Source: an uncultured Armatimonadia bacterium (GTDB lineage: Bacteria; Armatimonadota; Zipacnadia; CAVVLO01). Taken from it: DNA of 64,000 bases. The stretch covers positions 1 to 64,000 of the forward strand of contig CAVVLO010000003.1 of assembly GCA_963749155.1 (NCBI GenBank), in the 5' to 3' direction. Positions 1 through 64,000 of this stretch are shown here, one piece after another. The position numbers were made by a program, and so were the translations under genes. The notes under the pieces were generated by a model, which did not search any database, was not told the origin of the DNA, and was given only the letters and a program-made list of their open reading frames with translations. How positions within the stretch are numbered: position 1 is the stretch's first letter; each line of letters starts with the position of its first letter.

Positions 1-30
1 AGTGCTTTTTCGATAACGGGACGGTCTGTC

Positions 31-774
31 CTACTCCTTCACCACCACGCTAGCCGAGCGATCGAAGGGATTGATCCGCAGCGCCAGCGAGAAGAGATAG
101 GGATAGTTGGTCTTCAGATGCTGCATATAGGCCAGCCACTCGACCAGCAGGGCCGAATAAGCCCGTCCGATGTCCCCGCGCAGATGGCCGATATCAGAGG
201 GCGGCAGGGCATCGAAGCCCTCTCGGTGCACCAATTCCTCTGTCAGGTGGAAGACTGCCCATAGCAGGTCGGTAAAGGTGTCATGTTCGAGCAGATTTGG
301 GTTCTCGAGCAGCCTCAGCAAGAAGCCCCGACGCTCGGTGAGGAAGCCTTTAAGCGCTTGCAGGTCGAGGTCGGCTAGCTCGAGCTTCGGCTTATATGCG
401 GCCAGGTCAGTTCTTGTCGCAGCGAACTGCTCCGGCGTCCACTTGCCGGTGACGATGAGGCGCTCTCGCAGAGGTTCGACCGCCGCATCGGCGTCAGTGA
501 AGCGCACGAGCAGCTCCTCACCTACCTCACTGAAGAAGGCGCCGATGACCATATTGAGCTTCTGGAGCTTCTCCTTCTTGGCGCGTATGGCAAGCAGGCT
601 TTCCAGCACCAGGCTTACCATCAGCACTTCGATGAAAACGAAGGCGATATCGCCAATCAGATAGAGGAAGATGTGGTGAATATCTCGGAAGACAAGATAG
701 TGGACGTAATAGACCGCTCCTGAACAAACGATAAGTAATATCGCAAGCTTCAACTGCCATGAGATGGACTTCAT
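31..774 (-). CDS. Conserved hypothetical membrane protein (2 N-terminal TM helices)
   Basis: ORF 31..807; ATG at 774 (MKSISWQ) follows a GGGGGT RBS; hydrophobic N-terminus; TATAAT-like -10 upstream. Confidence 0.7.
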   Translation of the reverse strand: MKSISWQLKLAILLIVCSGAVYYVHYLVFRDIHHIFLYLIGDIAFVFIEVLMVSLVLESLLAIRAKKEKLQKLNMVIGAFFSEVGEELLVRFTDADAAVEPLRERLIVTGKWTPEQFAATRTDLAAYKPKLELADLDLQALKGFLTERRGFLLRLLENPNLLEHDTFTDLLWAVFHLTEELVHREGFDALPPSDIGHLRGDIGRAYSALLVEWLAYMQHLKTNYPYLFSLALRINPFDRSASVVVKE

Positions 775-825
775 CAGCTTACCCCCGAGCCAGTAGGCAA
801 GGACCATTATATAGGGTACGCGAGG

Positions 826-2585
826 CTAGTCCAGTTGTGCCGGGGCGGGTGGAGTCGCCTGAGGGGCTTCAATGCCCGCGATTAGCTGTGCAGCGGTCGC
901 GTTCTCTTTAGTGTGGTACCGCGCGGCGGGCCAGGTCGTAGCGAACGCGCAGACCAGCGCGAGCAAGGCCGTCACCAGCAACTGGTTGGAGGCCACTCGC
1001 CTGCGCTGGGGCTTGGGCAGCAGGCTGAGGAGGGCGTCTCGTTCCGCAGCCCTGCGCAGTAGCGGCCAGCAGGCGAGGTAGAGGGCGGCGCTCACGCACA
1101 GCACGGCGACGTCACCTCTGACCTCAGCTGCGTTGTTGAGCGGAAAGGAACTAATCAGCAACGGCATCAGCTGAAGCACTGCCGCAAGCTCCAGAAGCCC
1201 GTGGGATTCCGCGCGAAGCTTGGCGGTTCGGCCCCCCTGTTGAGCACCCCTCGCGAAAGAGCCCCCCTTCGGCCCCATCGCAAAGGCCATCGCCAGCACC
1301 ACCGACACTGCGGCAAAGATTAGGAGCGGCAGTATCAGGCGCAACGTGAAGGCCCACGGAGAGAGGTAATATGGGTCCAGCATGTCGGGCACTGGCAGAA
1401 GGGGCGCTATAAGCCACACCACCAGCCAGCTGGCTTGCAGGAGGTGAAAACCCTCGACGAAGGCCAGGGGGCCGAAGTGGCCCTTTGACGGGACTGGCGC
1501 CCCTGGAGAACCAGACAGCGAGCAGGAAAGCCAGGCCGGCAACCGCCACAAGCGCGAACGCCACCAAGAGGGCGCAGTACCTCAGGTTGCGGTAGACCTT
1601 CACTCCCAGCCCCAGTAGCGCTGTGTTGCACGTGCCAAGCGCAGCTCGTTTGGACGAGGCGCGGTCAGCTACGCGCTGCAGTGGTTCCTTCAAAGCCTCT
1701 GATATCCCCGCTCGCCCTGCCGCGGTGAGGCCGGCTCGCGCTGCCGTCCTGGCGCACAGGTACCAATCCAACTGCTCATCGTGAAGGCGACTGGCCCGCG
1801 CTAGTCCTTCATCACAGGACGCGAGGTGGGCGAAGAGTTGCGCTGCCCGGCCCGGCTGGCCGTTCTCCAGCATTGCCCACGCCGCCATACGCAGGGAACG
1901 GTTGAGCACATAACTGGTGTATGACGCTTCCCCTTCGCCACCCAGTTGGGCTGCAGCCCAGCGCATATCGTCTGGCCCCAGCAGCAGCCGCATCCCCTCG
2001 CGCAGCGCAAGCCTGGAGTAGCCAACCCAACTGTGTCTGCCTGGGGCACTTGCGCCTTTCTCAAGGCTGTGGAGCGCGGTGTCGGTCTCTCCCCTGGCGG
2101 CCTGGACCGTGGCTAGCACAAGGTGGAAGTAGCTCTCCTCTGGGAAGCGAGCAACTGCGGCTTTGGCCGCCTCGTAGAGCGGCTCCAAATGGCTTGCCTC
2201 GAGCTGCTCGCCGGTGGGAGGGTCTTTCAGCAGGGAGCGCAGCAGCTCGGCCCTGAGTGGCGCGTAGTCGGGAAAGCGTTTAACCAGCGGCAGCAGAGAG
2301 GGGGCCTGCAGGTTGTCCTCCGGATCGCTGGCGCAGAGCTGCAACCCCCACGCTTGCAGGGGTGTCAGGTCGCTGTGCGACAGCAGTGCAGCGGCCTGCT
2401 CGCGTGCGGATTTCGGCAGAGCGCCGGCGGCCCATCCCGCGCTAGCGCAGGGGCCACCCCGTGTCTCGGCGACCGCGTTCCATCCATCGTGTACCTCTCC
2501 CGCCCAGTCCCAGCCGAGGCCGGAGAGCTGGAGCAGAGCCATGATCAACGCCAAGCCGAGCACCAGCCAGCACAAAGAGCCGCAT
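826..2585 (-). CDS. Hypothetical membrane protein with helical/TPR-like domain and C-terminal TM helices (frameshifted)
   Basis: ORFs 1151..2575 and 826..1551 join at about 1545 into one continuous hydrophobic protein; ATG at 2585 with purine-rich RBS is 1 nt out of frame. Confidence 0.5.
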
Positions 2586-2702
2586 CCCTCTTCCCCACCT
2601 CCCTGCCACGCTCTAGACTTGTAAATCGTCTTCTACATCAGCAGGGGATTCCCGCTAGTTGAGGAAACCATAACAAAAGAAAGCCTTGGGAGGGCCGGGT
2701 AG

Positions 2703-5347
2703 ATGGCAACCAAGCCGAAATGGATTTGGCCAGAGGGTGATCGCGACGCAATAGACGTCCGCGCCTGGTTCAGGCGCACCTTCGATTTGCCCGCCAAACC
2801 CCTCAGAGCGACCCTCCATATCACTGCCAGTTATCGCTACCTTGTTTTCGTGAATGGCCACCGCCTCGGTCCAGGCCCCAACTTCGCCGATCCCCAGTAC
2901 CAGTATGTGGATGAGTGGGATATCACTCCCTTCCTGATTGCAGGCTCCAACTGCCTGGCAGTGATGGCGCATAATCTCGCTGTCGGCACCCACTACAGCC
3001 TCGCCCAGCCAGGAGGCCTCTGGGCCGAACTCGAACTCGATGTCCGGCACAATATGCAGGCGACCATCGTGACCGACTCGGCCTGGAAGACCCTCTCGCG
3101 CGGCCCGTATCTTTGGCCCGTGCCCCGCCAGTTCTGGACTGTAGACTTCCAGGAGCAGGTTGTCTGCTGCGAGGCGCCGAGTGGCTGGACCAGCGCGGGC
3201 TTTGATGACTCCGCCTGGGCACCCGCGCAAGAGCTAGGCGCAAGTCCGCTGGCGCCGTGGACAAAGCTTATCCCCAGGGAGATCCCCCCCCTGGCAATCA
3301 CGCCGCTCTGCACCCGCTCGACTGGTCGCCTCGGGCAGCTTTCTCCCGGTGGAAAACGCCTGGTTGCTGTCGGTAAGCCAACCTTCAGGAGAGGTGGGCT
3401 TTGAACTCGATCTGGAAGCCAAAGCCCCAGTCAGCGCGCCTCTTTGGCTGTCGGCTGATGACGAGTTCGAGCTGGAGCTTGGACGGTCAGCGGCTCGCGA
3501 GGCAGGGCTTCGATGAGGCTTTCGTCCACACGATGACCACCTACCATCGCAAGCTGGTAAAGGACGAATACCATCTGGGCGCCTGGTTCCCCGTCAGGAG
3601 CGTGCCCCTCAATCTGACCGCTGGACCTCATCGGCTGGTGTTGAAGCTGAAAGCCTGCCCTGACACCTGGGGCGCGCAGCTCCACCTGCCAGGGCCTCGA
3701 AGTCACTTCGCAGGGCGTCTGGCCGCGAAGCGTGGCACCTTGGAGCCTCTCCTGCCTGGGCCTGGACTGGTCCACGATGTGGCTTTGAGGCTGATGCGCG
3801 AACCGCTCAAGCTCTCCTTGAAGCCAACCCAGGTTGAATTGCCCCTCCTCCTGACCGCAGAGCGCAATGTGGTCGTGCTGGATATGGAAAAACTTGGCGT
3901 CGGCACCCTGAGGCTTGCCGGAGTCAGCCGCAGCAGAGGTTCACTGGACATCGCGTATGGCGAGGCGCTGGCGCCGGATGGCCGCGTAGATTGCATCCGC
4001 AACGCTATGAGCGTTGCCGACTCGCTCCATTTCACCTCGGGCCGGCGCAAGCATTTCGAGTGGGACTTCACCGGGCGCCGGGCTTTCCGGTATCTGCAAC
4101 TCGAAGCAACCGGTGGGCTGGAAGTCGCACTGGACGAGATCACTTTGTTCGACACGCGTTATCCGGTTGAGCCGTTGGGCTCTTTCCGCTCAGAGGATGA
4201 GCGCCTCTCGCGCATCTGGCAGGTCGGCGCTGATACCGTGTCGGCCTGTATGGGCGACAACTGGGAAGACTGCCCGACCCGCGAGCACGCCCAATATCCT
4301 GGCGATGCGTATGTGGAGTTCCCGATCGCGCTGTACGCCTTCGGCGACTTCGAGCTGTCCGCTAAAGGGCTGCGGCAGTTCGGCCGGAGCCTGTCGAAAG
4401 AGGGCTTCGTGAACGGGAGATGGCCTTCAAGTCATATCCTGCCCTGGCTGCTCAATTACGAACTGTTCTGGATCTCATGGCTGGCCGATCACGCGCGGTG
4501 GTCAGGCGATCTGGCGCTTGTGGAGAAGCTCTTCCCCGCCGTCCTGACGGTGCTGGCCTATCATCGCGGCTTCTACGATAACGATGGGCTGCTGAGAGTG
4601 CCAGGCAAGCTGACCTGGGAGCAGTTCACTGACCATCTGGACGTGGACTCCCGGGGCGAGGTGACAGGCCACCAGTGCAACTTCTACAAGGGGCTGCTGG
4701 ATGCGGCCTTCCTCGCCGAACTTGCGGGACATCCGGAAGAGGCGCGCCTGCTGAGGGACGAGGCGCTAGCCGTGCAAGAAGCTGCCTGGCGGTTGCTCTA
4801 CGTGCCTGAGAAGGGCCTGTATACCGATTGTCGCCTCGAAGGAGAGCCGTCCGAGGTGTTTACGCGACAGTCGAATTGCTGGGCCATCTGGAGCGGGCTG
4901 GCGCCTGAGGAGGCCTGGCAGGGCCTGTGGGAGGCGATGCAGAAAGCGTCGCTGCCGACCATCAAGAACCCCTGGAGCCAGTTCTTCGTGCTGGAAGCGA
5001 TGGCCAAACTCGGCCTGTACAGTGAGGCGCTTCCCCTCATTGAGGAATACTACGGTGGGATGCTCGACCGCGGCGCCATTACCTGGTGGGAGCTGTTCGA
5101 TCCTGCCTGGCCCGAGGACACGCAACCTGGGAGCCTGTGCCACGGGTGGAGCGGCGCGCCGACCTATTTCCTCTCGCGCCATATCGCCGGCGTGGACTGG
5201 CAGCTGGTCCCCGAGGCGAAGCTGCTGGTGACGCCGCATCCCGAGGGCTGGCCGCCCTTCCACGCGGAAGTCCCCACCCCGCTGGGCCTCGTGACTGTCG
5301 ATTGGGATGGCAACAAGGTGGCGATTAAAGCCCCCAGGCTCCTCTAG
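2703..5347 (+). CDS. Alpha-L-rhamnosidase family GH78 (frameshifts at about 3308 and 3480)
   Basis: N-terminal WIW..WFRRTFDL..YLVFVNG domain; DCPTREH-QYPGD, GAITWWELF and SLCHGWSGAP motifs typical of GH78. Confidence 0.85.
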
Positions 5348-5410
5348 CCCCTCGCCCCTGAGTGGCGCTTGTGCTATGCTTCCGGCGACCTCAGGACAGG
5401 AGTCGCCGCT

Positions 5411-6415
5411 ATGCTGAAGCGCTGGAATACTATCTTTATGACAGGTAACCTCCCCCCTGGCGAAGTCGCCGGGCCGGAGCTTGATCTCGTCTCCCGCTGG
5501 CTGCTCATTACGCGCTTCTGCGTGATGCCGATGACCCTCTTCGCAGGCCTCATCGGCGGCTTGCTGGCCCTCTATCAACGCGATGCAGTCGACTGGAGCG
5601 CCTGGACGCTTGCGGTAATCGGCTTGCTGCTTGCCCATATCACCAACAATATGGCCAACGACCTCCTGGACTGGTGGCAGGGCGTCGATACCGCGGACTA
5701 TCCGCGCGCAACTTATGCGCCCCATCCGATCCGTGACAAGCTCATCTCGCCAACTGGCCTGATAATCGCTGTGCTGGTGACCATCCTTGTGGATTTCCTC
5801 ATCGCGCTGGCACTAACCGAGCTGCGCGGCTGGCTCGTGATGGGCTTTGCCATCGCGGGTATTGTGCTCTCGCTCGGTTACGTCGCCCCGCCCCTCTCCC
5901 TCAAGCGCCGTGGCCTGGGCGAATTGGTCGTGCTAATCGTCTGGGGCCCGCTGATGATTGGAGGCGCCTACCTTTCCGCAACAGGTCACCTGCCCGGCTG
6001 GGTGCTCTGGGCCTCGCTGCCTTATGGCCTGCTGGTCACCTGCGTGCTGCTCGGCAAGCACATCGACAAGCTGGAATACGACCTGCCCAAAGGCGTCTAC
6101 ACGCTGCCGGTGCTGCTTGGAGACTCCACGGCGAGGCTTTTCACGCGCGGGGCGCTGGCGCTTTTCTTCCTGGTGACGGTGTTTGAGGTTGCCTTCGGAG
6201 TGCTGCCACTCGCTTGCCTGCTTGTGGTGTTGGGTTTGCCGCGGCTCATCCAGGTGGACAAGGCCTTCCAGAAGCCCAAACCTTACGAGCAGCCGGCAGA
6301 CGTGCCCATCTGGCCGCTCTGGTTCGCGGCCGCGGCCTTCCTCGTCGTGCGCGCAGGCGGCGGCGCCTTCGTGCTGGGATTGATACTGGGCGCCATCTGG
6401 CCGCTTAGTCTGTAA
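5411..6415 (+). CDS. menA: UbiA-family prenyltransferase, 1,4-dihydroxy-2-naphthoate octaprenyltransferase-like
   Basis: NDLLDWWQGVD and KHIDKLEYDLPKGVYTLPV motifs, LKRRGLGEL, multiple TM helices; AGGAG RBS before ATG 5411. Confidence 0.75.
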   Translation: MLKRWNTIFMTGNLPPGEVAGPELDLVSRWLLITRFCVMPMTLFAGLIGGLLALYQRDAVDWSAWTLAVIGLLLAHITNNMANDLLDWWQGVDTADYPRATYAPHPIRDKLISPTGLIIAVLVTILVDFLIALALTELRGWLVMGFAIAGIVLSLGYVAPPLSLKRRGLGELVVLIVWGPLMIGGAYLSATGHLPGWVLWASLPYGLLVTCVLLGKHIDKLEYDLPKGVYTLPVLLGDSTARLFTRGALALFFLVTVFEVAFGVLPLACLLVVLGLPRLIQVDKAFQKPKPYEQPADVPIWPLWFAAAAFLVVRAGGGAFVLGLILGAIWPLSL

Positions 6416-7253
6416 GCCAGGCTTCGTCCGCCGCGTTGGGTTCCAGGCCGACCTCGTCCAGCAGTCTCACATAACTGCCGATGAGCGCGTCCACCTTCTC
6501 CCAGGTCGTCTCATGCGTCGGGAAGACCTCGTAGTTGAAGGCCCCAGAATAACCAAGGCCAACGAGCTTCTCCATAAAGCCGTGCCAGTCGATTGTGCCC
6601 TCATAGGGCAGCCAGTGGCGCTCTACCCCATCGAAATCCGAGATATGCAGGTGGATGATACTCTCGCCGAGTTCATCCATCATCGGCAGCAAATCGGCCG
6701 GCTGGGGTGGATGGTTGGTGTCGAGGCAGATGCCGCAGTCTGACTGGGACAGGTCTTGCAGCAGATAGAACAACTCGTCCGGACAGTTGCCAAGGCAGGT
6801 GCGCGGCAGCAACTCCAGCGCCAGCCGAAGGCCTTTGGCTGCGAAAGCCTCGCCTACTCTGGTAATCGAATCTCTTGCGGCTTCGAGGCGCGCTTCTCGC
6901 TCGGCGGGTTCGACAGGTTCGGAGCTTGCGTGGACGACTATCAGGTCGCCGCCGAAACGCTCCTGCATCGCGAGGGAGTCCAGCACTACTTCGATTGAGT
7001 GCTCCCGGGCCTCGGTATCGAGCAGGGAGAGATCATAAGGGGTGCCAAAGGCGCTGTGGAGAGAGGCCACCTTCAGCCCCGTGTCCGCAAGCAAGCCCTC
7101 GATTGCCGCAAGCCAGCCCTCACTTCGCCAGCCAGGCTCATAGAAGAGTTCTCCCAGGGGCGGTTGAAGCGCCCGGATGTACTCCAGATGCGGCCCCGCC
7201 TGGGGCGTATCGACGAAACCAAAAGTATGCGAGAACCTGAAACTGGCTTCCAT
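6405..7253 (-). CDS. Sugar phosphate isomerase/epimerase (xylose-isomerase-like TIM barrel)
   Basis: LALELLP, CLDTNH, HLHISD, HWLPYEGTIDW and FNYE metal-binding pattern. Confidence 0.85.
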   Translation of the reverse strand: MEASFRFSHTFGFVDTPQAGPHLEYIRALQPPLGELFYEPGWRSEGWLAAIEGLLADTGLKVASLHSAFGTPYDLSLLDTEAREHSIEVVLDSLAMQERFGGDLIVVHASSEPVEPAEREARLEAARDSITRVGEAFAAKGLRLALELLPRTCLGNCPDELFYLLQDLSQSDCGICLDTNHPPQPADLLPMMDELGESIIHLHISDFDGVERHWLPYEGTIDWHGFMEKLVGLGYSGAFNYEVFPTHETTWEKVDALIGSYVRLLDEVGLEPNAADEAWLTD

Positions 7254-7281
7254 TTATGGGTCTCCTGTAATAACAACTTAG

Positions 7282-10035
7282 TCAGTCAGAAGTGGGCCGA
7301 TACACCTGCTGGCGATATTGCTCGAGCCTGAGCAGCACGCCAGACAGGAAACTATAATCGTGCGACAGGCTGCCTTCGTATTCGGTGGGCCTGCCCTGCC
7401 AGTCCGAGATGGATGACCCAGTGCCTGGCACATTTGTCACGCCGGTCTGGAATCCTCCCCCGTTGGGGAAATATCCCTCCTCCTGGCGCTTCAGCATCGA
7501 CTGGAGGAGGAGTTCGGCTTTGGCGTCTTCGCCGATGCGCCAAAGGGCAATCATCACGCGCACCGCGTCCTCGGTGAAGACCCCGCCATTACAGTAGGTG
7601 GGAAAAGTATCTGAGCCGTCCTCACTTTGCCCTCCGAACGAGGCAAACTGGTCGTCGCGTCTCACCGGGACCAGGTTGTTGGGCACGCCCACGCTGAAGC
7701 AGTCGAAGCCGACCTCCTCCAGTTTGGTCCAAAGCCTGGCCATAACTTCTCGGGCAAGAGGCAAGTCGAGGACGTGACACTCAACCGCGACAGCATTTAC
7801 CACCAGGGCAGCATAATCGTGCAACTGGCCATCTGCGCTCCGCCACCAACCCAGCCAGCCAGTAGCTGGATTCATAAAACAAGGCTCATAGGCGGCCTTC
7901 AGGCGCTTGGCCAGCGCGCGCCACTGCTGGGCGTCACTTTCACGCCCCATACGGGCCTCCAGGTCGGCAAGGCAGAGCCAGCCGCGGTAACTGAGCGCAT
8001 TGGTCAAGGCGTTCTTGTGCCCGCTGCTGATGGTGTCCATATAAGTATCGCCGAAGAGCTTCGTGCCCGTATTACCGCTCTGGCGAGATTCTATAAGGCC
8101 ATCGCCATCCTCATCTCGAGTTGCCATATAACTCGCAACCAGTTCGAGCCGGGGTAGCCAGTGGGCCAGCCAGTCTTCATCGTCTGTCGCCTCGACATAA
8201 GCCCAGGCGCCCATCAGAATCGAGGGATTGGAATCGGCCATATGGCCGCCTCCACCAGGCACGTAGAAGACATACCCCTCCTCAGAGCAACCCCTCGTCA
8301 GCCAGTATTCAAGCGAACGGCGCACGACTGCGGTCGCCGAGACCCCAGGGGCCAGTTCCGGCACCACTAGCATTGGATCGGAATAGCAGTAGAAGAGCGA
8401 ACTCACCGGATCGCTGATGACATTGTTGGAAAGCAACCCGCCTGGCGCGCCTCCGAAGGAAGCCTCGGGGGGCCACTCGGCACTAACCTGGTACAGGTTG
8501 AACCAGCCTCTGCGCGCGATACGCCAGAGCTCAGGGGCGACTCCCTCAGGCCTGGGCAACACCACCTGGTCGAAGCGCAGGCTGCAACTGGACTTTGCCT
8601 CACCAAGCGGAAGGCGGAGAGAGACATCAACTCGTTTGCCTGGGCGGCTGCCAGTTAGCCAACCTGTGGCCTTGGGCTCCTCCTTGCAGGTAACGAGCAT
8701 TTGCCCGCAGTCAGGCGCCGAGACGATAGCGGGCAGTTGGAACTCGCCCCCCTCCCTCCAGTCCTCGGCGATGAGGCTTGTAGCTGTAGTCGACGGGTCG
8801 AAAGGCAACAAGAGGCGCAGTTCATCAGGCGCTGGCCCCCCTTGTAGGCGGAAACTCCAGGTCAGGCCCTTGTCGCGCAGGCCAACTCGCCACTCGAGCC
8901 AGGCTTCTCCTCGCAGTGGAATCTGGTATACAACAGCGGAAGCTGACTGCTGGGGCGGGCAAACAACCGAGCCGGTATCAAGCCACTCCTCTCCGTAGCG
9001 CGCCAAAATCCGGGCAGGCTCGCGCAAGAGATTCAGCCGGGCCTGGTCGCCTCCCTCGGTATCCCAGCCAAGCGCAGTAAGGCACGGCGCCTCTGGCGAG
9101 GCTTCAATCCGAAGGGCAACGGCCGGGGTATCTTCGGCAGAGGGCATATCGGCAATTCCTCCAGGTGGATAGACCAATCTTAGCGGAGGCTTGGGCAGTG
9201 GGAAAGGCCCAGCCAGCACCAAGCCTGCGGGCGCGCGCACTTCGGTACCACGGCGGGTCCAGAGTATGCCCCCCTGCGGGTCGAGGTACATAACAAGCTG
9301 TGCGCCCAGATCACTGACGAACAGTCCATCTTCTTTTGAGAAGGCAAGCCAGGCAGGGCTCTTCAATCCAAGTGAAGGGCCAGCCAGCACTTTATCTCCG
9401 ATGCGGACGGCGCCATCGCTACCACTCACCACGACCTCTCCGCCTGGCATCGCCCCGATACCCCAGGGGGCGCAACCTGCTGGAAGAGGAGTTGAGGCTC
9501 CTTTTTCGCCGGATGGCAGGTTGAAGCTAAGCACTACGCCTTCGGAAAAGTCAGGCACATAAAGCTTGTCTTGTGCGACCAGCAATTGGGTCAAACGGCC
9601 TGGGCCTGGGTTTGCAAGGTCCCTCAACCACTGGCCTGTAACAGCGTCATAACATTTGAGGACTCCGTCGTCATAGGAGGCTACGATAAGCCACTCTCGC
9701 CAGAGGGCCATCCCCATCGGGCGCAGCAGGCTTCCGGGCTGGCCGCGGGTTGGGGGGATGAAGTCTCCAAGGTAGCTGCCCGTGGCGCTGTCAAAGCGAC
9801 GCACGCTGCCTGGCTGGCCCGAAGCGCCACAAGAGACAAGCAAGTCACCCTTCGGCGCCAGAGCGAGCCCATTTGGGGTTGGCAGAGTCGAGGCTAATGT
9901 ACCGAGCCAGGCGCCAGTGGTGGCCTCGTAGCGTTCGAGCTTGCCTGAACCGGTCATTGCTACGACTAGCTCCTGGGGTGTCGACCAGGCCTGAGTAGCC
10001 AGGAGTAATCCCAGTATTGCCATTAGTGTTCTCAA
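7282..10035 (-). CDS. Secreted beta-propeller (NHL/Vgb-like) plus (alpha/alpha)6 glycoside hydrolase fusion
   Basis: Signal peptide; repeats RYEATTGAWLG / RFDSATGSYLGDF / YDAVTGQWL; C-terminal RDEDGDGLIE, NALSYRG, YCNGG. Confidence 0.65.
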   Translation of the reverse strand: MRTLMAILGLLLATQAWSTPQELVVAMTGSGKLERYEATTGAWLGTLASTLPTPNGLALAPKGDLLVSCGASGQPGSVRRFDSATGSYLGDFIPPTRGQPGSLLRPMGMALWREWLIVASYDDGVLKCYDAVTGQWLRDLANPGPGRLTQLLVAQDKLYVPDFSEGVVLSFNLPSGEKGASTPLPAGCAPWGIGAMPGGEVVVSGSDGAVRIGDKVLAGPSLGLKSPAWLAFSKEDGLFVSDLGAQLVMYLDPQGGILWTRRGTEVRAPAGLVLAGPFPLPKPPLRLVYPPGGIADMPSAEDTPAVALRIEASPEAPCLTALGWDTEGGDQARLNLLREPARILARYGEEWLDTGSVVCPPQQSASAVVYQIPLRGEAWLEWRVGLRDKGLTWSFRLQGGPAPDELRLLLPFDPSTTATSLIAEDWREGGEFQLPAIVSAPDCGQMLVTCKEEPKATGWLTGSRPGKRVDVSLRLPLGEAKSSCSLRFDQVVLPRPEGVAPELWRIARRGWFNLYQVSAEWPPEASFGGAPGGLLSNNVISDPVSSLFYCYSDPMLVVPELAPGVSATAVVRRSLEYWLTRGCSEEGYVFYVPGGGGHMADSNPSILMGAWAYVEATDDEDWLAHWLPRLELVASYMATRDEDGDGLIESRQSGNTGTKLFGDTYMDTISSGHKNALTNALSYRGWLCLADLEARMGRESDAQQWRALAKRLKAAYEPCFMNPATGWLGWWRSADGQLHDYAALVVNAVAVECHVLDLPLAREVMARLWTKLEEVGFDCFSVGVPNNLVPVRRDDQFASFGGQSEDGSDTFPTYCNGGVFTEDAVRVMIALWRIGEDAKAELLLQSMLKRQEEGYFPNGGGFQTGVTNVPGTGSSISDWQGRPTEYEGSLSHDYSFLSGVLLRLEQYRQQVYRPTSD

Positions 10036-13000
10036 TCACTGGCTCCTTGGGAGCTGCCGTGCAAACTGGGCAAGCTCGCGGCCCTTCCAGAGATTGGCGA
10101 TAACCTGCATCGGCCCTGTGTAGGGCACGTATTGCCTCAGTTCATAATCGTAGGCAACCAGGTCGGACGCAGGCAGTAAAGCCTTGTAACGACCCGGTGC
10201 GACCTCCTCAAAAGTGGCGCGCACATCGGGCAGTGGCACTACGCGCAGCGCGCCTAAGGCGCCCGAAAAAGACGCACCCTCGGAATCGCTGACCTGAAGC
10301 TCAACTTCAAGAGCGCCTTCCGAGGTCAGCTCGCACCTCAGCGGTTTAATCAGCGGGACTGAGCGCCCCCTCACAAGCTGCGCCAGCCCCTTTGCCAGGT
10401 CGCCTTTTGACAGCGCCTCTTTTGCCCGGGCCAGGCAGTGCGCCTGATAGTCGGTCGCGATGCCCTCCGCCTTGCCAGCCTCTACCGCCGACTCCAGGGC
10501 AATCAGTTTGAGTTCAGTTTCGGCCTCGCCAGCTCTCGGGGCGAACCGCAGCACGCGATAACCCTTCTCAGGCACGCTGATACTGGCCGTGAGGCCTTCT
10601 CCAGAGCGCTGCGCCGGTAAGGGCATCGTAGACTGAGTAGTCTCTTGCCGCGCCCAGGGCAAGTGCCGGATCGAGCGCGACGTCGAGGGCGATCTCCTCG
10701 TCCACCAGATTAATAATCGGCACGAGGAAGCTGGCCCCATCGGTAAGGCAGAAGGTCTCAGTGACCATCCGAGCGGGGAAATCCACCGCGTAATCAACGC
10801 GCAACTCGAAATCCCAGGGCTGAGGCTGGCCAGCTACGTAGCCTTGCCCCCCCAGGTAGTCTTGCTCGGCGCTATACCAGAGGCCAAGCTGCAGGCCTTC
10901 CAGTGCGCGCTCGGGCTGCAACTCGACATAGTAAGTGGCGTTTGGCGTTACAGGCTGGTCTAACCGAAAGCTCTGCAAACACATTATCGGCAAATTCTTC
11001 GGCTGGCTTTAGCGCTTCGACCAGGACCTTCCCCGTCGGCCCGCCCTCGCGCAGTCGCATCGTCATCGAGAAGCCTTTGGGCTCGGTCCGGTAAGTTGGG
11101 GTCTTGAGGGCAACCTTGGCCAGCCACACGCCAGGCGCTGTGAAGGTCTGACCGAAGGCCACTGGCTGCTGGAAGGGCAGCGCGACCTCGTGGCGACCGT
11201 TGATGGGTTCCAGTTGCAGGCTCCAACGCACTGTCTGGTCGCTGTCCACCCGGACAAAGGGAGACGCTCCGGCCTCTGGCAGCAGACGTTCCAGCTCGCC
11301 GAGCGCCTGATAGAACTCTCCTTTAAGCACCGTGACGCCAGGCCTGGCCAGTAACTTCGCGGCAGCCTCGGGGGAAGCTTTGCCCACATCGTCTCTGAGG
11401 GCGAAGCTGCCATAGACGAACAGGCGACCGCCGCGCTCGACATAACGCTCCAGCGCCTCGAGGGCCTGGGGACTCACGAGTTCGTTATGAGCGCAGATAA
11501 CTGCCTTATAGGGTTCCGCCTCGCCAGCCAGCAGTTGCTGTTCCCAGAGGAGGGCGTGGTCGAAGTGGTGCTGGATGGCCCAGGTGTGGAAGCCTGTCCA
11601 TTCGGGATTCCACCCCACCAGCCGCCACTGGGGCTGCGACATATAAATCGCTACCCTCGGCAGCACCGGCCAGGCGCCTTCCGCAAGGGCCGGAGCTTCT
11701 TCAGATCGCCGAAGACGCGCGCAGATCTCAGCCTGCGGCGGGGGTGCCTTGCACGCCCCACTCTCCATCGGGCAGCGAGCCGGAAAACTGGATCAGTCCC
11801 AGATGCCACCAACCGCTGCCGAAGGCCTCCATACAGTATCTGCGCGCCGCTGCGGGATTGTAGGACTTGCTTCCACCGCGCGCCTTCGGGTCGGGAAACT
11901 TGTAGGCGAGCCTGGCCGGGGCGCCAATCTTCCCCAGGCCTGCCAGCGCCGAAGCATACCAGAGGTTGAAGGCGCCAGGATCGTCGCCCTCCATTATCTG
12001 GCCCATCTCGAAACCATCGGAGGCGTCCGCATACTGGGGGAAATCCGCCCCCAGTTTCGCGTAAGCGTCAGCCCAGAAGATATTACCGTGATTCGCGGTC
12101 ACTGTCGGGCGGTCAGGATCCACAGAGCGCACTGCCGCATAATGCCAGCTCATCCGTTCGGCCATCGCCAGGAAGCTAAAATCCAGCCAGTCCGAGAATC
12201 GCCTGTTGAACTCGGGCTGGCGGGGCGCTGTGACCTCGGAGAAGCTACCAAGCAGGATGCCCCAGGCCGCATTCAGCGCCGAAATCGAGCCGTATTTGCG
12301 CTTAGCCAGGCCTGGAAGTGGAAGACCGCGTTGCCCGAGTATTCGCCATAACCTGCGCCTGAGCGCAGATAGCCAGGATACAGCGCCTCTCCGCCCAGGC
12401 CCCAGTAGATGACGTCAGGGTTATCCACCTCGGAGCCAACGAGCGCCTTTATGTACCGCGTGGTGCCCGTGACGATGACCGGATGGTTGATGCTGGGCCA
12501 GCCCTTCGGTTCTTCGAACATCGTCTCGAGGATAGGATTGCCGGCGACATCGTTCACCGTGATGTCAGGATACAGGTCATAAAACCAGGTGGGATAATAG
12601 GGAAAAGCCCCGTTATTCCAGTTGCCGACCCAATACATACTCTTGATGCCATAAGCGGCCTGCTGCTTTGCCTCGGTCAGCCAGGGCCCCAGATTGAAAT
12701 AACGATGGCCTTCCTGATCCGAATGCCATCGCCAGTTATTGTCCAGCCCGAGTTCGGCAAATTCCAGGAACAAGCCTGGTTGCGGTTGATTTGCGATTTC
12801 CAACTCGTAGGGCGCGCCTTCGGGCTTGGGTGCAATCCAGCAGCCTATTACACCTCCTGGCTCTGAGAGACGCAGTACATATTCACCTGGCGACTGGGGG
12901 TCGAAGAGGAATCTCGCCTGGAATTCGTTCGTAACCTCGGTGAGGTGCTCGTTGAAGATTGCTTCTTCTTTCCCCTCAACCAGGCGCGCCAGACTAACGG

Positions 13001-13367
13001 TGATACTGCCAGTCTGGAAACTCGTCGGGAACTGTACCACCAGGCCCTGAAAGGGCTGTTCGCTAGCAATTTTTTGGGTGACAGTTGGATATTGCCAGGG
13101 GGCGATCACCGCGGCGGCGCCATAGGGGGCCATCGGGTCACGGACTGGGATCCACATCCGGTTCATCCCCGCCAGCTCGCAACCATCGGCGGCTTGTTCG
13201 GCAAGTTCTGCAGGGGTGCCGCCAAAGGAATAACCGACCCACTCGCAGGGCATATTGATCTGCTGTTGATAGAGTGGCCAAAGAGTAACCGGCTCGACCG
13301 CGAACACCGAGCCGGTAAACAGTAGAATCAGTCCCAGAAACAGCAACACGATAATCAGCCTGACCAC
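10036..13367 (-). CDS. Large secreted GH42/beta-galactosidase-like protein with trimerisation-like domain (about 4 frameshifts)
   Basis: Five overlapping ORFs form a continuous product: signal peptide, YYPTWFY..YPD, YWGLGGE, FQAWL, VRSVDPDRPTVT, ALERYVERGGRL. Confidence 0.6.
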
Positions 13368-13379
13368 GCCCTCACCTCA

Positions 13380-14441
13380 TCAGTCGCGCTGCATCAGGGC
13401 GACTACTTTAAGCGCCTCGCGCTTTGCGAGCAACTCGAAGCCGGTCGCAAGCTCCTCCAGCGGCAGGCTGTGGGTGACATGCCGGCCAGGATCCACCTTG
13501 CCCTGCTTCACCAGCGACAGCATCCAGTCATGGACCAGGGGTTCATCGGGATAGATGCTGCCCACCTGCCAGTCCATTGGGCCGAGGTACACAGGAATTG
13601 AAAGCTCCGGCAGCACACCTTCCTCATCAGGCTCTGGCACGCCATACATCCTGACCGCGCCGCCAGCTTTGATACACTGCAAGCCCAGGCGCATCAGGTC
13701 GAAATCGCCTACCGCATCCAGCGCCAGGTCGGCGCCAGCGCCGCCAGTGAGGGCTTTCACTCGGGCGGGTACGTCTTCAGTCTGATTGTTAACAGCGAAG
13801 TCGGCCCCTTCGGCCAGGGCGCGCTCAAGTGCCGCCTCGCGCCGCCCAACACAGATAACCGGACCAGCGCCGAGAAGCTTCGCGAACTGGATGAAGGCAA
13901 GTCCAACTGGCCCCGTGCCCATCACGACCACGCTTGTGCCCAGGCCAATCCCAAGTTTATGGATTGTCGAAAGGGCCTCTTTCAAGGTGATGAGCTGGGT
14001 CGCGTGGACAGGGTCGAAGCCACGAGGCAGCTTCTGGTTCATCGCCCAGCCCCACTTGATAGCGTTGTAGCCGGCCTCCTGGGCGGCCTTCAGGTCGCCG
14101 CATTTGCCCCATTCGGCAAAGCCGCCATAGGCGCAGCCATAATCCGACTCGCCGAAGTCATAAGAGAGCGTTGGCCGCAGCACCACATCGCCGACAGCCA
14201 GATTCTTGACCCCCTCGCCTACTTCGACTATCTCGCCTACCCCTTCGTGACCAAGTACCGAGGGATATTTTCCTACTGGGATTTTCCCTTCTATCAACTT
14301 GCGATCGGTGCCGTTGCAGATAGAACAAGCCGTAATCCGGCAAAGGCACTCGAAGGGACCAAGCTTCGGCAGCGGCAGCCCGTCGTGAATCTCCAACTTG
14401 CCCTTCGCGGCGATGACCGCGGCTTTTTGCTTTGTGGCCAT
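13380..14441 (-). CDS. Zinc-binding alcohol/sugar dehydrogenase (MDR family)
   Basis: SICNGTD, LGHEGVG, GTGPVG Rossmann motif. Confidence 0.9.
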   Translation of the reverse strand: MATKQKAAVIAAKGKLEIHDGLPLPKLGPFECLCRITACSICNGTDRKLIEGKIPVGKYPSVLGHEGVGEIVEVGEGVKNLAVGDVVLRPTLSYDFGESDYGCAYGGFAEWGKCGDLKAAQEAGYNAIKWGWAMNQKLPRGFDPVHATQLITLKEALSTIHKLGIGLGTSVVVMGTGPVGLAFIQFAKLLGAGPVICVGRREAALERALAEGADFAVNNQTEDVPARVKALTGGAGADLALDAVGDFDLMRLGLQCIKAGGAVRMYGVPEPDEEGVLPELSIPVYLGPMDWQVGSIYPDEPLVHDWMLSLVKQGKVDPGRHVTHSLPLEELATGFELLAKREALKVVALMQRD

Positions 14442-14446
14442 TGACG

Positions 14447-15430
14447 CTACCTCCAGTCGAATACGATGCCGAGGGCATTGGTGTCTTTGCGGATGAGGAA
14501 ATCATAGCCTTTGGTCGCTTCTTCGGCCGAGAAGACATGCGTGATGAAGGGCGCTGCCGTCAGCTTCTTCTCATCAAGCCATTGGAGGACCTGAGCGAGG
14601 TTTTCGACCCCGCCAAAACTGCAGGGGAAATGCATCGTGATCTGTTTGCCATGCGGCGTGTGGAAAAAGAAGCTGGCGTTGTCGGGATACCAACCCTGCC
14701 AGACAAATCTGCCGCGCGCTTTGAGGCACAGGATGGCCTCATCCACAAGCTGGGTGAAGCCTGTAGACTCGAAAGCGATGTCCGCGCCTTCCTTCCACTC
14801 TTTCCAGATGGCCTCGTGCAGGGATTCCTTGGTCGCATCAACGCACCGATTGGCACTATGAGCGTTACTGAGCGCAACCCGCCGAGGATTGGCGTCGCTT
14901 GCGATAATTTTGCAGCCCTTCATCCGGGCGATCTGAGCGGTGAACTGCCCGATAAGCCCCTGGCCTACCATTGCGATCTTGTCGCCCCGCTTGGTGCCGA
15001 CGATGTTGTGACCATGCAGGCCAACCGCCGCCAGCCAGGCGAAGACCGCTTCCTGCGGGCTAACTCGGGTTGGTACGGGGACTGCCAGATTCTCGTCCAG
15101 CACCGAAACGCCTGAATGACCGCCCCAGGAAAGCCCAGCTTCTCTGGGGGCTTTGGTCAGTCCTGCCAGTACCCGCTGGCCTACGGCGACTTTGGTGACT
15201 GCAGAGCCAACCGCTTCAACGATGCCGAGGCTTTGATACCCGGGAATCGAGGGATAATTGGAGTCCTGGGGCCTTTCTCCCATAAGTATCCAGCGTTCTG
15301 TGCCAGGGCTTATGGCGGATACTTCGGTGCGCACGACGACCTCATTTGGAGCCGGGTCGTCGAAAGTCACATCCCAGACTTCGACTTGTGCGGGGCCTGT
15401 GAAGATGATACTGCGTCCCTCGACAGCCAT
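14447..15430 (-). CDS. MDR-family dehydrogenase (GYQ type)
   Basis: ISPGTE, PGYQSLG, GQGLIG motifs. Confidence 0.85.
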   Translation of the reverse strand: MAVEGRSIIFTGPAQVEVWDVTFDDPAPNEVVVRTEVSAISPGTERWILMGERPQDSNYPSIPGYQSLGIVEAVGSAVTKVAVGQRVLAGLTKAPREAGLSWGGHSGVSVLDENLAVPVPTRVSPQEAVFAWLAAVGLHGHNIVGTKRGDKIAMVGQGLIGQFTAQIARMKGCKIIASDANPRRVALSNAHSANRCVDATKESLHEAIWKEWKEGADIAFESTGFTQLVDEAILCLKARGRFVWQGWYPDNASFFFHTPHGKQITMHFPCSFGGVENLAQVLQWLDEKKLTAAPFITHVFSAEEATKGYDFLIRKDTNALGIVFDWR

Positions 15431-15432
15431 TA

Positions 15433-16314
15433 CTACTTCGCCTCCGGTTTGATGTAGTCGTTCGCGATAAACTGGGAAAGATGCCTCAGCGCGATAACCA
15501 GGCCTTCGTTCTCTCTTGCGCCATGGTAAATCGGGTCGTGCCTGCCTTCAATGTCGAGATTGCCAGTGTAACCGACTTCGTGCAGAGTCGAGATGATTGC
15601 CCCCCAGTCCGAGGCGCCCATCCCTGGCACGCGGTCGCGCACTCCGCCAGGCTCGAAGTGGCCATACTTCCTTACGCTATGCATCAGGCGTTCGGCGTCC
15701 TTGGCGTGCACGTGAAAGACTTTACTGCCATATTCGCGCAAGGCCCAGAGATAATCTATCTCCAGCGCGATGAGGTGCGAAGGGTCGTATTCCAGCCCCA
15801 GCGCAGGCGAGGGGACCGCCTCGAACATAAGGTCCCAGGCGCGGGGCGTATAAGCCAGATTTATACCACGGAAGGGGAAGGTATGGAACATCGGGCAGTT
15901 CTCGAAACCTATCCGCAGCCCCCTGTCCTCGGCTTCTTTCGCAAGCGGCGCCCAGACCTCGACATAGTGAGGTATGTTCTCGGGAATATCCAGGTCGGGT
16001 ACGCGGCCAGCGAAGGTGCAGAGAGTCTGGACGCCAAGTTGCTCTGCCAGCTCGAACAGTTTGCGAAAGAAAGCGCTCTGCTCTGCTCTTCTGGATTGTT
16101 CGGGCTCAAGCATATTGGGATACCAGCCAAGGGCTGAGACCTCAATGTCAGCTTCGGCCAGGGCTTCTTTGGCTTGCTGGATACTCGAGTCAGTTGCGGT
16201 GGTCGGATCGAGCGGGGCGCCAGGTCCAACCAGCAGTTCCAGACTGCCGAAACCAGCAGCACGTGCGAATTCGACTTCCGCCTCGCTGTAAGCTGCAAGA
16301 TATCCGATTCGCAT
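15433..16314 (-). CDS. Sugar phosphate isomerase/epimerase (TIM barrel)
   Basis: ATG 16314 after GAGGAG; GFENCPM, YDPSHL, HVHAKD, LDIE motifs. Confidence 0.9.
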   Translation of the reverse strand: MRIGYLAAYSEAEVEFARAAGFGSLELLVGPGAPLDPTTATDSSIQQAKEALAEADIEVSALGWYPNMLEPEQSRRAEQSAFFRKLFELAEQLGVQTLCTFAGRVPDLDIPENIPHYVEVWAPLAKEAEDRGLRIGFENCPMFHTFPFRGINLAYTPRAWDLMFEAVPSPALGLEYDPSHLIALEIDYLWALREYGSKVFHVHAKDAERLMHSVRKYGHFEPGGVRDRVPGMGASDWGAIISTLHEVGYTGNLDIEGRHDPIYHGARENEGLVIALRHLSQFIANDYIKPEAK

Positions 16315-16420
16315 AAAGAACTCCTCAAGAAGGTTTGCAGGATATTCGACTTGATGGCGAAGTCTCCTTCTGCCGGTGCTTACAACCTGGGCACCTGGCA
16401 ATCAGCGGAGGTGAAAGTCA

Positions 16421-16546
16421 GTGAAGGTACGTATTCTGGTGATCCTCATTGCTATTGCGATTGCGATCGGGGTGATGTGGTATATGGCAGGGCCGAAGAC
16501 CTTTGGTACGCCGCCCCCCATCGCTGGAGGTGGCCCACCGCCGTAG
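16421..16546 (+). CDS. 41-aa single-TM peptide, paralogous to the N-terminus of the downstream gene
   Basis: GGAGGTG RBS, GTG start, MKVRILVILIAIAIAIGVMWYMAGPKTFGTPPPIAGGGPPP then TAG; absent from the ORF track. Confidence 0.65.
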   Translation: MKVRILVILIAIAIAIGVMWYMAGPKTFGTPPPIAGGGPPP

Positions 16547-16659
16547 CCCAGGAGGGCAGGTATTTCTGGCAAGCTCGGGAGGAGCTCTCTGCTCCTGACG
16601 AAGCCTGCCTTGCCGGCTTTACACTGAATTGGTCAGTTACCTTTCGGAGGTGGCCTTAA

Positions 16660-17313
16660 ATGAAGGCTCGTGTAGTTGTGATTGTAATTGCGGTAGTTGT
16701 TGCAGTGGCTGTAATGTGGTTTATGACTGGCCCCAAGACTTACACTGAAGTGCCGCCAACCCCAGGAGGAGGCGCCTCCTCTGCGCCCTCCGGCCCGCAG
16801 GAAGACAAGAGCGCCGAGATGCCCAAAGGGCCTGCCCTGACAGCCTGGGAGGCAGTTGCGCCCGAGGCCACCAAGTGGGACGCGCAGGCCAGGCTAGCAA
16901 GTGTTAAGCCGCTTGGCGTCGCCTACTGGACTCCCGAAGGCAACGAGGCAGGCTGGGCTATAACTCTGGAATCAGGTGACAAGCAACGTACGATTACCTT
17001 CCATTTCTCAACTGGCGGGATGGCCAAGGGCGTAATGCAAGGTCCCGTAAGCGCAGCTGGTACTGGCGGCCCTGTAATTGCCCCTGACCTGTGGAAAATT
17101 GACTCGAGCGCGGCTTGCGCCAAAGCGATGGAGAAGGCCAAGGCCAAGTATCCGGATTTCAAAGGCGGCTGCAGGGCAGAGCTAACAGTTCCCGAGGCTG
17201 GCAAGCTCGTTTGGACAGTCGAATACAGCGACAAGAAAGGCGCCCAGGAGCCTGATGCCAAGTCGGGCACTGTCAAAGTGGATGGTATGAGTGGCGAGGT
17301 ATTGCCCGAGTAA
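16660..17313 (+). CDS. Membrane-anchored exported hypothetical protein, PepSY-like C-terminus
   Basis: GGAGGT RBS; N-terminal TM helix, Pro/Gly linker, WKIDSS..A..KA and W-V..VKVDGMSGEVL. Confidence 0.7.
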   Translation: MKARVVVIVIAVVVAVAVMWFMTGPKTYTEVPPTPGGGASSAPSGPQEDKSAEMPKGPALTAWEAVAPEATKWDAQARLASVKPLGVAYWTPEGNEAGWAITLESGDKQRTITFHFSTGGMAKGVMQGPVSAAGTGGPVIAPDLWKIDSSAACAKAMEKAKAKYPDFKGGCRAELTVPEAGKLVWTVEYSDKKGAQEPDAKSGTVKVDGMSGEVLPE

Positions 17314-18859
17314 GCTGGTGGCGTTACTACTCACTCTTGCCTGCCTGCCCGCCTGGGCTGGCCAGTGGCGCAGCTTCGCTGGTGATTGGAGCCTGGGCGA
17401 GTCTCAGGGGCAGCGCGATGCTGGCGCCTGGACCCAGGCCTTCGACCTCTCGCAGGCTTTCGAGGCGCCGCGTGTTTATGCGCGGTGCCTCATCGCTGCC
17501 GAGGGAGAGGGCGTCCGAGCGGCTCAGCTAGTGCTCGGGGCGACCAGCAACAAAGACTTCTACTATGCCCATTTCGACTCCCGCAACAGTTGCGTGACAC
17601 TGGTCCGCTCCTCCCCCACCCAGGCCTGGAACGAGTTGGCGCGCCAGCGCGGCGTCCCAATCGAGCCTGACGTGTTCCACCAGCTTGGTCTCACCTGGAG
17701 TCGGGGCCAGCTTGTTGCCTGGCTGGATGGCAAGCAAATCGTCAGCGCGGCCCTTCCCCAGGCGCCAAGAGGCTATTCAGGAGTCGGCACGAGCCAGGCG
17801 CGCGCGCTGTTCGAGGACTACCACTCTTATGGGAGGCGCATCGAGATGCCCTTCGAAGAGAAACACGAGCCTTTCGTAGTCGTTTGCGAAGATGGTGGAG
17901 CTGGCGGGTATGAGGCCTTCCCCGATGTGGTCAGACTTCAGGACGGCGACCTGCTTGCGGTCTGCTACGCCGGATACGACCATATCTCCTGGCCAGCGCC
18001 CCAGCTACCCAAGGGCGGTCGGGTGGTCTCGGTCAGGTCGAAGGACAACGGCCTAACCTGGGGCAAAGCCGAAATTGTCTACGACAGCGAAATTGACAAC
18101 CGCGACCCCCACATCAGCCAGTCAGCTGACGGGACGGTTTTCGTCACCTGGTTCGACCTGGTTACCCATCCTGTCAGAGGCTTCGCGACAGCAGGGCAGT
18201 GGTTCGTGCGCAGCTTCGATGGCGGGCATACCTGGGAGCAAGACGCTCATCTGATAAGTATGGAATATGCGGCTTCTGCGCCTATCCGGCAGCTTCCGGA
18301 TGGCGACCTCATCCTCGGGCTTTACACCGAGAGCAATGAGCACGCCTATGGCGCGACCACCAAGAGCCGCGATGGGGGCCTGACCTGGGAGACACCAGTA
18401 GATATCGGCAAGGAATCACCTATCCGGCACGATGCCGAGACTGATGTGGTGCTGCTGAAGAGCGGCAAATTGCTTGCGGCGCTGCGCCCGACGATGAGTT
18501 ATGCCCTCTCGGACGACCTGGGAGAGAGCTGGGGGCCGATTGCGCCTTTCGGCTTCGAGGGTCATGCGCCTTATTTCCTCTACACCAGTGGCGGGGTACT
18601 GCTGCTCGCGCACAGGCTGCCCCAGACGAGTCTCCACTACAGCCTGGACGATGGCGCGACCTGGCAGGGGCCGGTGCTGGTGGACGATGTGATAGGCTCC
18701 TATTGCTCGATGCAGGAGTTGCCCGATGGCACCGTAATCATCGTCTATTACACCGAAGGGCCAGGCTCGGATATCCGCGCCAGGTTCTTTAAAGCCGATG
18801 CGACTGGCATAACCTTCCTCGACCCGGAGGAACTCCGAGCCCGCTTTTCGCGTTCGTAA
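17291..18859 (+). CDS. Secreted sialidase/BNR-repeat protein (GH33-like) with N-terminal beta-sandwich (DUF1080-like)
   Basis: Asp-boxes SKDNGLTW, SFDGGHTW, SRDGGLTW, SDDLGESW, SLDDGATW; YEAFPD. Confidence 0.8.
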   Translation: MARYCPSKLVALLLTLACLPAWAGQWRSFAGDWSLGESQGQRDAGAWTQAFDLSQAFEAPRVYARCLIAAEGEGVRAAQLVLGATSNKDFYYAHFDSRNSCVTLVRSSPTQAWNELARQRGVPIEPDVFHQLGLTWSRGQLVAWLDGKQIVSAALPQAPRGYSGVGTSQARALFEDYHSYGRRIEMPFEEKHEPFVVVCEDGGAGGYEAFPDVVRLQDGDLLAVCYAGYDHISWPAPQLPKGGRVVSVRSKDNGLTWGKAEIVYDSEIDNRDPHISQSADGTVFVTWFDLVTHPVRGFATAGQWFVRSFDGGHTWEQDAHLISMEYAASAPIRQLPDGDLILGLYTESNEHAYGATTKSRDGGLTWETPVDIGKESPIRHDAETDVVLLKSGKLLAALRPTMSYALSDDLGESWGPIAPFGFEGHAPYFLYTSGGVLLLAHRLPQTSLHYSLDDGATWQGPVLVDDVIGSYCSMQELPDGTVIIVYYTEGPGSDIRARFFKADATGITFLDPEELRARFSRS

Positions 18860-18933
18860 ACTTGACCTGCTGCGATACCCGGCATATAGTAGCGTCCATA
18901 AAGCGACTCTCAGCGGTCAGAGGTGAACTAGCA

Positions 18934-19185
18934 GTGCCCAGATATGAATATCATTGTGAAGATTGTGACGTGACTTTTGAGCAGGTCCATCCTGTCGACG
19001 ACAGGGACAAGGGCGTCTGTGAGGAATGCGGCAAGCCTGCAAAGCGTTTGCTTGCGTCCTTTGTAGCCCAGTTCAAGGGATCGGGCTTCCACAAGAACGA
19101 CTACTCGTCAAACGGCGCCAAGCCTGCTGCCGGGGCAAGTTGCCCTGCCGGCGGTTGCTGCGGCGGGAGCTGTCCTGTCGACTAA
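18934..19185 (+). CDS. FmdB-family zinc-ribbon protein
   Basis: GTG after GAGGTG; PRYEYHCEDC..CEECG..FKGSGFHKNDY. Confidence 0.9.
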   Translation: MPRYEYHCEDCDVTFEQVHPVDDRDKGVCEECGKPAKRLLASFVAQFKGSGFHKNDYSSNGAKPAAGASCPAGGCCGGSCPVD

Positions 19186-19209
19186 CTTTCCTGTACAGAG
19201 AACCTTAAC

Positions 19210-19246
19210 AAAAGCGGCGCCTCCCTCGGGAAGCGCCGTTTTTATT
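19210..19246. terminator. Bidirectional intrinsic terminator
   Basis: AAAAGCGGCGC..GCGCCGTTTTT hairpin between convergent genes. Confidence 0.75.
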
Positions 19247-19272
19247 TGGCCGTCCAGGCAGTCTGGCTGACC

Positions 19273-19887
19273 TTAAGGCTTATAGAGCACCCAAAGCCGG
19301 CAACTGTCCTTATGCAACTCGGTTATGGTTAGCCACTTCGCGTGCCCATCACAGTAGGCCAGGTTGGACCCTTCGAAATGCGCCGGCCTTACCCAGCCTG
19401 GATCTATCCACGGGCCAGGCAGCGGGATAGTCGAACAATAGTCAGGATTCGGCTCTACCACCCAGTCTCCGTCCCGGTTTTCGCCCAGCAGCAAAGTCTC
19501 GGCAGGTTGGCTTATCTGGGCCAGGGGCAAGGAGAAATACACTTCTCCGATGTAAGCGTTGATGCCATAGGGGCTGGTGCCGTTCGGCCTGTTGAGGTTG
19601 GCTGGCGCAGACGGGCAGGAGTAGATGCCTTCGTTCTTCACATAGGGCAGCGTAATGTATTTCCAGCAGTGTTCCCACCAGTCGCCAAACTGGGCTGGAG
19701 GCAGCGTGTCATCGTAGTCCTGGGCATACATCATTATGCCCATCCCAAGCTGTTTCAGGTTGGAGGTGCAGGTGCTCTGGCGCGCCTTCTCCTTGGCTCT
19801 GGAGAAGACCGGAAACAGGATAGCCGCAAGGATGGCGATAATTGCGATGACAACAAGCAACTCGATAAGCGTGAACCCTCGTCGCAT
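19273..19887 (-). CDS. Prepilin-type N-methylation / DUF1559 / H-X9-DG protein
   Basis: [45 protein letters not shown]. Confidence 0.92.
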
Positions 19888-19917
19888 CAGGCGTTTCCCC
19901 CTGGACTGGTGAGGCGA

Positions 19918-20938
19918 CTAGTGCGAGCCCGCCTTCAGCTTCATCTGATCTACTATAACTGCCAGCAGTATGACCGCGCCTTTGACAAGCCACTGGTAGA
20001 ACTCGTCCACGCCAATCAGAGTAAGGCCATTATTCAACACGCCGATGATAAGCGCGCCCAGCACGGTGCCCTGGATGGTGCCAATGCCCCCAAGAAAGCT
20101 GGTGCCTCCAAGCGCGACGGCGGCGATGGCGTTAAGCTCGTACATCTGCCCCAGCTTCGGGTCGCCTGAACCGAGTTCGACTGCTCATTATGATACCCGC
20201 AACGCCGGCCAGCAGACCGGACATCAGGTAGATTTTTAGTTTTACTTTCGGGATATCTATACCTGAAAGGCGCGCTGCCTGTTCATTACCGCCGATGGCA
20301 TAGGTATAACGGCCAAAGGAGGTGCGCGCAAGCAGCACCCAGCCGAAGATCGCCCCGGCCAGGCCTATCAGGGCCGGCACGTGCAGCACTGGGTCTATCA
20401 CCTTCCCCAGGCCGAAGACGCCATATTCGGCGGGGAGATTCGAGACAGGCTGGGCATCGCACATCAGGAAGGCCACCCCGCGCGCTATGCTCATCATCGC
20501 AAGGGTTGCGATGAAGGGCGGCAGGCTGAACTTGTTGATCATCACCCCGTTGAAGGCTCCAAGCGCCGCAGCGGCCAGCAGGCCAATCGGTATCGCAATG
20601 AACAGCATAACGCCAGGCTCCAGCACCGGCAGGATTACCAAAGACTGGCTTCCAATCGGGATTGCAAGGCCGTGCTTGAGCAGCGAGGTCACCAGCACCG
20701 CGGTGAAGGCCAGTATGGAGCCAACCGACAAGTCTATACCCGCCGAGATGATGACGAACGTCATCCCCACCGCTATCAGCAGGTTTATCGAGATGTCCGA
20801 GAGGATGTTGCCCACATTGCCCGCCGAGATGAAGCAATGCTTGTTGGTCGTCAAAGTGAAAACCACGACCAGTATCAGCAGGAAGATTGCGCTGCTGTAG
20901 CTTTCAAGCAAGCGCTTCGACCGATCAAGGAAGCTCAT
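19918..20938 (-). CDS. Monosaccharide ABC permease, RbsC-like (frameshift at about 20175)
   Basis: [20 protein letters not shown]; the C-terminal [13 protein letters not shown] lies in a second frame. Confidence 0.9.
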
Positions 20939-22473
20939 TCGCCTTCCTCCATCAGGGGATTTACTCCACCCGTTGCCAGGTGCATAATGCGCTCCTGGGT
21001 GGCCTCTTCGCGCGCCAGTTCGCCGGCGATGCGCCCCTGGTGCATCACGAGGATGCGGTCACTCATCCCCAGCACTTCGGGCAGTTCGCTCGAAATCATA
21101 ATGACGGCTTTCTGATGCTTCACCAGCTCGTTCATCAGATTGTAGATTTCGGCCTTTGCGCCTACATCAATGCCACGCGTCGGCTCATCGAAAATCAGCA
21201 CCTGCGAATTGGTGAAAAGCCATTTGGCAAGGACTACCTTCTGTTGGTTGCCACCGGACAGGTCTTTCGTGCGCCGCTCGGGATAAGGCGGCCTCAGGCC
21301 AAGCTGCTCGATGTACCGTTTGGCGACCTCTTGCTCTTTGCCAAGCGACAGCAGGCCCATATTGCGTATCTCGTCCAGGTTGGCGAGGGTCATATTCTCG
21401 CGCACAGCCAGTTCGAGGATCAGTCCCTGCAGCTTGCGGTCCTCCGGCACCAGTCCGATGCCCAGGTCGATGGCATCGCGCGGGCAGCGGATGGTAACTT
21501 CCTCGCCCCCCACATAGATGCGCCCTTCCTCCACCGGGTCGGCGCCGAAAATCGCTCTGGCAAGTTCGGTGCGCCCCGCGCCAACCAGGCCGGCGATACC
21601 GAGGATCTCCCCCTCAAACACCGCGAGGCTTATGTGTTCCAGCACGCCAGCGCGCTCGAAGCCAGCGATCCGCAGCAACTCTTTGCCAGGTTTCACCGCG
21701 ATTTTGGGCATCTGCTCGGACAGCTCGCGCCCGACCATATGCTTAATCAGCGAGTTGCGATCCAGATTTTTCACATAATCTGTCACCACATGCTGGCCAT
21801 CGCGCAGCACGGTACAGCGGTCGGCTATCTCGAACAGCTCTTCAAGCCGATGAGAGATATAGATAATGCTGACGCCCTTCGCCTTAAGCTGGCGGATCTG
21901 ATTGAAGAGGTTCTCCAGTTCATGTTCGGTAAGGGCGGCCGAGGGCTCGTCCATTACGAGGATACGCGCGTCCTGACTTAGCGCTTTGGCTATCTCGACG
22001 AGTTGCTGATTGGCCACACTGAGTTCTCTAACCAGTGTTTTGGGATTGATTGGCGCCTCCAGCAGGTCAAGCCACTCGCGCGCCTGCTGCCAAAGGGCGC
22101 GATAGTCCATCAGGCCAAATTTGGTGCGCGGCTCGCGCCCCAGGAAGATGTTCTCGGCAACGCTCATATCGGGCACCAGGTTGAATTCCTGGTATATGAT
22201 GGCGACGCCGTGGCGTAATGCAGCCTGGGGAGAGGCGATGGTGACTGGCTGACCTTCGATTAGAAGCTGTCCGGCATCCGCCAGATGGGCGCCGGCGAGG
22301 ATCTTCACCAGCGTGGATTTGCCCGCGCCGTTTTCTCCAACGAGGCCAAGTACCTCGCCGCGCCCAAGTTGCAGGGTAACATCGCTAAGCGCCTGCACAC
22401 CTGGGAAGGCCTTCGATATATCGCGCATCTCAAGCAGGAAAGCGGGCTCCTGCGCTACCTGTTCGGCTGTCAT
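20935..22473 (-). CDS. Monosaccharide ABC ATPase, RbsA-like (two NBDs)
   Basis: GENGAGKS, MDEP, LSGGNQQKV, FDEPTRGIDVG. Confidence 0.95.
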   Translation of the reverse strand: MTAEQVAQEPAFLLEMRDISKAFPGVQALSDVTLQLGRGEVLGLVGENGAGKSTLVKILAGAHLADAGQLLIEGQPVTIASPQAALRHGVAIIYQEFNLVPDMSVAENIFLGREPRTKFGLMDYRALWQQAREWLDLLEAPINPKTLVRELSVANQQLVEIAKALSQDARILVMDEPSAALTEHELENLFNQIRQLKAKGVSIIYISHRLEELFEIADRCTVLRDGQHVVTDYVKNLDRNSLIKHMVGRELSEQMPKIAVKPGKELLRIAGFERAGVLEHISLAVFEGEILGIAGLVGAGRTELARAIFGADPVEEGRIYVGGEEVTIRCPRDAIDLGIGLVPEDRKLQGLILELAVRENMTLANLDEIRNMGLLSLGKEQEVAKRYIEQLGLRPPYPERRTKDLSGGNQQKVVLAKWLFTNSQVLIFDEPTRGIDVGAKAEIYNLMNELVKHQKAVIMISSELPEVLGMSDRILVMHQGRIAGELAREEATQERIMHLATGGVNPLMEEGE

Positions 22474-22534
22474 ATGCTGCCCCTCAAACTGGGATAGCCC
22501 TTAATGCGACGCTGGCATCCAGATTCCTTCCCAT

Positions 22535-22573
22535 AAAAAAGCCCCGGTCCGGGTGGCGTGCCCGGATCGGGGC
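22535..22573 (-). terminator. Intrinsic terminator after the riboswitch-controlled DUF1559 gene
   Basis: GC-rich stem (GCCCCGATCCGGG / CCCGGACCGGGGC) followed by six T on the minus strand. Confidence 0.8.
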
Positions 22574-22596
22574 CAGGGGGAGTGCCTTGGTCAGAT

Positions 22597-23322
22597 TTAC
22601 TGCAGGTCGTAGAGCGAGTCGTCCTCTGACAGACTGCCGAACTTCTCACTCGTGCCAGGCTGCAGGTTGTAGATTTTGCTTGTCGCCTTCACGTGCCCGT
22701 CACAGAAAGCTACGCCCGCTGTTTCATTGTGGCGGAAATGCGCGGTAGCCCAGGGGAAAAGCCAGTCGCTGGGCGCGCGCAGATAGTTGGTTGCGGCAAC
22801 AGAGCCTGCGTTATTGTAGGCAGCATCGGCCAGCAAGACGGTCTCGGAGGGCTTGCCCACCGCCCCCAGACTGACAGGTTCAGGCACTGGCTCATACATC
22901 CCGTGACCGATATAGGTGGTGTTGTAAGCGTAGCCGGATTGCGGCCTGCCCCAGGTCTCCCCCTGGAAGGTTGGACACGCGTTGATTTGCTGGTTCTTGG
23001 TATAGGGCGCAATCAGGCCAGGGCCGGTGACGCCTCCCGCGCTCCAGTCGATGCTGAAGTCCCAGGCGAATTCGTTCCAGGCAGCGTCGTAGTAGTAGGC
23101 GGGGCAATAGCGTTCGTCATAATCCTGAGCGTACATCATAATCCCAAGAGAGATCTGTTTGAGGTTGGAGAGGCAGGTGGACTGACGCGCCTTCTCTCTG
23201 GCGCGCGCGAAAACAGGGAACAGGATGGCTGCCAGGATGGCGATGATGGCGATGACGACCAGCAGTTCGATGAGCGTGAAACCGGCGTGTTTACGTCTGA
23301 AACGAGGTGCAATACAAAACAT
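22597..23322 (-). CDS. Prepilin-type N-methylation / DUF1559 / H-X9-DG protein, B12-riboswitch controlled
   Basis: [36 protein letters not shown]. Confidence 0.92.
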
Positions 23323-23362
23323 AAAATAACCCTCCCTGCCCGCGCAGGAGCGTATTTGGTAG

Positions 23363-23502
23363 GCAGATTGGGCCGTCTCCTGACTTCTGGATCTTCCTCG
23401 GGTCGCGTCTTCCGGGTTTACCCGTGACTCTTGCGGCCTTCGTCCCCAGTTACAGTTGCGGGGCAGTCGCGGCTTCTCACCGCGTTCCGATACCCTTTCT
23501 GC
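23363..23502 (-). promoter_or_regulatory. Cobalamin riboswitch
   Basis: Minus strand reads GGAA-CGCGGTGAGAAGCCGCG-ACTGCCCCGCAACTGTAA ... GTCACGGG..GGAAG ... AAGTCAGGAGACGGCC (B12 box), closed by a GCAGA/TCTGC P1 stem. Confidence 0.92.
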
Positions 23503-23524
23503 TTCCAGTATTCAATTGAGGCTT

Positions 23525-23553
23525 ATGCTAACTGATGCTTTCCGGTGAGTCAA
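23525..23553 (-). promoter_or_regulatory. Sigma70-type promoter for the riboswitch transcript
   Basis: TTGACT-N17-TAGCAT about 20 nt upstream of the riboswitch. Confidence 0.55.
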
Positions 23554-23563
23554 GACTTCCCTG

Positions 23564-24305
23564 TCAGGAAGTTCGCCAGGCCTGGACTGCATGCGTGATC
23601 TCGATGACAGGGGCTATCCAGAACCGCTTGCGATGCTTGGCAAGGTGTTGCAGCAGCAATTCGAAGTCTACCTGCGAGACTGGCAGATGGCCTTCATCAA
23701 TACCGTGGAAGGTCAGTATCCCCCACTGGCCGCGGTTTGCGAAGAGTTCGCAAGTGCCAATCAGCTCGGCGGCGTTCATCCGCTCGCAGGGGTAGCTCCA
23801 CAAGTAATGGAGGTCTGCCCTTGTGAGCGAAATTGCCTCCCTCGCCCCTCGTGCGGGCCGCTGAGCAATACTTGGCAACGACGGGGGTATAGCTTTGGCG
23901 ATTCAGCCCTACACCGATGTCCGACTGGTAGCAGGGATAGGCAAAAGAGCGCGCTGTCTGATGAGGCGCAAGCTGGGCCAGGCGCTCTTCAGCCTCGGCT
24001 ATCTCGCGTTCCATCGCCTCGAGGCTAAGCCCCTCGATGCCCTCATGCTCCGCCGTGAAACTGAAGTTGCGCGAGCAGGGATGATTGACCGTATGGTTGC
24101 CCAGCTCATGCCCCCTTCGGGACGCCATCGCCCAGGGCAGCAGGCGCTCGGCCCAGTCGGCCCCGTTGGGATTCAGGTAGAAGGTGCCATTGAAGCCATA
24201 CTTCTCGAGCAGTGGCACCGCAAGCTTGAGCTGAGAAGCCAGCCCATCATCAAAAGTCAGGCAGAGAGCTGCTTCCGCGCCCTCTGGCAGCCAGGGAGAA
24301 GCCAT
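23564..24305 (-). CDS. Polysaccharide deacetylase (CE4-like; frameshift at about 23830)
   Basis: LTFDDG, GHELGNHTVNH, FAYPC; WGILTFHG in the second frame. Confidence 0.85.
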
Positions 24306-24374
24306 AACTGTTTTCCTCCAATAACGAGGAGCCTGGGGAGAGGCGGCTGGACCGCCCCTCCCTGGTTAGTATAC

Positions 24375-25118
24375 CTAATCTGCGCCCTTGATAGGCTCAA
24401 AAGGCACCGGCTGATGGTCTTGCACGCAGGCGGGCGGGCTCTTCAGAGGCTTGGCCCAGCGGCAGGCGTTCTCGATGACCTTGAGCACGGTCGCATTGTG
24501 GTAGATGGGATAGGTCTCATGTCCCGGGCGGAAGTAGAAGACCTTTCCCAGGCCGCGATAGAAGACGCAGCCACTGCGGAAGACCTCTCCCCCTTCGAAC
24601 CAGGAGACGAATACGAGATCGTCCGGAGCCGGGATGCCGAAGTGCTCGCCATACATCTCGGTGTTCTCCAGCTCGAAGTAATCACCGATGCCATCGGCGA
24701 TAGGATGAGCGACGTTGATGGTCCACAGCCGCTCTTTCTCGCCGGCCTCGCGCCAGCGCAGCATGCAGTCAGTGCCCATCAGCTTGCGGAAGGGCTTGGA
24801 CATATGGCCCGAATGCAGCACGATGAGGCCCATACCCTCCATAACGCGCTTGCAGACTTTCTCGGTGACGGCATCGCTTACCTCATGATGGGCGGCGTGG
24901 CCCCACCAGGTCAGCACGTCGGTATTGGCAAGTACCTCATCGGTCAGGCCATGCTCGGGCTCATCGAGGGTGGCGGTGCGCGCCTCGATGCCACACTGGG
25001 CGTTCAGGTACTCGGCAATGGCGCCGTGCATACCTTTGGGATAAAGCTTGCGACAAACGTCCATTTCCAGTTCGTGACGAAACTCGTTCCAGACTGTTAC
25101 GCGTACTGGTTCTTTCAT
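24375..25118 (-). CDS. thuA: ThuA-family trehalose utilisation protein
   Basis: [46 protein letters not shown]. Confidence 0.9.
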
Positions 25119-25191
25119 CTCTGCCTCCTAAAGCAGTGGAAAAAGGGCGCATATTCGCCCTGTATTTTAGCAGCCTGGGCCGCTAAAGGGC

Positions 25192-25809
25192 CTAGAGGTT
25201 CTTGATAAGAGTGCGTTCTATCACTACTGCGACGGTCTGACAACTGTCCGCTGCATCATCCAGAATCTCGTAAAGCTCACTAAGCTTGAAGATTCGGAGC
25301 GCGTCGGTTTCTTCCTCGAAGAGTTTGCCAAGATTCTTGCGATGCAGGACATCGGTCTGGGTCTCGATGGTGCCTACCAGATGGCAGTGCTCGATGACCT
25401 CGCCCCATTTCTTGGGATTCTTGAGGGCCTTAACGCCCTTTATGACCTCCGCGACGGCTTTCTCAATGAGGTCGAGATACTCCCAGACCGTTTCGGGAAT
25501 GGGATCGATCCTCATAAGTACCATCCGGTTGGTGGCCTTCTCGAGCGAATCCACTATATCGTCGAGGGTAGTGGCAAGCTCCGCGATGTCTTCGCGCTCA
25601 AGCGGAGTGATAAAGGTCTCGTTGAGCCGATTCAGCACCTCGCGCGTATGCGCATCGGTGGCTTTCTCGATTGCTTCAAGCTCGGTAGCATGCTTCTTCA
25701 GCTTGCCGTCTTTCTTCAGCTCGCGCAAGTTGGCGATCGCAGCGGCGACGCCATCTGCCTGAGCTTCAAAAAGTTTGAAGAAATTAAAATTCTTCGGGAA
25801 TATCCTCAT
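25192..25809 (-). CDS. DUF47 phosphate transport accessory protein (PhoU-like)
   Basis: FITPLEREDI..LDDIVD; directly downstream of the PiT gene. Confidence 0.9.
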   Translation of the reverse strand: MRIFPKNFNFFKLFEAQADGVAAAIANLRELKKDGKLKKHATELEAIEKATDAHTREVLNRLNETFITPLEREDIAELATTLDDIVDSLEKATNRMVLMRIDPIPETVWEYLDLIEKAVAEVIKGVKALKNPKKWGEVIEHCHLVGTIETQTDVLHRKNLGKLFEEETDALRIFKLSELYEILDDAADSCQTVAVVIERTLIKNL

Positions 25810-25822
25810 TCTGGAGGGCCTC

Positions 25823-26872
25823 CTAGCCTGGCAAGAACAACGAAATCAGTTTGTAGACAATCCATGCCACGATTGCCGAGGCCGGTATTGTAAGCACCCA
25901 GGCCCAGACGATGCGCATTGTGACGTCCCACTTTACAGCGGACATCCGTTTGGCGGCGCCTACGCCGGACACCGCGCCAGTTATAACATGAGTTGTGCTT
26001 ACAGGCGCCCCCAGGTGAGTCGCAGTCAGGATACTGATGGCCGAAGCGGTCTCGGCACTAAAGCCGTCTATAGGCCGCAGCTTGGTTATACCGTGGCCCA
26101 TAGTCTTAACGATACGCCAGCCCCCGAACAGTGTACCCATTGCGATGGCGCTATACGCCGAAAGCACTACCCAGGTAGGCACCTCGAAAGACTCAATCCA
26201 GCCCGCGGTAAGCAGAAGGCCAGTTATGATGCCCATTGTCTTCTGAGCATCGTTGCTTCCGTGTGCATAACTGTATATGGCCGCGGAAAAAAGCTGCATT
26301 CGTCTGGCCCACCGATTTACCTTGTCTGGATGTACTTTGTAGGCAATCCAGCTCGAAACCGTGATGAGAATCAATCCCAGTATCAGACCGAAAGTAGGCG
26401 CTACGACGATAAAGATAAGTGGCTTTACCCAGCCCTGCAATAGCAGACTCTCAAAGCCGGCTTTTGCGATCGCCGCGCCTGCATAACCGCCCATCAGCGC
26501 ATGGGAGGAACTGGTCGGCAGCCCCATCCACCAGGTGAAAAGATTCCAGGCGATGGTGCCGATGAGCCCCGCCATTATGACGTAGATGGTTACAAGCTCA
26601 AGGTCAACGAGATCCTTGCCTACTGTCTTTGCGACATGGGCTTCGGTGCCCAGCAACTTGCCAACTGGCCCCAGATATATAGCCATATGAGGCCCGAAGA
26701 AGGCAGCGAAGTTCCAGAAAGCCGCCCATACAACCGCTTGCTGAGGCTTCAGCACGCGAGTTGCGACGACTGTGGCAATTGAGTTTGCCGAGTCATGGAA
26801 ACCATTCGTGAAATCAAATATGAGCGCAAGCGCGATTACGAATACTACCAGGGCTTCCAAGCTAGCTCTCAC
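25823..26872 (-). CDS. pit: Inorganic phosphate transporter, PiT family
   Basis: NGFHDSANSIAT, GLPTSSSHA, HGSNDAQK, PVSTTH. Confidence 0.95.
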   Translation of the reverse strand: MRASLEALVVFVIALALIFDFTNGFHDSANSIATVVATRVLKPQQAVVWAAFWNFAAFFGPHMAIYLGPVGKLLGTEAHVAKTVGKDLVDLELVTIYVIMAGLIGTIAWNLFTWWMGLPTSSSHALMGGYAGAAIAKAGFESLLLQGWVKPLIFIVVAPTFGLILGLILITVSSWIAYKVHPDKVNRWARRMQLFSAAIYSYAHGSNDAQKTMGIITGLLLTAGWIESFEVPTWVVLSAYSAIAMGTLFGGWRIVKTMGHGITKLRPIDGFSAETASAISILTATHLGAPVSTTHVITGAVSGVGAAKRMSAVKWDVTMRIVWAWVLTIPASAIVAWIVYKLISLFLPG

Positions 26873-28226
26873 CCTCAGCTTTGTCGAGTTCTACTTCCAG
26901 CCGGTAAAGCAGCAGCGCGCAGGGATCCGGGCTATTCTCTGGCCTGTCTGCCCGCAGGCAATCAATCATCACATAGAAACTGCCAGGATTAGATACCGAT
27001 CCGGTCAGAGGCGTGGGCACGGAAAGATAGCTGTTGCCAGCATATCCATAGAGCCTGGGATTGGTATGGGGCAGCTCGAACTGCTCGACTGACCCTCCTC
27101 CCGCGAAGTCACCCATCCAGGCGCGTAACTGGCCCATACTTGGGTCGTTGAGGAAGAGCGACTTGCCCTCCCCAAGCGGGAGCCACCTGCCCGCATTGGC
27201 GGAGTTGTAATTGACGTCTGCGCCCCAGAGCATACTCGTCTGGCGGGTGGTGGTGTCATATTCCCAAAGCTCGTGACGGCAGCCGGCCTTGGTGACGGGC
27301 ACCTTGTTGTACATAAGGGCCAGCCTGGTCCAGCCCTCATCCAGCGGTCGCATATCAAAAACGCTATAGCTGCCATCCTCTACAATCGGGAAGTCCTCTC
27401 GGTGCAGCATATGGCCTTCCCAGTCGAGGTGCATCAGGCGGGCTGTCACATTGCGGTGGATAACGCCTGGAACCTCACCGGCCCACACCTGGCCCACGAC
27501 GACGATGCCGGAATCCACAACGGCGACCTGCGGGTAGAAGAGAGACATAACCTCGGCATAGCTCACCGGTCGGCTGGAAATCGTAATCCAGGCCTTTCCT
27601 CTCGCCTCGGAAGACTAACGGTATGTTTAGACAATCTTTGCCATCATTAGAATAGGCCAGCACCACTAGCGCGGTGCGTTTGCCATCCCGGCTTACGCCG
27701 ACGTTAAGACGCAGATGGTAGCGGCCATAATCGCCATCCGGGCAGGAGTTCGGTCCTGTCCACCAGCGAGGTGATGTCATCGGGGCGCTCGGAACGATAA
27801 TACCGGATGACCCCAGCATGAGAGGCAGGCCTGTCGCTCTGGGGCACATAATCTACGAAGACATGCAGATAACCATCCGGAGAACGCATTAGATGAGGTT
27901 GGTTGAGTCGCTTGATAGGCTCCTCGATTTTGATAGCGTTCACGGCAGGAGGGGCGTCGACGCCGGCCTTCGGATACTGGCCAACATAAGCAGTGAAGCT
28001 TGTGGTGTCGGCATCAGCAGCCTTTGCGGCCCAGAAAGACAAAGCGGTCGCCCTCGACCAGGTAGGGATAGGTATGACCGCCCCACTCGTAGGCGACATA
28101 ATCGCGCAGACAGACTGGCCCTTCGGCGACGCGTATCGAGGGCAGGTCAGCCGCAAAGGCAGCCCAACCGCTGGCGATTGCCAGCAGCCATACCATCAGC
28201 ATTAGTCTTGTCCCCGATTCATACAT
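26862..28226 (-). CDS. Secreted hypothetical protein, BNR-4-like propeller (about 3 frameshifts)
   Basis: Four overlapping ORFs join; signal peptide; QPHLMRSPDGYLHVF, YYRSERPDDI. Confidence 0.5.
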
Positions 28227-28232
28227 TTGTTG

Positions 28233-29054
28233 TCAGTCTCCCAGGTCATCAGTCTTGTTTTCGGCAGCCAGCCAGTCCAGTGCCAGTTCGTGAAGCGTGA
28301 CGAACCTGGCTTCGAGTGCCGTCAGTCTTGCTACTACGGTGCGAAAACGCTCCAGATCAGTAGACCCGTCATGGCCGATCAAACCCAGGTACCGATCGCC
28401 CCGGGCCAGCGCGGCATCCAGTATTGCGTGGCTCTCTGGCGTCGTCTGCCAGGTATCCAGCCAAAGCGGCTTGCTCCCGTCGGTAACCAGCGGCACCTCG
28501 ACGAGCGGCGAGTCGCCAGAACGGGTCAGATCATCTCGCGCCGGATGATAAGGCGCGTGCAAGCTGGCGCTTGTCCAGTCGGCCAGATGCCTGCTTCCCA
28601 CTGCGCCAGGCGCAATACTCGATTCTACGACGATGCCCTCAGCTTCAAGCGCTTGTAAATCCGAGGCCTCGGCTCGTAGGCAGCCAGCTCTGAAGCAGGC
28701 AGGCTGCACTCCAAACTCGCGCAAGAGAGCTGCGCCTTCCGCGATTAGCGCTGCGCGGGCCTCAGGCTCACGGATATAGTGCTCTCGCTCCTCATCGTCA
28801 AAATGCACATGCAGGCCGACCTCATGACCAGCAGGCAAGTCTGGCGCAATCTTCTCGAAGAAGTGCTCTGCATTGGCGCGCTTCTCCTGGGCCGAGATTT
28901 TTATCATCCAGGTCAAAGGCACAGCCAGTTCTCTGGCCAGACTCAGCAAGGCCAGCGCCCTCTGGGCTGCGGTCCCAAGTTCTCGCCGCCACGAAGTGGG
29001 ATACTCCGTATCAAGAGTAAGGGCAACTAATATGATGGTGCCATCCAACCTCAC
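28233..29054 (-). CDS. Polysaccharide deacetylase-like protein
   Basis: LTLDTE, GHEVGLHVH, FRAG, EVP motifs. Confidence 0.75.
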   Translation of the reverse strand: MRLDGTIILVALTLDTEYPTSWRRELGTAAQRALALLSLARELAVPLTWMIKISAQEKRANAEHFFEKIAPDLPAGHEVGLHVHFDDEEREHYIREPEARAALIAEGAALLREFGVQPACFRAGCLRAEASDLQALEAEGIVVESSIAPGAVGSRHLADWTSASLHAPYHPARDDLTRSGDSPLVEVPLVTDGSKPLWLDTWQTTPESHAILDAALARGDRYLGLIGHDGSTDLERFRTVVARLTALEARFVTLHELALDWLAAENKTDDLGD

Positions 29055-29101
29055 TTGCCGCCTCTGCGCGCGCCCCCCGACGGCGCAGTGGCGGTTCCCC
29101 G

Positions 29102-30400
29102 CTAAGGTTGCAAAGCTAGTGCGAGCAATTGGTCGGCGTTACTGGTTACTTTTGAGAAGGCCTCAATATACTCATCAAGCAAATTGGTATCCTCGAAGGG
29201 GAACCCGCAGAACCCATAACAGAACTGGGTCGCAAGGGCTCTCTCCGTCCTCGGGAAGCGCCTTGGCGAGTTATCCAAAGTGCCCTCGGCGTGAGGGCAA
29301 TCTAGTGGACAGCCTCGCCCAAAAGCCTCAGCGCCCTGGAAGAGAGGCGCGTTGTAGGCCGCCTCGCCCAGGAGGCCAGAGGCGACCCCCTCAGCGCACA
29401 GGGCATCACAGAAACGCTGCATCGGCAAGCCGCCGAGTGCCTGCGCATCGTAGACAACTGTATGAAAGTAGTAAGCGTGCCCAATATCATCCGGCACAAA
29501 AGTCGGATGGAGCCCTGGCAGCGCTCCAAGTGCCTCGTTCAGATAGCGCGCCGAAGCCTGCCTCAGGCTAATCCACTCGTCCAGGTGGTCCATCCCCGCC
29601 AGGGCCAGTACCGCTGCCACCGGGTGCATACGCTGGTTGTAGCCAAGCCCGCCGGTCGAGATGTATCTGCGCCGCTCGGGATCGGTCAGCTCCTTGTTCA
29701 GTCGGGCCGGATGCTGGCCGCAAAGCAGCGCTCGCTCGTAGTAGTCAAGAGAATCAGTGACCACAACGCCGCCTTCCCCGCCCGGCAGGTTCTTCACAGA
29801 CTGGATGCTGAAGCAGGAGATATCACTGCCAAAGCTGCCACACAGTCTGCCCTCGCGGGTCGCCCCCTGGGCATGGGCACAGTCCTCGATTACCCGCAGC
29901 GAATGACGACGAGCAAGGGCGAGGATTGACTCCATATCGGCCGGGTACCCGTTCAGATGGACGACAAGGATGGCCTTCGTCCGCGGCGTGATAGCGGCTT
30001 CGAGAGCCTCTGGGGCCAGGTTGAGGCTGACCTCGTCGATGTCGACAAAGACCGGTCTGCCGTGGAAATGCAGGATAGGCGTCAGGGCATAGCTGGGCGC
30101 CAGAGGCGAGGTGAGCACTTCATCTCCTGGCTCGATGCCAGCTGCGAAAATCGCTGCGTCCAGCGCCGCAGTGCCGGAAGAGACCGCCAGGGCATATTTC
30201 GCGCCCTGATAAGCACAGAAGGCTTCCTCCAGCTCGCGAATCTTGCCTCCCCCATCGGCATTGGACCAGCGCCCCTGATAGGGGCGTCGCAGTTCCTCGA
30301 CGACGGCCTCGACCATCGCCTCGGTCAGCTTCGGCCAGGTCGGCTTGGGTTGTCGGACGGCCTTCTCGCCGCCCAGTAACGCAAGTTGCTCTCCCATCAC
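29102..30400 (-). CDS. DegT/DnrJ/EryC1/StrS sugar aminotransferase
   Basis: SSGTAAL, IEDCAHA, FSIQSVKNLPGGEGG (PLP lysine). Confidence 0.92.
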   Translation of the reverse strand: MMGEQLALLGGEKAVRQPKPTWPKLTEAMVEAVVEELRRPYQGRWSNADGGGKIRELEEAFCAYQGAKYALAVSSGTAALDAAIFAAGIEPGDEVLTSPLAPSYALTPILHFHGRPVFVDIDEVSLNLAPEALEAAITPRTKAILVVHLNGYPADMESILALARRHSLRVIEDCAHAQGATREGRLCGSFGSDISCFSIQSVKNLPGGEGGVVVTDSLDYYERALLCGQHPARLNKELTDPERRRYISTGGLGYNQRMHPVAAVLALAGMDHLDEWISLRQASARYLNEALGALPGLHPTFVPDDIGHAYYFHTVVYDAQALGGLPMQRFCDALCAEGVASGLLGEAAYNAPLFQGAEAFGRGCPLDCPHAEGTLDNSPRRFPRTERALATQFCYGFCGFPFEDTNLLDEYIEAFSKVTSNADQLLALALQP

Positions 30401-30425
30401 ACTGCTCCTGGGCTTTCGCCTGCGG

Positions 30426-31644
30426 CTAGCCCTTTATGCCAGTGAGGGTGATGCCCTCAATAAAGTGTCTCTGGGTGAAGAAGAAGACCGCCAGTACCGG
30501 CAGTGTCGCCATCGTCGCAGCCGCCATCATAAGCGCCCATTCGCCGCCGTGGACGGTCTGGAAGAGGCGCAAGGCATACGCGATGTTCATCTTCCAGGGG
30601 CTGCTGATGTAGATGAGTGGCCCCATAAAGTCATTCCACGCGCCCATAAAAGTGAAGATGGTGACCGCTGCAAGCGCCGGTTTGATGAGCGGCAGCATTA
30701 TCCGCCAGTAGATACCCCACCAGCTTGCGCCATCTATTCGGGCGGCTTCTTCGAGGTCGCGCGGGACGGTCATAAAGAACTGCCGCAGCATAAAGATATT
30801 GAAGGCGCCTCCTCCGAGGAACGCCCCCACCCAAAGCGGCTTCAGCGTGTCAATCCAGCCCAGGTTCTTGAAGATGAGGAAGACCGGGATCATCGTGACT
30901 GCGGCGGGCAGCATCATCGTCGCAAGCACGACGATAAAGAGCGTATCGCGCCCAGGCCAGCGCAGGCGAGAGAAGCTGAAAGCCACCAGCGAGCTGCTGA
31001 AGACGACGCCCAGCACATTCATCAGGGTCAGGTAGAGCGTATTCCAGACGAAGATAAGCCCCTTGTAGGTCTCCGGCGGCATAAAGTTCGCCGCGCGCAT
31101 ATAGTTGTTCCACATCCACTCTTCAGGAATCCATTTGGGCGGGAAGACGAAGATCTGGTTGTCGGGCTTGACCGAGGTCAGGGCCATCCAGATAAAGGGC
31201 AGGATGAAGATTGCAGAGCCCGTAAGCAGCGCCAGGTGCAGGGAGACCTGTTTCTTTGCCTCGCGGCGATCCTTCAGCTTCTGCCAGTCCTTCACCTGAC
31301 GCATAACGCCGAAGGCGAAGGGCAGATACCATAGGAAAGCAAGAAGTCCCTGCAGTCCGAGCATCGCCAGGGCGCTGTTTTCGAGCTTGACTGTATCGCG
31401 CAGGAATTCTGGAAGGCCTGGCAATTGCGCGTAGAAGCAGAGCTCTCTGCTCTGGGAAGCCTGTCACTAACACCAGAAGGCAGGCCTCGATGGCCCAACC
31501 CGCGATGAAGTAGAACAGCCAGGTGCCGCGCAGGCTGGGTGGATTGAACTCGGTAGAGCGCGCCTCACTGGTAGCGAGGGCAAGCCGGGCCATTCCCAGA
31601 TAGAAGAGCCCTACCGTTATCAGGAAGAACAGCAGCAATATCAT
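30426..31644 (-). CDS. Carbohydrate ABC permease (MalG-like) with N-terminal TM extension (frameshift at about 31425)
   Basis: EEAARIDGAS EAA motif, WNDFMGP; upstream hydrophobic ORF 31123..31644 joins. Confidence 0.85.
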
Positions 31645-34062
31645 TAGCGCTTCTCCTCCGCCTCATAATAGACCCACTTGCTTGCGCCCTTGAGCTGTAG
31701 CAGGGTCAGTATGAGTATGACGATAAACAAAAGCCAGGCGAGCGCCGAGGCATACCCCATCTTGAAGTAGCTGAAGGCGTTCTGGAAGAGATACAGGACA
31801 GGCACCTGGGTGGAATCCACAGGCCCTCCGGCAGTCATTACGTAGATGTCTACGAAGCGCTGCAGAGAGCCAATAGTGCCCATTATCAGGTTGAAGAAGA
31901 TATAGGGCGAAAGCATCGGCAAGGTGACATTGCGGAAAGCGTTCCAGCCTGTTGCCCCGTCAATGGCCGCCGCCTCGTAAAGATGGCGTCCTATGCCCTG
32001 CAATCCGGCCAGCCAGATAATCATCCCTGCGCCTGCGCCCCACAGGCCCATTACGATAAGGGCGGGCTTCGACCAGAGTGGATCGGCCAGCCATTCAGGC
32101 GCGCCGATACCGAACCAGGCTGTCAAGGTAGAACGCCAGGCGAGGTTGATGAGGCCGTATTCCGGATTGAGAATCCAGATCCACAGGATTGCGCTTGCGA
32201 CCATCGGCACGATGGAGGGCATATAGTAGATGGTGCGATACCAGCTCATCCCGCGCACCTTCGCGTTCAGCAGCATCGCAATGGCAAGCCCCACCATCAT
32301 CGAAAGCGGCACGCCAAATAGCCAGAGATAGCCGGCATTGAAGAGCGCTTTCATAAAGATGGGGTCTTTCAGCAGATCCTGGTAGTTGGCGAAGCCCACA
32401 TATTTGGCCGGATGCAGCACGTCATAGCTGCAGAAGCTGTAGACGATTGAGGCGAGGATGGGCCCTCCGGTAAAGACGAGGAAACCGATAACCCAGGGCG
32501 AGGCGAAGAGATAACCCGCAACGGCTTCCTGCTTGCGAAGCGGCCCTATAGGCTCTGCCCGCCATATTAGCACCCCGCCTATCAGCAGCAGCAGCACTCC
32601 GGCCACCGCCGCGATACCATAGGGGATCTGCCAGTTGAAGAGCGGCAACTCGCGCTCCGCGAAGACGGTGTTCAAGCTCTTTCTGCACGACCGCGGTGCT
32701 TTCATCGAGGGCGGCCTTGGCGTCTTTCTTGTGATAGATGGCCAGGTCGAAGGAGCGGATATGTTCGTCCCACAGGCGCTGACCGACGAAAGTCACTGGC
32801 CTGTAGCGCGAGACAGGCATCAGGTCGAGACAGGTGCGCAAGGCCGAGCGATATTGCTCTTCCTTCGGCGCAAACTTGTCGAAAACCGTCTCGTTTACGA
32901 CCCGGTTGGCCGTCATATCGGGGACGTAGATGCGCCCGAGGCCGTGAGCGTATTCTTGCTGGCCTTCGTTCATCGGGATTATCCCATCGAGGCTTGTCAT
33001 CCATCTGACAAAGGCCCAGGCCTCTTCGGTATGGGGAGAACCCATCGGGATAGCCAGCGAATGGCCACCCGACCAGGTGATAAACTGAGGCAGGCCCTTG
33101 AACCGGCCCTCTCCCCTGTAGCGCGCATCAGGCACCGGCGCTGGCGCTACGCCAAATTTCACGTTGGGCGCGTAGCGCGCGGTCATATTCAGCACCCAGT
33201 TGCCGTCCAGCTTCATCGCGACCTTGCCCGTGTAGAAGGGGTCATTGGCTTGCGGCTGGAAGCCCGACTGGAAGGCGTTGATGTTTTTGGCGCCTCCCAG
33301 GTCATCGTAGAGCTTGACCATCCAGGCCAGCGCGTCGCTGATGGCCGGATCGTTCAGCGTGCACTTGCGGCCATCCTCGGACATGAAATGCCCATCGTTG
33401 AGGAAGCCGTACATATACAGGAAGCAGTTGCCATAGTTGGGGATAAAGCCGATGGTCTTGTAGCTGTCGCTCTCCTCGGCTTTTACTGTCAGCTTTTTGG
33501 CCATCCACTCAAGCTCGCTCCAGGTCTTGGGCGGCTTTTCAGGGTCCAGCCCCGCTGCCCGGAAGACGTCCTTGTTCCAGTACAGCACGCGGTCATCGGT
33601 GCTGTAGGGGATGGCATAGACTTTCCCTTCATAGGTCGCCTCATCCCAGCAGGCAGGATAAAAGTCTGAAGGCTTCACGCCCTCGCGCTGGATGAGATCG
33701 TCGAGGGGCCGGAAGGCGCCGCGGCTTGCCCAGTCGCCGATGGTAAAGCGGTCCTGGAAGATAACATCCGGTGGCACGCCTCCTGCTATCGAGGTCATCA
33801 GTTTCTGAGGATCCATCCCACCCGCGGCCATATTGAGCCGGATAACTTTGATATTGGGATGGGTCTCTTCGAAGAGGGCAACGGCCTTGTCCAGCCCGCG
33901 CGTCTCTTCTCCACTGGCAAGCCCCCAGACTACCAGGTTCACGCGCTCGCTCGAGCTGGCCCCGCCGGCCTTGGAGTTAACCAGGAGGATGACCACCACA
34001 AGGATGGAGACCAGCACCAGAGCCAGCCAGATTTTAGGGTCTTTCAAGTGAAGTCCCCCCAA
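31644..34062 (-). CDS. Fused solute-binding protein plus MalF-like permease (frameshift at about 32670)
   Basis: The SBP ORF has no natural end at VVQKEL; removing 1 nt gives ELDTVFAERELP in the permease frame (YEAAAIDGA). Confidence 0.75.
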
Positions 34063-34281
34063 GCCTTTTGTACGGAATGCCCAGATTATAGCAAGGTTAA
34101 CTGGCCTTCACACGCGCCGGATTACTTTTCCCCTTTCGCTAGCCGCGGCGAAAGGGCAGGATTGGCGCGCCTGCAGGCTTCGTCCCTTTCGAATTTCGCC
34201 GCAAAAAACGAGTCTCCTGCAAGCAGGAAAGAGGGGGCCTGGGGTAGAAATCAATCCCAAGGAATCAGAGGAGGGAGCTTT

Positions 34282-34482
34282 ATGGCCAAAATCCACAAGT
34301 TGAAGAGCACCGGTTTGTTCTGTCCGTTCCAGGCGCCTGGGCATCCGCTTCAGGGAGGTTGCCAGCGCACATGCGCCATCTTCGATGATGAACTGGGCGG
34401 CTGCGCCCTTCTGGTCATCGCCAGGGCTATGACCGGCCGCAAAGACACGCCAGACGAGGAAGAAGAAGCCAAGGAAGAGTAG
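34282..34482 (+). CDS. 66-aa four-cysteine protein
   Basis: AGGAGGGA RBS; CPF..C-x3-CA..CA pattern, acidic tail; own terminator. Confidence 0.7.
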   Translation: MAKIHKLKSTGLFCPFQAPGHPLQGGCQRTCAIFDDELGGCALLVIARAMTGRKDTPDEEEEAKEE

Positions 34483-34506
34483 CAAGCCAACTTTTTCGTA
34501 AAAGAA

Positions 34507-34539
34507 GAGGCCACCGGTCACCCGGTGGCCTTTTGCTTT
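34507..34539. terminator. Intrinsic terminator between convergent genes
   Basis: AGGCCACCGG-TCAC-CCGGTGGCCT followed by TTTGCTTT. Confidence 0.8.
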
Positions 34540-34554
34540 GACAGTCAGTTGCGG

Positions 34555-36366
34555 CTAAAGCGGGCACTCCGCCTCATCGAAACCGCCGAAGAAGTTCATC
34601 AGCTCGGCGTAGAAAATCCACTGGCCCATCGGGCCTGGATGGTTGATTGTGTTCGCGAGCAGCGCATTGCCTGGCCAGCCGCGTTCTGGCAGCCTGCCAT
34701 AAGCTTCCCAGGCATCGGCGACAGGCACGCCCAGCTCTTTGCCCAGTTCCAGGTACAGGCCATTCACTTCGACCAGTCGCTCGGCGCCCCAGAGGCTGCT
34801 GTTGGAGGTCATATACAGGACTTCTGAGCCAAGCTCGCGCGCTCTGCGGGTTATCTCCACCATATTTGCCCTGGTCTGCTCAAGCGGCAGGCCAGCGTCG
34901 TTCAGGGGAAACATCACTATAGTCAGATTGGGCTTATGCGCCGCTACGTCTTTCTCGAAACGCTCGAGGCCAAAGGTGGAGTTCGTGCCTCCGACCCCCG
35001 AGTTGATTACCTTTATCTCTTGCCCAGGATAACGCGCCATCAGGCCTGCTGCCAGCCTGTCGCGCCAGTGATCACCCTCTGAAAGCGCTTCTCCCCCCGC
35101 TGTAACGCTATCTCCAAGGCAGACGATGGTAAGAGGCTCGCCGGCGTCCAGCAGCGCCTGAGTCTTTGGCAGTTCAGCTCTCCGGTCGCGCGAGACAACC
35201 AGAGAGGGCTTCCGGTCGGTTATCTGCATCACACTGGCCAGAGCTAGCTCGCTTGCGCCAAAGGGCACGTGGATATTGGCCAGCACCAGGCAGCCTGAAG
35301 GGATAGCAGGCGGTTTGGGCAAGACCAGTTGGCTCTCCCCCGGAATTATCCGAAGCTGGCCATCTTCGGCCAGGACCAGCGAGTCAATCCGCTGCAGGCT
35401 TACCGCATAATCAACATAGACGGGTTTGTCCGCCGGGGCTTTGCCCTGAGGGCGTCTGGTGAGGGTCGCATAAGGGCCATTCAGCAGGTAATCTACCCCA
35501 GGCTCCAGCTCTTCTCCTGTCTGCCCTGGGGCAGTCTTCACTACAACAGAATTCGCCATTAAGGAGTCTACCGCCGCGTGATAGGAGCACATCGCCCCTT
35601 TCAGCCTGGCACCGGTATTGAAGGCAGGGTCTCCCTCGGGCAGTACTGCTTCTTCGTCCCTGAACCAGGCAATGACAGGCGGGGCTACCTCAAGTATCGC
35701 AGGCTCTGCTACGACTATTTGACGCTCTTCGATAACGGCTGTGCCAGGCGATACGCGCACGCTGAGGCCACCCCAGGGCGCCACATTAAGTCCGTTCATT
35801 ACATATCCTCTCCTGCCTCCACCTTCATCGCCCTCGCCGTACACAAGAGGTTCGGCAAGCAGCGTCAAAGTGGTGATACTTGCTGAGGTTACTTCGAAGC
35901 TTATTTCGAGCTGGGCATGCGGCCTGGTCGAAAGAGGCAGCACCAGAGGCAGCCACCGGTCGCTGGGCAGTTTGCCCGTGTATAAGGTGACAGTAAGCCC
36001 CGAGCTGCGCGCGAGCACCGTCAAACGCGCCTCTCTCCCGCCCCGGATTTTCGTGGCGAAATCCAGTACGGGATTGCGCCCCTGAGGCGCTCTCAAGTTG
36101 AAAGTCAGCCGCAAGGTGGCCTCGTCCGGCCCGCGCACCAGCAGGCAGCGTTTGCCTTCTACAAGCTGGCCGAAGCCCACCATCGCTCTGCTCTGGCGGT
36201 CTATCTCGGTTAGCTTGCCCAGGTCTTGCTCCCCTTTCGAGCCAACCAGAGTGACGTTGTAGTCGGGTTCATCCATCAGGGCGATGGGCACCGCCCAGGC
36301 GGAAGAGAGGCAAAAAGCCATAAGGAGCCAGGCTGAGCAAAGCCCCAGGATACGAGCTGGTTTCAT
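34555..36366 (-). CDS. Secreted SGNH/GDSL hydrolase with long N-terminal region
   Basis: Signal peptide; CLGDSVT, NSGVGG, LND, NHP blocks. Confidence 0.85.
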   Translation of the reverse strand: MKPARILGLCSAWLLMAFCLSSAWAVPIALMDEPDYNVTLVGSKGEQDLGKLTEIDRQSRAMVGFGQLVEGKRCLLVRGPDEATLRLTFNLRAPQGRNPVLDFATKIRGGREARLTVLARSSGLTVTLYTGKLPSDRWLPLVLPLSTRPHAQLEISFEVTSASITTLTLLAEPLVYGEGDEGGGRRGYVMNGLNVAPWGGLSVRVSPGTAVIEERQIVVAEPAILEVAPPVIAWFRDEEAVLPEGDPAFNTGARLKGAMCSYHAAVDSLMANSVVVKTAPGQTGEELEPGVDYLLNGPYATLTRRPQGKAPADKPVYVDYAVSLQRIDSLVLAEDGQLRIIPGESQLVLPKPPAIPSGCLVLANIHVPFGASELALASVMQITDRKPSLVVSRDRRAELPKTQALLDAGEPLTIVCLGDSVTAGGEALSEGDHWRDRLAAGLMARYPGQEIKVINSGVGGTNSTFGLERFEKDVAAHKPNLTIVMFPLNDAGLPLEQTRANMVEITRRARELGSEVLYMTSNSSLWGAERLVEVNGLYLELGKELGVPVADAWEAYGRLPERGWPGNALLANTINHPGPMGQWIFYAELMNFFGGFDEAECPL

Positions 36367-36501
36367 ATACGTTCCTCCAAATATGAAATCTTCTGGTTAG
36401 TTGAAGGATTCGCCCCTCGCGCGTCTCTTCCTGCTTGGCTGCAGGGAAGCCTGCTATCCAGTTGAATTTATAACCTGAGTCGGACCCCAGGAAGGTGAGT
36501 T

Positions 36502-37473
36502 ATGAAGCGCGCGCTCAGAATCGGTTTACTGGTGCTTGGTATTGCTACCGTGGCCCTCGCTACCCCTTTCCTCTACGCGGGGCTTCGCTATGGCTTCGGC
36601 TCTCCCGAATTTGTGCGCATCGCTTTGGAAGTAAAAAAGTTCCTGATTGATTTTTTCAGTCAGGATAATGGCCTCAATGTGCTGCGCCGGGCTTCGATAA
36701 ATGGCATCGTCGCGGTTGGGATGACCTTCGTCATTATTACGGGGGGCATAGATTTATCGGTCGGAGGCATCCTCGCTCTGGCCAGTTGCCTTTGCGCCGG
36801 TCTGATGGAGGTCGGGCTGCCCGCCCCTGTTGCGATATTGGCCGCGCTGGCAACCGGGGCTTTGCTTGGCGCCTTCAATGGCTTCATCGTCGCCAGAGGC
36901 AAGATGCAGCCTTTCATCGTCACGATGGCCACCTGGACCATTGCCGCGGGCGTTGCCTTCCTCTACACCGACCGGGTCATCACCAGCACCAACCAGGGCT
37001 TCTCTGATTTCGGAGCCAGCCCCTGGGCGCCGACTCTGCTTTTCCTGGTGACCGCTTTACTGGCCTGGGGCGTCCAAAAATACACGGCCTTTGGCAGGTA
37101 CACTTATAGCCTGGGGGGCAATGAGGAAGCCGCGCGCCTTTCAGGTATCAACGTCACATCGCTTAAAGTAAAAGTCTATGCCCTTTCGGGGATGCTCGCT
37201 GGCCTGGCCGCGGTGGTATATGTGGCTCGGACCAATTCGGGCGCCCCTGATATCTGGAACACCGGCTACGAGCTGGACGCTATCGCTGCCGCGGTAATTG
37301 GCGGCACGAGCCTCGCCGGCGGGCGCGGCAGTGTTATTGGCACCATATTCGGCGCCATTATCATCAACGCGCTGGGCAATGCGCTCAACCTTGCGGGGAT
37401 GGGCGATGTCGCGCAGAAGATAATGCGAGGTCTCATCATACTGCTGGCGGTCTACCTTCAGAAGAGAGACTGA
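36502..37473 (+). CDS. Monosaccharide ABC permease, RbsC-like
   Basis: GGIDLSVGG, GGNEEAARLSGI, YELDAIAAAVIGG. Confidence 0.92.
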   Translation: MKRALRIGLLVLGIATVALATPFLYAGLRYGFGSPEFVRIALEVKKFLIDFFSQDNGLNVLRRASINGIVAVGMTFVIITGGIDLSVGGILALASCLCAGLMEVGLPAPVAILAALATGALLGAFNGFIVARGKMQPFIVTMATWTIAAGVAFLYTDRVITSTNQGFSDFGASPWAPTLLFLVTALLAWGVQKYTAFGRYTYSLGGNEEAARLSGINVTSLKVKVYALSGMLAGLAAVVYVARTNSGAPDIWNTGYELDAIAAAVIGGTSLAGGRGSVIGTIFGAIIINALGNALNLAGMGDVAQKIMRGLIILLAVYLQKRD

Positions 37474-37536
37474 GGCAGGAGTCAGGCGCGCTGCCTCGAA
37501 AGCTTTTCCAATCAAGTCCAGGGAGGACTGATACAT

Positions 37537-38564
37537 ATGAAACGTGCTGCCTTGTTGGCTTGCTTCTCGCCTTGAGCGCTTTGGTGCTGGTGTCTTGCGC
37601 GCCGGAGCAACAGCCTTCACAAGCGACCCCGCCTGTGCCGTCTACCCAACCTGCTGCCCCTGCTGCTGAAAAGCAGCTTGTTGTCTTCTGCCAGAGTACC
37701 AATGTAGATCCCTGGCGGCAGGCGATGAACGCTGATATGGAAGACGCCGCTGCCAAATATCCCGATATCAAACTCGAGATCCTCGATGGCCAGAACAAGA
37801 ACGAGACCCAGCTGGCCAATGTCGAGGATGCTGTCTCGAAGGGCTGCAAGGTGCTGATTATCAGCCCGCGCGAAGCCCAGCCTCTGACCAAGGCCGTCGA
37901 GGAAGTCTACGCCAAAGGCATCCCTGTCATCCTGCTCGATCGCTCAATCAATTCGGAAAACTATACTTCCTTCATAGGCGCCAGCAATGTCGAGATAGGC
38001 AAGATGGCTGGCGAATACGTTGCCAAGCAACTCAAGGGCAAGGGCAAGGTCGTGGAAATCCAGGGTATCGCGGGCGCCACTCCTACCAAGGACCGCCATT
38101 CCGGTTTCCACGAGGCCCTCAAGGCTTATCCGGGCATCAAGGTCATCAACCAGGCCCAGTATGCCGATTATCTGCGCAGCAAGGCGATGCCCGTGATGGA
38201 AGACGCGCTGCAGAAGTACAAGGAAATCGATTGCGTCTATGCCCATAACGACGAGATGGCCCTTGGCGCGCTCAAGGCCGCCCAGGACGCGGGCAGGGCA
38301 AAGTCCATTATGTTCGTAGGCATCGATGGCCAGCGCGAGGCGCTCGAGGCTATTCTGGCCGGCGATATGGCGGCGACTTTCGTTTATCCCACCTGCAGCA
38401 ACGAAGCCATAGACCTGGCCGAGAAGCTGCTGGCAGGCGCCAAGGCCGATGTGCCCAAACAGGTGCCTCTCAAGACCATCGCTCTCACCAAAGAAAATGC
38501 CGAAAAATACTATGATGCGACTCGCCCAATGGCCCGTATTACCGAAAGCATGGTAAAAGAGTAA
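37537..38564 (+). CDS. Sugar-binding lipoprotein, RbsB-like (1-nt frameshift in signal peptide)
   Basis: GGAGG then ATG 37537; lipobox LVSC; YAHNDEMALG, VGIDG. Confidence 0.9.
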
Positions 38565-38580
38565 TAATGAGGTGATATCG

Positions 38581-38619
38581 GTGGAGAGAGACCTCGCGAG
38601 GGGCTCTCTCCACTTTTTT
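38581..38619 (+). terminator. Intrinsic terminator
   Basis: GTGGAGAGAG..CTCTCTCCAC followed by TTTTTT. Confidence 0.8.
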
Positions 38620-38622
38620 CTA

Positions 38623-39015
38623 ATGGCCGACTCTCCGCCCAAAATCAGGATTCTGATAGTCGAGGATCAGCCGCATATGCATGATATGATGCTGCTCTTC
38701 CTCGAACGAGTTGGTTATGAAGTAACAGGCGCCTATACCGCCAGGGCAGCCCTTGAGGCTGCCAGTCAAACTTCCTTCGAGGTCGCGCTGGTCGATTTGA
38801 CTCTGCCTGACCAGCACGGCGCAGACCTCATAAAGCAACTGCTGGCGCTCGAAGAGCCGCCCATCTGCTTCGTGCTTACAGGTAGCGACGAGGCCGAAGC
38901 CAGACGTTGTTCGGAAGAAAGTGGCGCCTGTGGCTGGCTAACCAAACCCTTCTCACTGAAAGAGTTGTCAGCTTGTGTTCAAAAAGCGCTGGCCCAGGGA
39001 GGCAAGTCAGAATGA
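38623..39015 (+). CDS. Stand-alone response regulator receiver (CheY-like)
   Basis: ILIVED, LVDLTLPD, LTG, LTKPF. Confidence 0.9.
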   Translation: MADSPPKIRILIVEDQPHMHDMMLLFLERVGYEVTGAYTARAALEAASQTSFEVALVDLTLPDQHGADLIKQLLALEEPPICFVLTGSDEAEARRCSEESGACGWLTKPFSLKELSACVQKALAQGGKSE

Positions 39016-39197
39016 ATCGTGGTGGCTTTTCTTTGAATCGCCTGCTAGGCATATCGCGCCTCAAGTCGCAGGTGTCGCGCAGCACGGGCATCCCCTGGAC
39101 CCGTTCGGGCAGGCAGCGCAAAGTTGGCGCCATGCTCGGTTCCGCTGGGCTTGTTCTGCTTGGTTTATCACTGCTGAAACGCTGGCGCAACCGCTGA
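39012..39197 (+). CDS. Small basic hypothetical protein with C-terminal hydrophobic segment
   Basis: ATGA overlap with upstream gene; GFSLNRLLGISRLKSQVSRSTGIPWTRSGRQRKVG. Confidence 0.65.
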   Translation: MNRGGFSLNRLLGISRLKSQVSRSTGIPWTRSGRQRKVGAMLGSAGLVLLGLSLLKRWRNR

Positions 39198-39242
39198 CTT
39201 GCTGCTGGCTGCTAGCACCCTGGGGGAGCCTGATCTGGTTTT

Positions 39243-40184
39243 ATGCCGTCTGACTACGACCTGTCGCTGGTGGTGCCTGTCTACAACGAGGAAGAGATGA
39301 TCCCGCTGCTCTGGCAGGAGCTTGCGGCTACTCTCCCCCGCCTCGCAGGCGCCTGGCAGGTCGTCTTCGTGGACGATGGAAGTCAGGATTCCAGTTCCGA
39401 GCAACTACGAGCGATCGCCTTGGCTAATCCTAATGTCGTCTACGTGCGCTTCAAGCGCAATCAGGGCCAGGCTACCGCCTACAGGGCAGGCTTCCGCAAC
39501 GCTTCAGGTCGCCTGGTGGCTACTCTGGACGCCGATCTCCAAATCCATCCGCGAGAGCTTGAGAAGTTTCTCCCAGTCCAGGCCGAAGGGGATTTCGATG
39601 TCGTCTACGGCCGGCGCGAGTCGCGCAGGGGCAGTTGGCTTAAGCGCGTCCTGACCAGCCGCACCGCCAACTGGATGATACGCACAGGCTCCGGCAGCAG
39701 CGGGCACGATGCGGGCTGCGGATTGAAGGTCTACAAGCTGTGGCTTGCGCGCGAGTTGCTCTTCTTCTCGGGCCTTCACCGGATGTCTACAGCGCTTTCC
39801 AAGGGTTTCGGGGCAAGAGAAGCCGAGGTCTCGCTGCTTGAGGGCGAGCGCCTGGCTGGCACAAGCAAATACGGCCTCAAACGAATCTTCCAGGTCATCC
39901 CTGACCTTGCCCGCGCCCTGTTGATGACCAGGCTGGTAAAACTGCCCTTCGCCAGGTGTAGCAGTCGGCTGAAGAAAGTCAGCCTGATAGCGCTGCTGGA
40001 GTCCTTCCTGGTGCGCGGTTGCCTGCGCTATGAACTGCGCCTGCTGGCCGCGGTTTTAGGTTCTGCAGGGGCTTTCGCAGGGCGGCTGGAAGAATGGCGC
40101 GCCACCTTGTTAGAAATCCGGACGCATCTGCTCGATGCGCCCGGATATCCTCTCGATGAAGAATTGAGCATCCGGGCTCGTTAG
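39243..40184 (+). CDS. GT2 glycosyltransferase (ArnC/DPM-synthase-like)
   Basis: VVPVYNEE, FVDDGSQD, TLDADLQ, DAGCGLK. Confidence 0.9.
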   Translation: MPSDYDLSLVVPVYNEEEMIPLLWQELAATLPRLAGAWQVVFVDDGSQDSSSEQLRAIALANPNVVYVRFKRNQGQATAYRAGFRNASGRLVATLDADLQIHPRELEKFLPVQAEGDFDVVYGRRESRRGSWLKRVLTSRTANWMIRTGSGSSGHDAGCGLKVYKLWLARELLFFSGLHRMSTALSKGFGAREAEVSLLEGERLAGTSKYGLKRIFQVIPDLARALLMTRLVKLPFARCSSRLKKVSLIALLESFLVRGCLRYELRLLAAVLGSAGAFAGRLEEWRATLLEIRTHLLDAPGYPLDEELSIRAR

Positions 40185-41917
40185 CAGGCCGGATGGTCCA
40201 GCTTTGCGAACCAGGCCAGGTCAAGGTCAGCGAAGACGTCATCCTGAGCTTCAACGTCCGCAAGGAAGGCCAAATCTTCGGCCATATAAGGCTGCCCCTC
40301 GAGGTGTTTCTCGAAACTGGCCAGCAGCTTGCTGATGCCCTCGTAGTGCAGCTTCAACCGGGCCGAGCCATAATCGGCAGTATTACGCGTCGTAATAAGG
40401 AACTGCCAGTCACTGCTTTGCAGCAGCAGCAGCTCTCTGGCCGCCTGCTTCAGAAGTCTTACCGAAAGCTCATCCAGCGCGCCCAGGTCCCGGTCAAGCG
40501 CCTTTGCGAAGCGGGCTTCGGCCTCGTAGATAAGCTTCCAGGTCCATTCGGTCTCCTCGTTCAGCCACACCCAGTGGAAACCACCCTCGCCCCAGGAACC
40601 CTCAGGCAAAGCGACACTAACGGTGGGCGGATGAGCCTGCACGTAGTCACTTGTGCTTGCAAGCTCGATCTCCTCGTCCTGGGCCATCCGCTTGAGCATC
40701 TCATAAAGCCAGTCGCAGCCCTCGAACCACCAGTGGCCGAAGAGTTCTGTGTCAAACATCGCGCAAACGAGGGCTTTCTCGCCCAGCTCCTGCGCGTGCA
40801 AGGCCAGACTTTGCTTGACCAGGCTGTGGAAATGGTCGGCATGTTCGGGCAGCCTGCTGGCCGCCGCTTGCAAAGAATAGTTGCCCTTGGCGCCCAGGTC
40901 GGCCTTCGAATGGGTCACTTTCCAGTATCTCAGTCCGCCCGGCCAGTGCTTCTTGTGGAAATCTAGATACTCAGGATCGCCCGGATAGCCCCAGTCACCG
41001 CTCCAGACCTGCATCCCGGCTTCTGGATCGCGGGCGAAAACCGCCACTGGGGCATGCCCAAGCGGGTCCGAGCTGGTCAGATAGGCGCTGTAGCAGGACC
41101 GCTCCTCTTCAAGCTTGCGCGGCGCATACTGCTGCTCAAATTGCTGCCAGAGGTCTTTCAGCCCCTTGAAGCGTTCCGCATAGTTGCCCAGGGTCTTGCC
41201 GCCAGTCAGCAGTGAAGTCTCGACAAAAGTCGCCCAGAGGCCTTCTTCAGAAAGAAACTCATCCACGCCCTTGCGCAGCCTGGGCGCGTCCCAACCCTCG
41301 ATGGGCAGTGGAGGCGTCCATTCATAGCGAGGTCGGTAAGCGCACTCGGGCATCCAGAAGGCTCGCGGCGCGCGCCCAAAATGGCGCTCGTAGGTAGCCT
41401 TGGCGACTTTCACCTGCGCCTGGACACTGGTATCGAGCGAGAGCAAGGGCAGATAGCCGTGCGTTGCGCCAGCACAGCCGATTTCCAGGACTCCGTCATC
41501 CTGCAGCTTGCGGAAGGCGCCGACGAGATTTCCGTTATACTTCACTTCGAAGTCCTGGATACGCGCCTCGTACCAGTCGCGCCACCAGGCGGCCATCTCG
41601 GAGAGGCCTTCTTCTCCCAGTTTGGCGAAGTAGTCAATATCGGTGATTGCGAGTTCCTTTTTGTGCGCCAGATAAGTGCGCAATTCCTCGTGGAAATCGG
41701 GATGAGCGAGCTGCTCCAGCACGATTGGGCTGAAGGAGAGGGTAACGCGGGGCTTCAGGCCCTCTTCCTCCAGGCGGGTGAGGCTGTTAAGCAAGGGGAT
41801 ATAGGTCTCTGTGACCCCCTCGCACAGCCAGTCAGTGCCATGCGGCCAGCGCCCATGCGAAAGCACATAGGGGAAGTGCGAGTGCAGTACGAGCAGGAAG
41901 CTTCCAATCTTCGCCAT
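40181..41917 (-). CDS. GH57 1,4-alpha-glucan branching enzyme (DUF1957)
   Basis: VLHSHFPYV, ATHGYLP, WMPECAY, FDTELFGHWWFEG, SSDWQF. Confidence 0.92.
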   Translation of the reverse strand: MAKIGSFLLVLHSHFPYVLSHGRWPHGTDWLCEGVTETYIPLLNSLTRLEEEGLKPRVTLSFSPIVLEQLAHPDFHEELRTYLAHKKELAITDIDYFAKLGEEGLSEMAAWWRDWYEARIQDFEVKYNGNLVGAFRKLQDDGVLEIGCAGATHGYLPLLSLDTSVQAQVKVAKATYERHFGRAPRAFWMPECAYRPRYEWTPPLPIEGWDAPRLRKGVDEFLSEEGLWATFVETSLLTGGKTLGNYAERFKGLKDLWQQFEQQYAPRKLEEERSCYSAYLTSSDPLGHAPVAVFARDPEAGMQVWSGDWGYPGDPEYLDFHKKHWPGGLRYWKVTHSKADLGAKGNYSLQAAASRLPEHADHFHSLVKQSLALHAQELGEKALVCAMFDTELFGHWWFEGCDWLYEMLKRMAQDEEIELASTSDYVQAHPPTVSVALPEGSWGEGGFHWVWLNEETEWTWKLIYEAEARFAKALDRDLGALDELSVRLLKQAARELLLLQSSDWQFLITTRNTADYGSARLKLHYEGISKLLASFEKHLEGQPYMAEDLAFLADVEAQDDVFADLDLAWFAKLDHPAC

Positions 41918-42049
41918 ATCAGTTCTCCATCGTCAAGGCTGCTGAAAATATACTCCCCTATTGTAAGCTTCTTGTGAGGCGCTGGCAAAGAGGCAATCTT
42001 TCTGCGATAGAGGGCCCGAAAGCAGGCGCTTCGTCGTGCTACAATGAAG

Positions 42050-42451
42050 GCAGGAGTGGGTCGCGGGTCCGCGCTCGGCAAGTTGCCGGGTGAGGAAAGT
42101 CCGGACTCCACAGGGCAGGGCGCTGGATAACATCCAGGCGGCGCAAGCCGACGGAAAGTGCAACAGAAAGCAGACCGCCTAAGCCCCTTCGGGGGCCGGT
42201 AAGGGTGAAACGGTGGGGTAAGAGCCCACCAGTTGCTGTGGCGACACGGCAAGCTGGGTAAACCCCGCTCGGAGCAAGGCCAAATAGGAAGGGGCGCCTG
42301 GCAGGTCCAGGCTAGGGTCTGCCCGACCCGACGCCTTCGGGTTGGCCGCAAGAGGCGCTTCGCAAGAAGCGTCCCAGATAAATGGACTCGGCCCGGACCC
42401 CTTGATTGGGGCTCCGCGAGCACAGAATCCGGCTTACAGACCCACTCCTGC
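42050..42451 (+). ncRNA. rnpB: RNase P RNA (bacterial type A)
   Basis: GAGGAAAGTCCGGACTC, AGTGCAACAGAAA, GGGTAAACCCC, ACAGAATCCGGCTTA; P1 GCAGGAGTGGGTC/GACCCACTCCTGC; TGCTACAAT extended -10 just upstream. Confidence 0.97.
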
Positions 42452-42702
42452 TCTATCTGACAGCTTAACCGACCAGCGATCACCTCGAACTAGCGGGGGT
42501 GCGGGGGCACTGCCCCCGCGCTGTTCTGTAGCCTTTCCCTGATGTTTCAGTTTCCTGACCCCAGGTCAGGTCGTTCCTGATACCTGGACATGCCGGTCCT
42601 GTTGCGTGAGGGGGTCTAGGCCACTCCTGTCCTATAACCAGGCCTCTGCTCCTTGCCCTCCGGATATTTCCGAAGAGTAAATCTTTCGCAAACCTTTGCC
42701 CT

Positions 42703-42784
42703 AACTGGCACGCCAGGTCGCACTTTGGCACGTTTCTTGTGTCGCTATAAGCCCCGGGTGGGAGGGGGTTTGGGATGGGGTTTT
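42703..42784 (+). repeat. 82-bp upstream element, copy 1 (tandem TGGCACG plus G-tracts)
   Basis: 76/82 nt identical to 45510..45591 by manual alignment. Confidence 0.9.
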
Positions 42785-43000
42785 GAGAGCCTTTGTTACG
42801 CTTTCTGCAACTGTTCGGAAACAGGACGGTTGCAGGATTTTGATCTCGCTCAGCCAGGCACGAGAGGGCGCTAGCGCTCCAGGACGCTCCGAACTGGCTC
42901 CAATTGCTGCCGGAATCCCCTCATGCATACCCTTCGCGCCTTCCCCCAGCCTCCACTCGCTGTTATGATAGAAGCCTCACACAGCAGGGAGTGAAAGACT

Positions 43001-45460
43001 TTGAAGAACTCTCACGCGGCCTCGCGGTGCGCTCTTGGAGCAATGATTGCAATGCTCTGCCTCGGTTTTTATGGAGCTTCTTTCCCCCAGCCTCTAATGC
43101 CCAGCCTGATTGTCTCGGGCGAGGAGACCCTGGTCGCCTCTGCCATCGCCACCGAACCTCCTTTCAACGCTGATGGCACTGGGAAATTGGACGCCACCGA
43201 GGCTATCCAAGCAGCTCTGAACGCCGTCGGAAGCGCTGGAGGCGGGGTTGTCTACCTTCCTCCGGGGCGTTATCTGCTTGGGGGGACACTGAAACTGCCG
43301 TATGCGACTACCCTCGCCGGCGCTGCAGAACCCCTGGCCAGGAATGATATCGCCTCAGGTACCCTCCTGCTCGTTACAAGCGCAGGCGGTGATGAGCAAG
43401 CTCCTCCCCTGCTCGACCTGATGGCGGTCGAATGCGGCCTGATGCACCTGGCCATCTACTACCCTCTGCAGCGGCCTGATGCGCCTGTGCCCTATCCTTT
43501 CACCATCAGCGGTCAGATGATGAGAGTGCGCGATATTATCCTCTGCAACAGCTACAACGGCGTGGAAGTGAAAGCCGTCAACTGCAGTGTCATCGCCCGA
43601 GTACGCGGCACTGCTCTCCGAAGGGGGCTTGTCGCCCCACACAGCGGAGAATTCTCCTGGATGCATGAGGTGCAGTTCTCGCCTGATTTCTGGGCCGATA
43701 CCGCGGACCAACTTGGCGATCCGAACTGGCGCGCCGGAGATGCGGAACTGATCTCCGACTATTGTAAGGCTAATCTGGTTGGGTTTGAGTTTGGCCGGAT
43801 TGATGGGATCGCCCTCTACAGGTGCGGGGCAGAAACGTCCAAAACTGGCTTCCTCGTCCAGAAACGCCCCGAGGAGAACCCCCACCCCGTATTTGGCCTG
43901 GGTGGCGCAGTTGCCGGGCTGATTGGGAGTCGCGAAGAAGTCGGCTGGGATCCCTGGTACTATGGCCTGCATTACGCTGACCTCGACCTGGTGCCTGAGG
44001 CGAAGGACAGAAGCTACGAGTTCGCCGCCACCCCCAAAGCCGCGCGCACGAGCGATGAGGCTTTCTTCCTCGTCACCAAGCCCCCCTATGGAGCGGTTGG
44101 GAATGGCCAGGTAGATGACACCGAAGCTCTCGAGAAGGCCCTTGCAGAGGCCGGTGATGCGGGCGGTGGGATCGTCTATCTCCCCCAGGGCGAATACAAG
44201 ATAACGCGCCCTCTGACCGTGCCCGAGGGTGTCGAATTGCGCGGCCCACTCGGTGTGAACAAGGCCCGCGAGTACCGTCAGACTTGCGCGCTGGCCTGTT
44301 ATGTGGACGCTGGGGCTGCTGAGGCCGAGACTGCCCCTGCCTTCATCACTCTCGAGGCCCACTCAGGCTTGCGCGGCCTCAGTGTCATCTACCCCGAGCA
44401 GTCATACGAGCCCGAGGCCTTTAAGGCTTACCCCTACACGGTCCGGGGCGCTGGTGAAGGGGTCTGGGTGGTCGATGTGCTGCTGGTTAACTCCTGGCTT
44501 GGGATCGACTTTTCCACGTACAGGTGTGACAGCCATCTGGTGCGTGATGTCTGGGCCACCGCGCTGCGCAAGGGGCTGGCAGTTGGAGGCGGCTCGCGCG
44601 ATGGGCAACTGGAGCGTGTTACCTTCTCTTATGGTCCCTGGGCCGAGGCGGGGCGCTTTGCGGCCAACAAGACCGAAAGCACCACGAGTGCTCTTTCTGC
44701 CTGGTCAGCCGCTGAAACCCTCTTCTACGAGTTTGGAGACTGTCAAAACGAGACGACCTGGGGCCTGGCAGGCTTCCTGCCCAAGGTGCAGTACCATTTC
44801 GTCGACCAGGGCGCCGGAGGTTGCCGCGATGCGGAGTTTTGGCTTTCTCTCCACGATGTCGCCCAGCGCACCAGTGTGCAACTCGACAGCGGAAGTGATA
44901 TCGATTTTCTCGGTTACTTCGTGACTGGCTCTTACGACCGGCAGCGCAACTGGTTCGAACTTGGGAAGGACTTCGCCGGGCCTGTCTCCTTCTATGCCAT
45001 CGCGGTCCACCCCCCAGGGGTAAACCACCCCTTCCGCTGCGCGCCCGCGCAGGTGAGCTACTACCCCGAGGCTTCTCTCACGACCGGGAGACCAGTGACC
45101 GCCAGCGCAGGGGCGCCTGATAGCGCAGTGGATCGCTCTCTTTGGACCTTATGGGAGGCCCCTCTCGGCGCCACTCTCCAGGTGGACCTGGGCGAAGAGT
45201 TCCTCCTTAACCGGTGCGCAATTGCGACTGGTGGGTTTACTCAGTTGACCGAGCAGCAGCAGCTTGAAGCCGACTTGTTTGTAAGCCTCGATGGGCAGGA
45301 TTTCCGCCCGGTTGCCCACCTTGCGACTGGCGAATTTTTCTGGGTGGACCAGCCAGTGGAGCCTGTCCGCGCCCGCTATGTCGAGCTGCGCATCACTGGT
45401 TGCGCCGTGGACGGCCTGGCTCATATCGCGAGTTTCGATGTGTTTGGGAACCTTGACTGA
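43001..45460 (+). CDS. Secreted protein with two Pectate_lyase_3-type beta-helix modules and C-terminal F5/8-C (CBM32-like) domain
   Basis: ADGTGKLDATEAIQAAL..GGGVVYLPPGRY and GAVGNGQVDDTEALEKAL..GGGIVYLPQGEY; LQVDLG..ARYVELRI. Confidence 0.8.
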   Translation: MKNSHAASRCALGAMIAMLCLGFYGASFPQPLMPSLIVSGEETLVASAIATEPPFNADGTGKLDATEAIQAALNAVGSAGGGVVYLPPGRYLLGGTLKLPYATTLAGAAEPLARNDIASGTLLLVTSAGGDEQAPPLLDLMAVECGLMHLAIYYPLQRPDAPVPYPFTISGQMMRVRDIILCNSYNGVEVKAVNCSVIARVRGTALRRGLVAPHSGEFSWMHEVQFSPDFWADTADQLGDPNWRAGDAELISDYCKANLVGFEFGRIDGIALYRCGAETSKTGFLVQKRPEENPHPVFGLGGAVAGLIGSREEVGWDPWYYGLHYADLDLVPEAKDRSYEFAATPKAARTSDEAFFLVTKPPYGAVGNGQVDDTEALEKALAEAGDAGGGIVYLPQGEYKITRPLTVPEGVELRGPLGVNKAREYRQTCALACYVDAGAAEAETAPAFITLEAHSGLRGLSVIYPEQSYEPEAFKAYPYTVRGAGEGVWVVDVLLVNSWLGIDFSTYRCDSHLVRDVWATALRKGLAVGGGSRDGQLERVTFSYGPWAEAGRFAANKTESTTSALSAWSAAETLFYEFGDCQNETTWGLAGFLPKVQYHFVDQGAGGCRDAEFWLSLHDVAQRTSVQLDSGSDIDFLGYFVTGSYDRQRNWFELGKDFAGPVSFYAIAVHPPGVNHPFRCAPAQVSYYPEASLTTGRPVTASAGAPDSAVDRSLWTLWEAPLGATLQVDLGEEFLLNRCAIATGGFTQLTEQQQLEADLFVSLDGQDFRPVAHLATGEFFWVDQPVEPVRARYVELRITGCAVDGLAHIASFDVFGNLD

Positions 45461-45509
45461 GACTCCTCAGCCTGTTGCAGCACCGTAAAACTTATGGAAA
45501 TCTTTCTCC

Positions 45510-45591
45510 AACTGGCACGCCAGGCCGCACTTTGGCACGATTCTTGTGTTCATATAAGCCCCGGGTGGGAGGGGGTTTGGGACGGGGTTTT
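45510..45591 (+). repeat. 82-bp upstream element, copy 2
   Basis: Direct repeat of 42703..42784. Confidence 0.9.
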
Positions 45592-45697
45592 CGAGCTTTT
45601 TTGCGAGAGAGTGTGACGCAGGAGAAAGACTTCAGCAACGCGAAAGTTACATAACAATCCAGCTAGGTCAGGTCTCTGTCTGGCTTGAGGAGGATTT

Positions 45698-47132
45698 ATG
45701 ATGAGAGCGCCACTTTTACTGGTTGTTTTGCTGCTTGCAGTCCTGCCTTTTACTTTCGTCCAAGGTGAGCCAATGAATCCAAATACCGACTGGTTCCACG
45801 ATGCCGGCTGGGGCGTCTTCGTGCATTATCTTTACGGGTTGCAGAACGGTCCTGAAAGCATAAATAGCCTCGGCATCGAAACCTCCTGGGATGAGTGCGT
45901 GGCTGCCTTCGATACTGAGCGCTTCGCAGAGCAAATGGCCGAGGTAGGCGCCCCTTATGTCATCTTCACAGTGATGCAGGTTTCGAAGTATATGATCGCG
46001 CCTAACACGACCTATGACGCCATCAGCGGATATAAGCCGGGCGAGGCTTGCGCTTCGCGCGACCTCATCTACGACCTGTCCGAGTCGCTCAGCAAGCGCG
46101 GCATCAAGCTGATGCTCTACTACACCGGCGACGGGCCACGAGGCGATGGGCAGGCCGGTGCCGCCTTTGGCTGGCAAGACCCCGTTACCTTCGATTTTGT
46201 TAAGCAGTGGAGCGACGTCGCCCGCGAATACAGCGAACGCTACGGCCAGCGTATCTCCGGCTGGTGGGTGGACGGTTGCTATCCCTGGATCGGCTACACT
46301 GATGAGAAGCTTGCCCTGTTCGCCGAGGCATTGAAAGCCGGTAATAGCAAGTCTATCGTCGCCTTCAACCGAGGCGTGGACCCTGTTGTGATGTCCTACA
46401 CGCCTGCCGACGATTACACTACCGGCGAACAAAACGGCTTCTTTGAGCTACCAGCAGGTCGCTGGCTCGATGGCGAACAGTGGCATATCCTTTCCTTCCT
46501 CGGACCGACCTGGGGCCAGCCCGGCTGCAAATACACCAAGCGAGAACTCGGCGAATATGTCTGGGAAGTAAACCAGCGTGACGGAGTCGCTTCTATCGAA
46601 GTGATGCTCTACCGAGATGGAGAACTGGACCGTTCGCAGTTTGAGCTGCTCAAGGCTGTCGGCCGCATTAAGGCCGAGTTGGACGCCAATCCACCCCAGC
46701 CCGTGCCACCTGGTAATCTGGCCTTTCGCAAGCCGGCCAGGCTGCTCAGCCTGGATGGTTCTCACGAACTGGTTGTAAACAGCGGCACGCAGTTCGCTCG
46801 GTTGGGTGTTGATGGCAATCCCGCCACCTACGCGCTGGCGGGTGGAGAATGGGCCTGGACCTATGAAACCGATCTTGTCGATCCGGCTGAGGTAAGCCGG
46901 ATCAAGATAAACTTCGCCGCTGGCTTCCCCACCGAGTTGGAGTTGCGTCTTTCGACCGATGGCGTCACCTGGCAGACGGTCGCGCAAGGCTCTGACCTCG
47001 ACGGTAGCCCCTTCGAGGCCACCTTCCCGCCGACACTGGCTCGCTATGTGCGCGTGTGTTCCCTCAAGCCCGATGGGCCCAGACCAGCCCGGCAGCCAGA
47101 TGTCCGTCTCCGAGTTGGAGGTTTATAAATAA
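45698..47132 (+). CDS. Alpha-L-fucosidase-like (GH29-like) plus F5/8-C domain (frameshift at about 47080)
   Basis: WFHDAGWGVFVHY, FDTERFA, GWWVDG; corrected C-terminus QMSVSELEVYK. Confidence 0.7.
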
Positions 47133-47173
47133 CCTGCGAACCGGTCCAGTTCGATGACTGGAGGCCAATCAGT

Positions 47174-48867
47174 ATGAGCCGACTCTCCAATTGGGCGGGC
47201 GTTTTTGCGCTCGCGTTAAGTCTGTTTGCCAGCTCTGCTTTCGCGCAGCTCGAGGGCGTCCAGAGTTATGGCTTCGTCGGCGATGGCGTCTCTCACCCGC
47301 TCTCCAGCGTCACCAGTTTCCAGGGAGAGGACACCACCGGCTGGACACTCGACCAGTGGAAGGCAGTGCTGCCGAGTGCCCAGGAACTTGGCGATGAGCT
47401 AGACGGGCTGGCGATCCAAACTTTTATCGACTCCCAGCCGCATCCTGTTAACGGCGTCGAGGTAGTGCTTCCCCCCTGCGTGGCGTTGCTCTCGCACCCA
47501 ATCATATCAGGCGCCGGGCCAATCAAGATTCGCGGCGCAGGCCAGTATCTCACCAAACTGGTTCAGGTGAACGCTGGCCTTGATGCCTGGCATCACGCGA
47601 CTCCCGACACGGTCTTCTACCCGCCGACCTTCGAGCATGGAGGCTACTATGCGGGTTTCTCGGCCGAGGGGGTGGCCTTCCAGTGCCGGGGACTTGGCGG
47701 TGTTGCGTTGCGGGTGAACCTCAATCCCGCAAGTGGCTTCCTGCGCCTCTCGGACGTCTGGATCTCGGGTGCGGGCGACCAAGGGCGCCAACCACTGGAA
47801 GCAGGCTCTTATTGCAACCGGCTGCTCCAACACTTTCCTGTCGACGGTCAACATCACGGGCGAGAACAGCGCCACCAACCAGGCCGACCTTGCAGGCGCT
47901 GCCAATGCACTCGTTTTCACGCAGGACACCGAGAGCTTCCCTGGCGCAGGGCAGTATATCTTCTTTATCCGCGACACCAATGTAATGGGCTACAATTACG
48001 CGCTGGAGTTCGATACCTTGCAATATCCTGGCACCGAGGGCGCCTTCATCTCCGACTGCAACTTCAACCAGTGTATGGGCGTGCTGTACCAGAAAAATAC
48101 CTTCTACCCCGAGTATAGCTACCGCGCCCCGCAGTACTTTCTGCACAACTGCCAGAGCGAGACCTACGGCACGATTATGGAGTTCGAAGCCGCGAGCATC
48201 ATCAAGGTCACCAATTGCCTCTTCTTCATCGACAAGCCGACCGCTCCCGGCAACACGCCGCCTGCCGATTTCGACCTGTTCCACTTCCGCAATTGTTTCG
48301 ATATAAAGTTCGCTGGCAACACGATCACCAACTATGCCGGCGCTGTGCCGCGCTATATTTTCAACTTCGAGAGCAACGTCCACGAGGCCAGCGTCTCGGG
48401 ACGCAACCAGATGTCGGCCAATGCCGGCACCAAAGCCGCACTGAACCTTGGCGCCGACTGCACGGACCTCTCGGAGACCGACAACGACTACTACGTCTGG
48501 CCGGCCGACACGGATTTCGCGGTGGGGGCGCTCAAGACCGAGGGTAATAACTTTTCGGAGGCCCAGACAAGTCGCGCTGCGGGTAAATTCGGCTGGTTCG
48601 CACAAGTACTCGCCTACTGGAGTCACCCAGCTAACCGGCAGTACGGCGGGTACGACGGATGAAAACGGCGACCTGGAGATCGTTTTTCCCGCGGGGATTT
48701 TCGCCCTGACGCCCCTCGTGCTGGTCAGCAACGGCGACAGCCTAAATGGGCCAGAGGCGACCGTCTCGGTGGTCATCGCTTCAGTGACCAACCAGGGCTT
48801 CAAGGTGCATTTCAGCGGCCAGGCAGGCGTCCCTCGGCGCGTGAACTGGCAGGCGACGGGCCAGTAG
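47174..48867 (+). CDS. Secreted tailspike-like beta-helix protein with tail-fibre-type C-terminal domain (about 2 frameshifts)
   Basis: Signal peptide ending AFA; YGFVGDG..LDGLAIQ; Asn/Cys-rich solenoid; C-terminal IVFP..F..P.V.V..VTNQGFKV..VNWQATG. Confidence 0.6.
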
Positions 48868-48873
48868 CTGTTA

Positions 48874-50031
48874 TCAGTCCAGCAGCGGCCTTAGCCACTC
48901 CGCAAGCGGGCGTTTTGGGCTGATATCGAGCTTCAGAGGCACCTTCCAGAGGTATCTCCCCTGCCCTCCAAGCCCCGTCAGGCCCGCTTTCCGGGCATGG
49001 AAAACAAGCCACGGCTTGCCTTTCAGCCAGATGAGATTGCCAATTCCGGGGCCATTCACGCTCTGCGCGCAATAATTCGGCCATTCTGGCACCTGCGTCT
49101 GCAGCAGATAGAGCACTTCTTTACCTGGCGAGGGGTTGCCCCAGAGGTTGTCCGGATCGTCGCGGTAGGCCTTCTCATAAGTCTTGCCCTCGGGCGGGAT
49201 TAGGCTGTCCGACCACGCGACGCCGATCTTGTAGTTGGCCTGGTCGAAGTCGCCGACATTGTAGAAGAGCGCGTAGTGCTCGCCGCAGCGCGCAATGTGG
49301 GTTGCCTCGACGATCTGCATCCCACCGGGCGGATTACGATCCTCCGAGCGCAGGCCCTCTGGGCTGAGAAGGGGTCTGGGGCGGAAGCTCCGGTCGATAC
49401 GGCCTGGCGCGAGCATCCGCTGCGCCAGGATGTGGACGTTGCCATCTGGCGCCTCAGGCGGATAACTGGAGTCATAGATGAGATACAGCGTCCCGTCCTC
49501 GTCTCGCACCAGCTCCGAGTCGTAGGCGTCTACCCCCGCGGCTCTGTCGCCGACCAGCACGCGGTCGAAGCGCCACTTCGTGATCGGCTTGTCAGCTGTC
49601 CATTCTCCTGCTTCCTGTGGGAGAAAGTGCGCGACCACCGTACGAAACCAACCATAGTGGATAGTGCCGTACCCATGCCAGGTGCCATCGGTGTGGTGGT
49701 AGGGACGGAAACTCCAGAATCCACTCGGCCCGAAGTGTCCCTCGCTGCCGAAGTCTACCTCCAGCGGTATCAGCCGCGTCGTTCCCGGCGTGAAGTCAGT
49801 CGTGACGGCCATCCGGAAACCAGTGCCAGTTATGTAGTAATTATTACTACCTGATAATCCTGCTGCAGGTAGGAATACATACGGATCTGGGAAAGCCCAG
49901 GCCTGGCCTCCTTCATCAATACGCTCATCCAGCACTGGCGAGATGCCCGCTGGACGCGCATAAGCCGAATTGCAGCCAATCAGCAGGACAGACAACAGGA
50001 AACACGCAGCAAGCTCTGAAAACGACGTCAC
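48874..50031 (-). CDS. GH43-like five-bladed propeller glycoside hydrolase
   Basis: FPDP, DSELVRDEDGTLYLIY, IVEATH, GPG..WLVFHA; GTGA overlap with upstream gene. Confidence 0.75.
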   Translation of the reverse strand: MTSFSELAACFLLSVLLIGCNSAYARPAGISPVLDERIDEGGQAWAFPDPYVFLPAAGLSGSNNYYITGTGFRMAVTTDFTPGTTRLIPLEVDFGSEGHFGPSGFWSFRPYHHTDGTWHGYGTIHYGWFRTVVAHFLPQEAGEWTADKPITKWRFDRVLVGDRAAGVDAYDSELVRDEDGTLYLIYDSSYPPEAPDGNVHILAQRMLAPGRIDRSFRPRPLLSPEGLRSEDRNPPGGMQIVEATHIARCGEHYALFYNVGDFDQANYKIGVAWSDSLIPPEGKTYEKAYRDDPDNLWGNPSPGKEVLYLLQTQVPEWPNYCAQSVNGPGIGNLIWLKGKPWLVFHARKAGLTGLGGQGRYLWKVPLKLDISPKRPLAEWLRPLLD

Positions 50032-52944
50032 TCGGTCCTCTCCTTCCCCGCTTCCAGGACTCGGTCGACCAGCCCTCCGGGCTTGCACGGGCCGCTGGCA
50101 TCCTGCCCGGCCAAGGCCGCGGGCAACGCCCACAGCATCATATCCTGATAGTAGTCGTTGCCGAACACCCGCTCGCCGGTGTCCACATCTCCTCGCATTA
50201 TATTGGGCATATCCCAGGTATAGCCCTGCAGGCAGATGAGGTTGTCCCAGCTCTTGCGCGCCAGTTCGAGGCCAAAGTCGCGCTCTCCAGCGTACATATA
50301 GGTCATCGCCAGCATCAGCAGCTCGGGTGGGAAGTAGCTGAAGGCTCCGTATCCGCCAGGATTGGCGACCGACCCATCAGGATTGGCGTAGTTGACGGCA
50401 CCATGGCGCGAGATGGTCACGTTGCAGCGCTTGATAGTCTCAAGCGTCTGCTTGATACGGTGCTCCGGCAGCGTTGCCGGCAAGCCGTGGAAGGCACTGA
50501 TCCACTCCCCGTCCAGTTGGTAACCGAAGACGAAGTCCGAGCGTTGGCCGGTCTCTGGCTCGAAGTAGTTGAGGTAATAGCCGCGGTCATCCCACAGGCG
50601 CTCTTCCATCGCCCTCTGAGCTTCGGCGATCCACTCGGTCACCTGCCGCTCGAACTCCGCATCACCGACCTCGCGAGCCATCCGCTGGACAATGCGCAGC
50701 TCCGCCAGGTGCAGGTCGCCGATATGGGCCGTCATCCCCGCCCAGCCAGGCTCGGGCGCCTCGAACCACTCTGTCCCGACATTGCCATCGGGCATCGAGA
50801 TGATACGCTCGCCGACGCTGTAGCTCGGGGTCGTGCGCAATTCAACCGTATGGCAGACACTCGCCTTCATCATCGGGTACAGCTCGCGCGTAAGGGTCTT
50901 GTCCGCGTCATCGCAGCACAGCAGAAAGCGGTCCACGATACCGGCCAGGCTTATACCGTTACTTGCGAACTGGTAGCCGCGAGTCGGGCAGGCGAAGTCG
51001 ATGGGTGGCGTCTGACCTGTGCAGCCACCGAAGATCCACGGCGGGGCGCCGTCCGGAAGCTGATAACCCTGGTAGCCGCGGATTGTAGAAAGCTGCAGCT
51101 CAGGGAAAAAGTATGCGAGCGGCAGGCTGCCGTAGAAGCTGCAGGGGATGCACTCAATCTGCGGGCAACCGCGAGGGCACTCGTTGAGCCCGAACAAGCC
51201 GTCTTCTTCCCTCACCCAGTCGGGCAGCGGTTCCGCTTTCTGGGCCCAGTAGCCATCCTCGGTGATCATATACAGCACATTTATCAGCGAGTCTCGCAGC
51301 CAGCCGGGCAGGTTCTCGTCCGTGTAAACAGCCTGCTGCCAGGCGGCAACCCGGTGGAAGAGGCGCTCCCGACGGCTGGCCAGCATATGAGCGGTGACCG
51401 CTGCGTCGGGGTAGTAGCGCGAGTACATATGGGTGAAGGTGTTGCCCAGCGGCGAGGCGTTGTAGCCGCCTCCCCTCCACGTCGGGGCCGACCAGGTCAG
51501 CAGGAAGGGGACTACTCGTTCCTCTCCCGGCGCCAGGTCGAAGTCTACGGCGAGGGTAGCGCTGGCGTCGTCGTCGCGTGGCTCGGGCAGGCGGTCAGCG
51601 ATGCCTTCCCAGGCCTTGCGGGAGGTCTTAAGCCCGCCGCCAACGCGCACCAGCGGCTCTCTCGCAACGCTCAGGGTGTAGGAGGCCAGCTTGCCCGTCA
51701 CTTCGACGCCATGCACGCCACCCGAAAGCGGCTTGCGAGCGAAGTGGTCGGTGCCAGCTTCAGCCTGAGTTGGCCCGGGGAAGGTCATCACGACCGTGCC
51801 GGAGTGCGGCTTGTTGTCGGGGTTGGCAAGTTGCACCTCGAAGGCCGCCCCCGGCAGCATCGACTCCTCGACCTCGCCTGGGATAAAGGGCGACCAGGCG
51901 CGCAGGCCGACCTGGATGGGCGCCGAGGTCTGGAACTCCATATCGGCGACCGGATAGTGGCCCCAGTAGGTGATCTCGTCGGCCTGCTGCAGCTTGCTAC
52001 CGGCGTTGAACAACCCTCCCAGTGTGGCCTCGCGACTGATGGAGTCATACGTCCAGACGCCGTTTGGGTTAGCCTCATCGCTCCAGTCGGCGGCCAGATC
52101 CCAGATCTGCCCTCCGAGAGAAAGCTTCATATCGACGCCGACATAATCGCCAAAGGCGCCGGCAGGGGTAAGGAGCAACTCCAGCGTGTCGCCCTCGGTC
52201 ACCTGCATGGTTAGAGCGGCCTCTCCCCGGCTCCCGGATGCCAGGGAAAGAGGCTGGGACGAGGTTGGCCCAGCTTCCAGGCGCCCTCCGGTGAGGGGCT
52301 CGCCCGACTTGCGGAGCTCCCAGAGCTGCGGCCTGTCTACGTCACGTGGAAGCCAGAGGCCGCCCTCGAGAGTGAGTTCGCCGTCCGCTGGACTGGTCCA
52401 CCGCAGCACCGCCGGACTGTGGCAGGCGACACGCCCCTCAGGCACATCGAAGGGGAAGTCGCCAACACTTTTGAGCCAGGCCGGCAGCGAAACAGGCCCA
52501 GGCGCCCAAAGGCGCTGATGAGGGCCAAGCGTAGGTTCGAGGTCCCAATGTTCAAGCGACACCAACCCCGTGGCGGCAGCAGGCCGGGGCCTGCACAGCA
52601 CCCAGGTCTTCCCCTCGACTGCAAGCCCAAGGTAAGGCAGCCCGAGCGGTCCGCGGCGCGGCACGTGGCTGTTGAAAAGCGTGCAATAACCGAGCAGCCC
52701 ATCGGTCTCGAGGTCGAGGCAGACCGGTATCCACGCCGCCAACAGGCATCCCGTTGGTGACGAGGTCGGCGGTGCGATAAAGCACTCCCCACACAGGGGC
52801 GGAGTAGCCCTCCGCCTCGAACTGGCGCCACTGCCGCGAGGGCAGACCAGACGGGAATAACGACTTGGTAGTGGCATCGCTCATAGCGATTCCCCCCATC
52901 AGGGCAAACAGTAGTCGAAGCCCGGCCAGGGGTCTGGTCGCCAT
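50028..52944 (-). CDS. GH116 glycoside hydrolase with inserted beta-sandwich domain (frameshift at about 52730)
   Basis: GMPVGGVDTG-CLDL N-terminal motif, YWGHYPVA, AWSPFIP, FFPELQ, QLDGEW, DYYQDM. Confidence 0.8.
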
Positions 52945-53169
52945 CCCACCACCTCCAAAGGCTCAGTGCCTGCCTCACTGGTGATCGTCCAACCTCAATC
53001 AGGCCAGGCCATACCCCCGCGCTGTCTTTCGCCACACCTGGTTGAATTCCTATCGACCAGTGGTGGGTAACTGGGTTTGGGTCTTTCAAGACTACCGCCT
53101 GCAAGAAAACTTCAGCCACGCGACTGTAAACGTTGCTTATACTTGGTCTTGCTGGAGCCTCGGTATTGG

Positions 53170-53230
53170 GTTTCTTGTACCGTTTTAACTCCAGGTGGGG
53201 GGGGATTGGGAGGGGATTTCGGATTTTTTC
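53170..53230 (+). repeat. Degenerate third copy of the G-tract element
   Basis: GTTTCTTGT..TAACTCCAGGTGGGGGGGGATTGGGAGGGGATTTC aligns with the 3' half of copies 1 and 2; TGGCACG boxes are absent. Confidence 0.6.
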
Positions 53231-53310
53231 GACAGTGCTTGCGGCAAGGGAAAGGAGCCTGTACCCCGAAGGTAACCTGTACCCGGACACATCCTGAAGG
53301 AGGGTCCTCT

Positions 53311-55509
53311 GTGAAGCCGCTTTGCGCGCTGTGCTGTTGCCTGCTGTTGGTGGCCTGCCTTCCGGCGCTTGGCCAGCAAACGCCGGTGGTGTATGGCCCG
53401 CCGGTTGAGACGGTCGTGCTGGAGGACTTTGGGCCTGATTCCGCGTCGCTTTGGACCTCTCGTGCGGGCGCCAATGTGGATTACTCCCTCTCCCAGGTTG
53501 TAGGATTGCCTGGGGCAACTGAGGGCACCTTGCAGGCAAGCTTTACCGCAAGAGAAGCTGCGGACCGCGAACCTTCGCGCAACTGGTTTGCCCTCGAACG
53601 CACGGGGCTAAGCATGCAGTTGCCGCCTCTACCTCCGGCTTCTACGTGCGTCTTGGCGCTGCGGAATCGGCCCAGTGGTGGGTCTCTCTGGCTATCACAC
53701 TTGAAGGAGGAGCCACCTACTCGTCCGTGATTGCCGACCAGCCTTTGCCAGCAGGCCGTATCGTGCGGTTTGCCGTGCCACTTGACACCCTCAAGAACGC
53801 CGAGGGAAAGGCCCTGTCAGCCGACCAGCTTGGTTTGCTATCAACCCTCTCAATCGCCACCAGTATCGCCGGGCCGGCCTTCTACCTCGATCGGATCAGC
53901 GCATATGAGACCCCCAGACTTGCTTCCTGGCTCGAGTTTTCAACTTCCAGACCGACCAACTGCTTTGAGCGAGGAGAGGTTGTAGACTTCACTTTGACTC
54001 CAGCAGGCCAGCTAGCCGAAGAGGCGGCTGCCGTGCTTTACGAGCTACGCGATTGGCGCGAGCAGCTTGTAGCTGAGGGAGCTTTCGGCCTGACCTTTCC
54101 AGGTCCGCGCACTATTACTCCTGGCCTGACTACCCCAGGTTATTACGAAGTCGAAGCCTGGTTTGCCGATGCCGCTGGCGAGGCGCTTACCGCTCAGTCC
54201 TCTATTCGCTCGGAAGGTTCTGTGCCAGCAGGCCTTGGCACTTTCGCAATAATGCCTTCAACGGTAGAGGAAAACCGCGCCCGATTTGCTGACTTTGGAG
54301 AGGACGCTTTCTTCGGCTTGCACGGCGATTTCCTGGGCCTCGGTGACCTGCTTGGGCTGTCCTGGCGGATGGGCTATTGGCATTGGAAGTATCGTGAGCC
54401 AGAGCGACCTGATCGTTCGACCGGCGCTGCTCCCTGGGCGATGGAGGCGCTTGCCGGCTCGCCTGAGCCGGCCTATCGCTTTCACTTCTTGCCCTTCGGA
54501 ATCAACCTGGGCAGCAACGTCCCCGACTGGGCGCTTGGCGAGCGATTCCGCAGCCCCTCGCTCTGCCAACTGGGAGGCTGTCGAGGCCTGGGTACGCGAC
54601 AACGTGAGGGTAGAACGCGCGCTTTATCCGCATATGCGCTCGCGTCTCTACGGGGCCGGTTGGGAGCTCAATCTCAATATGCCCCCCTTCAACGTACAAC
54701 AGCCTGAATATTCTGCAGACGAGGTGGTAGAACTCTATCGTCGAGTCCGGATTCTCGTTAAGCAGGAGGACCCCGAGGGCCTTATCATCGGCCCTTGCCC
54801 CAACGTAATCGACGTAGACTGGCTGGAGTCCTTATTCCAGGCAGGTCTACTCGACCAGCTTGATGGCATCGAGTTGCACGCCTACAACGAGGGCACTTTC
54901 ACCCCCGAGGAGAACCGCCTTCCGGAAAAACTGGCGAGGTTGCAAGAGTTGCTGGCCCAGTATGCGCCAGGCAGAGAGCTGCCCCTCTATGTCACCGAGC
55001 GCGGTGATGTTGGCGCCTTTGGCGCGGACCTGATTTACCGCGAACAGGCCGAGCTTGGCGTCAGGGCGGCGATTATTCTGAAGGGAGAGGGCGTAAAAGT
55101 CTTCCTGCCTTTCTACGGAGTGGATTATGACCGCGGTTGTTACGGTTTCTGCTTCAACCTGGAGCTGGACCCTCCAGGCCCCTGGGGCACCCAGCGTATA
55201 AGCCCCAAGCCACTTGCGAGCGCAATGGCGGCCTCGGCCTGGTTACTTGAGGGAACCCATCCTGTGGGGCGTCTTGATGACCTGGGCGAAGGGGTTTGGG
55301 CGTACAGGTTCGTTGGCGAGGGGCGCGAGGTAATTGCACTGTGGGCGCCGGAGGGGGCCAAAGAGGTCCTGCTGCCGGTCGGCTCAGCCTCGGTGGTTAC
55401 CGTGTACGATTTGATGGGAGTGGCATCAACAATCAGTCCAGAAGCAGGCAAGGTGCGGTTGAGGATTGGGCCAGCGCCTTGCTATGGGGTGCTTGCAGAG
55501 GCCGAATAA
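53311..55509 (+). CDS. Secreted clan-A glycoside hydrolase (GH39-like; about 2 frameshifts)
   Basis: GGAGG then GTG 53311; signal peptide; GWELN, DGIELHAY, LYVTERG, PKP. Confidence 0.65.
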
Positions 55510-55578
55510 GGCTTTGCTGGGCAGGTAATCGGGTCGTGGCGGCCAATACGGAACCATCCGCTCTCAGGAGGAACTGCA

Positions 55579-57396
55579 ATGGCTGGCACACCTGACCGCC
55601 CAAATATCCTCTGGCTGACTTGCGAGGACATCGGCCCGCATCTGGGGTGTTTTGGCGACAGCTATTCCACCTCACCCAACCTGGACGCCCTGGCCGCGCG
55701 CGGTTGCTGCTATCGCACCTGCTGGTCAAACGCGCCCGTCTGCGCGCCGGCGCGTACCACCATAATCACCGGCGTATATGCGTGCTCAACTGGCTCGGAG
55801 CATATGCGCAGTATGCAGCCCCAACCTGCCGGCATCGCGATGTTCCCCGAGTTGCTGCGAGCCTCTGGTTATTATTGCAGCAACAACTCGAAGGAAGACT
55901 ACAACCTTACCCAGCCGCGCCAGGTCTGGGATGATTCTTCTACCGCCGGTCACTGGCGCAATCGGGGCGAAGGCCAGCCTTTCTTTGCGGTCTTCAACAA
56001 TGTGCGCACCCATGAGAGTCAGATTCGCACTCGCCCGCATGAGGCGCGTCACGACCCCGCCAAAGTGCGCGTGCCTGCCTACCATCCCGACACGCCCGAG
56101 GTACGTCAGGACTGGGCGCAATACTATGACATCATCACCGAGATGGACGTCTGGACCGGCGACCTGCTCGCTCAGCTCGAGGCTGACGGCCTGGCGGAAG
56201 ATACTATCGTCTTCTTCTACGGCGACCATGGCAGTGGGATGCCCCGCCACAAGCGCGCCTGCCAGGACTCTGGCCCTCACTGCCCGCTGATTGTGCATCT
56301 CCCCGAGAAGTGGCGCCACCTGGCTTCTGACGATTTCGAGGCCGGCGGAAGCACCGAGCGCCTGGTCAGCTTCGTTGACCTCGCGCCGACGGTGCTCTCA
56401 CTTGCCAACATCACTCCACCCGACTGGATGCAAGGCAGAGCTTTCCTCGGCGACTTCGAGGATCCGGAGCGCGACTATCTCTTCTCCTTCCGGGGCCGGA
56501 TGGATGAACGCTATGACCTGGTGCGCGGCGCCCGAGATCAGCGTTATGTGTATGTCCGCAACTTCAATCCGCATCTGCCCCTGGGCCAGCACGTAGACTA
56601 TATGTTCCAGACACCTACCACGCAGATCTGGCACGAGCTTTGGCGTCAGGGGAAGACAACTCCTGCGCAAAGCGCCTTCTGGGAGCCTCGCGCGCCCGAA
56701 GAACTGTACGATTTGGAAGCCGATCCTGATGAGACAGTCAACCTGGCGACCTCTCCGGAGCATGAAGCTACTCTGTCGCGACTGCGCGAAGCGGTGCGGA
56801 GATGGCAATTCGAGGTGCGCGATCCCGACCTGCTGCCCGAACCTGAGCTGCACAGCCTGCCAGGTGGGGCTACCCCTTATGATTATGGCCATGACCGGAC
56901 CGCTTATCCGCTGCCTGAGTTGCTCTCCCTTGCCGAACTAGCCTCGGGCCTTGCGGAGGAAGGGCTGCCGGTGCTGCGCGAGGCGCTCTTCTCGCCGGAG
57001 GAGGCTTTCCGCTATTGGGGCGCCCTTGGCCTGCTTATGCGCGGGCAAAGCGCGGTGGAGCAATATGCAGCAGAACTGCGCGAGAAGCTCTCCGACCCCG
57101 CCGCCAGCGTGCGCGTCGTGGCCGCTGAGGCCCTTTCCACCTGGGGCAGCGAGCACGACCTTCCCCACGCGCTCGGGGTACTTGGTGAAGTCGCTAATCC
57201 AGACCACGCCGGTCCGTGGGCTGCGCTTATGGCTCTCAACTCCCTCGACCGATTGGAAGACCGAGCAGCCGGCGCAAAAAATGCCCTTGCCGCACTTGGT
57301 ACGCAGGAAGACTGCCTGAAGACTCGCGAACTGTATCCAATTGCGACACTGGTTGCCAGGCTTCATCAAAAATTCGGCCTTGTGGAGACCAACTGA
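55579..57396 (+). CDS. Cys-type sulfatase with C-terminal HEAT-like repeats
   Basis: RPNILW, CAPARTTIITG, YGDHG, EELYDLEADPDE; VRVVAAEAL. Confidence 0.92.
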   Translation: MAGTPDRPNILWLTCEDIGPHLGCFGDSYSTSPNLDALAARGCCYRTCWSNAPVCAPARTTIITGVYACSTGSEHMRSMQPQPAGIAMFPELLRASGYYCSNNSKEDYNLTQPRQVWDDSSTAGHWRNRGEGQPFFAVFNNVRTHESQIRTRPHEARHDPAKVRVPAYHPDTPEVRQDWAQYYDIITEMDVWTGDLLAQLEADGLAEDTIVFFYGDHGSGMPRHKRACQDSGPHCPLIVHLPEKWRHLASDDFEAGGSTERLVSFVDLAPTVLSLANITPPDWMQGRAFLGDFEDPERDYLFSFRGRMDERYDLVRGARDQRYVYVRNFNPHLPLGQHVDYMFQTPTTQIWHELWRQGKTTPAQSAFWEPRAPEELYDLEADPDETVNLATSPEHEATLSRLREAVRRWQFEVRDPDLLPEPELHSLPGGATPYDYGHDRTAYPLPELLSLAELASGLAEEGLPVLREALFSPEEAFRYWGALGLLMRGQSAVEQYAAELREKLSDPAASVRVVAAEALSTWGSEHDLPHALGVLGEVANPDHAGPWAALMALNSLDRLEDRAAGAKNALAALGTQEDCLKTRELYPIATLVARLHQKFGLVETN

Positions 57397-57397
57397 C

Positions 57398-59272
57398 TTG
57401 CGAAGCATGCTGCCTGTTTGGACTGGTGTTATTAGTGGGTCTGCCAACTTCACAAGCAATCTGTGCCGAACTGCAACTCCCACCGGTTGCCAACGTCCTG
57501 GTGGACGATGTCTTCTGGCGGCCTCGACTGGATGTGCTGCGCGACAACGCCATCCCGAATTCGTGGAACTATATGGGCTGGAATCTCCGCTCGCTAAGCA
57601 AGGCGGCGGGGCTCCCCTACGAGGGCGACCTGAACGGCACCTGGGACGAGGCCAATCTCTACAAGTTCCTTGAGACTTGCGCTTACAGCCTGGCGCTCTT
57701 TCCGGACCCCGAACTGCAGGCGCGGGTGGATGAGATCGCCCACCTCCTCAAGGCCATCCAGCGCCCTGACGGGTTCGTCCACGTCTACATCATCAATGAG
57801 GGCAAGCTACCCTGGGATCCAGCCTTCCTCGGCGGCTCTCATGAGGGGTATGTGCTGGGTCACCTGATTGAGGCGGCGCTGGAGTATGAGGCCGCCACCG
57901 GCAGGCCGGAGTTGCTCGAAGTGGCACGAAAGGCGGCTGATCAAGCCTGGGAGAACTTCCTCGGCTCGAAGGGCACCCCTGGTTTTTGCGGCCATGCCGA
58001 GTTAGAGATGGCCTTGGTGGAGCTTTACAGGCGTCTTGGCGACCACAAGTACCTCGACCTCTCTCGGGCTTTCGTCGAGTGGCGCGGCCAGGGGCTTGGG
58101 CCAGGATATGGCGAGACGCCGCGCGAATACTTCCAGGACGGTGCTCCTGTGCGCAAGCAGCTTGCTCTGGAAGGTCACGCGGTGCGCGCGGTCTTCTTCG
58201 CAACTGGAGTCACTGATTTGGCGCTCGAGACCGGCGATCCGGATTATCGCCTGGCTGCCAACCGCTTCTGGGACAGCGCTACCCACAGGCGGATGTATGT
58301 CACCGGGAGCCTGGGCGCCCGGTCCGAGCACGAGGCCCTCGGTGAGGATTACGAGCTGCCCCTTGAGGGCTACACCGAGTCCTGCGCCGCCTGCGGGCTG
58401 GCCGATTTTGCCCAGCGGATGTTCTTGCTCGAGCGCCAGGCAGAGGCCGCCGATACCCTCGAGCGAGTCCTCTACAACGCCGTGTTGCACGGCATCGCGC
58501 TCGATGGCCTCTCGACCTACTACCGCAATCCCCTCTCTGACCACGATCATTTGCGCGACAACTGCTGGGTCTGCTGCCCGCCCAACCTGTCGCGGACCGT
58601 CTTCCAGATCGGCCGTTACGCCTATGCCTGCGGGCAACGCGAGGCCTGGATCAATCTGTATGTCGGAGGCGTGGCACGAGCTACCGCTGGCCGGTGGCGA
58701 ACTTCGGCTGCGCTGCGAAACGCGCTACCCCTGGGAGGGTAACGGTACGTTACACTGTCGAAGCGGCTCCCGCGTCCCCGATGTCGCTTCATCTGCGCAA
58801 GCCGGGTTGGTGCCGGGCCGCAACCCTCAGGCTGAAGGGCGAGACGCTGACCCCTCCACCTCTCTCGGAGTCCGGCTATTTTGTGCTGGACCGGGTCTTT
58901 GTGCCCGGCGATACGCTGGAACTCGAGCTAGTGATGCCCATCGAGAGGATAGAAGCGCATCCAGCCGTCGAGGCCTGCCGAGGGCGCGTCGCGCTGCAGC
59001 GAGGTCCTATCGTGTATGGGTTCGAGAGTGTAGACAACGGGACTGTCCCTGAACTTCCGGCCGATTTCAGCGCCGAGTCGCAGTTCGAAGAGGGATTGCT
59101 CGGGGGCGTCGTGACGCTGACAGGACCGCTTGCCGAGGGGGGAAGGTGGAAGGCCGTGCCCTTCTACACGCTGGCCAACCGCGGCCCCGCCTGGCAGGAG
59201 GTCTGGGTGCCCCAGCAGGGCTTCGCGCCTCGCTCCGACTGGTGGCACGGGCAGCTCTACCGCCCGCTCTGA
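57398..59272 (+). CDS. GH127/GH146 beta-L-arabinofuranosidase-like (frameshifts near start and at about 58680)
   Basis: GHLIEAA, GHAELE, EGHAVRA, ESCA, CCPPN, ALQRGPIVY. Confidence 0.9.
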
Positions 59273-59276
59273 CCCC

Positions 59277-60458
59277 TCAGGGCAGCCCAGGGCCGTAGCG
59301 GCGCTCGAGATACTCCACCATCAGCGGGTCCACGTGCGCCATCGGGGGCAGGGGTGGGGCTGTGAAAAGGCCACCCTTCAGTTCTGCAATCAGCTTCAGA
59401 TACTGGTATGGATCTCCCCAGGTGAGGGAGGGCTCGATGATGGTGGTCTCGGGCCATTCGTTGAAGCTCGTGACCATCAGAAAGTCCGCTCCGGCCTCCT
59501 CCGCCGCGCGCCAGAAGCCTCGGAGGGTTTCTCCGTCGCGCCTGGGCATCCGGTAGGGTTCGGGGTTCTGCCTGCTGTTGTCGTGTCCTGGATGCAGCGG
59601 CAGCATAACCTTGTGACCTGACGCGCGGACGGCGTCTGCATAGCCCCGGTAAAGCGGCGCGAGCCCTTCATAAGTATCAATCGGCCAGGTCGAGAACATC
59701 GCATAACCTGTGAAACAGTCCACCCCAGCCACCTCTGGCCAGCCCTCGGGCACATATAACTCCATCTGGCCAGGCGCGCTGCTGTGTCTGCAGAGCAGCC
59801 GGTCGAACATCCAGTAGACTGGCCCGACCTCGGCCTCGACGCGGTTGATAAGCTCAGCGCCTTGAGCCGGAGACAGCTTCCCTTCCCATAACTGATAGAC
59901 ATACCAAACGGGCTGGCCGTCGATATGCAGGTAAGCCGGGCTGTCCTTGAATTGCTTGAGCGCGTCGATCGTCCACTGCACGACGGCCTCGAAGTCGTCG
60001 ACGAACTGCGGGCACTCATCGAACAACGCGACCTTGAAGCCTTCCTCTTCGGCGACGGGCAGCACAGTGTTGATAAAGACATCACGCGTCCAACCGGCTG
60101 GCGTCTGCCATCCCGCAGGCCCCCACCAGTCCACCAGGAAGGCGTCGATGCCGGCGGCTTTCGCAAGCCGCATATGCCAGCGCGCGACCTCTTTGTCCAG
60201 GCTGTCGTAAGGGCCAATAAGCGGGTAGGCGGCTGAATGCAGGTCGCGCAGGGCAGGCGGCAGCGCCACATAATCAGGATCCAGCTTGCGCAGCCCCTGC
60301 TGGTCGGGCTTTGGCGTGAAGGCCCAGGGGCCGAAGTCTCCCTTCCCCCCCCACGGCGTACCATACCAGGTGTAGTAGACGGCGAAGACAGGTGGCGCGG
60401 CCTGAGCCAGGCATCCCATCAGCAATACTCCTGTCAGCAGAACAAGCACTAGCCTCAT
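59277..60458 (-). CDS. GH99-like endo-alpha-mannosidase/mannanase
   Basis: YYTWY, YPLIGPYDS, GIDAFLVDWW, TSFNEWPETTIIEP. Confidence 0.8.
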   Translation of the reverse strand: MRLVLVLLTGVLLMGCLAQAAPPVFAVYYTWYGTPWGGKGDFGPWAFTPKPDQQGLRKLDPDYVALPPALRDLHSAAYPLIGPYDSLDKEVARWHMRLAKAAGIDAFLVDWWGPAGWQTPAGWTRDVFINTVLPVAEEEGFKVALFDECPQFVDDFEAVVQWTIDALKQFKDSPAYLHIDGQPVWYVYQLWEGKLSPAQGAELINRVEAEVGPVYWMFDRLLCRHSSAPGQMELYVPEGWPEVAGVDCFTGYAMFSTWPIDTYEGLAPLYRGYADAVRASGHKVMLPLHPGHDNSRQNPEPYRMPRRDGETLRGFWRAAEEAGADFLMVTSFNEWPETTIIEPSLTWGDPYQYLKLIAELKGGLFTAPPLPPMAHVDPLMVEYLERRYGPGLP

Positions 60459-60485
60459 CCTGGCCTCCCTGTTCCAGCTCACCGG

Positions 60486-61786
60486 TCATTCAGAAAGATT
60501 GGCGCTACTCTCCACCTGGCCTGTCCCTTCATTCTCAAGCCTCAGCCCGCCAGAGAAGCGCGTTCCGAGTATCACCGTACTTTTCGAAGCAGGCCCGAGT
60601 TTGATATGGGTAAAGGGAACTCGGTGAAGTCGCAACCGGTCAGGGTCAGCCCTCCCCCATCGCGCCAGATGGCCGGGGCGGACGGCTGCGAGTCCAGTTC
60701 GGGCGTCTTCCAGGGCCCCCAGGGGTAATAGAACTGGCAGCCGGTGAACACGAGCCGCCCTGGGCCCTTTGCCAGCACATACATCGCGCTCTGCCCCTCG
60801 GACTGAAGATACTCTTCGGCTTTAGTCCCCGCCGCGTAGAAGTTGCAGTTGTTGAAGTAGAGCGGCCCTGGATTGCCCGGCCCGACTACGACGCCCCCGT
60901 TGAGCATACAGTTGGTGAACTGAAGTCCGGCTTGCACCTGCACATAATCAACAAGTAAGGCAGTGGCACAGAAATCGGCCCCCGAGTTGGTCGCCAGCAG
61001 GTGCGGCGCGTCGTGACCGAGCGAGGTGCAGTGAAAGCCGACCTTATAGCCCAGGCAGAAGACGCCGTTTAGCATCTCCCAGTCAGTGCGCCCAAAGAGG
61101 AAGGCGGTGCCATTGGCGTGGGTCCACTTGATGAGTTCCTCGCTCCAGAAGGGCCAGAAGTGGATGTCCTCCAGCCGGCCGCAGTCCAGGCAGAAATCAA
61201 TCGCAAGCCCAAGCTTCAGGGGTTGCCCATAAAGCCCGCGTATGAGATGGCGCCCGCAGGGGTTGGTCATAAAGTCTACGCCTTTCCAGGGATTGACCAG
61301 CAGCGTATCCAGTATTGTCACATTGTCGCCCATCCCTCTCACACACCAGGGATAGGGGACAGGCTCAACTGTGTTCTGCTCCGGGTAGAAAACGGTCATT
61401 CCTTTCAGGCAGGCGTTGGGGTGCAGCATCAGGAAGGGCTCCCCTTCCTCGCTGCCCTTGCCTTCAACGGCCAGCAGCGTGCTGCCTGCCATCTGACTGC
61501 GCGCGGTAGGGCCGCGGAAGACGCCCTCGAGGGTGACGTTCTGGGGTACAACGAGGTGGCCCTTCACAAGATAGTTTCCAGTGGGGATAAATACGACACC
61601 CCCTCCAGCGGTCCCAGCAGCTTGGAGTGCCTGCTGAATAGGACTGGTGTTGTCAGTGGTAGCGTCTCCAACGGCGCCGAAATCGGTAATGGAGAAGACG
61701 CCAGGCTGGCCGGGTGATGGTTGTTGGGCCAACAGGGGGCAAGTCCAGGTCAGCAACGCAAGGGCGATGATCAGCAAGGTGCGCAT
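60486..61786 (-). CDS. Secreted Pectate_lyase_3-type beta-helix protein (frameshift at about 60610)
   Basis: FGAVGDATTDNT..GGGVVFIPTGNY; alternative frame completes THIKLG..SANLSE then stop. Confidence 0.8.
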
Positions 61787-61844
61787 TGAACTCCTCCAGA
61801 ATCACACTTGCACGAAGTTCGCCTCTTGCTGGTTCTCTCCTGCC

Positions 61845-61875
61845 AAAGAAAAGCCCGGGGCCGAAGCCCCGGGCT
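61845..61875 (-). terminator. Intrinsic terminator after the SLH-porin gene
   Basis: AGCCCGGGGC-TTCG-GCCCCGGGCT followed by TTTCTTT. Confidence 0.85.
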
Positions 61876-61899
61876 CGATGGTACAGGTTGGTTGTAGCT

Positions 61900-63772
61900 T
61901 TAGAACAGCACGTTGATGGAACCACCGAAGTAATCGAGGCTGATGGTCTCCCAGACAGGCTCAAACTCGAAGCTGAGGACATCTTCTCTGATGCGAGCCC
62001 AGGTAAGACGCGCCCAGACATCTTCGGTCAGTTCGCGGTCGTAGCTGACCTGGTAGAGGTCAACGTCGTTGTAGAGGTAGCCATAGCCAGGCTGCCTGTC
62101 AGCTTCGCCGACAACAGCAAAGATTCCGCTATACATCGGCACGAGCCGGGCCCAGCGCAGGTAGATGCCACTGTTGCCCCACTTCTTCTCGAGGTCGGCG
62201 GTCCAGGTGATAGCGCCCTGCTGACCAAGCTGCAGGTACTCGCCCAGAATATAATCCCACGGCAGACCGTTGTAGAGAACGTAGAAATCATACGGATTGC
62301 CGCCATAGTTCCAGGCGTCGTAGGCTTCTTGCTGTTCGGCCCAGGATACGCCGAACTTCCAGTCGCCGGGTTCGTAGTTGTTGCCGACGAAGTCGGCCCG
62401 GATGAAGTAGGCATTGTCGATGTCGGATGGTACTCCTCCGCCACCGGAGGCATTGATTACCTCGCCGAACTCGCCCTTCAGGTTAGCCTTCACGCCGAGG
62501 AACGGCACATCGAGCCCCTCGTATCCAGCCGCAATACCCCAACGCTTGGCGCCAGCTTCAGCGCGGAAGACGTAGGTGCCGTCCAGGCTGAGTCTGCCAA
62601 AGGAATACATGGCTTCGACCAGGCTAGTGGACTCTTCATCTTCTTCGCTGATATAGCTGGCATCCAGCATCCCGAACGCGCCCATAAGGTCCAGCCCGCC
62701 AAGAGCAAAGCAGGCCTTGACGAATTCGCCAGGCTCGATGTCGTTATCCCAGACCAGGCCACAGCCCGTCTTGATACGCTGCCTGCCCAGACGCCAGTCT
62801 ACGCCCTTGAAAAGGCCATCCTGGACGTCTACGTATGCGGTGTCGATGTGGGTGCCGCGCAAGCCTGCAGATGGTCCCTTGACCGAACTCTCACCCATAT
62901 CATCATAGGTTGCATCAGGACGCCAGAGAGTGACATGGCCCTGGGCCTTGTCACTAATCTTGCCGTCGATGTTTACTTTCACCGAGAGATTACTGAAGCG
63001 GTTCCAGCCCTCACGGTTAGGGTAGAAGTCGCGAGCTGGTCCTGGCTCGATTGGGAGTATGCCACCCTCATAAAGCTCCGCTTCGTTGGTGCCAGCTTTC
63101 CACTCGATTACGCCAGTGACTTTGTCGGGCTTGTTCTCGAGGGCGGTTACCCGCGCTTCGAGGGCCGCGAACTTGGTCTCCAGCGCGTCGACCCTGTACA
63201 TCAGGTCGTCCACGTCGGCGCCCAGCATCGCAAGCTCGCCGCGGAACTCCTGCGCCATCGCATCGAGGGCGCCCTTGTCCACGAAGTTCTTGACCGCGGC
63301 GTCGATCATTGCCTGCGCCTCGGCCTTCGAGATGCCTGGCTTGTAGCCCGCAAGCGCTTCGCGAGCCGCTGCTGCTCCAGCCGAGGTGGCGGTGCTGTTA
63401 ACCTGGTTCATGAAAGCCGCGACGTCAGGCAGTTGCACGCCCGCGGCAGCTTTCTGGGCCTCTTCCCGAGCGATGGCGCGAGCCGCCGACTCGGTGATGC
63501 CCATATCCATCCCGGTCTACCTTCGAATCAAGGTAGTCCTCCAGGAAGTCGATCATCCGCGTGAGCATTACCGCGAATTCATAGCGCGTCCAGGTCCGGT
63601 CGCCTTTGAAAGTGCCATCCGGATAACCTTCGACTACGCCCAGATCGGTGAGTTCGTCCACCGCGTCGTAGGCCCAGTGACCGAAGGGCACGTCTGGCAT
63701 ATCCTTGGCGACGGCTGGCACGAGCAAAGCAACCATCAACAACATGGTCACTGCCAGTGCTAGTGTCTTCAT
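61900..63772 (-). CDS. SLH-domain outer-membrane beta-barrel (OmpM-like; frameshift at about 63515)
   Basis: Signal peptide; DVPFGHWAYDAV..GYPDGTFKG..TRYEFA SLH; coiled coil EFRGEL..LEARVTALE; terminal Phe. Confidence 0.88.
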
Positions 63773-63833
63773 TAGTATATCCCCCTTAGGGAGTGAGGGC
63801 GAGGCGAACCTCGCCCCCAGTTGCTTTTGCCAG

Positions 63834-64000
63834 TTAGAAGCTCACGTCGATGGAGCCTGCGAAGTAGTTGAAAGTCTCGTCGTACCGTTCCTCATTCAAC
63901 AGGGCATAGGTCAGTTTGGCGTCTACGCCCTTGGCGATCTCCTTGGTCAGGCTGAGCTGCCACAGGTCGGCGCCGTCATAGGCGGTGAAGTAGCCATTGT
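63834..64000 (-). CDS. C-terminal end of a paralogous outer-membrane beta-barrel (partial)
   Basis: Translates to ..YDGADLWQLSLTKEIAKGVDAKLTYA..NYFAGSIDVSF then stop, matching YNDVDLYQVSYDRELTEDVWARLTWA..DYFGGSINVLF of the neighbour. Confidence 0.8.
   Translation of the reverse strand, partial: NGYFTAYDGADLWQLSLTKEIAKGVDAKLTYALLNEERYDETFNYFAGSIDVSF

Follow-up and report, generated by a model that had tools for sequence, protein, structure and literature searches.

A cobalamin riboswitch upstream of a lone pilin-like DUF1559 gene and its probable link to corrinoid scavenging

Described vitamin regulons and pilin-type proteins in uptake

The usual targets of cobalamin (B12) riboswitches are btuB/btuFCD, cob/cbi, genes for cobalt transport, and genes for B12-independent isozymes. 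In the thiamine locus of Bacteroides, OMthi-PnuT-TPK is placed under a TPP riboswitch. As for pilin-based filaments, the competence pseudopilus or type IV pilus of DNA uptake is one established case in which such a filament brings a substrate across the envelope. I know of no established function for DUF1559 proteins.

B12-riboswitch loci of Bacteroides encode accessory surface B12-binding proteins of the BtuH/BtuG/BtuB relay, among which BtuH has been proven to bind B12 at the cell surface (PMC8941943, PMC10404256). The nearest precedent for a nutrient-capturing pilin-like protein is the bindosome of Sulfolobus, where, in the portion of the source used here, sugar-binding proteins are described as having class III (pilin-type) signal peptides and as being assembled by the Bas system (PMC3047682).

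In this study, I analyzed a cobalamin riboswitch and the pilin-like DUF1559 gene behind it in a 64-kb stretch of DNA (the window). The locus has the same aptamer, the same B12-box region, and the same adjoining 3′ hairpin sequestering the ribosome-binding site (RBS) as the usual regulons of this riboswitch family (RF00174), whereas its target is a pilin-like DUF1559 gene. No earlier report of a link between a cobalamin riboswitch and DUF1559 was found in the literature searched. With the bindosome it may share a pilin-type leader on a nutrient-uptake binding protein and a type IV pilus (T4P)-like assembly; however, the bindosome is archaeal and its proteins have ordinary ABC solute-binding folds, while the DUF1559 head domain has no solved relative. 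A bindosome-type solute-binding fold was not among the structural matches of the window protein; the likeness is one of working principle and not of family. The competence pseudopilus, which takes up DNA instead of a vitamin and is not under riboswitch control, is an analogy only.

The riboswitch and its pilin-like gene

All parts of the unit lie on the minus strand, and the coordinates below are positions in the window.

23525..23553, minus strand: sigma-70-like promoter, TTGACT-17-TAGCAT, with only 9/12 consensus matches
23354..23512, minus strand: cobalamin riboswitch aptamer, RF00174, found with the Rfam covariance model
23377..23382, minus strand: candidate anti-sequestor CAGGAG, located where the aptamer has its B12 box and complementary to CUCCUG
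23332..23350, minus strand: hairpin CUCCUGC-GCGG-GCAGGGAG that would sequester the RBS, with a U-rich stretch after it; local fold of −9.8 kcal/mol
23330..23336, minus strand: Shine-Dalgarno sequence GGGAGGG, base-paired within the sequestor hairpin and separated by 7 nt from the ATG at 23322
22597..23322, minus strand: coding sequence of 241 aa with a prepilin leader, a long N-terminal helix, a DUF1559 head domain, an H-X9-DG motif, and a clade-specific C-terminal tail
22534..22574, minus strand: intrinsic terminator with a 13-bp GC-rich stem (22574..22540) and U6 (22539..22534); −30.9 kcal/mol

A first-pass annotation of this DNA had described a sigma70-like promoter, a complete B12 riboswitch, a hairpin over the RBS, a prepilin/H-X9-DG gene, and a terminator, and each of these was recovered. 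The Rfam search gave an RF00174 match of 88.0 bits (gathering score, 31.5; E = 2.2e-20) over model positions 1-189 of 189, so the aptamer is not truncated, and its conserved core is intact. Besides RNase P RNA, it is the only Rfam match in the window. The aptamer lies in a same-strand 5′ leader, and its 3′ end is 4 nt before the hairpin, whose 3′ arm is the strand covering the RBS. There is no gene between the aptamer and the pilin-like gene; the gene upstream (23697..24305) is separate, and the promoter-like site falls inside the intergenic gap. Thus, as judged from its sequence, the riboswitch is a member of RF00174 with a translational expression platform. The leader also supports the earlier regulatory reading, in which B12 would shut off a pilin-like gene transcribed by itself.

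Some features of the leader are less clear-cut. Two promoter-like sites were found by the promoter scan of the region, where shuffled sequences gave 0.4 ± 0.8, and the site is therefore weak evidence when taken alone. A duplex of CAGGAG with the anti-RBS strand was computed at −11.4 kcal/mol; the two folds of the expression platform are only 1.3 kcal/mol apart, and even the computed anti-sequestor state leaves the RBS base-paired. The minimum-energy fold of the whole leader did not reproduce the Rfam structure (z = −0.04) and was set aside as evidence. In the promoter and terminator pattern scan, the hairpin at 23332..23350 was scored as terminator-like as well, with the tail AGGGTTATTT.

The 241-aa protein has the Gly −1, Phe +1, and Glu +5 of type IV pilin-like proteins (cleavage site G14|F15, and E19) together with a hydrophobic N-terminal helix. 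It exceeded the curated cut-offs of N_methyl (Pfam; 40.4 bits, cut-off 21.2), the prepilin domain TIGR02532 (NCBIfam; 33.5 bits, cut-off 16.3), DUF1559/PF07596 (Pfam; 39.9 bits, cut-off 23.3, with the match limited to profile positions 2-46 of 268), and, marginally, H-X9-DG TIGR04294 (NCBIfam; 19.6 bits, cut-off 19), the motif being H198-x9-D208-G209. The leader and the long hydrophobic helix are shared with GspG/PulG and type IV pilins, and the N-terminus matches the NCBIfam models of GspG, GspH, and PilA. An assignment as a GspG (TIGR01710) orthologue was rejected (35.0 bits against the equivalog cut-off of 88.85, over the N-terminal 54 residues only). In the AF2 model (pLDDT 91.2), the helix spans residues 17-67 at a pLDDT of about 95 and structurally matches FimA, PAK pilin, and gonococcal pilin. 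The protein differs from these pilins and from GspG/PulG in its head domain, which has roughly double the size, and the structural match stops at the helix. Because the PDB matches found with Foldseek are confined to the pilin helix (best E = 0.14), with no solved relative of the head domain, no ligand-binding fold can be named for it. The ESM Atlas returned only unnamed clusters for residues 60-241.

The terminator was missed by a simple pattern scan because its stem has bulges. The next gene downstream encodes a sugar ABC ATPase of the ribose/xylose type. Riboswitch control of the downstream sugar ABC genes by read-through was considered and rejected on account of the strong terminator and the ribose/xylose-type identity of these genes. 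For the gene content of the window, 55 ORFs were hand-picked from 105 ORFs of at least 150 aa and scanned with Pfam (E ≤ 1e-5). No cobalamin or cobalt family was found in these 55 ORFs, in agreement with the first-pass statement that btuB, btuF, and cob genes are missing, and the same scan found no type II secretion system (T2SS) or T4P machinery, prepilin peptidase, or B12 transporter. A tblastn search with the neighbor genes of relatives described below found no BtuH-like gene in the window. Thus, the pilin-like gene stands alone.

Recurrence of the linkage and operon partners in relatives

Is this pairing found in other genomes? I compared 77 loci among the matches listed, containing 94 pilin-like DUF1559 genes in 420,697 nt. 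This is a small sample, chosen by similarity to the window protein and not at random. Most of the loci belong to distant paralogues, whose full-length identity is 28-44%, and all are 28-72% identical over the best segment; among the matches listed there was no orthologue in genomic context with more than 50% identity over the full length, and the set served as a background sample. RF00174 was found in 3 of the 77 loci, namely L005 (70 bits), L008 (47.1 bits), and L036 (87.3 bits), while a TPP riboswitch was found in one, L065 (71.9 bits). Each of the four precedes the DUF1559 gene and shares its strand, for which the chance is (1/4)^4 = 0.004 if place and strand are random. The linkage in relatives, which had been suggested as a check, was thus found in these loci. 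The four cobalamin riboswitches, the window's included, have a mean column identity of only 57%, indicating that the pairing is not one recently transferred cassette. A permissive Rfam scan of eight riboswitch-less loci, which are near the clade described below or top-ranked by E-value, detected no riboswitch; L001, the nearest row outside the clade, has none within 3 kb at the permissive threshold. In L036, the pattern scan found no promoter or terminator in the 193-nt gap.

A tree of 100 rows was made with IQ-TREE (quick search, LG+G4); it has many long branches and SH-aLRT support only. In this tree, the window protein forms a clade with 12 close homologues and the proteins of L005, L008, and L003 (SH-aLRT 97). 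With the window left out as the seed, 2 of the 3 clade loci have a riboswitch, against 1 of the 83 outside (Fisher p = 0.0024). RF00174 was seen upstream in the window, L005, and L008, and the 12 database homologues come without genomic context. L003, a 2,140-nt contig with the gene order of L005, ends before the expected riboswitch position and is thus too short to be informative on this point. The clade-specific residues are Y76, Y77, D88, Y133, Y137, R182, and F196. In addition, the clade has a C-terminal tail of the form LSxDDSAYDL, and the window protein ends in an 11-residue tail of this type. The tail occurs in 103 of the 120 closest database homologues by a loose pattern, the other 17 being near-variants by eye. 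Of the 86 tree rows derived from the loci, only L003, L005, and L036 have it. L036 has both the riboswitch and the tail, yet it was placed in a different clade. The clade placement, the tail, and an upstream RF00174 define here a B12-linked DUF1559 clade, and the window protein has all of them.

In L003, L005, and L008, the pilin-like gene directly follows a gene for a surface protein. These surface-protein genes are homologous to each other (E = 2e-24, 5e-5, and 4e-4), and tblastn found no homologue in the other 74 loci. The proteins encoded ahead of the pilin-like genes are secreted or sorted and end in dockerin, PEP-CTERM, or VPLPA-CTERM tails, and no Pfam domain was found in the surface proteins besides the dockerin/PEP-CTERM sorting tails. 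A methionine-synthase match of the neighbor gene (E = 0.94) was discarded as noise. With the AF2 model of the L005 surface protein (pLDDT 91.8), the top three PDB matches were 8BLW_B (E = 1.4e-6), 7BIZ_B (3.9e-5), and 7BIZ_A (1.1e-4), all at a probability of 1.00, and the match after them had an E-value of 0.011. As given in the cited parts of the two Bacteroides papers, 7BIZ is BtuH2 bound to B12, and chain B of 8BLW is BtuG1 with a fused BtuH domain (PMC10404256, PMC8941943). The TM-scores of these alignments are low (0.29-0.31 by query), with an rmsd of about 13 Å, and a profile of 40 members of the surface-protein family found neither 7BIZ nor 8BLW at E ≤ 1. According to the structural model, then, the neighbor gene of the clade is BtuH-like by fold, with no detectable sequence homology. 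With the loci of Bacteroides these share an accessory surface protein and, where it was seen (L005 and L008), a B12 riboswitch, the likeness to BtuH being at the level of the fold only. They differ in that a pilin-like protein takes the position of the TonB-dependent BtuB and of BtuG, neither of which is encoded in these operons; the window itself differs further in having no BtuH-like gene.

L065 has a promoter, the TPP riboswitch, a terminator-like hairpin, the DUF1559 gene, a thiamin pyrophosphokinase (TPK) gene, and a gene for an SSF (Na+:solute) symporter, in this order, and the symporter ORF overlaps the TPK ORF. Judging from this gene order, the paralogue is part of an operon for salvaging and taking up thiamine. 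The logic is the same as that of OMthi-PnuT-TPK, in which a TPP riboswitch precedes an envelope component, TPK, and an inner-membrane transporter. L065 differs in having a pilin-like DUF1559 protein where the Bacteroides locus has a TonB-dependent outer-membrane transporter, and its carrier in the inner membrane belongs to the SSF family.

A probable role in corrinoid scavenging and its alternatives

Since the riboswitch pairing recurs in relatives, sometimes beside a BtuH-like gene, the pilin-like protein probably aids B12 scavenging. On balance, I favor the view that the window protein is a B12-repressed, pilin-like part of a corrinoid-scavenging route, in which it may bind the corrinoid and be displayed on a pilus. 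The observations behind this view concern the riboswitch and the make-up of its gene, the conservation of their linkage, the clade, the neighbor gene of relatives with its BtuH-like fold, and the thiamine parallel. The first-pass annotation had gone further in proposing a corrinoid or cobalt capture subunit on a pilus. The BtuH-like fold and the TPP-linked paralogue in a thiamine operon support the part of this proposal that concerns vitamin acquisition, while corrinoid binding, display on a pilus or pseudopilus, and import along it are still conjectural, and cobalt is the less likely substrate.

The off-switch, the binding or relay of corrinoids, and the filament assembly, which I infer, might work as follows. 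When B12 is sufficient, the hairpin would close over the RBS and translation of the single gene would be turned off. When B12 is scarce, CAGGAG of the B12 box could instead pair with the anti-RBS strand, allowing expression of the gene. The product, a type-IV-pilin-like protein of the pseudopilin class from a clade that I take to supply the envelope component of the route, would be cleaved by a prepilin peptidase encoded elsewhere; its N-terminal helix may then keep it in the inner membrane, or a machinery of the T2SS/T4P type may build a short pseudopilus from it. The head domain could capture the corrinoid by itself or receive it from BtuH-type surface binders, and the corrinoid would then be handed inwards to an inner-membrane transporter. 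The pilin-like protein would thus have the functional place of BtuB/BtuG in Proteobacteria and Bacteroidota.

Other explanations have to be weighed against this. Pseudopilins are the secretion pistons of the T2SS, and the protein might be a specialized pseudopilin which is made only under B12 scarcity and is required by a T2SS-like machine for the secretion or display of surface proteins that scavenge B12, the BtuH-like neighbor being one example, without ever contacting the vitamin. The GspG, GspH, and PilA matches of the N-terminus and the sorted proteins preceding the gene in L003, L005, and L008 are in line with this, as is the T2SS beside a pulG-like paralogue in an alginate cluster, for which a secretory role is proposed in the cited part of PMC13274419. 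However, neither the window gene nor L036 shares its operon with a secreted protein, the TPP-linked paralogue with its kinase and inner-membrane symporter points to uptake and salvage with no cargo to secrete, and a separate pilin paralogue for each exported cargo is hard to justify. I regard this explanation as unlikely. Cobalt transporters are known under B12 riboswitches, and the substrate of a B12-repressed acquisition route could accordingly be cobalt or another metal, with the His and Asp of H-X9-DG as the metal site. This stays a rival because the riboswitch-led gene string of L008 continues with a ZnuA-type metal-binding protein, an outer-membrane channel (Phenol_MetA_deg), and an ABC ATPase. 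No metal-uptake gene was found near the pilin-like gene in L003, L005, L036, or the window, however, and the conserved neighbor is, by its modeled fold, of the corrinoid-binder type. Moreover, H-X9-DG cannot set the specificity, because members throughout the family have it, the TPP-linked paralogue and the unlinked ones among them. A metal as the substrate is thus very unlikely.

The linkage might also have little to do with uptake. Type IV pilins are classic adhesins, and the gene may encode an adhesin or a surface-remodeling subunit that is made under B12 scarcity, for example for attaching to B12-producing neighbors. Alternatively, the linkage may be meaningless, since a genome can have dozens of DUF1559 paralogues: the cited papers count 68 in Planctopirus limnophila, 2 of them essential (PMC10632474), 74 in Rhodopirellula baltica (PMC2754498), and 67 in V. 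alginivorum (PMC13274419), and with genes as numerous as these some riboswitch adjacency is expected by chance. Against both possibilities, the linked genes cluster mainly in a single clade that is marked by a conserved tail, every riboswitch lies upstream on the strand of the gene, and the co-operonic uptake or binding genes fit the riboswitch ligand, the BtuH-like gene going with B12 and TPK and the symporter with TPP. I therefore consider them quite improbable. Finally, the riboswitch could be degenerate or act elsewhere, with the pilin-like gene expressed independently of B12. The 9/12 promoter and the whole-leader fold that misses the Rfam structure would suit such a relic, but the 88 bits over the full model with an intact core, the 4 nt between the aptamer end and the RBS-covering hairpin, the lack of an intervening gene, and the separate upstream gene make it hardly credible.

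A broader proposal can be put forward tentatively, although I think it more doubtful than the reading of the locus itself. The DUF1559/H-X9-DG paralogues of Planctomycetota, Verrucomicrobiota, Armatimonadota, and their allies might constitute a modular pilin-based system of nutrient capture, a bacterial counterpart of the archaeal bindosome, in which each paralogue is tuned to one substrate (corrinoids, thiamine, or sugars and polysaccharides). A shared T2SS/T4P-like machine would move the substrates and do the work of TonB-dependent receptors and periplasmic binding proteins, and the vitamin riboswitches would be the first ligand-specific labels of individual paralogues.

DUF1559 is among the largest paralogue families of these phyla. 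Because the riboswitch names the ligand, B12 for one clade and TPP for another paralogue, the function of DUF1559 becomes directly testable by assaying the head domains against B12 and thiamine. If they bind B12 or thiamine, a vitamin uptake route of these phyla would be revealed. Such binding would, in addition, bring a new class of genes into the B12 regulon from which vitamin dependence in microbial communities is predicted, and it would give a function to the pilin-like filaments that, in the cited part of the source, were seen binding dextran in Planctomycetes (PMC5394234).

The riboswitch-led gene of the window

The cobalamin riboswitch and the pilin-like gene behind it are real. The parts of the unit are as follows.

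23553..23525, minus strand: promoter-like TTGACT-17-TAGCAT (9/12 matches), upstream of the riboswitch
23512..23354, minus strand: cobalamin riboswitch, full length (model 1-189 of 189), Rfam 88.0 bits against a gathering score of 31.5, E 2.2e-20
23350..23332, minus strand: hairpin CUCCUGC-GCGG-GCAGGGAG, -9.8 kcal/mol, starting four bases past the aptamer
23322..22597, minus strand: pilin-like ORF, 241 aa, with N_methyl, DUF1559 and H-X9-DG matches
22574..22534, minus strand: terminator 3' of the pilin-like gene, 13-bp GC-rich stem and U6 tail, -30.9 kcal/mol

The first-pass annotation had described a promoter, a B12 riboswitch, a hairpin over the ribosome-binding site (RBS), a prepilin/H-X9-DG gene and a terminator. 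Each of these elements is present, and the full-length Rfam match bears out the riboswitch call. The Shine-Dalgarno sequence GGGAGGG lies within the 3' arm of the hairpin, the ATG at 23322 comes 7 nt later, and the prepilin site is canonical (between G14 and F15, with E19). It had also been noted that btuB, btuF and cob are absent; in agreement, no cobalamin, cobalt, T2SS or T4P gene was found among 55 ORFs hand-picked from the window's 105 ORFs of 150 aa or more.

In the AF2 model of the protein (47 sequences; pLDDT 91.2, pTM 0.82), an N-terminal helix of 50 residues precedes a head domain that is mainly beta. In a Foldseek search of the PDB, only the helix was matched (FimA, PAK, gonococcal and Thermus pilins; best E 0.14). 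The protein is pilin-like, with a head domain of uncharted structure. It is not a GspG orthologue, as its 35 bits for GspG fall short of the cut-off, 88.85.

In B12 elements of the usual design, the ligand-bound aptamer ties up the B12 box, so that a sequestor hairpin can form and halt translation. The predicted folding of the window platform fits this translational design, as a model rather than a result. By complementarity, the CAGGAG in the B12-box region of the aptamer (23382..23377) could pair with CUCCUG, the anti-RBS strand (duplex, -11.4 kcal/mol), and this alternative pairing would form the anti-sequestor state. Bound B12 would occupy the B12 box, the sequestor hairpin would close over the RBS and translation would be turned off. 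When each pairing was forced in turn on a 96-nt platform, the RBS-sequestered state had -19.2 kcal/mol against -17.9 kcal/mol for the anti-sequestor state; these energies are close, and the RBS is still paired elsewhere in the anti-sequestor fold as computed. Since a U-rich stretch trails the RBS hairpin, which was also classed as terminator-like in the scan, some transcriptional effect may occur.

Across the 64-kb window, Rfam detects one RNA besides this riboswitch, an RNase P RNA (bacterial class A, 42053-42452, plus strand, 309.8 bits) that carries insertions compared with the model. The pilin-like gene is followed downstream by genes for a sugar ABC ATPase and a permease of the ribose/xylose type (20132-22473, minus strand). 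No solute-binding-protein gene adjoins them, and the permease, at 268 aa, is short and covers profile positions 16-251 of 321. A second DUF1559/H-X9-DG gene (19273-19887, minus strand, 204 aa) lies 245 nt downstream of this pair, with neither a riboswitch nor the C-terminal tail described below. Glycoside hydrolases and related genes are dense at 2703-10035 and 40181-63564; the window encodes rhamnosidases, GH116, GH127, GH57, GH99-like and GH43-like enzymes, a fucosidase, a sulfatase and a pectate-lyase-like enzyme. This gene content is that of a polysaccharide degrader. Judging by the names that its homologues bear, the organism belongs to Armatimonadota.

Riboswitches among DUF1559 loci

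DUF1559 genes occur in dozens per genome, according to excerpts from the literature; therefore, a single riboswitch adjacency proves little. Is the linkage found in relatives? A background sample of at least 77 loci (420,697 nt), gathered by similarity to the window protein and mostly holding its distant paralogues, contains 94 pilin-like genes, 89 of which have at least 300 nt of upstream sequence.

Riboswitches in the sampled loci at the Rfam gathering threshold
L005, Phycisphaerae: cobalamin riboswitch, 70 bits
L008, Chthoniobacteraceae: cobalamin riboswitch, 47.1 bits
L036, Ca. Kuenenia: cobalamin riboswitch, 87.3 bits
L065, Chthonomonadales: TPP riboswitch, 71.9 bits

The other Rfam matches listed across the 77 loci are two tRNAs and four Acido-Lenti-1 motifs. 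Each of the four riboswitches is located upstream of the DUF1559 gene of its locus and on that gene's strand (chance (1/4)^4 = 0.004, if place and strand are random). Thus, the linkage that the first-pass annotation had asked about in relatives recurs, with a cobalamin riboswitch, at L005, L008 and L036. Since the four cobalamin aptamers have a mean column identity of only 57%, recent transfer of a single cassette is ruled out.

A 100-row tree (IQ-TREE quick search, LG+G4) combined 86 complete pilin-like genes from the loci with both window genes and 12 near homologues from databases. In it, the window protein, the 12 homologues, L005, L008 and L003 form one clade (SH-aLRT 97). The 12 belong there by construction, because they were picked for closeness, and the real result is the placement of the three loci. 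With the window left out as the seed, a riboswitch is present in 2/3 clade loci versus 1/83 outside (Fisher p = 0.0024). In L003, a contig of 2,140 nt, the gene preceding the pilin-like gene is a homologue of its counterpart in L005 (E 2e-24). In L005, about 2 kb separate the pilin-like gene from the riboswitch upstream of it, and the equivalent position in L003 is beyond the contig end; L003 is therefore uninformative rather than negative. This short contig bears the label of a Hyphomonadaceae (Pseudomonadota) bin, while both its genes are closest to those of L005, and it was probably mis-binned.

Conserved residues of the clade's own include Y76, Y77, D88, Y133, Y137, R182 and F196, and its C-terminal tail is LSxDDSAYDL. 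Of the 120 closest database homologues, 103 match a loose pattern for the tail and the remaining 17 are near-variants by eye. Among the 86 locus-derived rows, it is seen in L003, L005 and L036 only, with a degenerate form in L008. L036 has both tail and riboswitch, yet it groups with Planctomycetota paralogues (SH-aLRT 95). The linkage of riboswitch and pilin-like gene is conserved and clade-specific.

The gene that follows the riboswitch-linked gene of L036 encodes a membrane protein of 769 aa whose C-terminus is YfhO-like (L036:1669-3978). The four Acido-Lenti-1 motifs (RF01687) stand in tandem in a Kiritimatiellota locus (L055:5832-6611) at the gathering score; three more, below threshold, lie in an Armatimonadia locus (L011:453-499, 3722-3768 and 4644-4690), one directly past a DUF1559 stop codon. 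A Planctomycetaceae chromosome has five tandem DUF1559 paralogues on one strand (L069:2998-7068), and tandem copies were also found in L014, L077, L056, L004 and L053.

Operon partners and a BtuH-like neighbour

The gene orders of L005 and L008 are as follows; in L008, the whole string is on one strand and its gaps are short.

L005: riboswitch, ORF 1327-1920, ORF 1979-2929, pilin-like gene 2974-3828
L008: riboswitch, PEP-CTERM protein, ORF 2191-2994, pilin-like gene 2998-3762, small ORF, ZnuA-type protein, outer-membrane channel, ABC ATPase

The genes L003:150-1325, L005:1979-2929 and L008:2191-2994, each directly preceding the pilin-like gene of its locus, are homologous to one another. Databases contain 181 members of their family, none of them named; dockerin, PEP-CTERM or VPLPA-CTERM sorting tails mark these as surface or secreted proteins. 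The AF2 model of this neighbour (40 sequences; pLDDT 91.8, pTM 0.85) has as its top three PDB matches 8BLW_B (E 1.4e-6), 7BIZ_B (E 3.9e-5) and 7BIZ_A (E 1.1e-4), all three at probability 1.00; the fourth match has E 0.011. As excerpts of the source papers describe them, 7BIZ is BtuH2, a Bacteroides surface protein, with B12 bound, whose B12-binding domain had "no known structural homologs" (PMC8941943), and 8BLW is BtuB1G1, with a BtuH domain fused to the BtuG1 chain (PMC10404256). The sequence profile of the neighbour family does not find 7BIZ or 8BLW, and TM-scores of the model to the BtuH entries are low (about 0.3). The predicted likeness to BtuH is at fold level only.

L008:4299-6638 encodes the ZnuA-type binding protein, the outer-membrane channel (Phenol_MetA_deg) and the ABC ATPase; within this operon, the three may form a module for the uptake of cobalt or another metal.

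Possible role of the pilin-like protein

In L065, a second vitamin riboswitch, for TPP, controls another DUF1559 paralogue along with the salvage kinase and an inner-membrane carrier of that vitamin.

L065:57-3178: promoter TTGACG-17-TATAAT, TPP riboswitch 102-212, terminator-like hairpin, DUF1559 gene 316-1059, thiamin pyrophosphokinase, SSF-family Na+:solute symporter (its ORF overlapping the kinase ORF)

This arrangement supports an uptake role over secretion or adhesion. A dedicated secretion pseudopilin is the strongest of the rival readings but appears unlikely. That B12 is a mere cue, or the adjacency due to chance, is improbable given the clade-specific linkage. Uptake of cobalt, which the first-pass annotation had named beside corrinoids and which the ZnuA-type module of L008 may serve, is the least probable of these readings for the window protein.

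Among the matches listed from openly accessible papers, judged largely by title and abstract, none reports a cobalamin riboswitch tied to a pilin or prepilin gene, or any riboswitch tied to a DUF1559 or pseudopilin gene; for H-X9-DG, too, only unrelated work came up. Passages of papers mentioning DUF1559 present a large family of unknown function, with 68 paralogues, two of them essential, in one case (PMC10632474) and a pulG-like paralogue inside an alginate cluster in another (PMC13274419). A transport role has already been guessed at, since one NCBI homologue record is named "DUF1559 family PulG-like putative transporter". In working principle, the Bacteroides BtuH/BtuG/BtuB relay and the archaeal bindosome come closest, but the window protein belongs to neither family. 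On balance, it is probably a B12-repressed, pilin-like putative component of corrinoid scavenging.
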